This document shows positions 1 to 64,000 of a stretch of 64,000 nucleotides of DNA, one piece after another. The stretch lies in assembly GCF_000143415.4 (NCBI RefSeq), contig NW_003314314.1, positions 625,771 to 689,770 of the forward strand, written 5' to 3'. The notes beneath the pieces are model-generated. The model was not told where the DNA came from and did not search any database. It saw only the letters and a list, made by a program, of their open reading frames with translations. Source of the DNA: Selaginella moellendorffii. Lineage: Eukaryota > Plantae > Lycopodiophyta. Positions within the stretch are counted from its first letter, which is position 1. The number at the start of each line of letters is the position of its first letter. The position numbers were made by a program, and so were the translations under genes.

Positions 1-319
1 GCATGTTTAGACATGGTACTTTGAAACGAGATGCATACCTGCTGAAGTGCAGCAGCCGATTCTAGCTCGTAAGTATCTTGCTCGACAATGTTGTGGTGCA
101 AGCTCGAGCAAGTCAGCGTGGAGCAGCTCGCAACCAACCTGTTTATTGCGAGAGAGTGATGATAACTTGGAAACCAAGTACGTGGGTTGTGGTTCTGGAC
201 TGCTGCATGATTATCCGTCCCAGCTTCTAGAATGTCCGTTCTTTTCTCAGATTTAAACATGGTTCAAACATCAGGATGCCTCGGCTGATGACTTGGAAGT
301 TTCATTTTGCAGGTCGTGT

Positions 320-1350
320 TCTAAAGTTTATCTTAACGCATGGAGAGCTAGAAATTGCCTTCACAGGAGGCATGGTCTTGCTATAGTTTACTTATTTGTC
401 TAAACATGCCCACTGAACCATCAGGAATCTTCCCCTTTTCCCCATGTCTTCGGGAGCAGGTACTCATAAAGCTTGAAGAATGTCCTCAAACACAGGTTGG
501 ATTTCAGGACTTTGACATGATTCAATTACACCGGCTTGAGCCACGGGTTTTGACCTTCTGCGGTCCCAAGGGGCGATGACAATGGAAGCCACAATCAATG
601 GACTTTATGAAGGATTGAATGTGGCAGATTTCTAAGAAATTCTAGAAGAGTATTTGACGTTGTATGTGCGAGAAAGTGCTCAACGTGTTTGGTTTTGTTT
701 TTGAGTTTTTGTCTTTCTCAAAAAGAAGTGTCCCAAGGATTCCCTCAATGGCTCCTGTTTTGGATCTTGTCTTTGAACCTGATTGTCTTGCTTGGTTTCA
801 GGATGAACTGGATGAGACAGAATCATCAAGAGGTTTGTGTAGTATTACCGAGATCAACCACTAGGCAGAGTAAAACTCCTGATCCATCTGTGGAGCAGCG
901 ATCTAGAGTCGAGAGTGACCCTTGAAGGTGACGATCAATGCACCGGACATCCAAGATTGCAAGTATTGCAGTGAGGCGCCTGCAGAGTTTGATCGTGGGA
1001 AGGATATCCAGTTAAAAGAGGAGCTTAACGTGAATACAGAACCAGTTCCATGGGTAAGTTCTGGGATCATCAGCGTTTCTTGGTGATGACGATAATCTCC
1101 CGTTAATTAACACGATGTGTCCAGCGTGACACCAACACCCAGAAACTGTAGACGCGAGATTTCTCCTGGCACCTTGGCACCACGACGAAACACGCAAATC
1201 GGTTGGAGTTGAATCCGATATGGTGTCAATGGCTGGAATGTTTGGAGCTGCGCTGATACAAGGCCGGGTTTTCATCACCAAGGATTATCACTGTGCCAGG
1301 CACAAAGGATGCAACAGGTTTCTAGACTCTTTGATTATTGCTTCTCGACC
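320..1350. repeat. Local segmental duplication; partner copy at about 3210-4280
   Basis: Shared blocks such as ggtcttgcta...aacatgcccactgaaccatcaggaatct, gaagaatgtcctcaaacaca and aggattatcactgtgccaggcacaaaggatgcaacagg. A smaller duplication links about 1725-1950 with 2543-2765. Confidence 0.8.
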
Positions 1351-1630
1351 AAAAATTTATTTAATTAATATTAACTAATATTTTAACCAGTTATTCTATA
1401 GAATAAACTAAGATATTCCATGATGTGGACTGCACCAAAAACCCTTAAAGTGGACACACTCCTAAACTAAAACTGAAGGAAGTGGCAAAACTCTGACCAC
1501 TGAATGGCCGCTCGTAAGAGAGAGTAATCTCAGGGAAGAGCTCGTGTGGCTGATGCCACGGCCTCTCATGTGAGTGACAAAGCCAGGGACATGAAAGTAG
1601 TCTTGTTTGACGAATACATGACAGTGTCCT
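720..1630 (+). pseudogene. Decayed alpha-1,6-fucosyltransferase-like (GT23-like, At5g28910-type) gene copy 1
   Basis: Near-identical blocks to the reverse complement of 26560-28289 (e.g. gatgacgataatctcccgtta, tccgatatggtgtcaatggc). Contains many deletions and frameshifts. Confidence 0.8.
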
Positions 1631-3664
1631 CCGGAATTCATAAAACTACAAGCGAGAGGTGTCCCTCGATCTTCTCATTCTTTCGGTAGCACAAAGTAGC
1701 AAGAACTAAACAAGAAAAACCCTTTACTACTGCAGCTTTCTGGAACACACCCCGAAAGCTCGCAACCAATAAGTTGTGTCTGATTTGCTCTCAAAATAAT
1801 CACTGGTGTTCCTTTACAAGCTCCCAGGTCTGCTGCTACGCCTGCCTCGATCACTGCTGCCACTAATCTCAATGTTGAGATATCTCATCTAGTAGCAAAG
1901 CTCGATGAACAGGTTGAGACTGACAACAAGAGTGTGGATGGTCGTTCCTCCAATCTTCTACTGCATGGTGATTCCTTGAGACGTGCTAAACTTATGCAAT
2001 TTCGCGTTCAGAGTCGGAAGGAGAGAACGTTCAAACACTGCATCCAATGTAATTTTGGACCTTAGCCTCCCTAATCAAGCTTATTACTCGCTGTTTTGAG
2101 GTTTCTTGCACTGTCCAGATTTCTTCTTCTTCAAGTAGTTCTAGGGAGCTCTTTAGTTTGGATGAAGCTGTTTTGGCATAGCAGCAAGAAATTCTTCACT
2201 TGTGAATCTTCCAAAGATGGATGATTGGAAGGAGGAATTGGACAACAACAATATGAACAAAAAGTCGTGATCACAAGGAGGAGGAGGAGGAGGAGGAGGA
2301 CAAGACTGCCATGAATCATGACCACAAGAAGAAAAGAAATAGTATTATCCCTAGGAAGTCATCAGATACAATGTGATGATCAAATGCATTTTCCTCAAAG
2401 CACCAAAAATATCTAAATTTTCAAAAGGATTTTTGCCCGCGAACGATAGCGGTGGCCGGCACATAAAACAATACAAAGCCAAGCCCTAACACTTATTTTT
2501 TCCTGTCTCTCACGCCATGGTGTTCGTCCTCGTCGGAAGTCCTCTACTACTGCAGGCTTCTGGAACATACCTCCAAAGCTTGCCACTCCCTACAACCCGT
2601 AAGTTTAAAGTTTCGTTGTCTGATTTCCTCTCGAAACTAATCACTGGTGTTTCCTCCTAAGCTGCTACGCCTGTTTGGATCAACACTCCCGTCAATGGCT
2701 ATGCTGAGCTAGTCGCAGAGCTCGACGAACAGGATGAGACTTTTCCAATGGATGCTGGTTCCTTCAATGATGATTATTCAGGCGTTGCAGGATTGGCTCC
2801 TGCCACAGTTCAGGTATGGTATCGGTTTTTTCTTGCTGCACTGCTTCTTTGTTTATATGAGACTGATGAAAATTTCTTAAACCAAGCACGAGGATGATGA
2901 TTTCGAGCTGCTGCATCCTCAGATAGCTGGGCTTGTGGAGGATGATCACGAGCTACAAGTCCCGGCTGATGTTACAATTTCGGTATGTGTCTTTTTATCC
3001 TTTTTAGTCCAATTGGTGATCACTCGCAGTAAACAGGTTGGTTGCGAACTTCTCCACGCCGACTTGCTCACGCAACATTGTCACGAGCAAAATACTTATG
3101 AGCCAGAATCGGCTGCTGCACTTCAGCAAGTATGTTTCTTGTTTCAAAGTACCATTGTCTAAACATGCTCACAACAATCAGGTTGATACCTGGGAAACCA
3201 TAATACAGGGAGAGCTAGAAATGCTCGTGCCTTCACAGTCCTTCATCCCTCCTGAGGTATGGTCTTGCTACAGTTTTCTTATTTGTCTTAACATGCCCAC
3301 TGAACCATCAGGAATCTATGAATGCTGGTCTGGAGCTACTGCCCCTGTTCCCAATGTCTTCGGGAGACTGTCAGGTACTCAGAAGGCGTGAAGAATGTCC
3401 TCAAACACAAGTTGGATTTCAGGACTTGAAATGATTCAATAACACCGGCTTGAGCTCGAGCTCCCACGCCACATATGTGCTGTCAAAGATGTCAAGAGGA
3501 GGACCCGGGTTTGCGGCTTGGAGTTTATGAAGGATTGGTTTCAAATTCAGATTTCTAAGAAATTATAGACTATTTTACGTTGCCTGTGCGAGAAAGTTAG
3601 TGCTCAACACGTTTGGTTTTGTTCTTGAAGTTTAGATCCCATCATAGTCAACCTTGCTTGCCTT

Positions 3665-4900
3665 CCTCAAAAAGATGAAAGGAAATCTCTACAAGGTAAT
3701 ATTACCAAGATCAACCACTTCCACGACCTCGGCGACGTCGAGCAGAGTAAAACTCCTGGGCAGCGATCTGAAGTCGAGAGCGAGCAGCACACCTCCACCC
3801 TTGAAGATGACGATCAATGTGCCGCACATCCAGGATTGCAAGCGTTGCAGTGAAGCAACTGCAGAGTTTGATTGCGGGAAGGATCCATCCTAGAAGGGAT
3901 TTGTCCAGTTAAAAGAGGAGCTTGACCTGAGTACAGAGACAGTTCCATGGGTAAGTGCTTGGATCATCAGCGTTTCTTACTCGCTTTTTTCGTGGAACAG
4001 GTCATTGGTGGTGATGACGATAATCTCCCGTTAACTAACACGACGCGTCCAGCGTGAGATTTGGTTGCACCAACATCCCAGAAACTATAGACATTTCTCC
4101 TGGCACCTTACCACGACGAGACGCGCAAATCGGTTGGAGTTGGATCCGATATGGTGTCAATGGCCGGAATGTTTGGAGCTGCGCTGATACAAGGCCGGGT
4201 TTTCATCACCAAGGATTATCACTGTGCCAGGCACAAAGGATGCAACAGGTTTCTAGACTCTTTGATTATTGCTTCTCGACTATAATATATAATCTCAGGA
4301 TCCAACCACACTCGCTGGTCGTGCTACTTTGTTCCCGAGGCATCTGAGGAGTGCATGGCAAGGGCACTGTGGCTAGCTTCGCAAAAACTGGCCCAGGACG
4401 TGGGAATTATCAAGGAGTTTAGTGGCAATCATTGGAATGGTAGAATTCCAAGGTGAGAAAAAGGTTTTTCTCATCAGTAACGTAGTATAATCTTGTTTTA
4501 GTTTCTAGGGGGAGCCTTGGAAAGCAATTGGACCTACAAGCTCATGGCACATTGGATGCATCTGGATGCCGCGGCCTCTGTTGAGCATTCATGTGAGACA
4601 GGGTGACAGCCAGGGAAATGAAAGTAGTTCGCCAGTGTCCTCTGGAAGAGATTCCCGCAAGTAAGAAATGTGTGGCTTTCAACAGAAATGCAGGTACAAA
4701 AACCATTGACAAGGATTTAATCCCACAAGATTTGAATGTGTGTAGAACTTCGTGGATGAATCAAAGGAGTACAAAGGCTGGAATTTTTATTACAGCGATA
4801 TTCGAAGGCAAGTTGGACAATCAGAATGGCATAGTATATGGCGTTGCTTGGAGACAAGCAAGCGTTTGACACTGCCTTCGTAAACTTGGTAATGGCGCCC
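3665..4900 (+). pseudogene. Decayed alpha-1,6-fucosyltransferase-like gene copy 2
   Basis: Fragments read REIWLHQHP, SNHTRWSCYFVPEASEEC, WLSTEMQ and WNFYYSD. Intron positions match the 26.5-28.3 kb copy. Multiple frameshifts. Confidence 0.85.
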
Positions 4901-7619
4901 AAGTGTCCTGAAGGAGAAGGTGAAACCCCGATCGGTTAGAGAGGTGGTGGAGCATGTGGCTCCCTTGCACTCTGACTCTATCCTACGCTCATCTGGGGGG
5001 CGAGACATTGACCTAGACATGGTATACTGGTGGAGGCCACAGCCTCTTTTGGTACAAGATTAGACCTACATGTGACATGTGAGAGTATCACTATGTAGTT
5101 TCATAAGAGGGCAGAACATTTAGTTTTTTTATTAGTGGGACATTGGGAATGTACATATATATTTCATCCACTTGGAATTATAGAAGTGATTAATTGAGGA
5201 TCAAAACTTTTTTAATTTTAACTTTATCAATGGCCTCTTTAGAAAATAAACTTAACAATCAAAATATACCAGTGAAAACATCCCAGGTGATTGTAATATC
5301 AGGGAAATTTTTTCTACAAACATGAGATTCTCCAAATCTTTGAAACTCACCACTTATTCTGATGCTGCCATTTAAGGGACTGGCTTTAACAAAACCTTTC
5401 ACGATGGACACACTTTGCCACAGCTGCAGAGATTGCTTCACTCTTGGGAAGCACAGTCTACTTTGTCATTCGTAAACACAATTGCCGTGGCTGGTTGGCC
5501 TCCATGAAAGAACTCCTCAACACACTCTTATGGAAAGTGTTGGAGGAAATCATAAATTAAACCTCATGGCTTAATTCGTCTAAAGAAACTAGAAACATTG
5601 TGATTTTCCCGTCTCAACAGCACCAAAACTGCATCCATGCTTTAAACAAAGAGGATGGCAAGAATGCATATGGTTTTGAGACTAAGTATGTAGAGGTCAT
5701 CTAGGATCTTCAAACTAGAAGAGCAAATATGCTTTTTAGCTTCTCTGTGTTTTGTGCATCTAACAATGATCCCGACAGACAGATTGATGCCACACCAAGT
5801 CTGATGCAACTTGCCACTGAAGCTCCAGCCATGGAACAAACAAGGGTGTGAGTACTTCATTGTAAAACTAATGAATCAACATCAAGGAAGCAACACCAAC
5901 ATGACATAGAGATGTCAAACCTCTTTGGCAGCAACCGGGGCAAGACCCTACTACCTATACTTTGCAAGCGCTTGGGCCTACATCTACAAGGTGGTGCCAG
6001 CAAGTCCAGAAAAAAAGCTGTGTCAAGAACTTACTGTAGTTTTATTTGGACCAAAGTTACTTTTTATACTTTAATCAAGCTAGATCCAATTCAATATGAA
6101 ATCATGGAAGATTTCAAGTATATTGTTCCCCACCACCAGGATGATCAAGAGAAGCCTTTCAAAAGAATGGTCCAAATGGAAATGGTGGCAGTGGTGGCAG
6201 TTATAACTCATCATCCAGCAGCTATCTTACAGTTTAGAACTGATTTAATAGCCAGCTAGAACTATATTAAAAACTTTCTAGAAACTCAAGAGTTCATATA
6301 GAAAAAATGAAAGAATGAACAATGTAGGAACCATTGGATAAAAAAGAGTTATATCTAATAAAATATGTATAGTTGCTATACATCTTAGGGCCTACTTGTG
6401 AAGAAGAGGTTAAGGGCTTGTGCCAGCCCATTACCACCCAAAGCGGCCCTTGACTGGCTTTCATGGGGCAGGCACAACCCAGTTAAGCAGCTCTTGGCAT
6501 ATTTTAATTGGATTAATAAAATTTTGGAGAATTTGTTCATGCCATGTAAGAAATAATATAGGTTCTCTAGAACTGTACAAGCCATGTCAACTATATATAA
6601 ACAATTAAAGAGAAAAAATTTATAGAAGTCCACCTCTTTTGTCCAATCAATTAAAGGTTTTGGGATAATTAAAGTTAAATATACTTAGGCAATAGTAAGA
6701 TCAACTTAACTGGGGAGGCTGATTAACATGTATATGCTCCCCTGTTAACCTCTAATAACATAGCTCACCAGGCTTCTGTCTAGATTGCCATATTATTGAC
6801 AATAATAACTCCTATAACTTGCATCACACTGTTGGGAGCCATTTGACTTGAACTGTTATACATGATAGTATGAAAGTGGGAGGTATGGTGTGCAATTTGT
6901 AAACCATATGTAGATAATCACATAAAAGCATCTCAAAAACTGAACACACAAGACTCTCCACATGTTGTCCTACAATTAATCTATAATTTTATGACTATGA
7001 TTTTCCCATCAGATGGCCATGGCAAATTTCCATTATCACTCCATACATGCATATGCATGGACCATTCATTCATTGATTCAACATGAGCATAACTTTGATT
7101 GGGTCAGTAGTTTGTCTTTGGTCCCTAATATTATTGCCCAAGATGGGATTTAATCAGTATGGTAGATGAGTTTTCTAGCAAAAGGTGAAGTCTATCTTCT
7201 ATTTGTAGATCATTCATTTTTTCCTATTACAATGTCAAAACTATCTAACATATGGTATTTGTTGATGGCATGTGTGAAAGCAGCTGGTTTGTGTAGACTT
7301 TTCAATTTACCTTTTTTAATTGGAGAACCAGGTCTAGTGGAGGATAAAGAATATAGTATTATATATCACGGCATTGATATGTTTGATAAATCAAGTGTTG
7401 AGAGTGAGATAGAGATGTTTCTGAGGTAAGTTAAAAATATCTATTGTCATACTAAATCTATTATATACTAAAATAGTAATTCGTACAGGGATTTGAAAAT
7501 TTCCTCCAGTCATGAGGCTTTGGAAGTCTAATTTATTTTGCTATTTGGATGCAACTTAAAATTCTCAAGACCAAAACTACTATTTACTTTGCAACTTATC
7601 TTGGAATTTCAAGGCCAAC

Positions 7620-8550
7620 ACTTTACAGGTATACAAAGCCATCGACCCCAAGTGGAGGGGGATTCCACTAGCAAAGGTACTAAATCATCTTTAGGTTAAT
7701 GTTTCTATGAATCATACTGGTACAAACTAGGGACTATCAACTCCTGCTCCTGCTATAGAACTATAGGATATTGCTTTAATCAATGTTAAATATAACAAGC
7801 TTTAGCTATACTTTAACAAAGACACTTAACAAGAAATCATTGATAAGAATACTCAAACGATGTGCTATATGTACTGCATTATATAATTATGAGTTTAATT
7901 TTATATTCTACAAATCATTTCCAGAAATTAGTCTTAGTCTTCTTTGTTGTAGCCTATTGCAAGCTTATGAGATATGGTTTTTTCTGTTCATACTGTGATC
8001 TATAGTGCAATTCATTACATTGTTGTGTATGAATTCTTAACCACAAAGTAAGCACATGCTATTTTTAACATTTACACATAGGCTGTGAGGCGGTTCGGTA
8101 GGCCAAAATGACTAAGAAGTGACAATGCTTTTGAGCATAATGAGGTTGAGGCTGATATGATGAGTTATTAGGGGGTAGGAGCTAGAAGTTTTATACACAT
8201 GATATCAAAATGAAACTAAGTATAATGTATTTGTGGTTTTTGGATCTTTCTTGGCTACTACTTACTGCTTTATTGCAACACATTAGGCACTTGAACTGTC
8301 TCAGATAGTGTCGGTAATGGCTTATTTCTTAATGACTTATGTCGAGTGGTAAGTAGAGCGTTGTGGCTTGAAATTTTCGAGCATATCATATAATTTTACA
8401 AGCACTTATTCGAGTTTATGGAGGATATTGGAATTTTGGATATCTTTAATCCATGACACAAGAAAAGCTTGCAATGTGTATATACACTTTACTTTGTAAA
8501 GGATATTTCCTACTAGGTTGCTACATAGAATCTTTATAAAGTACTATTGA
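7620..8550 (+). mobile_element. Degenerate IS3EU-like DDE integrase-core transposase relic
   Basis: Manual translation through stops gives KLMRYG..VH.VI..., AVRRFGRPK*LRSDNAFEHNEVE..M...GVGARSFI...S.*N and VE.LWLEIFEHII*FYKHLFEFMEDIGILD. These follow the KLIRW..VIHG.ID / FG.P.RVRSD.G.EN / GRSVHNQRIERLW pattern of eukaryotic IS3-like integrase cores. Confidence 0.65.
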
Positions 8551-11003
8551 GAGCTTTGCCACGGGTGAGAGTGGGATATTCTTTAAATATGCTGAGATTC
8601 TTGTATAGAAACTCATAGAGTGCGAGATAGACAATATAGGACAAGAATTTAGACATTTAGCATGGAGTTTAGATAGCAAGAGAGCATGTTTTCATTGTTA
8701 ATGGTGTTCTACCCTCAACAAATAATGAACCCGACATAACTTTGATTGGAGTTTATTGGAGAAAGATTGCAAAGCTATTCCATTATGGGTTTAATCCTTC
8801 CCTAGTTGCATGTTGGGAGCTTCACCACCTTGTAAATCTTAGAGCATGAGGGTGAGAGTGGGATATTTCTTGAATATTCTAAGATCTTTGTATAATATAG
8901 GGTTATTAGGATGCAGAAGGGGTGCTCTGGGCCCTTGTCACCAAGTCAACTTCACAGTTGTAATAACAAACTAATTATAAAGGTGATATATCTCCAAGAT
9001 ATTCGGATTGAATTATTAGTAAATATGTGCTAGGGTTGTTGCTATTAGGGTGATTTCATCGATGGGATGCTTTAAAATGCAATCCAACTCATTTTGCAAG
9101 CACCTCCACATTTGTTACTCCCAAATGCCATGATAAAGACTAGAGCTTTCATTTGTTGGTCATACAAGTTAGACAACTCACAAGAGCATCAAAGAGTTAC
9201 AAAATTTTGAGGAGATCTCCATTAAGGCATACTACTGGCCCACAGAGATGTCTTGGGCTTACATTTGTAACAAGAGCAACTTCTCCCATTCGACAGTCAT
9301 TTTCTTATACAACATTGTTAAGCATCTCATTATAGAATATGCGCCAAAGAGAAATGCATGCCCTAAATACAATGGCACTTTTAAATTCACAAGCTAGTGC
9401 CATTTTATATTTAGTAGATTTTCAAAATTGCCCTAAAGACTAATTCCTAAAACTGGATGAAAGCCCAAAGTGTGGTTTTATATATGATAGGGGATATAAA
9501 GGGGATCTAAATATATGGTAGGGATAGTGGGTAAGTTGGGCATAAATAATTAATCTAACACATTGTTTAGCTTTCCATTGGGTGTATTTTAACTTGTTTT
9601 GCATTTAGTTTAGGTCTAAACCCAAGATCTATACCATATTAATTATTGGAGTACCCAGTATTAAGCCATCAGTATGTTAAAATTATGCCAAACTTCATTT
9701 GGTTTTATTTTGCATGTTGCCTTTAGTGTTGGGATGTTGGATGGTTTAAGACTATTTTAATATCACTCATGCTCCTATTTTTTCACTCATTGGTTGTATA
9801 TTTAAGAGTTGTTCTATGCTTTTGTTCCTTTATTCTATGGCTATATGTTTATGAGTTTAGCTCCCTCTCATTCAATGACCCAAGGCTTTGAAATTTGGGT
9901 TTCACTTTGTTGCCCTTTGCATATGTGTCCAAGGATTAGGTTCCACTATGTGTATGGTAAATTAGAGTATAGGGTGAAAATCACATACATTACAACTATA
10001 CAAAATGATTAAATCTAGAAACCATACAAATAATTCATTGATTGAACTTTGTTAGCATTCACACATTATACTCAAAGGAAAGAGTCAAGTACATCTCTCC
10101 TTATAGCTACACTTTTTAGTGGAATATAGTAAATTAATAGAATCATACTTGCCTCATTGCTTGCATTTGAGTGCTTGCATTGAGATAGTTTCAACTCTAC
10201 ATGAAGTAAATAACGCAAGAGTGGGCTTTCAGCGTAAAAATCCCAAATCCCAAATTCTCTTAAACACTAGTTGGATGTGCAAAATAATTGAAGCCTCAAT
10301 TTGGATATACTAATTTGTTACACTATATAACATTTATATGAAGCATTATTATAAATAAATTGCTATGCGTTATATATAGCAATGTTTGGTTTGCTTAATA
10401 GTATTTTTTTTATTACTTGTTAATCCAATTGATCAAATAAAGTTTATAATTATAAGCATATTTGTAATTTATAAACATAAAATTAATCTTATTGCATATC
10501 AACCATTAGATGATAGAATAAAAAGAATATACTAGAAAGGGTTTAAGAAAGTTTATAAATTATAAACATGTTTATAAATTATAAATACAAGATTAATCTA
10601 AATGAGTAAAATATCCTAGAATATCCAAGCATATTTTAAATATATCCACTACTTTCTATAGGGCAAATCAAAAATATATTTCAAACATAAGTAAATTTTG
10701 GAAAAGCACAAAAGTTTCTCACTATGTTTTATATAGTTAAAATTTGAAAAACCACATAAACTATCCTTTCCCTGTTTGGAGACAGGGAAAGGGTAAGTTT
10801 CAGGGTGACAATAGAGAGTAATCAACTACAATTTGCAGCCATAGCCACCACTGCTGCAACTCACGTCAAAAAGAAAAGTTACGTCAAGACCATCGTTAAC
10901 TTGCTGCTGCTCAACTCAAGTAGAGTTCCATTTGAAAGTTGCTTCCAGTTTTTGTGTGTTTGACATATACTTTAATCTAAATGATGGCCCGCCACCAGGA
11001 CGA

Positions 11004-14000
11004 TCAAGAGATGCCTCTCAGTCGTTGTCTGTCCAAAAAGAATGGCCCCAATGGTGGTGGCTGTGGCAATGAAGACGGTGGTGGTGGTGATGGCGGCGAT
11101 ACCTCATCATCCAGTCCCATCTTTTGCAGCCATCTCTTGATATAATCACCTACAAAGTATCCCGCCACCGATGCCACAAAACCCGTGAGAAGCAGATTAA
11201 CGATGGTCTTGGCGTAGCTCTTCTTCTGAACGTGAGCTTTCCCCAGGCCGAGCAGACACAGGCAAGCCAGCGACACGGCCGCCGTGGCTGCAAACTTGTA
11301 GTCTTTATCTCCACTGGCTCGAAACGAGAATCCATAAGTCAGTGGAGCGAGGCAGCCGAAGATGAGAAACGAGGCGATGGAGATGGAGCCGTTGATCCAC
11401 AGGCTCTGTCCGATGTACTGCTCGAACGAGGTGTAATCGGTCTGGTACAAGCTCCCAATCTGGAAGAACAATGTCACTGACTAAAGTTTACAAAATGGAG
11501 AACCACTTACGTTATGGAAGAGCGTGATCAATCCCGCGATCAAGTTTGCTAGGCTCAAAGCGAGAACATTAACTGTGTCACATGAAAGATCAGCGAAGAA
11601 AACGAAAAAGAACGAAGAAAAGCTATGAAAGACATACTTGTTTTGGTTCCCGAGCCAGCTCCAGAGGACACCACTGCCAGGCTCGTGAGTGTCACGTCCA
11701 ATCCTCCATATACAATGCTCTTGACATACTCCTGTATCTTTGGAGCTCCTGGTTGCTGGTGGGAAGGATCTGGGATAACTTCTGCGATGGACAGTGCGGT
11801 TTCCACAGCCTGCTTTGGATCATCGCCTCGAACTTGGATGAGTGCCTCGGGGCTCTTGACGGAGACTGTGGCAGTCACTGGTCCGGCAGCCGGAGCGAGA
11901 ATGCCTGCTGCGTCTGATAACGAAGCTACAACTTCTTGAACGTCGAGCTCTCTCTGATCGGGTGTGAGCAATGGCTGCTTAAGTTCCTCCACTTGAGAGG
12001 TTTCTTTCGGTTTCTTTGGAATGGGAGCAACTTCCTGGATCTCGGACTGAGGTACTTTGCTCGCTGGCTGCTTTCTCCTGTCGATCAGACTCTCCTCTTC
12101 ATCACCATCTTCCTCTTCTTCTTCCTCCTCCTCTTGAATGATCACCTTAGTTGGACGATCCGATCGAGCTGCGTCCTGATAGTTTTTTGGAGATTCTCTC
12201 TCCAAGGCATCGAGCAAGGCCCATCCTGTTGACGGCGTTGAGACGAGAGTCTGTGTGGTGGTCTTGTCGTTTTTCCCGGCCGGGTCGCTTTTCTGGCTCA
12301 AAGTCATGTCCACAAACGTGGTTGCGTTGTCGACTTGGACTGTGCTGACTTGCGTGTCTGCTTTCTTGGCTGTGCTCTTCACAGTCACGACGTTGGTGAT
12401 CGTTTTGATCCAAGCCTGGATTCGGGTTTCCTTGCTAATAAACGATTCCTCGCGAGCACTGTCTTTGCGAGGAGCTGCACATCAGGTTTGTATTTGCGAT
12501 GAGCATACCGGTGTTTGAAGAATGATGGTACTTACTTAGATCTTTAACTTTATCTTCCGTTTTAGCTGTTGACTGCAGTTTACTGTTGTCTTCTATGACG
12601 AGATCATTCGTTGGTTTCTCCTCGCTTGCGACTGCCCACCAAAACAGTTGAGGAAAAGTGAAAAGTAAAAACAAAATGGAGAACCTTTTGTTTCTTGATG
12701 TTCGGGCTTTGTATCAGCACCCCACGAGTAAGCTGGAATCAGAAGAGGTAGACAGTTTAAGCCAGCTTTGATGTCAACGTCCTCTGCTTGCAAGATCAGT
12801 GAGTGATGGTTCAACAAAAATAGAAAAAGAACCATACCTCGTTGAAAACTCCACGGAAGACAATCGCAAGAATCTGTCTTTTTTTCCTCTGCACTGATAA
12901 CTCCTGCAGTGAGAAAGCTCAGCAGCAGCAACTTAAAGAGAGAATGTACGACATACTTTCATAAGAAACATGTGTTTCAGATGGAGCTGAAGCTGGAGGT
13001 TGCGTTGATGGAATATCAGCCTGAGAATCAGCTGCTATGTCACTGCTTTCGAGCTCGGAAAGATCTGTTGGCACTTCTTTGTCCTTCGAAGTACTACCCT
13101 GAGGCTCAGGTGCTTTTGTCACTGGCTCAACAACACGAACCTCTGGCAAATCTAGCAGTTATAGTTTCATAAGGATTCGATTGTATCACTGACCTTCTGT
13201 AACCTTTGAAGTGTGAGTTGAGCCTTGAGTATCTGTGACTGAAAACCGCAAAATCAAAGTATTTATAATCACAAGAAAGGGAATTCACGTACCATCTTCC
13301 TCTTGTGATGTGATCTTCAGGGATGACACTGCCTGGTTTGAGTCCTGAGCTTCTTCTCCAGTCCGAACTGTGATCTTGACTGTGAGCGACACCATCGTTT
13401 CGTTAGGATCCGGAAGTAACTCGTAAATTCATGGATACACACCGTCCTCCTTCACCAAAGTTTTCTTCAAAGGCGATGATCCCCAGCTGTAAGAGGGAAG
13501 CAAAGCTGGAATACAGTTAAATCCACCTTTGTCTTCCTCCTCTCGCACCTCAGCAGCACCTGGATAAAAACAGTGACGAATTAAGTAAGTGTCTCAGAAC
13601 GCCTGTAGAGATAACAACCTGAATCCTGTTCTTGGATCGTCATCGAATCGCCATCTTTGTCCCAGTACTTGGGAAGCAAGACAGGCAAACAGCTGAACCT
13701 TTCCGCGTCTCCTTCCTCCATTGGCTCGGTCGTGGCTCTATTCTCTACAAGATTCAGCAAGATTATCAAAAGCTTTTCTTTCCAAAAACCATCCCAAACC
13801 TCGTGAAGATGACAAAAATGGAAGACAGCTCCTCTCCGACTTGTCCTGCTCACTTTCACTGCTCACATGTCCTGAGAAATAAACAAAAGCCCGCAAGTAG
13901 AGATCTGACTGTACATGTTTTATAAAAACGAGTAGAAAGGCAGCATGCGTACGTACCAGTTCCATGATCTGGAAGCACGATGGTTTGCTCTGGCCGACTC

Positions 14001-15586
14001 AAATCGATAAATATGTCGACTTCTCGGCTCTCCTCTTCACGGGATTCTTGAGATTTGCTTATTTCTTTCGACCACGGAAACTCTAGCGGCAGACAAGTGC
14101 CGAATCCTCGGCTGGCAACTGGCTCCTCGGACGATTGCTGCAATCGAAAGCTCCCTAAAGAACAAAAACAAAGAATGTAAACTCACTCGAGCGAAAAAAT
14201 GGAGCCAACCTGTTCCATCCCAGTGAAAATCCGGAAGCAAGTACGGTAGACAACTAAACTGACGAGCTCGATCGCGTACTCCGAGCAGTGGCTCGTGCAA
14301 ACCATCGCGAACTGCAAAAGCTCTCGCTAGAAATACAGGAGAAACTGAAAGAAAAGTCTTACCTTTACGAAAGAAAATGGAGAAGCAAGCTAAACATCCC
14401 CATGCCTCGGACTCCTCCTCCTCGTGTTCTTGGTCTCCAAGAGCAACACCTCGTGGAGTTTCGGTCGATGGTGGCGGGGGAAGCGTCACACTCTCGGCCT
14501 CTTCGAGTTTCTGAGCCTTGGCTTGATCCGCGGATAGACTCACACAGCCAGTCGACGTCCTCTTTCGTTTCTTGAGAATCACCCGCCTCGTGATGCATGA
14601 TCCACAGTTTGGACAGAGCAAGTGATGGCTGGTTTGCTCCTTGAGGATTCTCTCCAGATCATACTCAAGCTCGGGCTTTTTTTCGCTGGTAGAATCGAGT
14701 GCTTCTTTCAGCTTCTCCCGCAGCAGATCACCGTCGTGAACCGGATGACCGTGAAGAACTGGAAGAACTTCCAAAACCTCGTTCACAGCTGACCCAAGTT
14801 CTTCATGCGAAATGGTCGGATCCAAGACCTGTCCATTGCTGGGCTCGACTTTCTCCTCTTGGATCTCTCCTTCAAGATTTTCTTCGACTTTCTCAAGTCC
14901 CCCGCGACCATTGCTCATCGTCTCCGCCTTGATTCCAGTGTGTTCTTCTTCCTGATCCCGCGGAGAGCTCTCGGACACCTCCAAATCCTTCTTCTCACTC
15001 GTCACTTCACTCCCTTGTTCTTGATCTTCCTCGGAGCCCAGCCATGCATGCACGCTCTGGAAGCTCCCGCAATGCTTTCGGTGCTCTCGTCTCATCTTGG
15101 CGCTGGGACGAGGATTCGGGTAAATCCAGCCACAGTGCTTGCACGTAGAGATCCCTGTTCCAAGCGAGGGAGAACAAAGACTTAGACAAGCTACATCCTC
15201 CATAGCCATGGCGAAGAGCTACCTAGAAAGAAGAGAAAAAACATCCATGTACCTTTCTCTCGATCGTGGAACACGCTGCTCTCCGACTTGGGTTTCTTCC
15301 TGCCCCTGATCTCTCGCACAATCCCAGCGCTCCCATTCGCATTCTCATCGGATCGCTCCGACGACGATGAAGTCGAGCTGTTTTCATCCTCGGCCAAGAC
15401 TCCCTCGGACTGCTCCTTCTGTGCTCGCGCTTCTCGCCCGCCACCCTTGGACGAATTCCCAGACGACCCCCCCTCCTCCTCCTCCTCCTCCTCTTGCGAT
15501 TTTCCATCGCCTCGATCCGAGCGATCCTCATCGTGGTGCTCGAGTTGACTTTTGGCGGCGCCTTCACCCGGATGATTGATATCCAT
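11004..15586 (-). CDS. Membrane protein of ER body-like (MEB/VIT1-CCC1 family), multi-exon, with long disordered N-terminal region
   Basis: Contains LCPNCGSCITRRVILKKRKR (MEB-type Cys motif) and KSIVYGGLDVTLTSLAVVSS plus hydrophobic helices (VIT1/CCC1 domain). Many short GT-AG introns. Exon 1 joins exon 2 in frame (AAA G|GG ATC). Confidence 0.85.
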
Positions 15587-16296
15587 GGCTCCAAAATACC
15601 ATGGAATGGAAGAAATCCAGTGGATCAACTGACCTTCTCCTTCGCTCTGTGGCTAGGGGCGCTCTCGCGATTCTTATTTTGTGCTTCCAGCCAGCCAGCG
15701 CTAGCCAAGAAAATGCCAAGCTGCGAAACCCGGCCACCACTAAATACGTGCACGAGAGTCATGTGGGAGAGTTTACTCCAAGAAGCCTCCAAATGTGGCT
15801 ATGGGAGATCGGATTATCATAGAAAGGAAAACCATGAAAGAAAAAAAGGAGAGAAGAGAGAGATGCTATGAAATCTTAAGAATGAGATCGTCCGGAATTT
15901 TTCGCCCGCCAGACAAGAAGACTTTACGCGCGCGCCAGCCATTCTTGAAGAATCCATCCTTGTCACTATATTCGCGCTACATCCAACGGCCAGCGCTACT
16001 TCTCCAGGCCCAGCCGTCCGATCTAGGGCTAAGTCACCCTGTTAACCCTAACCCTAATATATTAGGCACAGCATTCAGATTTTAAGTTAGTTTCGTTTTG
16101 TTGCTCCTCAAATTTACAGCGATTGATCAATTTCTCTGTTTGGGTTCTGTATGATGAAGCTATCATACCATATCTGCAACATGGAAAGAAAAAGAGTTAA
16201 AAAAAACAAGATCATTTGGACAGCAAGAACAAACAGTCCAAAGAAAACAAAGATTGCAAGGAACTAAGAACAAGAAAAGCACAAAAAAAACAGGAC

Positions 16297-18027
16297 TTAC
16301 CACTCTGATGATATGTCCAATCTCTTGAGGAAGCTCCTGAATTTGCCCCCTTCCAGCTTCTCCAGCAGCTTCTTGGCCCCTGGAACCTCGCCCTCCACCA
16401 ATCTCCCCAAGTAGTAGCAAGCTCCACTCGCCATGATCTGCTTCCTGTTCTTGGAGTTCCCGGCCAGAGCAATCAGTGCCGCCACAGCCCGCTCCGCCGC
16501 CAAGCTCGGCGACCCCGACGTATCCAGCAGCCGAACGATCCCCGAGATTCCCTTCTCCTCGCTCGCCACCATCCTCCGGTTGCTCTCCAGCTCCACCAAG
16601 TTGGCCAGCGCGCTCACGGCGTGCTCTTGCGCGCTCGCCATCTTCGCGTCCAGCATCCTCACCAGCGGAGCGATGCATCCGGCGTCACCGATAGCTCTCC
16701 GGCTCTCGGAGCACACCGCCATGGCTGCCACCGCCGCCGCGGCGCACTGCTGCACGCACGGCGATCCCTGCGTCAGGAATCCCACCAGCGGGTGCAAGAA
16801 ACCGGCCTCCAGGATCGCTGGAACTGTGGCTGGCGACGACGCGATCCCGCGGAGGATTCCAATCCCTGCCTCCTGCGACGCCGGAGCCTCCGATCCATCG
16901 AGAAATCTCGCCAGCGGCTCCAGCACCCCTTCGCTCCACACCAGAGCACGCTTGAAGTTGTCGTCGTCCATGGCCGCCAAGTTCTGTAACGCCACCGCGG
17001 CGTGCTCGCGCGAGTGTGGAGTCCCGGAACTTAGCAAGTAGATGAGCACCTGGAGGGACTCCTCCTCCTCGGAGATCCTCCGCCGGATCTCCTCCACCGC
17101 GGAGAGGTTCCTCAAGACGCTGGCGGAGACAGCCTGCGCGACTGGAGTTCCACTCCGGCACAAATCCAGCAGCGGACTCACACCCCCGCAAGCCGCAACC
17201 GATCGAGCATTGTCTGGAACCAGCGTGAGACTCTGCAAGGCCCTGGCGGCTCTCTCGCTGGCCAGAGACCCTCTAGCCGGATCAAGCAGCCGGACGAGCG
17301 ACTGCAAAGCTCCCTCGCTGACGATCTCGTGGACGCAGCTCTCCACGGTTGCCAGGCTCGCCACTGCCGCCGCGGCCTTCTCTCGCATCACAGGAGCTCG
17401 CCCGTCCAAGAGATGGACGAGCGCTGGAATGCTTCCCGGAGCCGCGGCTACCACCAAGACGTTCTTGTCATCCTCGGCCATGAACTCCACCAGCGAGTCG
17501 AGAGCTTTGATCCGCGACTCGGTGCTCCCCATCTGGAGCCTCGCCAGCAAGTCCTTGACGGTCCATTTCCTGCTCTCTTTGCTCACGCCCATCACCGAGA
17601 GGGTCATGAGCGGCGATGCCTGGCAAAGAACACCGGTCTCGATCATCAGCCTCGAGTCGTGGAGGTAGCCATCCAGCCTGCTCGCCAGGGAATCCAGCCT
17701 ACTCTGCATTTGGAGCTTCCCTCCGCCATAGCTGGGAAGCGCGCACTGCGACACGAGCTCCAAACCCTCGCCCAAGCTTGCCACGAGAGATTCCAGGAGC
17801 TCCAGGCAGAGTGTGTTCTTGGCGAAGAACGGCGCGCCGCCGAGCTCGGTCAAGAGATCTGGCAGCCGCTCCAATCTCGAGATTATCATCTTCCATCGCA
17901 CAAGGAAGGCCTTGACGGACGAGGAAGCCGCGACGATCTGCGCTACCAGACTCTGTGCCTGCTCTAGCAATCCCTCCCCGCCGCCGCGATCAAGAACACC
18001 GTGTTCTTGCTCCCTGGCCGTTACCAT
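16297..18027 (-). CDS. Armadillo-repeat protein (At5g50900/At2g05810-like)
   Basis: 576-aa ORF with repeated G.IP.LV.LL and E.AA.AL.NL ARM motifs and the N-terminal F..RW..I..L..L region of this subfamily. Confidence 0.9.
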   Translation of the reverse strand: MVTAREQEHGVLDRGGGEGLLEQAQSLVAQIVAASSSVKAFLVRWKMIISRLERLPDLLTELGGAPFFAKNTLCLELLESLVASLGEGLELVSQCALPSYGGGKLQMQSRLDSLASRLDGYLHDSRLMIETGVLCQASPLMTLSVMGVSKESRKWTVKDLLARLQMGSTESRIKALDSLVEFMAEDDKNVLVVAAAPGSIPALVHLLDGRAPVMREKAAAAVASLATVESCVHEIVSEGALQSLVRLLDPARGSLASERAARALQSLTLVPDNARSVAACGGVSPLLDLCRSGTPVAQAVSASVLRNLSAVEEIRRRISEEEESLQVLIYLLSSGTPHSREHAAVALQNLAAMDDDNFKRALVWSEGVLEPLARFLDGSEAPASQEAGIGILRGIASSPATVPAILEAGFLHPLVGFLTQGSPCVQQCAAAAVAAMAVCSESRRAIGDAGCIAPLVRMLDAKMASAQEHAVSALANLVELESNRRMVASEEKGISGIVRLLDTSGSPSLAAERAVAALIALAGNSKNRKQIMASGACYYLGRLVEGEVPGAKKLLEKLEGGKFRSFLKRLDISSEW

Positions 18028-18265
18028 TGCTCGCTCCAGCCTTCCTAGCCTAGATTTCGCGAGCTCCGCGAGATTCCTGTGAGCGTCCTGGCATCGCCTA
18101 GACGATCTCTACAAAGAAGCGCCCTAGCAATGCTCTACCTGGCGCGTGGCGATCCCTGGCGCCCTCCATAGCCATCGATCGAGCTAAATGGGGCAATGGC
18201 GCTACCTCGGCGCTTCTCTAGGTAGGAAGAACACACAATATGTGCAGAGCGCCAGGTGGCAGGTG

Positions 18266-18476
18266 ACGTGGCGTACGCGTCACTTCACTTCTTCCACATC
18301 AGCCGGCTAGACCACGTGTCTCCCTGTCATTGAGCGCACTCTATCATCATATCTTGGCTGACTCGCCGGTAACGGACGGTGTGGCCGCCACTGCCGTACG
18401 ACCCGGGGCAGGTATACCGGTCCAATATTATGTGACGTACAAGTAAGGATCCATGTCAATGGACGCGGCACGTGTC
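18266..18476. promoter_or_regulatory. Cluster of ABRE/G-box-like elements upstream of the ARM gene
   Basis: ACGTGGC at 18266, CACGTGTC at 18313 and CACGTGTC at 18469, all 240-450 bp upstream of the ATG. Confidence 0.45.
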
Positions 18477-19436
18477 GCTTTCCAAGTGGCAGGCATTAGT
18501 ATTGAGTGCTCTTTAAAGATCGAGCTTTGACTGTTATTGTTTCATCATGGCGTAAGTATGAAAGAGAAAGCAATAAAAATTCAAATCAAGAATAACGGAT
18601 CTCAATTCCAGCCCTAATTCTCGATGCCAGCGAATATTCTAATTCTCGATGCTCACGAATATCCCACGATTTAGAAAAGCGCGCAAAGCAAACATGGCCT
18701 TGCCCAGCTTTTTCCAGGCAAACTTCCATTCCATCCATGAGCAGGGCGCTTAAAGATCCAATCCAACTCCCACAACACCACTTTGGAGCTCTCTACTTAG
18801 GTTCTACACAAGAATCTTTCCAAGAATTTTATAGAGATTTTTATACTTGGGGGGGCCATTCAATGACAATAGTGGGCTATATTATGTTTGTATGTAGGTC
18901 TTTGGAAATCTCTCTCGTGAAGTCAAGCTATGATATCACACAAGTTACGTAACACACATGATCAAACAAGTTGGTATCAAAATGACAATATTCCACAGAC
19001 AAAAGGATAGATATTCTGTCTGTAGCTTTGAAAAGTAGGAATGTTTGTTTGTACACGCTGGCTCGCACCACGGGGAGCCTCCGTACGAATATGGCCACCC
19101 TCATTGCTATGGATGATCTTAGCCTTCTTTTTTTCTCGGTAGCCTTTCGAGAAAAAATTGACAATGGAACAACTCGAGAACAAAACTCGAGCCACTGCTT
19201 TGTCCACTTTCATATACTTGTGATGCGAGCCAGCGCTTAAGCTTAGCTCAAAGAATTCCTTTCGAGTTGACTCCAAACGAATGCCTGTTGAGTGGATCCA
19301 TCCACGCAACGTCAGCTGGATCCAGGAAAAAGAAAAAGGAGCATTCGCTTTGGAGTTATCAGCCGCTTGATAGCGATCGATTTGATCGTCGAAGAACTCG
19401 CTGGAAAAGTTTTGTAGCTCTGGAATTAATGGAACT

Positions 19437-20519
19437 TCATCTCTTCGATCGACGCTCCGGGGTTCTCGACCTCCGACGATCGTAGCCACGTCTTCTTTGA
19501 TCATAATCGGGGTACCAGCGGTGATCTCTTCCTCTTTTCCTGCCATAATCCCGGTTATCCTTCCTTCGACGATCGTCACCACGGTAATTCTCCCTGATTC
19601 GATCATAGCCATCGCCATTCTTGCTTCTAAGATCACTGCCAAGATCATGATCACTGTCCCTTCTCGTAGCATCTCTCTTTTTCCTCTCGTCCTCCTTGAG
19701 AAACTCCACGATCACCATCGTCTTGTTATCATTGGACTGTGCTCTTGCAACGATCTCCTTCAGTGCCTCAAAGTTTTTCTCCTTGAGCGCCTTGCTGATC
19801 TCTTCCCGGCACGATTCCACATACTTCCTCTCCAGGCCATCCGACGCAAGAACCAAAAACTCGCAGCCATCACAAATCTCCTGCTCCAAGATCTCCGGAT
19901 CAGCGACCACTGCCTGTTCTTCCCGGCTCTTCTTTGGATTGTCCTTGAACTCAAAGTCGCCGATCGCGCGTGTCACTGCCAGAGTGCTCAGAGATCCATC
20001 CTTGCTCACCACCCCGTCATGGACGACGCACTTGGATTTGCGAGCTCGATCGGCTTCGTCCAAGTTGCTTGGGACGTGATCCTTGGTCAGGTGGATCATC
20101 TGCTTGTTCTTGACGAGGCTGCAGTAGGAATCACCAGCGTGAGCCACGAAAAATCTGCCCTCTTTCACAAGAGCCACCACCGCCGTCGTTCCAGACACCG
20201 TCGATCCATGCCCGGCGAATCCCTCGTCAGTGCTCAAGAACACGCTGTGCAAGCTCTCGCGAAACTCACCCTTTTCGAAGCTCTCGTCGCGCACCAGGAG
20301 CTTGAAGAGATTGCTGGAGCAATACCTCGCGGCATCATCCCCACCGTGGCCATCGAAAACCCCAACCAGCGAAACGCCCGATGGCAGGCCTGTCGCGATG
20401 GCGCAGCCATCCTCCATCTCGCGCCGGCGCCCCTGATCCGTCACGGCATAGATTCGCACAAGCCGATCCTGCGCCTTGTGGAGTCCTCGCGACTGTCCAC
20501 CAAAGCTATCGTACGCCAT
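19437..20519 (-). CDS. Protein phosphatase 2C (PPM family), intronless, with Arg/Asp-rich C-terminal tail
   Basis: Motifs GRRREMED, GVFDGHGG, AHAGDS, DHVP, TRAIGDFEFK, LASDGL and DNKT are all present. Confidence 0.92.
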   Translation of the reverse strand: MAYDSFGGQSRGLHKAQDRLVRIYAVTDQGRRREMEDGCAIATGLPSGVSLVGVFDGHGGDDAARYCSSNLFKLLVRDESFEKGEFRESLHSVFLSTDEGFAGHGSTVSGTTAVVALVKEGRFFVAHAGDSYCSLVKNKQMIHLTKDHVPSNLDEADRARKSKCVVHDGVVSKDGSLSTLAVTRAIGDFEFKDNPKKSREEQAVVADPEILEQEICDGCEFLVLASDGLERKYVESCREEISKALKEKNFEALKEIVARAQSNDNKTMVIVEFLKEDERKKRDATRRDSDHDLGSDLRSKNGDGYDRIRENYRGDDRRRKDNRDYGRKRGRDHRWYPDYDQRRRGYDRRRSRTPERRSKR

Positions 20520-20631
20520 TTCTATTAATGAAGAACCCTAAAAACCACAAGGCCAAATTTATAAGGCAAAGCCTTTTCGTTTACTAGAATATCCACCGAT
20601 TTAATCTATACAAGCTCGGTAACATCGACAT

Positions 20632-22412
20632 CTATACAAGCTCGGTAATATCGTCGTCCACGTCCATAGAAACTACAGACTCGCACCATTGATCAACGAG
20701 GACGTGATCCTGGAAAACTCTCACTCGTTTTGCTGCAACATTTGGAACTGCGTCGAAATCTAGCCTGAAAAACCAAAAAGAGAAGTGTAAGCAAAAAGCG
20801 AGAACAGGGAAACGAAAAAACTTACAATCTGGAGACCTTGTCTCTCGAGATCAGGAGCTTCTGCTGCTGCTGCTGAGACCATGCAATGGCAATAGCTTCC
20901 TGAAGCGAATGAGTAACTTCTGCTACAGAATCCCCCACTGCCGAATCGAGGAGCAAAGTCGACCAGACTGGTACCACCGATCTCAGTAGGATGTCGAGGC
21001 ACAGCTTTGCTACCTGGCGATTTTTCACCTGGAATGGTCTCTGTTTCTTAAAATCCACATAGAACATGGCAGCAGCCTCGATGAATTTGCTCACTTTCCC
21101 TCCTGTCCGCTCGAGCTCAACGTTGAAACCGCCCACGAGCTCCAGTGCTGATGCAACTTCGCGCAAACTGAGCCTGCTAGCAGAAGAGTGTGGAACTTCA
21201 CAAGGTCTTGGAGACTCAGGTAGACCGGAACCAAAACTTTCCTCCCGACACTGAGTTTGTAAGCACGAAGGTACTGTAGCTTCTCACTGTAAACGGCCGC
21301 TTGATGGTTGTCGATTAAGGAGGGAACCATGGCCCTGTCAAATAGATACAGTCGATTAGACAAAGATATCACAAACAGCAAGCGCTTACTGCTTTAATCC
21401 GACAGCTGCTCTTCTTCCAAGAAGAATTCCTGTCCGCAGCGTATCAATCAAGAGCGAGGGATCCGGTCCATGGAAGCAGCAAAAAACTGTGTAGCGATCG
21501 ATACCTTCTCCATTTTCCGAGCTCCAAAAGAAGCTTGGCAGCAGAGAAACCCGTCGCAAGAGGAAGTATAAGCATAGCCGACTCAAGCGACCATTCCCAT
21601 CCAGGAAAGGATGGATCTTCTCCATACCGTGTACAAACGTGCCTGCTGCCGAGATTATTGCTTCGTCAACTCCACGGGAAGCCTCGATGCGTTGCTTCAG
21701 CTCTGAAAGTATCACGTCCAACCTCTCCTCCAGCCGAAGGCATGGCATTCGCTTCTCAGGACCATCTTCGAAGCTCACGAACACATCTTTTGTTCTCCAC
21801 TTCCCTCCGCCAGGGATAAGCATCTTGTGCCACTCCTGCAACAGTTGAATCGATAGAAACTCCCTGCCAAGAAAAGTGAGCAAAGATCTACAAAGCTTGC
21901 ATCTTTGTTATCTTACTCCTTGACAGCCGCTCCCATGCATAGCTTCAAAGCGTTGTAGAATGCGCGTAGCTCCTTGTACTGCTCCGTCTTGAAACTCAAG
22001 TCGCCATAGATTGCTCCCACTGTTTGCTCGAACGAAAACGCTAAAATGTCGCAAAACCGGTTAGATCTCACTGTTGCGGAAACTGAATTGCGGCCTCTTT
22101 GTCTCAATAGCCCTGGAAAGAATAAAAAAGACACTTCAGAGAATTGGAAATTCTTGGCGATCGACGCACCTGAAAACGCTGCCAGTTGTTCCGAGTAGAA
22201 CTCCCTACTGCACAAGAAATCCTAGCCGACGCTCCCGCCAATCCTGTCATGGGTCGATCGATCGGAGAATGTAGATAGTGAAAGCTCACCTTGACGAAGA
22301 AGCCGCATCAAGCCCTACCTTCGGCAAAGCCGTGGTGAACGAATAGCGCCGTCACGCGAAAAAACGCTTCCTCCTCCATCGCTCCAACCCTAGCAATACG
22401 CTTCTCTAGCAT
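20632..22412 (-). CDS. Spliced Fic/Fido-domain protein: intact Fic domain followed by a degenerate Fic-like domain
   Basis: IHPFLDGNGRLSRL at 21578-21613. Frame-preserving GT-AG introns at 21864-21916, 21335-21389 and 20765-20825. A second repeat reads AAAMFYVDFKKQRPFQVKNRQVAKLCLDILLR. The 5' exon and the junction near 21175-21290 are uncertain. Confidence 0.75.
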
Positions 22413-22520
22413 GAAGTAACTCGCGCGGGCTTCACTAGCAGCCGTTGGATAACCCAAGCTGGAGCAATCTTTATCGTTAATACGTTTCTGCAGAATAAAA
22501 CCGTTGGATCGATTTAGTTG

Positions 22521-25500
22521 TCAGCTGAAGCTGTGTAAGCCGTTGATTGCGCTGTGGTAGGGCTTTCTCACGCTCGACACGAGACCTCTTCTCCTACAGT
22601 CTTGGAGAAGAGCTTTCCAGTCGGGATTTCTTTCGAGCGTCCTCGCATTTCCCACGACCCAGAGCGAAAACTTGGCCCTCGTCAGTGCTACGTTCATGCG
22701 CCGGACGTCCGCGAGGAATCCCACACCAGCTTGAGAGTCTCCAAACGAAGCACGCACTGTCGAGAGGACGATGATGTCTGCCTCTCGCCCCTGGAACGAA
22801 TCCACCGTGTTTACGTCGATCCCCGAGTGTAAACTCCTCATGTTTTCTTGGAGAACTTTTCTCTGCTCCTGGTATGGAGTGATCACTCCAATCCTCCCGG
22901 GGCGAACTTCCTCCGGATACCTGGAAAAACCGGTTGATATCTTTCTAGCAACTTCGTGAAGGAATGTGGAGTACCTCTCTTTGAGAACACGAAGGAGTTG
23001 AAAGATAAACTCTGCCTCGTCGGGATTGGTAAGCGACTGCATCGAACCTGGCCTTTCCTGCCCGTCTCGAATGTCAAAAAACCTGTATGGCTCGAAACAC
23101 CTGTGCAATTCCAATTGAAACAGTCTTCTTTTCATGAATTCAAAAGCTCAAGCATACGAACCTTTCGCGGTGGAAGGTAGCGCTTCGGTTCCCATGTAGA
23201 ACAGTGCTTCCATCTTTGAGCTGGCCACCGTAGTAGTGTGTCGATGGAAAGCTTCGAATCTCAGGGTGCATGCGATACTGTGCAACCAGAACGAGAAAAC
23301 TTGATAAAATGGAAAAAGACTTCCAAAATCAAAATCAACCGACCTGCGTTGTTAACATGCTGACCGGATAGCCATGCTTTTGGAAACGCTCAAACATACT
23401 GCAGTCAAACAGGAGCCTTGATGCTGGAACCGAGAGAACAGTCGCTGGTAGCTGTTTAGGATCCCCAATCTGAAAAACTTCTAGTAAATATCTTTCAAAA
23501 TACTCCCGTAGCACTTTACCAGGATGCACTTCCCACGAGTCGCTTTCAACAGCTGAAGCGGTATCAGAGTTGATGGTTCCACGGCCTAAAAGTTCGTTCG
23601 AAAGGCGTCATTCAAACTCTGATTTTTCATCCATACCTGTGCCGCTTCATCGATGATCACAGCGTCGAACAGCATCTCCGCGGCCTGCGCGTCTCTCGTT
23701 GCAATGAATTCCATCAAAGTCGAGTAAATGTGACCTCCGCAGCCGCTTAGCGTCGTCAGTACCACATCTGCTTCTCTTAAAACTTCAAGCTTCATGGCTT
23801 GTTTCTTCTTTCGGTTTGATCCCATAAGAAAGCCATGCTCGCGATTTTCCACCTTGATCAGCTCTGATAAAAGCAGTCTCTGCTGCTCTTGAAGACCTGC
23901 TAGCTTGTCAAGTTTCGGGATCCCATCCTGACTTTCCACCTCGGCTGGAGCAGCTAACGCTTGCATATTACCCAGGACTTCATCGAGCTTGGATCTTAGT
24001 TCCTGTGGAGAGTGCGCATTGTGTACCCCTGCATTCTCAGCCATTCTCTTCGCCACCAGCCGGTCGATGTGCACAGCCATTGCCTGGGAATGCACCCTCT
24101 TCGTGTCCCCAACGCGGACAATAGAGGGCCAGTAAGTCCCTCCATCGTAGTTGTAGACGCCATGCTTTGAGATTCTTGTCACCAGTTCGTCCACGGCTGC
24201 GTTGGACTGAGCGCAGACAAGGATCCTTGTAGCTTTCAGCTTATCTCGGAACTTAGTTTGGTGCTTATCTGTTAGCACGTCTAGCATCTCGTGTTCCTCG
24301 GCTTTGCCAGCCTCCTCGTTTGCATGGGCCAGCAATGCGCTCACAATGCCGAGGATTGTTCTTGTCTTTCCAGTTCCTATTACAAGCAAAGAAAAAACAA
24401 TTGAATGGTTTATATCAAGAGAACGCGAAAGCCGTTTACCTGGTGGCCCTTGTATGAGAGAAATCATCTGGTCGGCGACAGCAGCGATAGAGCTCAGCTG
24501 ACTCTCGTTGTACTCGCGTCTAAGCTTTGACCGCAGTTGTGGTGGAAGGCTTTGAGTTCTTGATATTTCTCGTGGAGGAGAAGCCGAGAGTATTGTTTCC
24601 AGTAATGGAAACAAGTGCATCGCCGCCATAGCCTGCTGCTCGCGGATGAACGTCGTCACGGACGTAAGCTTGTTCAAATGCCACGTACTTTCCGTCACTA
24701 GCATCTCTCGCAACTTGGAAAGTCTTTCGCAGCTGTGAGGAAGATAAACCTTGACGAGAAGGTTGTTTCTTTTCTCAACCTGCAATGCAAAGAAATTCTT
24801 TTAGAATGCATCAAGCTCTGGAGCGTTTACTCATCTTGCCGATCATGTGAGAAGTCCGAGCTGGATCACGTAGAAGTATCAAATCGTTCTCTGCGAGTTT
24901 AACGGTGTGGCCGTCAAACTCCACAAGGTGAAAGTAGCCTTCCTGCCGCAAGGAAAACGCGGTGACAACGTCGGAGCGCGACAAATCCATTGTCTCGAGA
25001 GACCTTTCAAGGTGTGCCTTGAACTCTTCGAAGCAAAGCGGCCGGAAGATCTCTAGATAATGCTTGTAGCTTTGAAACGTCAATGGAACTTCCAGGAGCT
25101 CCTCCGAGTGATCTCCGTGCATGCTCCAGATGTCTAGCGATAGAACACGCTTGTGCCATTCGTCCAGCATCGCTGGAAACGCAGCTCGATCATAGAAGTC
25201 TTGCTGGCCTTCCCCGACCTTGCCCTCCAAGCGTTGCTTCTTGCATGATGGAACATCTTGCGACACAGGTCTCTTTTTCCGGTCGGAGGCCACCTCGGGT
25301 TTCGCACTCGCCGTCTCTTCGGTGGCCGTCTTCACACATTCAGTCATCGCCTCTTGGATGACCACCTCCTTGTTGACACATTCTTCGTCGGTCAGGTCGA
25401 GTATAACGTCGTTCTCTGTTGATTCGGACGAGGATACCGTTTCATCGAAGATCTTCACAAGCTTTCTCAAACCATGGAGAATAATCCTCTGATCCGCGTT

Positions 25501-26357
25501 CCTACAACAAATATATAAAAATGGTTAAGCTCAAAGCTAGCATTCATCCGCTCACCGAAAAAGTGCCAAACTTTCGACAAGCTTTCGAGAAGCATTGTTG
25601 CCTGAGAGAAGCTCCATGATCTCCTGAAAGTTAGAGATAAAGAGAACTGGAAGCAAGAAAAACATCACGTACCGGATGGATTTCTGGATTCAAGGCCAAT
25701 GTATTCTCGGCATAGCGCATGACCAGCATTAAGATCTTTCTGGCTTGATCATCCTGGAAACCTTCTGGGTACATGAGGATCTGTATGGAACAAAAGGAAA
25801 TAAATGAGAAAAGTAGAGAAACAAACACTTGCCTCGAAAAGAACACACAAGCCTTCGCGATCGATCGGCTGGAACTTCTGTAAAGTCCGCCGCAAGGGAG
25901 ACATCACCCTCGCTCGATCCAGATCCCGAAGAACATCCAGCAGCGGCTCCACTCCCGGAGAAAACTCTTGCACGTAGAAATCCTTTGCCGCGTAGTAATG
26001 GCAAACACACTGGATGCATCCGCGCAGCGGCGAGGAGAGCTTCCTCCACAAGCTCGGGAGACCCCCCCAGCGCGATCCAGGGGTGTAGAAGCGCAAGGGC
26101 TCCAGGAGCTGCCACACGACGTGCTGGAGGCCGGGCGCGCACCACAGATGCGCGCCATCGGGGAGCTTCTCCACGAACAAGAAGGCATCGGCAAACCTGC
26201 GAGGAGAAACCCTGATCGATCGACCGCGAGAAAGCGAAATATTTCCCCCAAGAAAAAGCACCCACCATTCCTGCTTGAGAATCTCTTGCTCGTGGCCGCG
26301 GAGATTGTAGAGATCTCGCCAGCGCTCCCACAGCGCCCTCGCGCTCTCGTGCTGCAT
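22521..26357 (-). CDS. SEN1/senataxin-like Upf1-family (SF1) helicase, At1g16800-like, multi-exon
   Basis: Motifs QGPPG|TGKT, CAQSNAAVDEL, DEAAQ, GDPKQLPATV, TVDSFQGRE and RRMNVALTRAK. The N-terminal W..FADAF..HLWC..CIQCV region matches the plant Sen1 N-terminus. Confidence 0.9.
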
Positions 26358-26559
26358 TCGCTCCGATCGACCCGAGAGATCGATTCAAAACCCCAGCGAA
26401 TGGAGAATGGAACACGCGCACAAATTTTTTTTCGTACGTGAAAGGGGTCGAAGGTTCGATTCCCAGATACCACAGCCCCCCGCATTAAAATTTTCACGTG
26501 TTTAGCTATAAACCCTAAGTAAACATAATTTAATGGAAGTGTTATTTTCTAAAGAGGCT

Positions 26560-28289
26560 ATTGATAGAGTTAACACTAAGGAAGCAATTTTGCCGCTGGT
26601 CATCCATAGCTCCAAGTCGAGCCCAACACTCCCACAAAGAAATCACAATCGGCTGCCATGACCAAGTTTACGAAGGCAGTGTCAAACGCTTGCTTGTCTC
26701 CGAGCAACGCCATATACTCCGTCATTCTGATTGTTCCAACTTGCCTTGGAACATCGCTGTAATAAAAATTCCAGTCTTTGTACTCCTTTGATTCATCCAC
26801 GACGTTCTACACACATTCAAATCTTGTGGGATGAAATCCTTGTCAATGGTTTTCTTACCTGCATTTCCGTGGAAAGCCACACATTTCTTACGTGTGGGAA
26901 TCGCCTCCGGAGGACATTGGCGAGCTTCATGTATTCGTCAAACGAGACAACTTCCATCTCCCTAGCTTTGTCACCCTGTCTCACATGAATGCTCAATAGA
27001 GGCTGCGGCATCCAAGGTCCATAGCCACTCCACACAAGCTCTTCCATGGGATTACTCTCTCTTGCGAGCGGCCATTCGGTGGAAAGAGTTTTAAGCACCA
27101 GTTTTGCCGCTTCCTCCCCAAAGGCCCTGTGTCGTTCTTGGTTTAGAAGATTGCAAAGATACTCACTGGGAAATCGTGTGAGATAGCGTAGTGCCTGTAT
27201 GCAAGCATTAGCATATGTTTGGATTATCAAAAACTTGCCTGAGCTCTCCACCACCTTCGGTGATTTGCGTTATAATGTGTCATGAGCTTGCCCTTTACCC
27301 CTACAGTAGGTCGCATTGCTTTCCAAGGCTCCCCCCAAAAACTAGAAACAAGATAATACTACTTGGTTGAACTGTATGAGAAAAACCTCTTTTTCTCACC
27401 TTGGAATCTTACCATTCCATTGATTGCCACTAAACTCTTTGATAATTCCCTTGTCCCAAGCCTGTTTTTCCGAAGCAAGCCGCAGTGCCCTTGCACTCCT
27501 CAGAAGCCTCGGGAACAAAGTAGCAGGACCAGCGAGCGTGGTTGGATCCTAACATAATAAAACTCTCAGTCTGAGAAGTATTAATCAAAGAGTCCAGAAA
27601 CCTGTGCACCCTTTGTGCCTGGCACCGTGGTAATCCTTGGTGATGAAAACCCGGCCTTGTATCAGCGCAGCTCCAAACATTCCGGCCATTGACACCATAT
27701 CGGATCCAACTCCAACCGATTTGCGCGTCTCGTCGTGATGCCAAGGTGCCAGGAGAAATCTCGCGTCGCTACAGTTTCTCGGGTGTTGGTGCAACCAAAT
27801 CTCACGCTGGACGCGTCGTGTTAACGGGAGATTATCGTCATCACCGCCAATGACCTGTCCCAAATAAAAACCAAGATGATCCGAGAAAGAACTTACCCAT
27901 GGAACGGTGCCGCTTGTCTCTGTATTCATGTCAATCTCCTCTTTTAACTGGGCAAGTCCCTTCCAGGATGGATCCTTTCCCCGATCAAACTCTGCAGTCG
28001 CCTCGCTGCAACGCTTGCAATCCTGGATGTGCGGTGCATTGATCGTCACCTTCAATGGTGGAGGTGTGCCGCTCGCTCTCGACTCCAGATCGCTGCTCCA
28101 CAGATCGACCAGGAGTTTTACTCTGCTTGATGTCACCGAGGTCGTGGAATTGCAGGTTGATATTGGTAAAATTACTTGATGATCCTGTCTCATCCAGTTC
28201 AGCCTGAAACCAAGCAAGACAATGAAGTTCAAGGACAAGATCCAAAACAGAAGCCATTTGAGGGAATCCTTGGGACGCTGGTCCTTCAT
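26560..28289 (-). pseudogene. Alpha-1,6-fucosyltransferase-like (GT23-like) gene copy 3, nearly full length but frameshifted
   Basis: N-terminal TM helix, LPLTRRVQREIWLHQHP, SIHVRQGDK, WLSTEMQ and FFVGVLGSTW are present. A 5-nt deletion near 27495 relative to copy 2 shifts the frame, and the C-terminus stops early at 26600. Confidence 0.8.
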
Positions 28290-28559
28290 CTTTCTGAGAA
28301 AGACGAACTAATGAGGCTTTTTTTCTAATTAAGAACAAAATCGAACGTGTTGAGCACTAAATTTCTCAGACATGCAATGTGAGAAAGATAAGGGCTGTCC
28401 ATCAGATTCAGAGGGCACATTTGAATGCTCTTCATTCTGGCTCTTATTGACTTGTCTCATTCCCGTCACCTGTTGAGCCTTGAGCGGGAGAGTATGAAAT
28501 CAATTTGTGGTAGTGCGCAGTCGTGGCAAGTGGCAGTGAGCTCTAATGTCCGTGCTTTG

Positions 28560-28890
28560 CCAACTTTGAAGCGACACTAAAGAATTGCAAAGCATTGGCG
28601 CTCGAAAGAAACTCCATGATTTCCTGAAACTTGATAAGAAGTTTGTGGGTAAGAAAAGGCCATTGTATTCTCGGCATAGTGTATCACTAGAATGAAAAAC
28701 GTAGAGAAACAAAGACTGGACTTCGCGATCAATTGGCAGCTTTCGCAAAATCCGTAGCCAACCTGCAAGAAAAGCCCTGATCAATCGATCGAGAGAAAGC
28801 GACCAATATGGGGAGATTTCCCATGCTCTCAACCCCAGAGTTTGTAGATATCTCACCAGCGCTCCCACAGCACGCCCTCATTCTCGTGTT
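28560..28890 (-). pseudogene. Internally deleted duplicate of the 5' end of the SEN1-like helicase gene
   Basis: agatatctcaccagcgctcccacagcacgccctc matches 26310-26340. ccattgtattctcggcatag and ctccatgatttcctgaaa match 25610-25715. Confidence 0.75.
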
Positions 28891-28929
28891 CAGCCCCGGT
28901 TCTGAAAGCATTATATTACTCTAAACTAC

Positions 28930-29960
28930 TGTACAGTTCGGGTGGTATGGCTTCCAACTCTAGTTGTTCCGTATCGAAGGTACATTTCGCCATTGCATCC
29001 AATGGTTTGCTCCGCCCGGTACCAATCCTCCTGGGCGGTGCTACCCCGGACCGAGAATGCAATCACTTGCATCATCAAGCTCGCCTTCTTCTTTGCCTTC
29101 GTGATTGTCCACATCGCATCGCGCAAGAACACTGGATCCAGATCTTGATTGCTGCTGTGGCTCCTCGCGACCGAGTGGCCGGTCGATTCCATCGTCTGGT
29201 CGCCCAGGCGATCTCGTGGGGTGCTCGTCCGGGAGTCATCGTCGGCACTCTCGCGGTGCGCGGCGGCGGCGGCGCGAGAGAGAACAGCATGGCGGAGGAG
29301 AGATCCCGCTGAATCCACTGCTCGACCTCGGCCATTCCAAATCGCTGGAGCTCCAGGACGTCCCTAGATTTCGTGCAGCGTCTGGCAAGGATCTCCGTCT
29401 CCTCCTGGTGCTCGTAAGAACCATAGCGCTCATGTCTTCGTGCGCCCCAAAGGGACTCTTCGGCTTCGTGGAGCTTCCAGGCTTGCGAGAAGCAGCCCCG
29501 GCTCGCGAATTCGGCCAGCATCCAGATGCCTACCAGTCGCCTCGCAGACGAATTTCATGGTCGTGCAGGACAAGCGGTTGAGGGATCCTCATCAGCATGA
29601 AGATCATCAAGCTCCAGGCGTGGAGCACCGGGAATCCATGCACGGCAAGAGGAGACCAAGCTACACTTTCTCGATGATCATCGCCCAGGTGGGTTCTTGT
29701 GTTTCTGTCATTTTTTCAAGTCGCAACTTCCTTCTTTAGATTTCTAAGGACAGTAAGATAGTCGAATCGATTCGATGGCCGCGGCCTCGAGCAAGCGAGC
29801 GCCCGCAAGGATTGTATCGCATTTCAATCCCTTCCTCTGGATCATCCGTGGCAGGCGCAGTGGCGAAATCTCCTCGCCGGGGTCTCGATCATCGCCATCG
29901 CAATGCTCGACGGCGCGAATCTGATGGCAGCATATACCCGGGCCGGGCATCTCCATCCAA
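28930..29960 (-). pseudogene. Possible degenerate PPR-like or chimeric fragments
   Basis: Only short PPR-like phrases (MLAEFASRGCFSQAWKL; IQRKGLKCDTIL), with no coherent ORF. Confidence 0.3.
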
Positions 29961-30977
29961 TCGAAGAACAGGGATGATGTAGGTCAACGTGTTTAGGTTC
30001 AATGGTGCGACTAAGTCAGGGTAAGCGCATATCTCCTCCGTCTAGGCTTAGGAAAGTGTGGAAGAAGGATGGCGCTGCCGGCCCTCGCGGCGCTGCAGCG
30101 CTCCGACGCAGACCACTCGCGCAGCTGTTGTTGCTGTCCCTCCTCCGACCCTGACGCCTGACACGGGCCAAACTTCTGCTGGTACACTTGGCCCGGTGTC
30201 CAAAACCAAGCTACTCAAGCTTTATTTAAGGCTAGAGACCGACTAGCCAAAGAGTAGGAATCTCGTGATGACTGATCAGTTTCTCGAGGATGTTGAGTGG
30301 TTTTTCACCTCTCTCGCTGAAGAGCTCCCAGAAGGCCACATAAAACAAGCTCTCATCCACTGGCTTGTTGCGTCCCGAATTGCTCACATCAAACTCCTGG
30401 GGCACCAAGAAGAACAAAGGCACAGTTGGCAACAAATAAGGATTTCCTAGACCAGTGGTTGGTGCCACGTTTGGAAAACGTGGCTAAAGTTCCAGTGAAA
30501 CAAATAGCCTATAATTTCTATAGATGATTTATTTTAGAAAATTTTACAATTAGAACTAAAAGATGCTTTTGTTATGCAGGGTGGCCCCTTGTTACTGGGA
30601 TGATGTGAAACTTGTTGCTTTCATCCCATCGCTACAATACTTTCTACAAATTGCTGTGCAATTTGCTATAGCACAGCTTACACAAGTAGAGCCTAAACAA
30701 ATAGAGCACTGTTTGTTAGAGCATAGTGAGAATTCTAGTTCTCTAAAAGCTGCTGGGAAACTGAAATGAACTCTAAATCATAGAATACTTTTGTAGGCAA
30801 TACCCTACAATTATATCAGACTGAAAACAATATCAGAATTATTATACTTGTAGCAAGCGAGAAGACTCAACCTGTGAAGAGAAACCAGGCTGACCATCAC
30901 CTCCCAGGTCGCAACCGTCTAGTTCCAAAGTACAAGGCTAAGTCAAGCCCCATTTGATTCTCTAAGCACCAAAAGTA

Positions 30978-31919
30978 TTACTTAATGGATGGAGCCAAGC
31001 AATACAGAAACTGGCCGCTATCTTCCTCGCTCACATCCATTCTATACCACTGGAGGCTAACCTGGTCAAATGCAAGGATTACTTGGTCCATAAGAATAGC
31101 CATGTACCTGGACCCTTTGGCATGAGCAGGATAAATGGATCCAACGTAATTATCCAGGTTGCTACAGTCGGATTTGCAATACTTTGGGCAGAAAGGAAGC
31201 CATTTCATCAGCTGATTGTCCCACCAGTAAATCTCAACCTCATCATTCACAAGAGGTGCCACATAGTCCCCAGAGTACACAACCAAGAGCATGAGCTCAT
31301 TGTGGAAGCCTTTGAAGCACCGGCAAATGCCATTGGGAAAACCCCATGGGAAATTCTCATGCGTGATTCCCTCAGGCCTTGTGAAACTGGGGTGTTGATA
31401 CAGCTTATCTTCTGCATAGTCGTATATATCGCCCAGCGGAGTTGTGACGCGGTTGTCTACGTGGTACGCGGCTTCCCAACCCCCTTGTTCTATACGCTCC
31501 ACACGGTCGAATGAATCCATCTCTCTCTCCACGTTGCAGCTCTGAACCCAGACCTTGCTCTTTGACGTGTACATAAACTTGTCAACCAGGAGTGTGAACT
31601 CCCCAGCCTCTGGAGCGTCCGCAATCAGATAGAAAGACAACCAGAACCGAACCGTCCCGTTCTTGTACCAGTCGTAGCCAGGATGCCAAGGGATGGGAGC
31701 CCAAATCCCAGTCAAGGGGCTCCCAACAAACCCCTGCTTCAAATCGAAATTCTCCACATACATGAGGTTGGAGTCTGTGGCCATGATTTCGAAACCCTCC
31801 TCGATCCTGACGGGCCTCAACTCTTGTTTGTGAGGCACCCACGCGTGCAATTTACCTGAGCCCGGCACCAGCACTACAGACTCGCCCGCAAGATCCCTGT
31901 CAATCTCAACCGGGGCCAT
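30978..31919 (-). CDS. Intronless 313-aa protein resembling an F-box-associated beta-propeller but lacking an F-box
   Basis: Long clean ORF with a TATA-like box about 35 bp upstream. Contains FVGSPLTGIWAPIP (cf. FV.NPLT..W..LP), YTSKSKVW and ILAFDQVSLQW. Confidence 0.6.
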   Translation of the reverse strand: MAPVEIDRDLAGESVVLVPGSGKLHAWVPHKQELRPVRIEEGFEIMATDSNLMYVENFDLKQGFVGSPLTGIWAPIPWHPGYDWYKNGTVRFWLSFYLIADAPEAGEFTLLVDKFMYTSKSKVWVQSCNVEREMDSFDRVERIEQGGWEAAYHVDNRVTTPLGDIYDYAEDKLYQHPSFTRPEGITHENFPWGFPNGICRCFKGFHNELMLLVVYSGDYVAPLVNDEVEIYWWDNQLMKWLPFCPKYCKSDCSNLDNYVGSIYPAHAKGSRYMAILMDQVILAFDQVSLQWYRMDVSEEDSGQFLYCLAPSIK

Positions 31920-34900
31920 GTTACCCTAGGCTTTAGGGTTCAGACCAGCATGATTATATAGCTCTCCGAAAAGGCGGACTCAATAAAATTAAAGTATTGT
32001 ATTTGAACTTGAGCCTTTGAAGACGAATCCACGCTTGGAGAAGCTCCTCAAGCCCAGACTTGATCGAACGAATCAGAGGCTACCATCTCCAATTTGCATG
32101 TTGAACACTTCATGCAGGCTGTAGCCTGCAGCCTGCAGATCTTTCCTTGCCCAATGCAGTCTTTGTTATACTCCTTGAGCAAGTAAACCAAGAATCAGCT
32201 TCACCGCATCTATGACTATCTAGCTGCTCGACCTTGTCGTTCAACACTCTTGCAGCTTCTTATTATTTAGAGCACGAATGTGGTCTTGGAACTATAAGCT
32301 ACACAAATCAGGAAACACATCAATAGAAAACTAAGCCAGAGAGCACACCAAAACTGCACACTGTAATCAATCTGTGCCTCCTCACACCCCGATTTATATC
32401 CTCTTACTGGAGCTGGCAGAGTACATGATGCTACCAGTGTAAAATAAAATATAATTGTTATAATAAAATAATTAAAATATTAAAATAATTGTAAAATATT
32501 AAAATTTATTAAAATAAAATATAACACATAAAGGTAACATCTTTCACTTTATTGAGGGACTTGGAAAGTAAAAAAATAAAATATTCTTGTCATACCTTTT
32601 TGGACTGAAAGCATTTTGCATTGCATTACCAAAGATGGTTGTGGCTTGAGATGCACATCTTCCAGTCCATGTCCTCTTCCCTAAGTACGTGCTCGCATGG
32701 GAAGAGCTCAGACGTCAGCTCTCGTGTGTAGTGATGCTTGCCTGAAATGTACAAAGCAAACTTCGAATCATATGTTGCTTGAAAAGGAGCTAGAACAACA
32801 GAAGATTTCGTTCAAAATGAGATTGTCTCGCACTACGAGAGACATTACTTTGGCAACCAGTGATCTACAATGTAAGCTTAGTTTTTTTTTTCTAGAGCTT
32901 TTAGAAGTAATGTTTCATGGTGTGAGATAATCTTCTTTTGAACAAAATCTTCTAAAGCTCTAGAAAATAAACTTACACTCAAGTGATTCTTCATACTTGG
33001 TTCTTGAGGAGCATGATGTAACCGTTCTTCTTGTTGACGAAGTCTGCTCCAATAGTGTTGTGTTTGGCAATTTGATTTGGGGCTGAGCTGTTAAGCCTGT
33101 ATCTGTCAGATTGCAAGCCATGTGGTTCTTGCCAGACAGTTCACGCCATATTCAGTTAGAATATTCTTGCCTCACTCATTAGCCATGAGAATCAAACTGG
33201 GCTTTGATATCAATGTTAGTATCCGGCATTAAAAGACAAAAATTTGGTCTCCTAGCTTTATATTATACCTCTTCTTAAGGTTTCTCACCACCCAACCACT
33301 GCTAAGTTACCTCAAGAGCTCCACCCTTTTAACCAGTTAGAGTGTAAAGGATAAAATCTTAACAATAAGTCACCATTCAAGTTTTTCTAAGAATTAAAAT
33401 AAACTAAAAATAAACATCTAGACATAAGACCATTGGTTCTTGGACATGAAGATGCTCCTCTGTTTTGTGCAACTAGATGGCGGGGTTGTGGGAAATATGT
33501 AGATGGCTGCACCACTGCATTGCTGGATGACTGTTGCTTGCTTGGCTAGCCCAGTTGGTCTGGGATTGCTGCTTGCTGGCTTGCACTACTTTGGTTGGTT
33601 TGCTGCTCGCTGTGTTGCTATTGGAGATCAGTGTGAACAAAACTAGCTTTAAAAAAAAGTGATAAGAAGTAGGAACTCCTACTAGGACAAAAAGCTTGCT
33701 CATGTCGGCTCAATAGCTCTATAAAAGGATGTGTGTTGCCAAGCTTTGAAATGTTTAAATTTTTACCTAGTCTGGAGGTCGATCAAAGATTTAAGACAGG
33801 ATTGGCTTTTGTAGATGTATGGATGATGGAACCTTTATAAGATCGACTCTCAACTCAGTCCAGCAGTTGTTAATATATTCACTTTACTTTTATCAGTCTT
33901 TTGTGTTTTCAATTGATTGGTCGCTGCTAGCATCGCCTTGCAATGAGGTTATACCTATATAAAAAAGATCTAAGTAAGGAAGAGATTGTCATGATCACAA
34001 AATAACCTATTCTTATTGTAGAAATATGAGGTTCTAACCTTCGTTGTCAAGCATTTGCATCACTGGCATCCTACTTGACCACCACATTTGAAACCCCTGA
34101 GTTTGCATTGAGCAAGGTAGTCTCCAAACCAATTAAATTAAATTACTCAAAGCTCAGTGCTTGGATATGAGAAGTAGAGAGATTTTATTGACTGGAAAAT
34201 TATAGTGAATATGACACAACACTCCTGTGAACATTTCATTACATACATGGTTTTTCGTTTTTCTATATAGGTTTTCACATAACTCTCACAAAAATTCTAT
34301 GGTTCGAATAAAACAAAACTAGGTGAATATGGTTTTTCAACCATGCATATAGTTTACACATGTGTTCTGACATGAGAAGCATAGTTATTAAACCAGAATT
34401 GAATCTAGTTATCAATATACATAACATATGACTTTGTAAATCCTATTAAAATCAATCTGGTTTTTACTATATATAACATATAATTCTCTAAAGCATTATT
34501 CTGAAATTTTAAATCAATGTGTTTTGTAATGTAGATAACATATCTAAGTATTAATCTGAAAATTCTGGAATAAAATATAAATTTCAATATAGATAATGTT
34601 TTTGTTCACTATATCTAATACAAAGTCAAAATATAATATAGTTTTTAATGATATCGTTTACACTATATAATACACTACATGAGTTTCCTAAAAATGATTA
34701 TGAAATTAAAACTCAATATATTTAATATTATACATAACTATAAGCACTATTATGAAATTGATACACAGTCTATGGTTTATCAAATTATATTTAAAAAACT
34801 GAAACAAAATCTTTCTTTCAAAATAAATAACATTATTATTTATAAATATAACCAATACATGAGTCTTTTAGGCACACTATTAATAAAACATAATTTTGGT

Positions 34901-34934
34901 TTTCAATATAGATAATGTATGTAATAGATAATTT

Positions 34935-35082
34935 AATATATGTATGTATATATATATATATATATATCTGTGTGTGTGTGTATGTGTATGTGTATATGTG
35001 TATGTATATGTGTATATATATACATATAGATATACATATATATATACATATATATATACACGTACACATACACATACACATA
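34935..35082. repeat. Compound (TA)n/(TG)n/(CA)n microsatellite
   Basis: Directly visible in the sequence. Confidence 0.95.
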
Positions 35083-35129
35083 AGGAACACTTACAGATTA
35101 CAGAATTATAATGCTTATAGCTAATACAG

Positions 35130-35630
35130 TGGAACCAAACTAAATCCTTACTTTGCCATGTTTGGAAGGCATCCCCAAACAATAGTAGAGTTGAGATTGC
35201 ATTTGAGTAAGGATATTCAAGATAAATTTGATTTTGAGGCGACTGATATAATCACAAATTTTGATGAGATTCTAGTAGTGTGCAAACAAAATTTACAGGT
35301 AGCTCAAGATAAAGTAGAGAAGTTTGCTAATGAGCATTGCTAATTTCAGGAATATAAAATGAGTTGCAAATGATCTTTCCATCAAGTGGGTGGTGAAACA
35401 CATTAGTGCTTTTAAAAAATAGGAAGAGTGATAAACTTTTTCATTAATACGCTGGTCCATATAAAGTGCTACGAGTGTATTGGTAAAGCAACTTATCAAG
35501 TGCAACTGCCAACTAGAGTGAAAATTCATTCAATATTTTATATCAACCAGTTGAAAGGTGTACTATCTTATAATGAAAGGCCCAATGCCTCTTTAATGTA
35601 TATAGCTATGGATGATAGACCAAGAGCTTG
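35130..35630 (+). mobile_element. Ty3/Gypsy integrase C-terminal relic
   Basis: Reads AMFGRHP, KQNLQVAQDKVEKFANEH and IGKATYQVQLPTRVKIHSIFYINQLK. Confidence 0.75.
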
Positions 35631-35774
35631 AGTAGAGTTCCCTAGAAAGGGTGATCATCAATAAAACTCATACCTAGACTTTGTTGGGAGGGGGGGGGGG
35701 GGGGAAGAATCATTAGATGCAAATTTTGACCACATGGTCAATATCAGTCAAAAGGAAGCTCAAAGGTATATTAA

Positions 35775-35930
35775 GGCATGTTAGGGTAAAAAATTTAACC
35801 TACCCTAAAGCTCATAGCACAATGGAGCTTTTGAGGTAACTTAGAGGTGGTTGGCATGTTAGGGTAAAAAGTTTAACCTACCCTAAAGCTCACAGCACAA
35901 TGGAGCTTTTGAGGTAATTTAAAGGTGGTT
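35775..35930. repeat. Tandem duplication of a 78-bp unit
   Basis: ggcatgttagggtaaaa...gagcttttgaggtaa...ggtggtt starts at both 35775 and 35853. Confidence 0.9.
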
Positions 35931-36069
35931 GGGTGGTGAGGAACCTCAAGAGAAGGCATAGCATAGTCTAAGGAAAATAAATATTTATCTTTTTGTGCCA
36001 AACCATCACACTTCTATAAGGGCATTAGGTTGGTCACTGATTAGGACTAAAATGCTGGGATGGGAGCAC

Positions 36070-36870
36070 TGTCAAGGATTGGCAAGGGATGCAACAGCTC
36101 ACTCAGAAGTTCTACTAGACCCTCTATATGGCTCAGCCATGGACCTTTGCCCAGGAAAGTGCAGTAGTAGAAGTCCTAGCGACTCTACCCCAAAGGATCC
36201 CCCATGAAGTGCAAGACTTGGTTAAGGTGGATTTCACAATAGCAAGGCTATATGAAGCTCTCGAGAGATTGAGCAACTATAAATTTCCGAGCATGGATGG
36301 CCTTCTACCTACTTTCTATAAGGCATACTAGACAATGGGTCTACTGCTTTTGCAGGCATGGAAAGATGCTCAATGAGTTGGAACTATGCTTGGAGAATTT
36401 CTAGAAGGGCTAATTGTGCTTATTCTGGAGAGAGGAGACCTTCAAGAGGTGAGGAACTGGATGCTAATCACCATGTTGAACACATCCTACAAGATTTATG
36501 CAAAGGCAATGACACTCAAGTTGCAGACAATTATGCTGCTCATCATTCAAGAGTAAGAAACAGGCTTCGTCCCAAGGTGGCAAATTGTGAACATTTGGAG
36601 AACATTTGGACGCATCTGTTAACTCAGCAATGGGCAAAGATCTCAGACTAATAGATAATGGCTTAGCTCCTAGACTTTGAGGTATGATTGAGTGGATTAG
36701 AATTTCTTGGAGGATTGCACGCAAGATTGGCATCCCGAGAGTGATGGTTGCACAAATCTTGCTTCTGTACCACGGAGTATGCAGCAGAATCACAATCAAT
36801 GGGGAGACCAGATTGAGTTTTGAGCTTGGCAGATTGGTGAAACAAAATTGTCCATTGGTATCGTATTTTT
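36070..36870 (+). mobile_element. LINE (L1/Tx1-type) reverse transcriptase relic
   Basis: Reads KFPSMDGLLPTFYK (cf. KSPG.DG...EFY), RNWMLITMLNTSYKIYAK and GFVP, with stops and frameshifts. Confidence 0.8.
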
Positions 36871-37499
36871 AAACATGATGGAAAGTGTATTGTGTGGTTT
36901 ATACCATATGCTCAACTAGGAAAAACATTTTCTTGTAATACATAAATCATAATAATTTCATGTGTTTGTTTGCCCCATAATCAAGGTATATGACTTTTAC
37001 TTATGTGCCAAGAGTGTTCTTTACACCCTGCTAGATACTAGTCCTCTTCTTGATTGTAGATGAAGACAATGGTGGGGGATGGTCTGAAACTAAGTTGAGC
37101 TTAGCTCAATTTAGCTCATGAGTTCAGCTCAATTTAGCTCAAAGTCAATGCTAGTCAACATAGTCAACCATAAGTCTTATAAGGAAATATTAAGTCAGAA
37201 AAATGTTATTCTTTGGTGAACTTGAAATTTATGAATTTAATTATTAGTGGTTCAGAGAAATTTCTATTTTTTGAATATTTCTAATGCAATTTATATAATA
37301 AAATATTGTTTCTAGAATTAAAAGTTTGTTTGAACCCATAGAAATTTTTGGGCTTTATTGGTCCCAAATAAAAATGGGAATATTGAAGTTCAAATAAACT
37401 TGAAATTTCTATTATACATTTCAACATTTCAATAATTGACTAGAAATATATAAATAATTCAAAACATTGATTCACTTTTTCATTCTTTAGGGTTTACAG

Positions 37500-40400
37500 A
37501 GATGGGAAGCAAGGAAGACAAAATACCACTCCTCAATTTACACATTGCATATATTTTTGTAGGACATCCAATAGGGTCATTTAGGAGAATGAAGGCAACT
37601 TGATCAATTGTGTGAAGGAGAATTGCTGCCAAAAAGAATGCATCCTTCAAGAGGTCTTTAGTTAGGATGTTCTAGATTAGGACATCACTATTAACATCTG
37701 GAAGACCATTTGGCATGTCAAAGAGCATGAAGTTTGTGCTCTTGAGCGGCCGCTTATGAATCTTTTGACAAAAGCGCTCCCACTTTTGCCGGATAGCCAT
37801 ATTCTCAACATCCTCCTTGAAAGATGCCATCAATGAACTGTAGGAGCCAATAAAAATCCCAACTTCACCACGGAATGCCACTGGAGAAACAGGGTGAATC
37901 TAGGGGGAGAAGACAAAGGTAAGATGTGAACTTAAGAAAAATTTATATATTGTCATGTAGCGTGTGGTAGATGTAAGTTCCTTTAGGTCCTCTTCTCAGG
38001 CATCAAGACGAGTTGAAATGAAGTTACTCCCAATAGTTTTTGCTAAAACCATTTTGAGGAACTAAGAAAAGGAGAGAATTAAGAGAAATATACCTCAAGA
38101 AGTGCCTCGGTTACGAGCACATCTTGGACGATTATCATCACTATTGACTAATTCCTCCAAATATGGATTTGCACGTTTTTGTTGAGGTAGAACTTTTTGG
38201 ACATTCTAGTTCTCTTGCTCGACTTTGTCTCGAGGAATTTCTTGCAAGTTGTTCTCACTACCATCTTCACTCTCCTCACCATTGGCACCAACAGTGTCAA
38301 CATTCTCATGGCCATCATTTTTGTCATCTGGCACGTCTTTATTGTTGTCTCTTGCAACCTCTCAGTGGGTTGGTGCATAATTTGGCATCTCCAATTCCCA
38401 AGGACAAGCTCGCTTTAAAGCTGTTGGAAACTTTATTATTGTTAGGTACATGCCTCACCATGCCTCAAGAGTTGTTTGCATACCGGTGTTTCGAGAGAAA
38501 CGCCTCTATATTGGAGATACCTATAATAGAATATAAATAAATTGAGTATAATTGAGAAATTGTATATTACTTGAAAGCCGCTCGCCGCATGAAGTAAGGT
38601 TGGCTAAGTTGTTTATCAAATAGAGTTGTGCTTGTGGCCTTCTTTGGCAGCTAGTCCTCTCCGAGTTTTGTAAGCTTAGTGGTGACGAAGTCCTTAAATG
38701 GAAGTTACTCAGGATCATCCCCTATGAAAGGCACTAGAAACATCTCCCCTTCATATATAGTTTGTGAAATGTGGACGGTCCTCCTCAACATAGTCTCTAT
38801 CATATTGTCCAAACCTTTTTCTCCTTCCCTAAGTATGTTATTGAGGTTGTTTAGAATGTGTATCTATTCTTCATATCTAAGCTTTGACTTTGAGATGTTG
38901 TAAATAATCTCATATAGAGTCTTGCCCACTAAGAAATAACTTTTGTAAGTAACCTTCATGTAAAAGCAAACAATACTTACTTTCATGACAAGAAATTTCT
39001 GTTATGATATCAAACCACTCCTTTGGGCGTCGAGGGTTAGCCACACTAAGTAATTTCTTTACCTTTGCTTCTTTGTGATGTTGATTTTCTTGTCAATTGC
39101 AGCTAAATGTTTCGAGAGTTTTTGATCATTTTTAGCTCGATGTGACTGTGCATATGCATCTTGCCTAACCTTCACCAATGGTTGAAGACAACACAAACAT
39201 TTTATGATAAGAAGTATATTTAGAAGAATATACCTTACTCCACATGGCTATTATAAAAACCACTAGATTCTTGTACCATCTATTGGCATCTTGACAACCT
39301 CATTGATGTTGAATAAGTGATGCTAAATCTTCACCATAGTGGCTATGGATTGCATCCTCATCAAGATTGGCAAGAAACCGGATCTACTCAATATCATGTA
39401 CTAGGCTTTGTTTTTGCACTACAAATTATCCCAGCCTACAAAATATAAATTGTTAAAAGTGATTGAAGAGGAAGAGGTACTTACGTATTAATTTTGTGGC
39501 AAACTATCACAAGCCTTGCCATATCTAGAGATCTTCTCGCGTGTACATATTCAACCAAAACATTGATGTGATAAATAGGATCGTCTCGAAAGTATTCATT
39601 GATGCACTTCATCCATGCATACCAATGATGATTCCTGTTGATAATGTAGAACATTTTCCGACAAATTGTTGAGTCTTATGATGGCTTATAAGCATGTTGT
39701 CAAATTCGTGGGACTTCATTTTCCAAATGTCATCCCAAACCCTCTTAATTTCTACTGACACTAAAAGGGTATTTATCATTCCTGGCTTGAAGATTGAAAC
39801 AAAGAACATACCTATGTTTGTCCCAAGGCCATTCTGTTTGTACAGACTATAGATGTCTATGTTGACAAAGTGAGGTGAAGTAGACCGAACAATGATTATA
39901 TGAGTGAATCAACATAGTGGGATTTTTCAGATCATGTCTCTTGGGCCTTCCCACTTGAGAGACTCTAGAGTCGTGTGAATGGCCTTCTCTTTAGTTTTCA
40001 AAACTGTCTCTTAGAATTGTTTATCTACAATGTGTTCAAGTAACTCCACTTCTCTTTCAACTTCAGCTACACCTCCAATAGCACCATTATCAGATTTAGC
40101 CCCCAGCTTGGGCCCAACACCCCCGTTAAACGCACTTAGACACTGCTCCATATCTGCTATATTTTGCAAATATGTTAAGAGTATTGGCATTTGTGGTTGT
40201 GGCAGCAATGGTAGTGATGACAATAGTTGCAATGGCGTTGGTGGTGGTGATGATGGTGGCAGTGGTGGTGGTAATGATGATGATGGTGGTGGTGATAATG
40301 GTGGTGATGACGGTGGTGGTAATCATGGTGATGAAGGTAGAGGTGCCAATGGTGGTGAAGGTGGTGGCAGTGGTAATGGTGGTGGTGGCAAAAATGGGAG

Positions 40401-40560
40401 TGCATGTGGACTAGAGCTATCTAGTTATGAAGACGGCAAAGTTGTCGCTATCGAAATCTTTATATGAAGGTCAAATTGATTGTCATCCTATATCTCATCT
40501 TCCTCATGTCTTTTTCTCTTTGATCCAATATCCTTATCCTTTTGTTGTTGTTTTCGTTTC
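37500..40560 (-). pseudogene. Decayed multi-exon accessory gene of a Mutator-like element, with Pro-rich N-terminus and ParB/Srx-like motif
   Basis: Frame-corrected text reads MFYIINRNHHWYAWMKCINEY (about 39600-39655). This converts to IIDGNHRW.AW by three G>A transitions. The Pro-rich stretch comes from the GGT/GAT repeat at 40190-40390. Confidence 0.5.
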
Positions 40561-40624
40561 TGAAAATTAAAAAAACTCATTATAAAATAAAAATGTATGA
40601 GAAGTGATTGCATGGTGGTCCACT

Positions 40625-41420
40625 GGGGCACTTGGCATGGGCGAGGCTGTGAAGGGCAATTAGCTAGCATACCAGCCCGCCCCCAATAGCCATGGCCAGA
40701 TTGTACAAAGTGCCCAGCCAAGTGCCTCAACTGGGCATTTGGCGCAAGCGAGGCCATGCCAGGCAATTCGTCAGCGTACTAGCCTGCCCCCAACGGCCAT
40801 GGCCAGCCCGTGTAGAGTGCCCAACTAAGTGCCCAGCCTGGGCACTTGGTGCTGGTGAGGCCGTGCCAGGTGGTTCATCGGTCTACCGGACTGTCCTGCA
40901 CAGCCATGGCTGGCCCCCATGGAGTGCTTGGCCAAGTGCCTAGCCCGGGCACTTGGTGCTGGCGAGGCGATTTATCGGTGTACCAGCCCACCCCACACAG
41001 CCATGGTCAGCCCACACGGAGTGCCCGGCCGAGTGCTCAGCCCGGGCACTTGGTGCTAGTGAGGCCATGTCGGGCGGTTCATCGGCATATTGGCCCACAC
41101 AGCCATGGCTGGCCCGCTCAGAGTGCCTGGCCAAGTGCCCCAACCAGGCATCTGGCACGGGCGAGGCCATGCGGGGCAGTTCACCGGCATACTAGCCCAC
41201 CCTGCACAGCCATGGCTGGCCTGCATGGAGTGCCTAGCCAAGTGCCCAGCCCGGGCACTTGGCGCGGGCAAGGCCGTGCGGGGCAGTTTGCCGGCGTACT
41301 GGCCTGCCCTACACAGCCATCACCGGCCCGCATGGAATGCCCAGCCAAGTACCTGGCCCAGGCACTTGGCGCTAGCGAGGCCATGCGGGGCGGTTCACCG
41401 GCATACCGGCCCGCCCCCAA
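40625..41420. repeat. GC-rich tandem array, about 8 units of roughly 97-107 bp
   Basis: gggcacttgg...gcgaggcc...cagccatgg...ccaagtgccc recurs at about 40627, 40733, 40840, 40947, 41044, 41147, 41253 and 41360. Confidence 0.9.
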
Positions 41421-41879
41421 CTGCCTGACAGCGCGCGTTGCTGGACTGGGCACCACGTGTTGCCGTGCGGTGCACCGCGAGACAATGCACGGCATACCAC
41501 ACAGTAACACACAGAGTACCACCCCGCTCTGCACCGTGCGTTGCTGTGCCGCATGCCGCATGTCTCTGTGCGGTGTGCCTTGCGTTGTCGTGCCCAGCCG
41601 AGTGCTTGGGTCGGTTCACCGGTGTACCGTCCTGCAGTGTGCTAGGCACAGCGGCACTGGGCACTGGGTGTGGCGGCACTGGGCATTGGGTGCTGGGCGT
41701 GGCAGCTGGGCACTTGGTGCTGGGCGTGGCAGAGTTGGGCACAATGGTGTTGGAGGCTGGGCACTGGGCACGGCGGTGCTGGAGGCACTGGGCGCGACGT
41801 GGGCATGGCATGGGCGTGGTGGCACCGGGCATTGCAATGCGGTAGCACTGGGCGCACAATTTTGAAGGATCTGCAATCA

Positions 41880-44400
41880 ATCCTCCCATCTGTGACACCA
41901 TTAATGTTGGATTCAAGTGTCAGTTTTGCAAGAATGCTCCATTGTGTCGTGCCATTTGCGAGGCCAAAATGTACTATTTTCTTCCACGGGATGGAGAGGT
42001 TAGTAGAGCTGCAATATATATTGGCACACACACACACATCCAATGCAGGAAGGGATACAAAGGAGTTCAGTCAACCGTTTCAAAGATGCAGTGTAGATAG
42101 AGACTGTGAGCAACTCATCTGCAACTCCGAAATATGTTCAAAAGACAATGCTCAAGGATTTTATCGCAAGCACTTTACTTGATCCAAACTATAAGAATAC
42201 TCAACTGGATGAGGTTAGCTTGCGGGAGTTACCATGACATGTGCAACCTGCAACTAGCATTAGGAGGTACAAAAATATTATTATATACTTTTCAATAATA
42301 TCTCTCTTATATTTTGTTTTATTTAGGATAAAGTCTTGGATGTGTGAATCTCAAGAGGGGAAACTCCAATCAAAAATCGACTCTATCCTTGAAGTAAAAC
42401 GGACTTGTTCTTACGAGTTTATCCATGAGAGTTTATTTTCAGATCAAGTTGTTAGTGAGCAAGAGCGCCTCTTCATCTTCAAAATGTCCATAGGCCCCGC
42501 CTCTAGTATGGATCTTGTTTCCTGAATGGATATGTCTGGGTCAAATGACCTTGTTAATGCATGGGTACATTTTGACCATATGGAGTGGGTAGTGGGTTGG
42601 ACAACCATGGGAGCTCATATGTATGATTTGAGGTAGTTATTTTTTCTCACTACTTAAAATGGTTTTAAGCATTGCCCTTTTCACAGACTACGTTGTAATT
42701 TAACAAATGCAACAGCAAAGTTTAAAGTACAAGACCAAATGGCTCAAGAAATATTTTGGAAGTCCTTCTTCGACATTATATTGAAGAAGACTAGTAAACT
42801 TGCCAACTTTCACAGTTTCATGGCAGATGGGGCTAGGGCTAATTGGAATGGTGTTCGGGCAGTCTTTGGGAATGGTCAACCCCTAGAAGGTCGTGAGAGG
42901 ACTTGTGAGTTTCATTGGGCTCAGATCCTAAACTAACATTGCCACCTTATCAAGCCAAATTTCCAATTAGCATTTAAGGAGTTGTGCAAACAATGGCAAA
43001 CTACACCTTCTAAAGAAGAGCATGAGGCAAAAACAAACAAGATCTAAATGTGGTGGTATGAAGATGGCCATACAAATGTAAGTTGTTTAGCACAACTTGA
43101 GTCATGATTGGGGTGGTGGGAAATTAAGATGTTCTAATGGGGACATCACTCTTTCCAGGTTGACTTTTCTTTTTTTCCTCTCTTTTTATTGCTTTTTAAT
43201 ATCATCTTTTTACCACTTACAAATCTTGTATACACCCCAACTATGAATCTTTCAGAGAGTAAGCATTGGAGTTGGAGTTCCTCTGAGGCAGGGAAAGGGA
43301 AGATGAGTATATATGAAGCATGCCTATTAGATTTAATACACACTGTAGAGCAGTCTTCAAAAGCCTTGGCATTTGAGGAAGGAAAATACATGGGAACAGG
43401 ACCTTCAATTAAGATGTTACATGATCGGATGAAAAAGAAAATGACTCCACCAACACAAACAATGGTAACTATAGTGGAGGAAGTGGTCTGTGGCACATTT
43501 ATGGAGTACACTCCCCAAGCTTCTATTGGTGACATGAAGACTGTCTGCTCAAAACATCGTTTTTCCTTTGTTGGTGAAGAAGTTGGCATGGATCTTGGAG
43601 CAAAAAGCTCTCATAAGCCTAATGTTAAGTATTATTCTACTCTAAGACATCGCCTCCGAACCAAGCCACCTCAAATGGCTGATGAAGAAAGTGCATTACA
43701 GCAAGTTGAAACTACTTATCATAATGTGGAGCCGAAGCAATAGGCAATTTGTCGAATGTTAGCAAAATCAAATGTAAAGTGTGTGGGGATGCTTCCGAGG
43801 GGCAAATATTAAGCTTGGATCCGTGGTGACAAGTCTACTTCTGTTCCAACCCCATGTTTCCATGGGGAACGAAAGCAAGTAGGATTTTCAAGATAGTGTT
43901 GGCTATATTGCTGCAACATTGATGTCAACTATACAAAACTGTTTGAAAACACTATAGTGACTAAACCTGATGTGGTACATAAAGAATGGTCGGTTGCTAA
44001 TGGGGTTGCACTCACCTCAAATGAGATTAAAAACCTTGAGAAATCTGGTTTCAATCTTGAGAGGAGAGTTAAAGATATGAGTGATAGAACCAAGACTATT
44101 CCTATAGAGATGCATAAGAGGCTAGCAAGAAAAGGTAAAGTAGTTAAATTTATTGGTACCGTCTCCAAGGAGAAGCAAGGTTAAATAAATTTAGCTCAAA
44201 CATTTAAGTGTGAGATTCTTTCCACGAAGTATATCACTACGTTTACAAAGGAGTACCAAAGCGCGAGGAATATGGAAAGGCATATGCTCCAAGTATATGT
44301 ATTACATTTTCATTAACATCTTGCACCAGAATCCTAAAGTAGATATTCATATATACCAAACAAGCCTTACTATTGCCAAGTTGCAGAAAACTTTTGGAGC
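41880..44400 (+). mobile_element. Degenerate Mutator (MULE)-like transposase
   Basis: Reads HFDH...VGWTTMGAH.YD, FMADGARANWNGVRAVFG, RERTCEFHW (CxxH) and TMNLSESKH (catalytic Glu region). Many TGA/TAA stops. Confidence 0.7.
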
Positions 44401-45175
44401 TAACTAGATTTTCCAACACTATTGATGTTTATTCTCTATCAATAATATAAATTTATTATACCTTAGATAATTAATAAAAATGTTTTATTATTTCACTTTT
44501 CATTACATATATTTGCGAGTGTTCTTTTTGCAATACTGCCTATAGTATTTGTGAGTCTCCATTTTTGTTTTTACCATCTCAAAAAATATTTCATGATAGT
44601 CTTTCAAATGTGTGATGTTACAATGTGTTGCGAAAACATATGTACCATCATACTGATCATTGTGAGCATTATCTAAAACACAAACATTACTTCATGAATA
44701 TTACCAATTTGGGTATTTTCTGACAAGAAAGTGAACCAGCATCCTGAGTGGAATATTGTAAAAAAAACTATCTTTGCTTGCTCACTTGGTGTATAAGTGG
44801 AGAGAATGGTGTTCCATGAAACAAGATCTGGCATGGCATCTCGCTAAAAACAACTTACATTTTCATAAAAAATACTTGTTTTGGGCATAGCAGCAATCAC
44901 CGATGTGGTTTCATACTCGATCCAGCATTCTTGATCGATAAACCCAGATTGACATACGATCTCAACATGACGGCCCAGGTAATGAGTCCTTTACAAGGCA
45001 TCCTATCAAAGAAGTGCGTCGAATATGCTGTTCTCCCGGTTAAAATTTCAAACGTGACGAAGATGCCAGCATATGCTCTGGCAAGTCTTAGGCTCGAATC
45101 CAACGCCCAACAGCACAACAATCGCGAATATTCCCCACATTCGAGGGTTTCGAGGGAAGAACAGAGAGCGCAGCG

Positions 45176-46363
45176 ATGGCGGCGAGGGAGCGAAAGCAGG
45201 GGTCGGCGGCGGCGCAGGGATGGAGCGAATTGCCATCGGATCTCCTGGAGCGCGTGTGCCTGCGGCTGTGCGTCGCGGACGTGTGCCGCCTCCGCGCCGT
45301 GTGCCGGGAATGGTCGCTCTTCCTCCGCTCCGCCCAATTCATGCACAACCACGCCACCGCCACCGCGGCAGCCGCCCCGCCCGCGCCCCACCAGCGCTGG
45401 ATCGTCGTCTACACCGACCAGATGTACGCCTTCGTCAATGGCCGCCGCTGGCTGCCCGTCTCCTCCCCGGCGGCGTACCGCCACCACTGCCGGATACCAC
45501 GGCGGCACGAGGAGGAGTACCAGGCGGACGTCGTGGCGGACGGCGCCATGGTTTGCGTGTCGCGGCGGAGCTTGATCAACGACAACTCGGTGAGAGAGGT
45601 ATTTGTCTACAACCCCGTCGCCAAGCTCCGTCTGGATCTCCCCAAGCTCCAGCTCAAGCTAGAAGAAGAAGAAAGCGATCGCCAGGAGTGGCCGAGGTGG
45701 CGGCCGTGGGCTCTCTCCTCCGGCCCCGGGAGGAGCTTCAAGCTCCTCTTCCTCCGCTACCAGAGCTCCCAGTTCTATCTCTTCGACGCCGATCGAGCAG
45801 AGTGGCTCCTCCGGACGATGCCGCGATCGATGATGTTGGAGACGGTCCAGCACGACGACTTCTCCCAGGCCGCGACGTGCATCGCCGGCGTGGCCTACTG
45901 CGTCAACTGGGATCGCAGCGCGGTGCTCACGTACAGCGTGGACAAGGATTCGTGGGGGAAGATCGACACGCCGCTCACTCGCCACTCGAGGAACTATCTG
46001 CTGATCGAGCCGCAGATCGTCAAGGGGCCCAAGCTGGCGCCGATGTTGGTGGCGGGGGTGAGGAAGCGGCGGAACGCGTGGCTCCACCCGAGGTGGCGGA
46101 GGGACGCGGACGATCAGGCGGATGTTGTGAGCATTTGGGAGCTGGACACGGGCTCCATGACTTGGAGCAAGATCTGCGAGAAGGCTTGCGAGCTCACGTC
46201 GTATGCTCTGGCCGGGAACGAGCAGCACATCTTTGTCATCCCCCACGGGAATGGGGAGGTTCTTGCGTATGACACGGCGAGTAAGTTGTGGGAAACGAGG
46301 CCGGCCATCCCTTCGCACGATTGTTTCAGCATGGCCACCTTTTCGCTCGAGGCGAGGTTCTAG
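45176..46363 (+). CDS. F-box protein with C-terminal beta-propeller/kelch-like region, intronless
   Basis: WSELPSDLLERVCLRL...RLRAVCREW F-box motif, followed by FVYNPV and LAYDTASKLW. Confidence 0.9.
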   Translation: MAARERKQGSAAAQGWSELPSDLLERVCLRLCVADVCRLRAVCREWSLFLRSAQFMHNHATATAAAAPPAPHQRWIVVYTDQMYAFVNGRRWLPVSSPAAYRHHCRIPRRHEEEYQADVVADGAMVCVSRRSLINDNSVREVFVYNPVAKLRLDLPKLQLKLEEEESDRQEWPRWRPWALSSGPGRSFKLLFLRYQSSQFYLFDADRAEWLLRTMPRSMMLETVQHDDFSQAATCIAGVAYCVNWDRSAVLTYSVDKDSWGKIDTPLTRHSRNYLLIEPQIVKGPKLAPMLVAGVRKRRNAWLHPRWRRDADDQADVVSIWELDTGSMTWSKICEKACELTSYALAGNEQHIFVIPHGNGEVLAYDTASKLWETRPAIPSHDCFSMATFSLEARF

Positions 46364-46854
46364 CGCAAAGCTTTTCCAGGGTGTACATTACATTTGAGAC
46401 GCAGGAATAAAAGTTTCCTCACAGAAAAAAAAAAAAAAAAAGATTTTGAGATTATTTGCGACTTAACGAATTAATAAGAAATGAACGCCTTAATCGAAGG
46501 CTGATTTCCTCTTCCTGGTCAGCTGGTCAACGCAAAAGAGCTTCTCGGGCTGGCTCCCGAAGTTGACTCTCTGTGCATAAACTTCGACAGTTGACCGTCC
46601 AAAATGGATTGACTGACGGATTTTACGCTTCTTCCCCATGTCAAGATCTTCGCTAATGTCAAACGGTAACTCATGTAAACGCTCGCACTCGGGATCGGTT
46701 GTGTGCTTTGGTGCGGATTCGCCACTCGAACTGAAGAGCTCTACCATCGTTTCTCTCTACCTTGTGATCTTGTGAAGCGCCTCTGGATCGTCAAAGCTCT
46801 CCAAGCACCCAATTTTTCGCTTGAGAAAATCTAGGAAGTTCCTGTCAACATAAG

Positions 46855-46938
46855 TCCCTCCTCCCAGCTCCCCAGAACTGGCAGACACCTCGTAGATCCC
46901 TCCTCCCAGCTCCCCAGAACTGGCAGACACCTCGTAGA
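46855..46938. repeat. Tandem duplication of about 42 bp
   Basis: tccctcctcccagctccccagaactggcagacacctcgtaga occurs twice. Confidence 0.9.
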
Positions 46939-47554
46939 GCCTGAGAATTTGATTACGATTTGAGGGGGGAAATTTTCTTGCTTGTCGCTGCCAGGAAATT
47001 GCAAATGCTCCTCTCGGCAGAGTTCTGCGGCAGGGAAGCGCATGGATGAAAATCCCAGAGGTGTTCCGGTGATCCTAGCATGGAGAGAACCAAATTTGCG
47101 AGAAAAACTTGGAACCAGAGACGGGATTCGAATTCTCCTAGTGCATGAATTCGCATGTGATTTGAAGTCGAAGTTTCTACAAGTCAAAATCATGTCATCA
47201 TTTTTGTTAAACTTCTAAACAGAAGTTTAATGGTTTACTTTAATTTAATACTAATTAAGTAAGTAGACTGTAAAAGAAACATATTTATGTTTATTTCAAA
47301 TACAATTAAAAAACTATAAGGCTTTGGTGGTGGGTTTGAAATTGTAAATCTAGAGAGGAAGAAATAAAGACTATTGGGCTTTGCCACGACATAAAATCCA
47401 TATTAGAAATTTTTCAACATTATCCAGTTCCCAATTTCAGTAAAGTAATTACTGTCAAAGTATATATAGTGTTTTAGATTGTTACATACAGACTATTGCT
47501 ACTTGTTCTTGTGATTTGGCTTCCAATCATGTTTATCAACATCAGCACAAAACT

Positions 47555-48059
47555 CTGCCTCTTCCAGCTATTAAGCTCTTTAAGAACTGCGCCCATTCTC
47601 TTAGCACTGGAACGCTCCATCGGTGAAGGGGCAGAAGGATGGCTGGAACAAGGGGTATCCATCATCGCGTACCCAGCGCCCGGAGTAAATATCGCAAGAT
47701 CTTGGCGGTGGAGGCGATGGCGATGGCGCTGGAGCTGGCGATGGAGATGGAGATCGCGATGGTGATCCGAAATATTTCGGTGCTCGATCTCCACAATTAC
47801 CAAGAGGAGGAGGAGGATTATCATCAGGATTAGCGCCACCGCCAGTGCCTCCTACCCCGCGATCGCCGCCTTCGCCATCGCCATCGCGATCGCCCCGGCT
47901 GAGCCACGCCGTCAAGAATGCCGCATTGGCGGCCCGGGACATGGACAAGTGCCTGGAGAGAAGATAGCAGCTGGTGCTCAAGAGGAACGACGATGCCGCC
48001 AGGACGAGCACGGCGAAGGACACTGCTACTGCAATGGATCCCCATGGAGAGAATTTCAT
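47555..48059 (-). pseudogene. Truncated trichome birefringence-like (TBL) gene: TM helix, Ser/Pro linker and PMR5N domain only
   Basis: CDIYSGRWVRD..YPLF....CPF....FQC*ENGR has a stop in the conserved CQ.NGR motif. No esterase domain follows. Confidence 0.8.
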
Positions 48060-48219
48060 AGGCGCGGAGAGCTACGCGACCGATCGATCGATGGAGTGGG
48101 CTCGCTAGAAATATTTTGCCTGTCGGCAAAACCTCGCGTGACACCTGTCCAGGCGTCGTATGACGTGGACAACGTACTTTTGCTTCCCTGTCCGCCACGT
48201 GGCAAAGCTATAAACCCTA

Positions 48220-49664
48220 ATGGCGCTGCGAGCGCGCGCGGCGGCCGGATTCTCTCACGCTCGTCTCGATTCGAGGCTGTTCTTCCGGGGATCGATTGCC
48301 AGGTCTGGATTTAGCTGCATTGCCACTGCGACTGCGAGCGGCTATGGCTACACGGTGGAATCGTGGAGCGAGACGCCATACTTGGAGCTCGTTCTTGGCC
48401 TCCGCCCCGAGGGGCAATCCATGACAGCGGGCGCTGGATCCACGCTCGCCGCCGTGCGAGCGAAGCGGCCGAATCCAGGATATTACGGCAGGCTCATGAG
48501 AATGCGGCTCGAGAATGCTTCGTCCATGGGGGCGCGCGAGGCGATCTTGGACAAGAAGAGCTACGTGAGGGATTTCGAGAGCTTCTGGATTCCTATGCTG
48601 GGCGATCTCATGGGAGGCGATTATCACCACTACAGTTTAGAGGTACGCAAGAATCTTAGATTTTTTTTCTTATTTTCTAGTTTCTTTTGATTTGCTATGT
48701 TCTTCGTGGCTGTTCTTCCAGCTTTGCTTATGAGTTTCTTGCGTTTTTTGCCATCAAACTTTGGTGTTGTTGGTCGGGATTTCTTTTGGTTTTCTCGTTG
48801 TTTCCGTGCTCGTATCTTTCATGCCTGATCGAGTCTGATCTTGTCGGTGACATTCTTTATTGTCCATCCATCGCGTTCTTATATCACAATCGTGCCAGGT
48901 TTTTACATGGCTCACGAACAATCCAATGGTCCTACTATCGGCCAAGAGACCGCAGCTTGAGCAGCTCTACGCGACGATGATCTCTTACGCCGGAGTCGTT
49001 GGGAGCCTGAGGCTAGCACGCATCTGGTTCGACGATCTCAAAGGCAAGGGGCTCAAGCAATCGACGAGGTGCTGCAACGCCCTCATCCTCGCCTACGCCA
49101 AGAAAGGTGACGCTCAAACCGCGCTCTCCATCCTCGAACAGATGAAAGCCTTCCGCAAGGGGTGCTCGCCAAACGCAGTCACGTACTACATCCTCATCGC
49201 CATGTTTGCGAGGCTGGGCGCCACGCCTGGCAAATCTCCTGGGCGACAGCGAGTGCTCGAGCTTTCGTCCCGACGCCATGACTTACAACACTCTCCTCTG
49301 TGGCTACTCGAAGATGGGAATGCCGGAGGATTTCGACAAGACACACGGGGAAATGGTGGAGGATCTGGAGGAGGAACTTAGCGAGGAGAGCTACAACGCG
49401 TTGCTCGTTGGATGCTCGCGGCTGGATCGTCTCGACGAGCTCCAGCGCTGTGTGGGGGAGATGCTAGCCAGGGAGATGAGTCTGGCATCGCCGGTGGTGG
49501 CGGAGGAGATCGCCAAGGCTTACAGAAGAAATCGATGGGTGGAAGGATTGGACACGGTGATCCAGCTCGAGGAAAAGAGTCCCGGGATTTCTCCAACCTT
49601 CCAAAACTTTGTAAATGCTTGCAATGACGATTTAGAAAAAAAGGAGGCGCTTGTTTCAAGATAA
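48220..49664 (+). pseudogene. P-class PPR gene with one intron and an apparent frameshift near 49225
   Basis: CNALILAYAKKG and PNAVTYYILIAMFARLG lie in one frame, while PDAMTYNTLLCGYSKMG and SYNALLVGCSR lie in another. Intron at about 48643-48898. Confidence 0.65.
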
Positions 49665-50018
49665 CTTTTTTTTCACTACAATCCATGTGATTAACTTTGA
49701 ATACTATTTTGTGTGGTATCTTCCAAGCCTTTTCCAGAATATGGACTCACTGGTTGTGTCCACTGGAAGGATTTCTTTAAAACCATGCTACTGGCATTCA
49801 TGGTATGCCGCAAACAAAAGTTGCGACAAAAGAAAAAGCCAAACAAGAATTTAATAAAAGTTGCAAATTGTAAAAAATTTATTGATACCACTGTCCAGGT
49901 GGAACTTTTGTGCATTCTCTAGTCAATAAGAACGATGACCAGATAATGTTGACAATTTTGAACGTTGACCAGATTCTGGAAATAGATAAATCTTAAACCT
50001 AAACCCCGACCTTTAAAT

Positions 50019-52430
50019 CTAAGCTCGACATGCACTCGTGCCGCCCAATCTCCGCATACATAGCAGCACCGTTGACCCCGCAAAACCCGGGCTAATCCCC
50101 ACCGCGTTCCGTGCCGCCACGGCCCCCCGCTGCGCGTCCCCGTGCACCTTGCAGCACCCCAGCAGCGTGTTCCACGCCACCACATCCGGCTGGAACGGCA
50201 TATTCCTCACCACGTCCTCTGCCCGCCCGACAAACCCCGCCCGCCCCAGCACGTCCACCATGCACTTCCAGTGGTCGGGCCACGCCGCCAGGCAGTGGTC
50301 CTCGACCATGGACACAAAGAAATGCCGCGCCTGGGCGAGCAGGCCGGCATGGCTGCACGAGTTGAGGATGCTGACGTAGGTGACGCTGTCGGGCTGGACG
50401 CCCTCGAGGTGCATGTCGCGGTAGAGGAGGATGGCATATTCGGCGTGGCCGTGGTGGGCGTATCCCGCCACCAGGGAGCTCCACGTCACCGTGTCGCGGG
50501 CTCTCATGTGGTGGAAGGCGGCGCTGGCATCTCCCATGCTGCCGCAGCGCGCGTACATGCTAACCAGCGCGTTGCCCAGGGTGACATTGGTCGTGGATCC
50601 CGCGAGAATCTCCGGATTCACGGCGCATAACTCGGCGTGGATGCACCGCCCCTCGGCGAGCTTGCCCAGGCCAGCGTGGGCGCACAGGAGAATGACAGCC
50701 ATGATGCAATCGGGCTTTAGAATGGAGTCCGAGATGGTGGAGGCCGAGGTGTTAGTGGAGTCCGAGCTCTTCACACTCTTTGTGTACAAACTAGAGTCCG
50801 AGCTCGCAGAGACCGAGCTCCTCAAGCCCGACTCCATGGCCTTCGAGTTCCCAGTCTTCATCTCCGAGAACAATGCGATCGCTTCCTCGTCGTATCCGTG
50901 CTGCACATAAGATCCCATCATCGCGTTCCATGACACCAAGTTCTTCCTCTCGATCCCATCAAACACCCGCCTTGCCTCCTCCAGGCTGCCGCACCGCGCG
51001 TACATGTTGATGAGCGCATTCTGGATCTGGATCTTGAGCATGAAGCTGGAGGAAGCAACGCGAGCGTGGAGCTTTCTCGCGAGGCCGACGTCCCCGACCA
51101 GTGATCCGGCATAGATTACGTTGAGCAGCACCACGCTGTCCGGCTGGATCGACTGCCCGACCATCTTGTCGTAGAGCTCGAGAGCTTTGGATCCATTGCC
51201 GTGAAAGGTGTAAGCAGTGAGCATGGCCGTCCAGGACACGACATTCTTGCCTGGGATTCTTTGAAAAATCCTCTCGGCGGCCTCTAGATCTCCACACTTG
51301 GCGTAGGCAGTGACAAGCGAGTTCTCCACGCTCAAATCCGGAGGAGAGTGCACCGCGGCGAGCTCCAGCTGCGAGTGGATCCGCTTGCACGATCGCAAGC
51401 ACCCAGTGCTCGAGCAGGCACTTAGAACTCCCAGAAAGCTCACATCGTCGGGCTTGATCCCTTCCAAGTTCATACCGTGGAAGAGGCCCATCGCCGAGCA
51501 AGATTGTGCGCTCGCAGCAAAGGCTGCGATCATGCTGTTCCACGAGACCCTGTTGCGATCTTCCATCCTCTGGAACACCGAAAGTGCTTCCTCCGCGCTG
51601 CTACCCTTCGCATACATCGAAACGAGCGCATTCTGGATCGTGATGTCGCCGTGGAGGCCCAGGTCGATCACGGCGGCGTGGATCTTCCTGCCCCGATCAA
51701 GAAATTCCCTGCTGGAGCACGCAGTGATCGCCGCGACGAAGGTCACCGGATTGGGCTGGACGCGAGCTTGGATCATCCCCTCGAGCGTCTCGAGCGCCTG
51801 GCGGCAATCCCCCATCTGGGCAAATGCGGTGATCATCGCAGTCCACGACACTACATCCTTGTGCGGCATCTGATCGAACACCGCTCTGGCCTGCTCGATC
51901 GCTCCACACTTGGCATACATGTTGAGGAGCGCTGTGCCGACGAACACGCTCTTGCGGAGATCCGGGGAGAGAATTCTCGCGTGGATGGCCATGCCCAGCG
52001 CGAGATCCTTGGCGCCGGAGCACGCAGCCAGTGTGCTCACGATCACCATTTCGTTGGGTTCCACATCCATGCGCTGGAAGAGATTGATCGCCTCGCGGCA
52101 ATGCCCCGCCTGCCCGTAGGCCGCGATGATGCAGCTCCAAGACACCACATCTTTCTTGGGCATCTGATCGAAGACTGCGCGCGCGTCCGCGAGGCTGCTG
52201 GTGCCACCACATTTCCTGTACATCTGGATGAGGAGATTACCGAGGTGGACGCTCCGGAGGAAGTGGCCTGTGGCGAGGATGTGATCGTGGACGCGGCGGC
52301 CGTCGGCAAGCGAGCGGGAGATGCCGCAGCGGCGGAGGAGGGATGCGTAGAGGGCCGCAGATGGCGATAGCAGCTGCGAGAGCACATCTCGGATGGATGG
52401 GAGCACTCGCTTGCTGCATTCTTTGCTCAT
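50019..52430 (-). CDS. PLS-class pentatricopeptide repeat protein with truncated E domain and no DYW
   Basis: Repeated NALxxMYAKCG and DVVSWxAMI motifs, then CMVDVLGRAG and MPFQPDVVAWNTLLGCCKVHG. Confidence 0.92.
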   Translation of the reverse strand: MSKECSKRVLPSIRDVLSQLLSPSAALYASLLRRCGISRSLADGRRVHDHILATGHFLRSVHLGNLLIQMYRKCGGTSSLADARAVFDQMPKKDVVSWSCIIAAYGQAGHCREAINLFQRMDVEPNEMVIVSTLAACSGAKDLALGMAIHARILSPDLRKSVFVGTALLNMYAKCGAIEQARAVFDQMPHKDVVSWTAMITAFAQMGDCRQALETLEGMIQARVQPNPVTFVAAITACSSREFLDRGRKIHAAVIDLGLHGDITIQNALVSMYAKGSSAEEALSVFQRMEDRNRVSWNSMIAAFAASAQSCSAMGLFHGMNLEGIKPDDVSFLGVLSACSSTGCLRSCKRIHSQLELAAVHSPPDLSVENSLVTAYAKCGDLEAAERIFQRIPGKNVVSWTAMLTAYTFHGNGSKALELYDKMVGQSIQPDSVVLLNVIYAGSLVGDVGLARKLHARVASSSFMLKIQIQNALINMYARCGSLEEARRVFDGIERKNLVSWNAMMGSYVQHGYDEEAIALFSEMKTGNSKAMESGLRSSVSASSDSSLYTKSVKSSDSTNTSASTISDSILKPDCIMAVILLCAHAGLGKLAEGRCIHAELCAVNPEILAGSTTNVTLGNALVSMYARCGSMGDASAAFHHMRARDTVTWSSLVAGYAHHGHAEYAILLYRDMHLEGVQPDSVTYVSILNSCSHAGLLAQARHFFVSMVEDHCLAAWPDHWKCMVDVLGRAGFVGRAEDVVRNMPFQPDVVAWNTLLGCCKVHGDAQRGAVAARNAVGISPGFAGSTVLLCMRRLGGTSACRA

Positions 52431-53489
52431 AAGCCCTATAAGAATCCAAACAATGATATAGAAATAATTATTTAATTTTATTAGAAAATATTATTTAAAA
52501 TAATGTTTATTATTACGAGTGTTCAGGATATTGGAGTAGATATATTAATTAAGGTTTAAATCCCTCTTTATATATAAGAAGTATGGTAACAGATTCTCAA
52601 AGCAACACAAAAATTATAAAACATTTTGGAGTTCAAAGTTCAAAACTAAGAGTGGAGATATTCTCCACAGATTTGAAAGAGTAAAAGGTTTAGCCACTAC
52701 TCTAGCTTGTAAATGCATTTAGTGTTGAGGATGGCACAAATGGGGTATGCAAGTTTAGTGGGATGTGACAAGAGCTAAAGTTGGCATGCTGATTTGGGAA
52801 GTGATGGCCACGGGTGTTCAGATATTTAGAAAGTGACAAGAGTGAAAGCACATTGGGAAGTATATAATCATTACCATTTTAACAGACAATAAGTGAGGAT
52901 ATATATGGGAAACTTACTCTTGTAGCAATGTGCCTCCATTATACCACCTTAAAAAAATAGACAAAACCCAGTCAACTAAAGGGGTGGAGGAACAGATGGC
53001 TCTTGTATTTTAGGAGAGTGTACAACAATAAGATTTGCTGGTAGTGGTGCCTCCTTGACTCAATTTTACATTTGGCTTGGGGTGGAGATTTGGATATCAA
53101 CATAATTTGAAAGAAATGACCATGATTACTTCTACTTCAAGATTAAGATTGGTTGAAATGCAAAACAATCACATAGAGTAGCTTGTTAAGAGGATGGCAC
53201 ATCTAGTTTTTATATTAGTCCCATTCAAATATAAAGAATATACATACATGTTTATCAATTCAGACCACTCATGCTTGTATATAAACTAGAGTTTTTGGGC
53301 TAATAAGATATATACATTTCTAAATGTCATGCACGCATAGTTTTATATATATATATATATAAGCAATCAAAAGCTTTTATTATGGAAAATGCTTTAATAC
53401 TTTATTATCATTTAATTATATATACAAATCCATCATCTTCCATAGATAGTATTGTTGATTTATGTCTACATCTTTATAATCTTTTATTA

Positions 53490-54187
53490 CTAATTTTTTG
53501 TCTCTAAAAGTCAAAATCAATATCTTTGTTAGTGGTCAGACTTTCCCTTAAAACATGCATTCTCTTCCATGTTAACATTAAATTACAATTTTTCTGAAGA
53601 GTTAATTCATAATATCCATTTGGAGAAACTAGTGAATTCAACATGAGTAAATAGGATCCTATCTCAAATTTTTCACCACTCATAAGTGTAGACCTGTAAA
53701 TCCAACAATTATTAACAGCTGTATTTATAAGTTTTATTATAATTCACAGCAATACTCATAGGGTTATATCTTCTAGCATTTAGTAGTTTGTATTTTATAC
53801 CAACATAATCCAAAGTAGCAGCTATAAGACCATAATTTCCCACTCGAGCTTCTTTTAAGATATCAAATAGAAGCTGATTAAGTTTTCCAATAATTTCTTC
53901 TCCCTGTTCATCTCCATGCCATACTACACATCCCATTAAGATTTTTACTGTATATCCATATTGTAATTTCAATAACTTTATTTGATAAAGAAAGAGTTTC
54001 AGTCCAAGTAGTATTTATATGTTTCTTCGATTTTAGTATCCATCATATCCACTAAAAGCTTTCCAATTTCATTAATATCACTTCTAGTAATAAAACCATA
54101 AAGTGTAAGAGCATCCCAATTTACATCTGCTTGAACAGTCAGATCTGCTAACCTGAGAATCAGTATTAGAACAATAGCTAGCTTCAT
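53490..54187 (-). pseudogene. AT-rich decayed gene for a putative secreted protein with a C-terminal bulb-type (GNA) lectin-like segment
   Basis: Signal-peptide-like MKLAIVLILILRLADLTVQA, a frameshift near 54000, then LVSPNGYYELTLQKNCNLML after in-frame stops. Confidence 0.45.
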
Positions 54188-54429
54188 GTTAAATACACAG
54201 AAATGTCCAAATAAAACATGGCTTTCATCTTGACTTGTTTGTGGTGGTGTTTACAGGAATAGGGTTTTATAGCAGATGAATGGATATTTCCTTATTGAAG
54301 AGGAACCAAATATGGTTATAGCATATACTTTTATTGGCCTAAAATTCACAACATCCGAGCTGATATTTACAGATCTTTGATACTCTTTGATTTACCTGAG
54401 ATTCTGAAGCTTTGCTCAAGCTCATGCTT

Positions 54430-55084
54430 TCAGAACCTTGTATGATCCAACCATTTTGTGCACCAACAAATCAATTGTCCCATCTACAATCATAAACCTG
54501 TCACCTTTCTTCAAGGCCACCGTGTCTCGGAGCTGCCTTTGGCAGTAGAACGAGGCAGCCTCCGGCTCCAGCACGATTCTCAGGGGGATGGAACTAGACC
54601 CCCAATCCCTGCTTTCTTTGCGTACATCTCCATTTCAATGCATCACTCCAGATCGCAGGCACGGTGAGGCACCATCCTACCTCTTCCTCCTGCAAGCTCG
54701 ATCCATAATTGCCGGAGATGCCTGCCAATGAACCAAATGTAATCCACGATAAGCTTCTCCACCGAAAGCCAATCCGGAAGACCTTTTAACGTGCTCTTCG
54801 CGAGCTCACCATCTTCGAGCATGTGCTTGAACTTGGTCACGAAGAAACCCAGCTCCCCTCGGTTGGAAGAAGCCTGGAGAGCGTCCGAATAGGCTTTGAG
54901 CGCGCTCCATCCCCAAGAGAAGTTCCCCCGTTTGTGAGTAGAACAAGCTGGTTTGCGTCTTACAGTAGGGCCTGCTCGCATCTGGCCAGTCATGACATCA
55001 TCAGGATCAGAGCGATGAGAAAAAGGAGAACCCAGAAAACTTAGTCCCGAAATCCAAGCCCACCATCACCTTTGATTCAGCCAT
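54430..55084 (-). pseudogene. HSPA12-like (atypical Hsp70) pseudogene, 5' half
   Basis: Frame-hopping translation gives MAESKVMVGLDFGTKFSGFSF, YCKTQTSLFY, LIVDY, WCLTVPAIWSD, VLEPEAASFYC and FMIVD(G)TIDL. Confidence 0.8.
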
Positions 55085-56723
55085 GACACCTTTCAGTTAA
55101 TTGGAAATCTATGTTTTATTTTCTCGATTTAGCTCTCCGAGAACACACACTCTCTCTCCTAAAATTATCTGGAAAGCTGGGAAACTGTTGCTAATGCTCG
55201 ATATCTTTCACTGTTTTGCAGGAGCAGCAAGAGCAACCTCAGCAGCTCCATGCTGATCTTAGCCTGCCATGGTAACGATGAGAGGCCCGGATCAGTGACG
55301 TGGGATCGGCTGTCGATTCCCCCTTCCTCACGTATGTCCAAAGGTGTTTCTGCCTAGGAAAAGCTACTTTTTGGAGATTTTTGAGACAACAGCACCACTC
55401 ATACCCGAGTATGCGTTTTGGTCTGCAATGCCATCACCCTATGCCATTACACTACATTCCTGGGCCTCTTGGACCGGGGTGATATGCTTCAAGTTGGAAG
55501 CCAACTGCTTGTCAATGAGGTCTACAAGTTTTCCCACCTCCGTCTCCTTTCGTCTTTGGCTGCTTATTTCGTTTTGAATTTATAAAAACGAAGATCCCTT
55601 GATTCCCTGCCCAACCAAGCTGAACCAGGCGCTTAAGTTCCTGTTTATCGGGACCAATAACCTCTCTCTACGTTCACTGCTCGAAACAGAAAAGGAAAAT
55701 GAGAAACACAGAGATGCAACGAAAGCAATGTGCAAGGAACATAGAACACATGAGAAACCCGAAATGGAGAAAAACTACTTGCAAAGAGATTTCTCATTTT
55801 CTCAATTTCTTCTTTGTGTTGATGGTGCCTTTCACCCCCCATCTCTATGGAAGATGCACTCAGCTCAACGCAGTAGAGCTTCTCAGGCTGGTGGTTCCTG
55901 CCAAAGTTGGGCCGCTGTGCAAAATGCTCATCATCTCAGACTAGCTAGGCATGATTCAGGCTTGAATTCAGGTATAGATTAGCCACCTGATCATGAGTGG
56001 GATTGTTAAAGGTTGAAATGCTGTAGCATCTAATTATGCCCACGTGGCAGTAGTTTTTATATATATGTACCCATTCATATATAGTTGAAATAGAGTTCTT
56101 CCTCCTCATGTATGTCTTTCCACTGCTAACATAGTGCCACTCGGTTTTGGTACCTGTTGTCTCCAGAATCTCCAAGAAATGGTATGGCTTAGTTCCAGGA
56201 TGGTGAGTACAAGTTTGAGTTGAGTTATGCAATCCAAGTGGCACCAAACATAGATCAAATGCAATGAGTGGCTTGAATCTGTGCAAAATTTGCAAATTCT
56301 AGCTCCTTCTGGCTACAGGGATGCATAGCAAAAAACATGGGGGGCTGGATTTTGCAAACTAGCTATGCATAGATCTGTTTACTTTGAGATGTGAAATTGC
56401 TCCAAAGTACATCATTGATCCAGGCTGTAAGAGGCTAATGGAATATGGTTTTGACATGAAACATAGAGCTTAGTGTCAATTTACTTTATAATGTTTGTGT
56501 TATATGGTAGTGGCCAAAGCAAAAGCCAAACTAATATAACATGTTTAAACTAGAAGCTCCAATTCAAAAAGTTGAGAGTGGGAGTGAACTCTCAAATAAT
56601 TGTTCAAGGAACAAATACAAATTAAGAGTAACTCTTGAAAAAGGGAAAAGAGAATCATCAACACATGGTAAATATTAAAAGTGTTAAGATTAACTTTGAG
56701 ATAGAGTTCAAGAAGGAGAAGGA

Positions 56724-59700
56724 TGTGAGACACAAAATCCCTAGGCCCCAAAGTGGAGCCGAAAGAGTGCCATGTGGTAGTGGCCGAAGCGAAAGCTAAA
56801 CGAGTGTAACACATTTGGACTAAAAATTCTGATTTGAAAGATCGAGAGCGGGAGTGGAACTCCTAACAACATGCTCGAGGAACAAGCATGAAATAAGCAC
56901 TAAGTGAGTCTTTAGAAAAGGGACACGAGATGAACCCGAGATGGACCCGAGATGGACCTGAGATGGAGTCTAAGATGGACCTGAGATGGAGTCCGAGATG
57001 GAGTCCGAAATTGAGATGGAGGCCCGAGATGGAGTCCGAAGTCGAGATCGAGACTGAGGCCGTGACCGAGACCGAGACCAGGACCGAGACCGAAACCGAG
57101 ATCGGGACTGAGACCGAGACCGAGGCCGAGGCCGAGACTGAGCCCAAGCCTGAGTCCAAGTCTGAGTCCAAGTCCAAGTCCGAGTTTGAGTTCAAGTTCG
57201 AGTCTGAGGGGGTGAAAGCCCAAAGCGTTCGTCTTCCAAACCCTAGGGGGTTTGGCGAGCTCCAAAAGTATAGTAAGGGGGAAGACTCTAGTGGAGCCAG
57301 TTTGGCCAGGAAAGGCTAGTTTTTCCCAAGAAGGTTGTACTCAGGTGTTGGGTGATAGAATAACCACTGGGAAGTCCAAAGCTAAAGTGAATACAAATTG
57401 ACAAGCAGGGTAGTTTGGTGAAGTGTTCAGAAGCTAGCTCTAGTTCCCTTAGGAGATCGAATGGTCGATGCTCCTAGTTCAAGTATGGGTGGCACTACCT
57501 ACTTGGATACCTGGCATGGCTTAACGAAACCTCGCTCTAAGCCCATGGCTAGAGCACCCAAAGGTGGAAGGCGGGAAAAGTACCCATGAGGCTCGCGTAG
57601 GGCCATGGTGTTCCGAAATGTTGTCCCAAAAGCCTAGATTGTGGAAAGGAAGAGGAGTAATCCTCTAGTGTAGTGACCAAAGATACAGTTGGGTGGTGTC
57701 CCAGAGGACCATGGGACTTAATGGTCGGGCCTGTGGGCTTCGATCCAGTGGTAGTGTTGGTGAACATGGCTATGGGCAGAAAAGGATATGGTGGGGACCG
57801 GAAAAGGGATATTAGGGAAGGCTATTCCCATGTCTGTGGGCATCCTAAGGATGCTAAGGGGTGGATCTGGGATGATCACTCATAAACGGATGACCTAGTC
57901 TTTGAGAGACGGGACTGTGATGTAGGTGGTGTCAGACCACTGGTGTGACCAAGGTGAATGGGCATGGCCTTAGTGTAACGGGTTGATATGTCAGTGGTAC
58001 CTTGGGGTGTTGGTCATGGGATTGGACACGTGGAACACTAGACCAAGTGCAACAGTTGAGTGGCATGTATGCCATTTTTGAAGCTAGCAAGTCCCTAAGT
58101 CCAAAATAAGACTTATAGAGGTTGTGAGTGAGACTCTTCCAAATGGTCGGAGGTGTGGTTAAGTGACTAAAGTAAAATGGAAAATTTAGTTGCTTATAAC
58201 TTGATATCGAAGTTGTTCTTTAGTCCAACTTTTATTGGTGCTCAAGTATATCACCACTAGTGTCGGCATTGGAAGGTCCTCAGAGTGGACCTATCCTTGA
58301 GGAGTAGCAAGTTGGGAAGACATGGCTCTCCACTACAATTCAGGTGTGAACTTGTAGGTGAGGTGGTGGATAGAAAAGAGCCAATAATGGAACGACTTTG
58401 GGATCTTGGGAACAGTGCAAGGTTTTCCTCATTGAGTTTAGGATGTAATCTAAATGAGTGTTTGACTCAGCTAATTGGCTAATGTAGTTGTGGTGAACAA
58501 CTATAATTAGGATCATGGGGAAGATAGAAACTCCAAAACGATAAAAGAGCCACAAAATTACCCTTATGAAGTTGAGGCTGGTGCTCATGAATTTGAGACT
58601 AGAATTAATGACCGTGGGAGGTCAAATGTGGATGAGGACATAAGTCCTTGGAATGGTAGCTGGGCTACCTTGAATAAATACTGGAACAACACCAGAAGTT
58701 GGGGGTGTGCTTAGAGGATGAGTCAATATTCTCATCATATGGATGGATAGTCCTAACGAGCGAAGGTAGCCCACAATTATAAAAAAATAGTCAAGTGTTG
58801 GAATAACACTTATAATGGTGGTCTTGGTAAGTAGGACATGAATACAAGAAGTTGTATTCCAATGAGTTGGCACTTCAAAAGTAAGACCTTATAGGTTGGG
58901 GGATTAAGAAAAGTCCAAAAGGCTAAATGACTTAAGTGGAGTCAAGGAATAGTCCTAAATGACTGATGGAAGCATTTGGACTGAGGTGTGTTGTGCCCCA
59001 CAGGGGATGGGGAGGATCATAAGATCCAAGTATGAGAACAGTGGGTATCTCATGAGTGGTAGAATATGCCATATTAAAATCATGGGAAAAGTGTTCCAAG
59101 AAGAAGCAACTTTGATGTAGAGTTGTGTGCGAACACTATGGTGTAGTGCTAATGGATAGTTGGCATGAGAAATGACTAGGTTGGTTTTGGCAAAAACCTA
59201 GACACAAGTGCAAAGTGTCATAAAGGTAGACTCATAGAGTCAATGGTGTGAAGACACCAAATGTGCCAAAGTGTAATACCTTGAAGTTATGTTGATGGGT
59301 TCATGAGAACCCTTTGCCAAGGGAATCCCAATGGAAATAGGAATGGCATAGCCTAAGTTGGAAGGCATGTGGTAGAGTGTGGTGACCCAGATAATGATAG
59401 AGGTGTAGAAGCACTAGGAATGAATTGTAGGGTTTGACAATTATGAGGCAACTAAGTAAGAGGTGCAAAGTAATTGGTTAAATGGGTAGAAGGTAGCTAC
59501 TCAAGACTTTTTAATGGCATAAAAAAGTTAAATATACCCTTATCGGGGATAAATTACTTATGTTGCGATATAGTAAGTCAATGTTGTAAAAAGAAAATGC
59601 TCATTATTAAGGAGGCCATTATTGGGACACCCAAACACTCTAGAACACCAAGAGGTGGTGTTTAGTGTCGCAAAGGCAATAGATAATGCCCAAGGGACTA

Positions 59701-62253
59701 AGTCCCTAGCGAATGATGGATAGAAGGTGCTATCCAAACGTCCAAGGTTGCAGAGACAAGAGAAGACTATCTACCCGAATTTGACAAAGCCAAAATGGAA
59801 TTGTGGCAAGGCTAGCGATGGGCATATAAAAGCCCATAAATAGCAACGTTAATCCCGGTGTGTGGGATTATAAGTTGAGCATACCCGGATTAAGGAACCA
59901 TTCCCTAGGCTATCGGGTAGGTTCATCCCTAAGAATACTTGCTACGGCATAACAAAAAGTGCAAAACTATCCTCCTAGTCTTGAGGAGAATAATTGAAGA
60001 AAATGTGTGAGGCCAAAAGCAAGTAATAAGAGGATAGAACCAAACCATAGGAATCGAATTGCATAACCAAGGGTGGTTATGCCAGTTAGGAGTGGAGAAT
60101 CAAGTGGGTGCTCAAGCATGTTGTTACTAGCAACCGTGATGCCATGGAGAGTCTAAAGTATGGAATTATCCATGTTAGACCATATGACAATTTAAAAGCT
60201 TCCGAAAGGAGAGGCCTTAGCAAGCTAAGGGACAGAGAGTTCCCTCAAAGGTTCCTAATGACACTTTTAGGTAGCTTAGTACCTAGAAAGCCAAGTGTAA
60301 ATGGTTCATAAAACGCGCGAAATCAGAACGGCGCAACAGAAGCGTGGCTTTGAAGTTTGCCATAACGCAATGCTATCAAGGTTGGGGAAGCAATTCCCAA
60401 GTGCTCAAAGGGATGGCTTTGAATGAAAGTCGATGGTCAAGGGCTTTCCCGCTTGTGTATGAAACCATGTTACGTTGGTCGGATGACTTGCTAAGTGAAA
60501 TTGGCAAGTCATGGGAACAAATACCCTAGTTGAAGGAGCTAACTTCAAAGGGGTGGCCCATGGGGCCAAGCATGGAGGAGTCCATGTATGATCACAAATT
60601 TGTCAAGTGAGAGGACTTAGCAGTGTGGAGGAACTAGGTTCCTAAGTTGTGATCTGTAGTGCGTTTTAAGTATAAGTTGGTGCACCGGCGTGGAGAGTCA
60701 CGCTAGGCATCCTATGCGATGCCATTCGTAGATGCATATACGGAGGTTGGGTTTGAGTCTCGACCCTGTAGTGCTTGGGTTCGAGTCCCAAATCACTAGG
60801 GTGTGGTGATAGTTTAGAATATGACGACACTCATTTTTCGGTGGTCATGGACTCTCAGTGAGGAGGCTGGTTTGGGCACACCGCCAAGCAAGGGATGCCT
60901 CAGTGTCATGATGCACAGTTAGATTGCTTAATGCAAAAGCTCGGCATATATAACTTGAACACTTTGGTGTAAGTGGCACCAAGGATGTGGTGAGTGAGAT
61001 GGGGACACCTAATCTCAATTGCTAGGGACCCTTAGCCGTAAGGGTTGACTTGGGTGCACCGCCAAGTGTGGGGGATGCCCTCGGGGTCATGATTAACAAC
61101 TTGAAGGTCTAGAAGACCAAATACTTTTTGGCAACTCTATTAAGGTGCCAAGGTGAGATCACTAGGTGATCTTGTAGCTAAATAAGGACAAGGTCCTTAG
61201 TTGGCTAAGGAATGAAGTTCTTGGTTCAAAGTGTTGATTTGAACTGTTTATGATGGTATGGCTTGGTCAAGATGACCAAGTGGGAAGAGCACCTAAGGAA
61301 AATAAACTGTGTCCATGTGATGGTATAGTGAGTTCGAGGAAAGTAGTCTCTATAAGAGACCCATAGGAGGGTCACTAAATTGGGCAATGAATAAAGTTAT
61401 AATAGAAAATGATAAAGAGATATACTAGGGGTAAACACCCTTTAGACTTGGCAAAACAAAGTCTTTGTTATGGAACTGAAAGAATACTTCGAGAATGGAG
61501 GTATCAATTCGATGTTGTTGGGTGCAACAATCAAGGATAGGAGCAAAAGACTAGTGGCTAAAAAAAGAGCCATGGGAATCATGGGAAAGAATCCAAAAGG
61601 CAAAGTTAGGCTAAGAACACTAATGTGTTAGATGCTAACAAATTGTAGGAAAAACAATGTGTTTTCAATGATGGATTCCCAATTGCTCCGATTTGGCGAA
61701 AGTGGAAGCTCCAAGGGAGGGAGCGGTATGATAGCCAAATGATAGAGCCATGGACAGCCCTAACACAAATTATGATAACTGGAACTTAGTGCTTAAGATG
61801 GCATTAAATAAAAGAGAGGATGATTGTGCCCTCAAGTAGAGAACTTCTTAGGATGGGGAAATGAAATTATACAATATGTGCAATGCAAGGTGTTGGAGAC
61901 ACCTAGGAAATTGACTTTGAGAAGTCAAAAGTAAAAGCTCCAAAGTGCAAAGATTATATTGATGCAAACTAAGATTACTTGAGAAGGAATAGTGGGATTG
62001 AGATACAGACGGTGTCTCTAACAAGTTAGCAAGAACTAAACCAAAAACCACCACAAGTGGTCTAACCAGTCTTTAAGTTGGAGAGACTATGCTCTTTAAA
62101 GGATGGGCAAGGCATGGTGAGCCTTTGGTATCAGACCATTGACGAATATTGGCGAAGTGCCAAGAATGGAAAGGGTTATACATGTTAGTATTACTTTATA
62201 AAATAGTTTATCCTTCAATGAGGACATCGAACTTTGTCTATGTGTGGTGGAGT
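56724..62253 (+). mobile_element. Highly degenerate LTR retrotransposon (probably Gypsy): LTR-like repeat plus eroded internal region
   Basis: Starts with TG directly after the purine tract aagaaggagaagga. The first 1.2 kb is repeated at 62254. The internal region has no long ORF. An older fragment of the same repeat lies at about 56500-56660. Confidence 0.55.
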
Positions 62254-63694
62254 TGTAAGACACAAAATCCCTAAGCCCCAAAGTAGAGCCGAAAGGGTGC
62301 CACGTGGTAGTGGTTGAAGCGAAAGCCAAACGAGCGTAACACGTTTGGACTAAAAGCTCTGACTTGAAGGGTCAAGAGCAGGAGTGGAACTCCTAACAAC
62401 ATACTCAAGGAACAAGCACGAAGCAAGTAATAAGTGAGTCTCTAGAAAAGGGACACGAGATGGACCCGAGATGGAGTCTGAGATGGACCTGAGATGGACC
62501 CAAGATGGAGTCTGAGATGGAGTCCAAAATGGACCCGAGATGGAGTCCGAGATGGACCTGAGATGGAGTTCAAGATGGAGTCCGAGATGGACCCGAGATG
62601 GAGTCCGAGATGGAGTCCAAGATGGACCCGAGATGGAGTCCGAGATGGAGTTCAAGATGGACCCAAGATGGAGTCTGAGATGGAGTCCAAGATGGACCCG
62701 AGATGGACCCAAGATGGAGTCTGAGATGGACCCGAGATGGAGTCCGAGATGGACCTGAGATGGAGTCCGAGATGGAGTCCGAGAAGGACCCGAGATGGAG
62801 TCCGAAGTCGAGATCGAGACTGAGATCGAGACCGAGACCGGGACTGAGACCGAGACCGGGACCGGGACCGAGACCGAGACCGAAGCCGAGGCCGAAACTG
62901 AGCCCAAGTCCGAGTCCGAGTTTGAGTTTGAGTTTGAGTCCGAGTTTGAGTCCGAGTCTGAGTTCGAGTCTGAGGGGGTGAAAGCCCAAAGCGTTCGTCT
63001 CCTAGACCCTGGGGGGTTTGGCAAGCTCTAAAAGTATAGTAGGGGGAGGACTCCAGTGGAGCCAGTTTGGCCAGGAAAGGCTAGTTTGTCCCAAGAAGGC
63101 TGTACCCAGGTGTTGGGTGATGGGATAACCACTAGGAAGTCCAAAACTAGAGTGAATACAAATTGACAAGTGGGGTAGCTTGATGAAGTGTTCAGGAGTC
63201 GGCTCTAGTTCCCTTGGGAGATCGAATGGTCGATGTTCTCAGTCCAAGTGTGGGTGGCACTACCTACTTGGATACCTGGTGTGGCTCAATGGAACCTTGC
63301 TCTAAACCCATGGCTAGAGCACCCAAAGGTGGAAGGCAGGGAGAGTACCCATGGCTCACATAAGGCCATGGTGTTTTGAAATGTTGTCCCAAAGGCCTAA
63401 ACTGTGGAAAGGAAGAGGAGTAGTCCTTCAGTGTAATGACTAAGGATATAATTGGGTGGTGAGGAAGTCCCAGAGGACCATAGGACTTAGTGGTCGGGCT
63501 TGTGGGCCTCGATCCAATGGTAGTGTCGGCGAACATGGCCATGGGCAAAAAGGGACATGGTGAGGACCGGAAAAGGGATATTGGGGAAGGCTATTCCCAT
63601 GTTTGTGGGCATCCTAAGGATGCTAAGGAGTGGATCTAGGATGATCACTCATGGACAGATGACCCAGTCTTTGAGAGACAAGATTGTGATGTAA
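62254..63694 (+). mobile_element. Second copy of the LTR-like repeat, interrupted at 63694
   Basis: Colinear with 56724-57923. Confidence 0.75.
62455..62972. repeat. Minisatellite of 11/12-bp GAGATGGACCC/GAGATGGAGTCC units then 6-bp GAGACC/GAGTCC units; also at 56926-57207 and 63930-64000
   Basis: Directly visible in the sequence. Confidence 0.95.
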
Positions 63695-64000
63695 TGTGAG
63701 ACACAAAATCCCTAGGCCCCAAAGTGGAGCCAGAAAGGTGCCACATGGTAGTGGCCGAAGCGAACGCCAAACGAGCGTAACACGTTTGGACTAAAAGCTC
63801 CGACTTGAAAGGTCGAGAGCAGGAGTGGAACTCCCAACAAAGTGCTCAAGGAACGAGCACGAAGCAAGCAATAAGCGAGGCTCCAAAAAGGGACCCAAAA
63901 AGGACCAACACATGATACGTGGAAGCATCTGAGATGGACCTGAGTTGGAGTCTGAAGTGGAGTCCGAGATGGACCCGAGTTGGAGTCTGAAGTGGAGTCT
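63695..64000 (+). mobile_element. Third copy of the LTR-like repeat (nested insertion, runs off the window)
   Basis: tgtgagacacaaaatccctaggcccc restarts inside copy 2. Confidence 0.75.

Follow-up and report, generated by a model that had tools for sequence, protein, structure and literature searches.

According to two reviews, plants and fungi have no Fic proteins (PMC4854385; PMC12409994). We found no paper linking Fic or Fido with Selaginella; the one publication that mentions both Fido and S. moellendorffii is a proteomics study of Artemisia. An initial annotation of the DNA likewise knew of no characterised land-plant Fic enzyme. The 64,000-nt stretch of Selaginella moellendorffii DNA analysed here (the window) carries a spliced gene with a Fic domain at 20633-22563 on its minus strand. 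The initial annotation interpreted this gene as a plant AMPylase in which a second, dead Fic domain acts as a built-in inhibitor or dimer mimic. The question is whether the mRNAs of the locus can encode such an enzyme. All coordinates below are positions in the window, and all features of the Fic gene lie on the minus strand.

Genomic setting and public annotation

Over positions 6173-28027 the window, read as its reverse complement, is identical to S. moellendorffii scaffold GL377618.1, with 0 mismatches in 21,855 nt; a 576-residue ORF of the window is recorded on this scaffold in assembly GCA_000143415.2. The Fic gene is flanked on the same strand by an SF1 helicase (AAA_12 match), whose ORF (stop at 22523-22521) overlaps Fic exon 1 with its 3' end, and by the ORF of a PP2C phosphatase (19437-20519, minus strand). 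In the public annotation a single gene with a product of 1811 residues spans 26357-19437, and Pfam matches on this product include AAA_11/AAA_12, Fic, and PP2C. No separate entry for the PP2C ORF was recovered by exact protein look-up because the ORF has been fused into the 1811-residue model. The Fic domain of the locus is already present in the databases, inside this very probably chimeric model, which was left out by the length window of a word-indexed protein search with the Fic exon that found nothing.

Transcript structure and expression

Nineteen runs contain sequence of the locus, and four were compared with positions 20300-22700. RNA contigs X1, X2, and X4 come from three studies, and X24 is a raw RNA run of which about 12% of the reads were used. 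The contigs are assemblies from which rare variants are dropped, and the runs probably represent one clonally propagated genotype. Intron ends were placed by moving the contig joints one base, which gives GT-AG borders on the minus strand. By this approach, five GT-AG introns of 46-61 nt were defined from X1, X2, and X4.

Exon 1 as observed occupies 22290-22563 and is contiguous in X1 (22289-22563) and X2 (22289-22700). In the major form, found in X1 and X2, the GT-AG intron 1 is 46 nt long (22244-22289); in X4 the acceptor lies 22 nt beyond this one, so that the intron measures 68 nt (22222-22289). Exon 2 (22170-22243, beginning at 22221 in the X4 isoform) is separated by the 57-nt intron 2 (22113-22169; X1, X2, and X4) from exon 3 (21917-22112), which encodes the region N-terminal to the Fic core and holds an ATG at 21936. 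The Fic core itself is in exon 4 (21390-21863), between intron 3 (21864-21916, 53 nt) and intron 4 (21335-21389, 55 nt; X1 and X2). Exon 5 (20826-21334) contains a degenerate second Fic repeat, and beyond the 61-nt intron 5 (20765-20825; X1 and X4) the X1 contig supplies exon 6 (20633-20764), the last observed. The initial annotation had proposed GT-AG introns of 53-61 nt; this size class holds for four of the five introns, the remaining one being intron 1 at 46 nt (68 nt in X4), and the extra small 5' introns that it also proposed are not used in the RNA. The spliced joints show the contigs to be derived from RNA and the gene to be nuclear and spliced, which rules out contamination.

Expression of the Fic gene is low. 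In X24, no reads fall on the Fic exons compared to 5-10x on the adjacent helicase end, and contig depth in X1 and X4 is 3-9 on the Fic exons and 29-30 on the helicase. The X2 contig is unbroken from the helicase into the Fic exons, indicating either overlapping transcripts or the presence of Fic exons on read-through helicase RNA. The Fic-PP2C junction (20381-20623) has no contig coverage. Two alleles are present at the 3' end of the helicase, and one contig ceases to follow the window sequence at 22493; given these differences, the other haplotype may also differ at the Fic locus.

The first Fic repeat

Exon 4 matches Pfam PF02661 with an E-value of 5.5e-12 and 46.8 bits (cut-off 24), covering profile positions 2-93 of 93. 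The catalytic motif HPFLDGNGRLSR (21613-21578) is the sole Fic motif in the window and fits the consensus HxFx(D/E)GN(G/K)R as HPFLDGNGR(LSR), with the second Arg present. Upstream of it in the gene are the flap element GKWRTKDV in exon 4 (21805-21782) and a further Fic element, LSIQLLQEWHKML (21856-21818). An AlphaFold (AF2) model built from a 28-sequence alignment has a pLDDT of 84.5 and places a hairpin at residues 26-38. When this model was compared to the PDB by Foldseek, the best 50 matches were all Fic proteins (FICD, VbhT, and Bep effectors), with TMq up to 0.67. Judged by its sequence and predicted fold, the first half of the gene encodes a true Fic domain whose catalytic signature is complete, and AMP transfer is its predicted activity. 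The complete motif and the preceding Fic elements reported in the initial annotation are thus upheld.

The complete motif, the flap-like GxxRTxDV, and the predicted fold are shared with Fic/Fido proteins such as FICD/HYPE and VbhT, at an identity of about 20% to the solved Fic proteins. The locus differs from them in its interrupted ORF. For the inhibitory helix motif (S/T)xxxE(G/N), the only regex match in the true frame is SENGEG, 31 residues after the His; it is not conserved in the paralog described below, which has SVDGNS. The pieces encoded by the upstream exons have no match to TPR, which sets them apart from FICD/HYPE, or to any other Pfam family, and the exon-3 piece has no NCBIfam match. 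No partner antitoxin gene is evident.

A degenerate second repeat

Exon 5 begins in the Fic frame with the start of the second repeat, AMVPSL...LLLAGS (21333-21169), and continues in another frame with its core, SRLSLREV...RPFQVKNRQVAK...LLR (21178-20981). Local alignment gave a score of 51 for the in-frame start against residues 62-101 of the first repeat and a score of 66 for the out-of-frame core against residues 141-198. Neither score was reached in any of 2000 shuffles, and the two alignments are collinear. By hhalign, the core matches a Fic alignment that includes repeat 1 at 91%, with an E-value of 1.1e-6 over 55 columns across the catalytic loop. These alignments support the tandem degenerate second Fic repeat as real, as had been proposed from the DNA alone. 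In the counterpart of the catalytic loop, RPFQVKNRQVAK (21005-21040), the segment RPFQVKNRQ keeps the P, F, and N of the motif but has other residues in place of its His, its Asp, its two Gly, and the Arg after them. The loss of the His and of GNG was recognised in the initial annotation, and the Asp, the Arg, and the flap can be added to what the repeat has lost.

Repeat 2 was undetected (E 0.2) by a Fic profile built without repeat 1. Searches of Pfam and NCBIfam returned nothing for it, and a word-indexed search among proteins of 84-266 aa found no homologue. In the proposed fold check of each half, the first is a Fic fold by Foldseek, and the single-sequence AlphaFold model of repeat 2 alone has a pLDDT of 48, too low to be informative. 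The frame of repeat 2 is open for 196 codons, including across intron 5, before it is closed by a TAG in exon 6 (20634-20632); this is matched in 1 of 5000 shuffles. The 131 codons past the Fic stop are also open (17 of 5000 shuffles). Open frames this improbable suggest that repeat 2 was translated until recently, and if so, the ancestor of the locus would have been a Fic-plus-pseudo-Fic protein.

Interruptions of the reading frame

The spliced mRNA has 321 open codons in the Fic frame, counted from stop to stop (22221-21094), and the frame is closed by a TGA at 21091-21093, before the core of repeat 2. The underlying frame break lies within repeat 2 at 21155-21186, where the same DNA contributes to both frames, as LLLAGS (21186-21169) and as SRLSLREV (21178-21155). 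At this point about 18 codons matching the flap element of repeat 1 are missing and the frame changes. Contigs X1, X2, and X4 are collinear with the genome over 20826-21334, with 0 mismatches, 0 gaps, and no joint near 21175. As the RNA is unspliced and unchanged across the break, the TGA at 21093-21091 terminates the Fic frame, and what remains of repeat 2 lies outside that frame. The initial annotation had noted that its two domains could be joined in frame only by a frameshift near 21175 or by a splice such as 21389 to 21174. The frame break is real, at 21186-21155, and the splice is absent from the RNA. In the observed RNA the two halves are therefore not joined in frame.

The 5' part of the gene is also interrupted. 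Exon 1 carries ATG 22412 and ATG 22379 of a 34-codon ORF, which a TGA at 22308-22310 closes 7 codons before the end of the exon, in the RNA contigs as in the genome. The X4 isoform places exon 1 in the frame of the Fic domain, and this TGA is then the sole interruption from ATG 22412. The major isoform puts exon 1 in a different frame and includes, in exon 2, an in-frame TAG (22224-22222) directly before the Fic frame; this TAG is missing from X4, in which exon 2 starts at 22221. The peptide encoded by exon 1 and the X4 form of exon 2 aligns with an ORF upstream of the paralog with a score of 38, which 12 of 3000 shuffles reach; at the DNA level, exon 1 has no significant similarity to the paralog (score 24, with shuffles reaching 32). 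The resemblance of the exon-1 peptide to the upstream ORF of the paralog suggests that the TGA at 22310-22308 sits in former coding sequence.

The first in-frame ATG of the open Fic frame is at 21936 ("MGAAVKE"), codon 77, and is preceded by five upstream ATGs, one of them out of frame and only 4 nt before it. In the alignment to VbhT, query residues 7-105 correspond to VbhT residues 60-158, and a product initiated at ATG 21936 would probably lack about 50 residues found before the aligned core of Fic proteins of solved structure. The donor at about 22320 put forward in the initial annotation is not used in the RNA, and no combination of splice sites seen there gives an uninterrupted ORF. The observed mRNAs contain no ORF that runs unbroken from a start codon across the conserved regions.

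Relatives and origin

Relatives were searched among 1.84 billion representative proteins, of which only two score below 1e-10. The best relative, and the only close homologue, is SELMODRAFT_413999 (EFJ25212.1, D8RRB0_SELML; 146 aa) on scaffold GL377587.1, with 45% identity over matched stretches by phmmer (E 2.5e-18) and 41% over 175 residues when its locus was compared by tblastn. The two loci have short introns and frame disruption in common and are collinear through the N-terminal region, the Fic core, an LPxF(F/L)W segment, and the first helix of repeat 2. The region encoded by exon 3 is conserved (ILAFSFEQTVGAIYG in the window and FLAFSLRQTVAIIFG in the paralog), and the first helix of repeat 2 is kept in both (EKLQYLRAYKL versus RTLQYGHAYAKAI). 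The paralog differs in its catalytic motif, HPFADANGRVGQ, which has lost the second Arg, and in its introns, having none at the position of intron 3 and one after the motif. Its frame stops about 30 residues into repeat 2, and no further remnant of that repeat follows. The motif and the conserved downstream part of the paralog are in different frames, with the break in a T-run right after the CLYF codons, and the public model obtains its ORF by skipping the motif. On their sequences, then, both members of this small subfamily are disrupted. The paralogous locus has no helicase upstream. On its opposite strand there is an unannotated Fic-like ORF with HPFVDGNGRTGR.

The best matches outside Selaginella are double-Fic proteins of 574-617 aa from Heterostelium (PPL_00220), Dictyostelium, Balamuthia, and the chytrid Borealophlyctis, which match the Fic domain of the window at E-values of 5e-11 to 5e-7 and 34-39% identity. 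Five of seven such proteins have the full catalytic motif in both domains, whereas the second repeat of the window lacks it. A profile of the seven matches only the Fic domain of the window, at profile positions 419-537 (their C-terminal domain) with an E-value of 1.6e-13, and gives an E-value of 0.44 against repeat 2. As the profile matches only the first repeat, and at the C-terminal domain, the duplication in Selaginella is independent. A horizontal origin, raised as possible in the initial annotation, would have to be judged from amoebozoan and chytrid matches only marginally better than those to bacterial or metagenomic Fic proteins, over a short domain with identities of 25-39% and with unlabelled metagenomic proteins as the majority of matches. 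Tandem double-Fic proteins are also present among metagenomic sequences.

Interpretation of the locus

Taken together, the data make it probable that this locus is a copy, transcribed and correctly spliced but disrupted in its frame, of a Fic gene confined to the Selaginella lineage: either an expressed pseudogene or a gene on its way to loss. This reading takes in the observed Fic domain, introns, transcript structure, internal duplication, and break positions. The ancestral product would most likely have combined a helical N-terminal region and a Fic domain competent for catalysis with a tandem Fic-like repeat that had already lost its catalytic residues. In the sequenced genotype, its translation would be blocked by the TGA in the first coding exon, by the dominant splice form, which shifts exon 1 out of frame and includes the TAG, and by the deletion-associated frame break in repeat 2, which ends the Fic frame at 21093-21091. 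Under this reading no functional protein is likely to be made from the locus, and the ancestor was probably a two-repeat protein.

The locus resembles transcribed pseudogenes of plants in its spliced, low-abundance transcript, its premature stops, its frame break, and the many ATGs upstream; its paralog is disrupted too. It differs from them in keeping long open frames and a perfect catalytic motif, so any decay would be very recent. The perfect motif, the 321-codon open frame, and the accurate splicing at all five introns run counter to a pseudogene. With the frame of repeat 2 and the codons beyond the Fic stop still open, the disablement would be recent or some translation may continue. An intact second allele may also exist, since the RNA runs probably represent one genotype and rare variants are dropped from the contigs.

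Among the alternatives, a functional single-domain Fic protein is unlikely, though likelier than the others. Translation would run from ATG 21936, or from a non-AUG codon within exon 2 or exon 3, to the TGA at 21093-21091, giving a Fic domain with a short helical C-terminal tail and leaving the remainder of repeat 2 as a young fossil within the 3' UTR. Such a product would account for the intact motif, the confident Fic fold, and the open 321 codons in a gene that is spliced and transcribed, and both paralogs keep the first helix of repeat 2 and end soon after it. It would have to be translated, however, from a very weakly expressed mRNA that offers no in-frame ATG before codon 77 and has five upstream ATGs, including the one out of frame 4 nt before; starting at 21936, it would also lack the N-terminal region conserved with the paralog, and the paralog is itself frame-broken right after the motif. 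The two-domain enzyme of the initial annotation, with its dead domain as inhibitor or dimer mimic, now seems improbable, as it would require a splice not seen in the RNA, frameshifting on the ribosome, or a second allele that is intact. Its premise that repeat 2 is truly Fic-derived holds, and the repeat-2 frame, improbably open for 196 codons and kept across intron 5, suggests that it was coding until recently and that the two-domain architecture probably held for the ancestor. For the present gene, the Fic frame ends at the TGA at 21093-21091, and no splice repairs it: there is no joint near 21175 in three runs, whose contigs equal the genome there, the splice from 21389 to 21174 is unseen, and the 5' ORF is broken as well. 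Repeat 2 further has no homologue among proteins of 84-266 aa, an E-value of 0.2 with the profile lacking repeat 1, and an uninformative single-sequence fold.

The public model, taken at its word, describes one 1811-residue protein in which an SF1 helicase, a Fic domain, and a PP2C phosphatase are fused, and we regard this as highly improbable. A single public gene does cover 26357-19437 with matches to all three parts, the X2 contig is continuous from the helicase into the Fic exons, and in the X4 isoform the helicase, exon-1, and Fic ORFs share one frame. The helicase stop (22523-22521) and the exon-1 TGA (22310-22308) are nevertheless retained unspliced in the RNA contigs, which contradicts a helicase-Fic fusion, and the fusion is also opposed by a 3- to 10-fold fall in depth from helicase to Fic exons, the lack of any contig over 20381-20623, and the absence of an upstream helicase at the paralog locus. 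A helicase-Fic read-through fusion was accordingly rejected as unsupported, and the evidence suggests three genes: a helicase, a Fic relic, and a PP2C phosphatase. The chance that the sequence is bacterial contamination, or a very recent transfer from bacteria, is close to nil. Fic is mainly a bacterial family, and many of the weak matches are to bacterial or metagenomic Fic proteins, but the gene has five spliceosomal GT-AG introns confirmed by RNA, lies between plant genes on a 1.4-Mb scaffold, has a diverged paralog on another scaffold, and finds its best non-Selaginella matches in eukaryotes. The RNA-confirmed introns and the plant gene setting refute contamination, and together with the identity to the S. 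moellendorffii assembly they vindicate the initial view of a plant nuclear gene.

A more far-reaching proposal, which we put forward as speculative and rather unlikely, is that Selaginella evolved, independently of the amoebozoan double-Fic proteins, a protein combining an active Fic domain with a flap-less and His-less pseudo-Fic domain, of which this locus would be a very recently disabled copy. If this is true, an intact copy, whether on the alternative haplotype or in a different Selaginella species or accession, would be the first Fic enzyme from a plant to carry its own pseudo-enzyme partner. As the mRNA described here cannot encode the proposed enzyme, the present copy is probably not the one to study.

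The analysis of this locus as a relic between two other genes has practical value in correcting the public annotation, both for the chimeric 1811-residue helicase, Fic, and PP2C model here and for the motif-skipping model at the paralog. Any Fic gene in Selaginella also corrects the picture of Fic-free plants drawn in the reviews. Read in this way, the locus shows the Fic family in S. moellendorffii to be undergoing birth and death, and it keeps the trace of a Fic-plus-pseudo-Fic architecture that may be found intact in relatives.

Gene models and transcripts

The public annotation of scaffold GL377618.1 places a single gene model of 1811 aa on the minus strand at window positions 19437-26357, taking in the SF1 helicase along with the Fic and PP2C loci, and its product has Pfam matches to AAA_11/AAA_12, Fic and PP2C. 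In the RNA contigs the helicase stop codon is retained and unspliced, and the 1811-aa model is therefore very probably chimeric. At 22290-22523, the helicase ORF and the Fic ORF of the X4 isoform, which uses an alternative intron-1 acceptor, lie in one common frame with the 70 open codons past the helicase TGA, a stretch that contains the exon-1 ORF; the three are set apart by two TGA codons only. This shared frame is probably a coincidence, at roughly 5% by a rough estimate. The PP2C ORF (19437-20519, minus strand) is a single exon of 360 aa with a C-terminal tail rich in Arg and Asp; its closest separately annotated relative, SELMODRAFT_416013, has only 37% identity.

Two alleles were found in RNA runs at the 3' end of the helicase (22533 and 22625). 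The G>C change at 22533 is present in the raw run X24 and in X1 and is absent from X2, and G>A at 22625 is present in 4/4 RNA runs. One X1 contig agrees with the window at 22493 and above only; on the side towards the Fic gene, 48 of its letters differ and have no match anywhere in the window. Around this point, the structure of the other haplotype may be different. At the opposite end of the Fic gene, a 19-nt direct repeat with a period of 26 nt (20604-20648) duplicates the last codons and stop (…TELV*) of the frame encoding the degenerate second Fic repeat, and the X1 RNA contig ends within its first copy, at 20633.

Fic relatives and internal duplication

The only close relative of the window Fic gene in a search of 1.84 billion representative proteins, SELMODRAFT_413999 on GL377587.1, has a public model (146 aa; L001:5995-6640) that omits the stretch encoding HPFADANGR. 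At the DNA level, this motif is read in one frame and the conserved region downstream of it in another; the frame breaks in a T-run immediately past the CLYF codons. Head-to-head with this locus and between called genes lies an unannotated Fic-like ORF (L001:3455-4066, minus strand) in which the HPFVDGNGRTGR motif is intact and LPMFFWS comes after it; this ORF has 27% identity to the window Fic over 170 residues.

Three matches to the window Fic domain from the protein search (P0034, P0064 and P0043) are tandem double-Fic proteins that keep the Fic motif in both repeats; the metagenomic sequences encoding them are probably bacterial. Double-Fic proteins with both motifs occur in metagenomic sequences, Amoebozoa and chytrids, so internal duplication of the Fic domain is recurrent.
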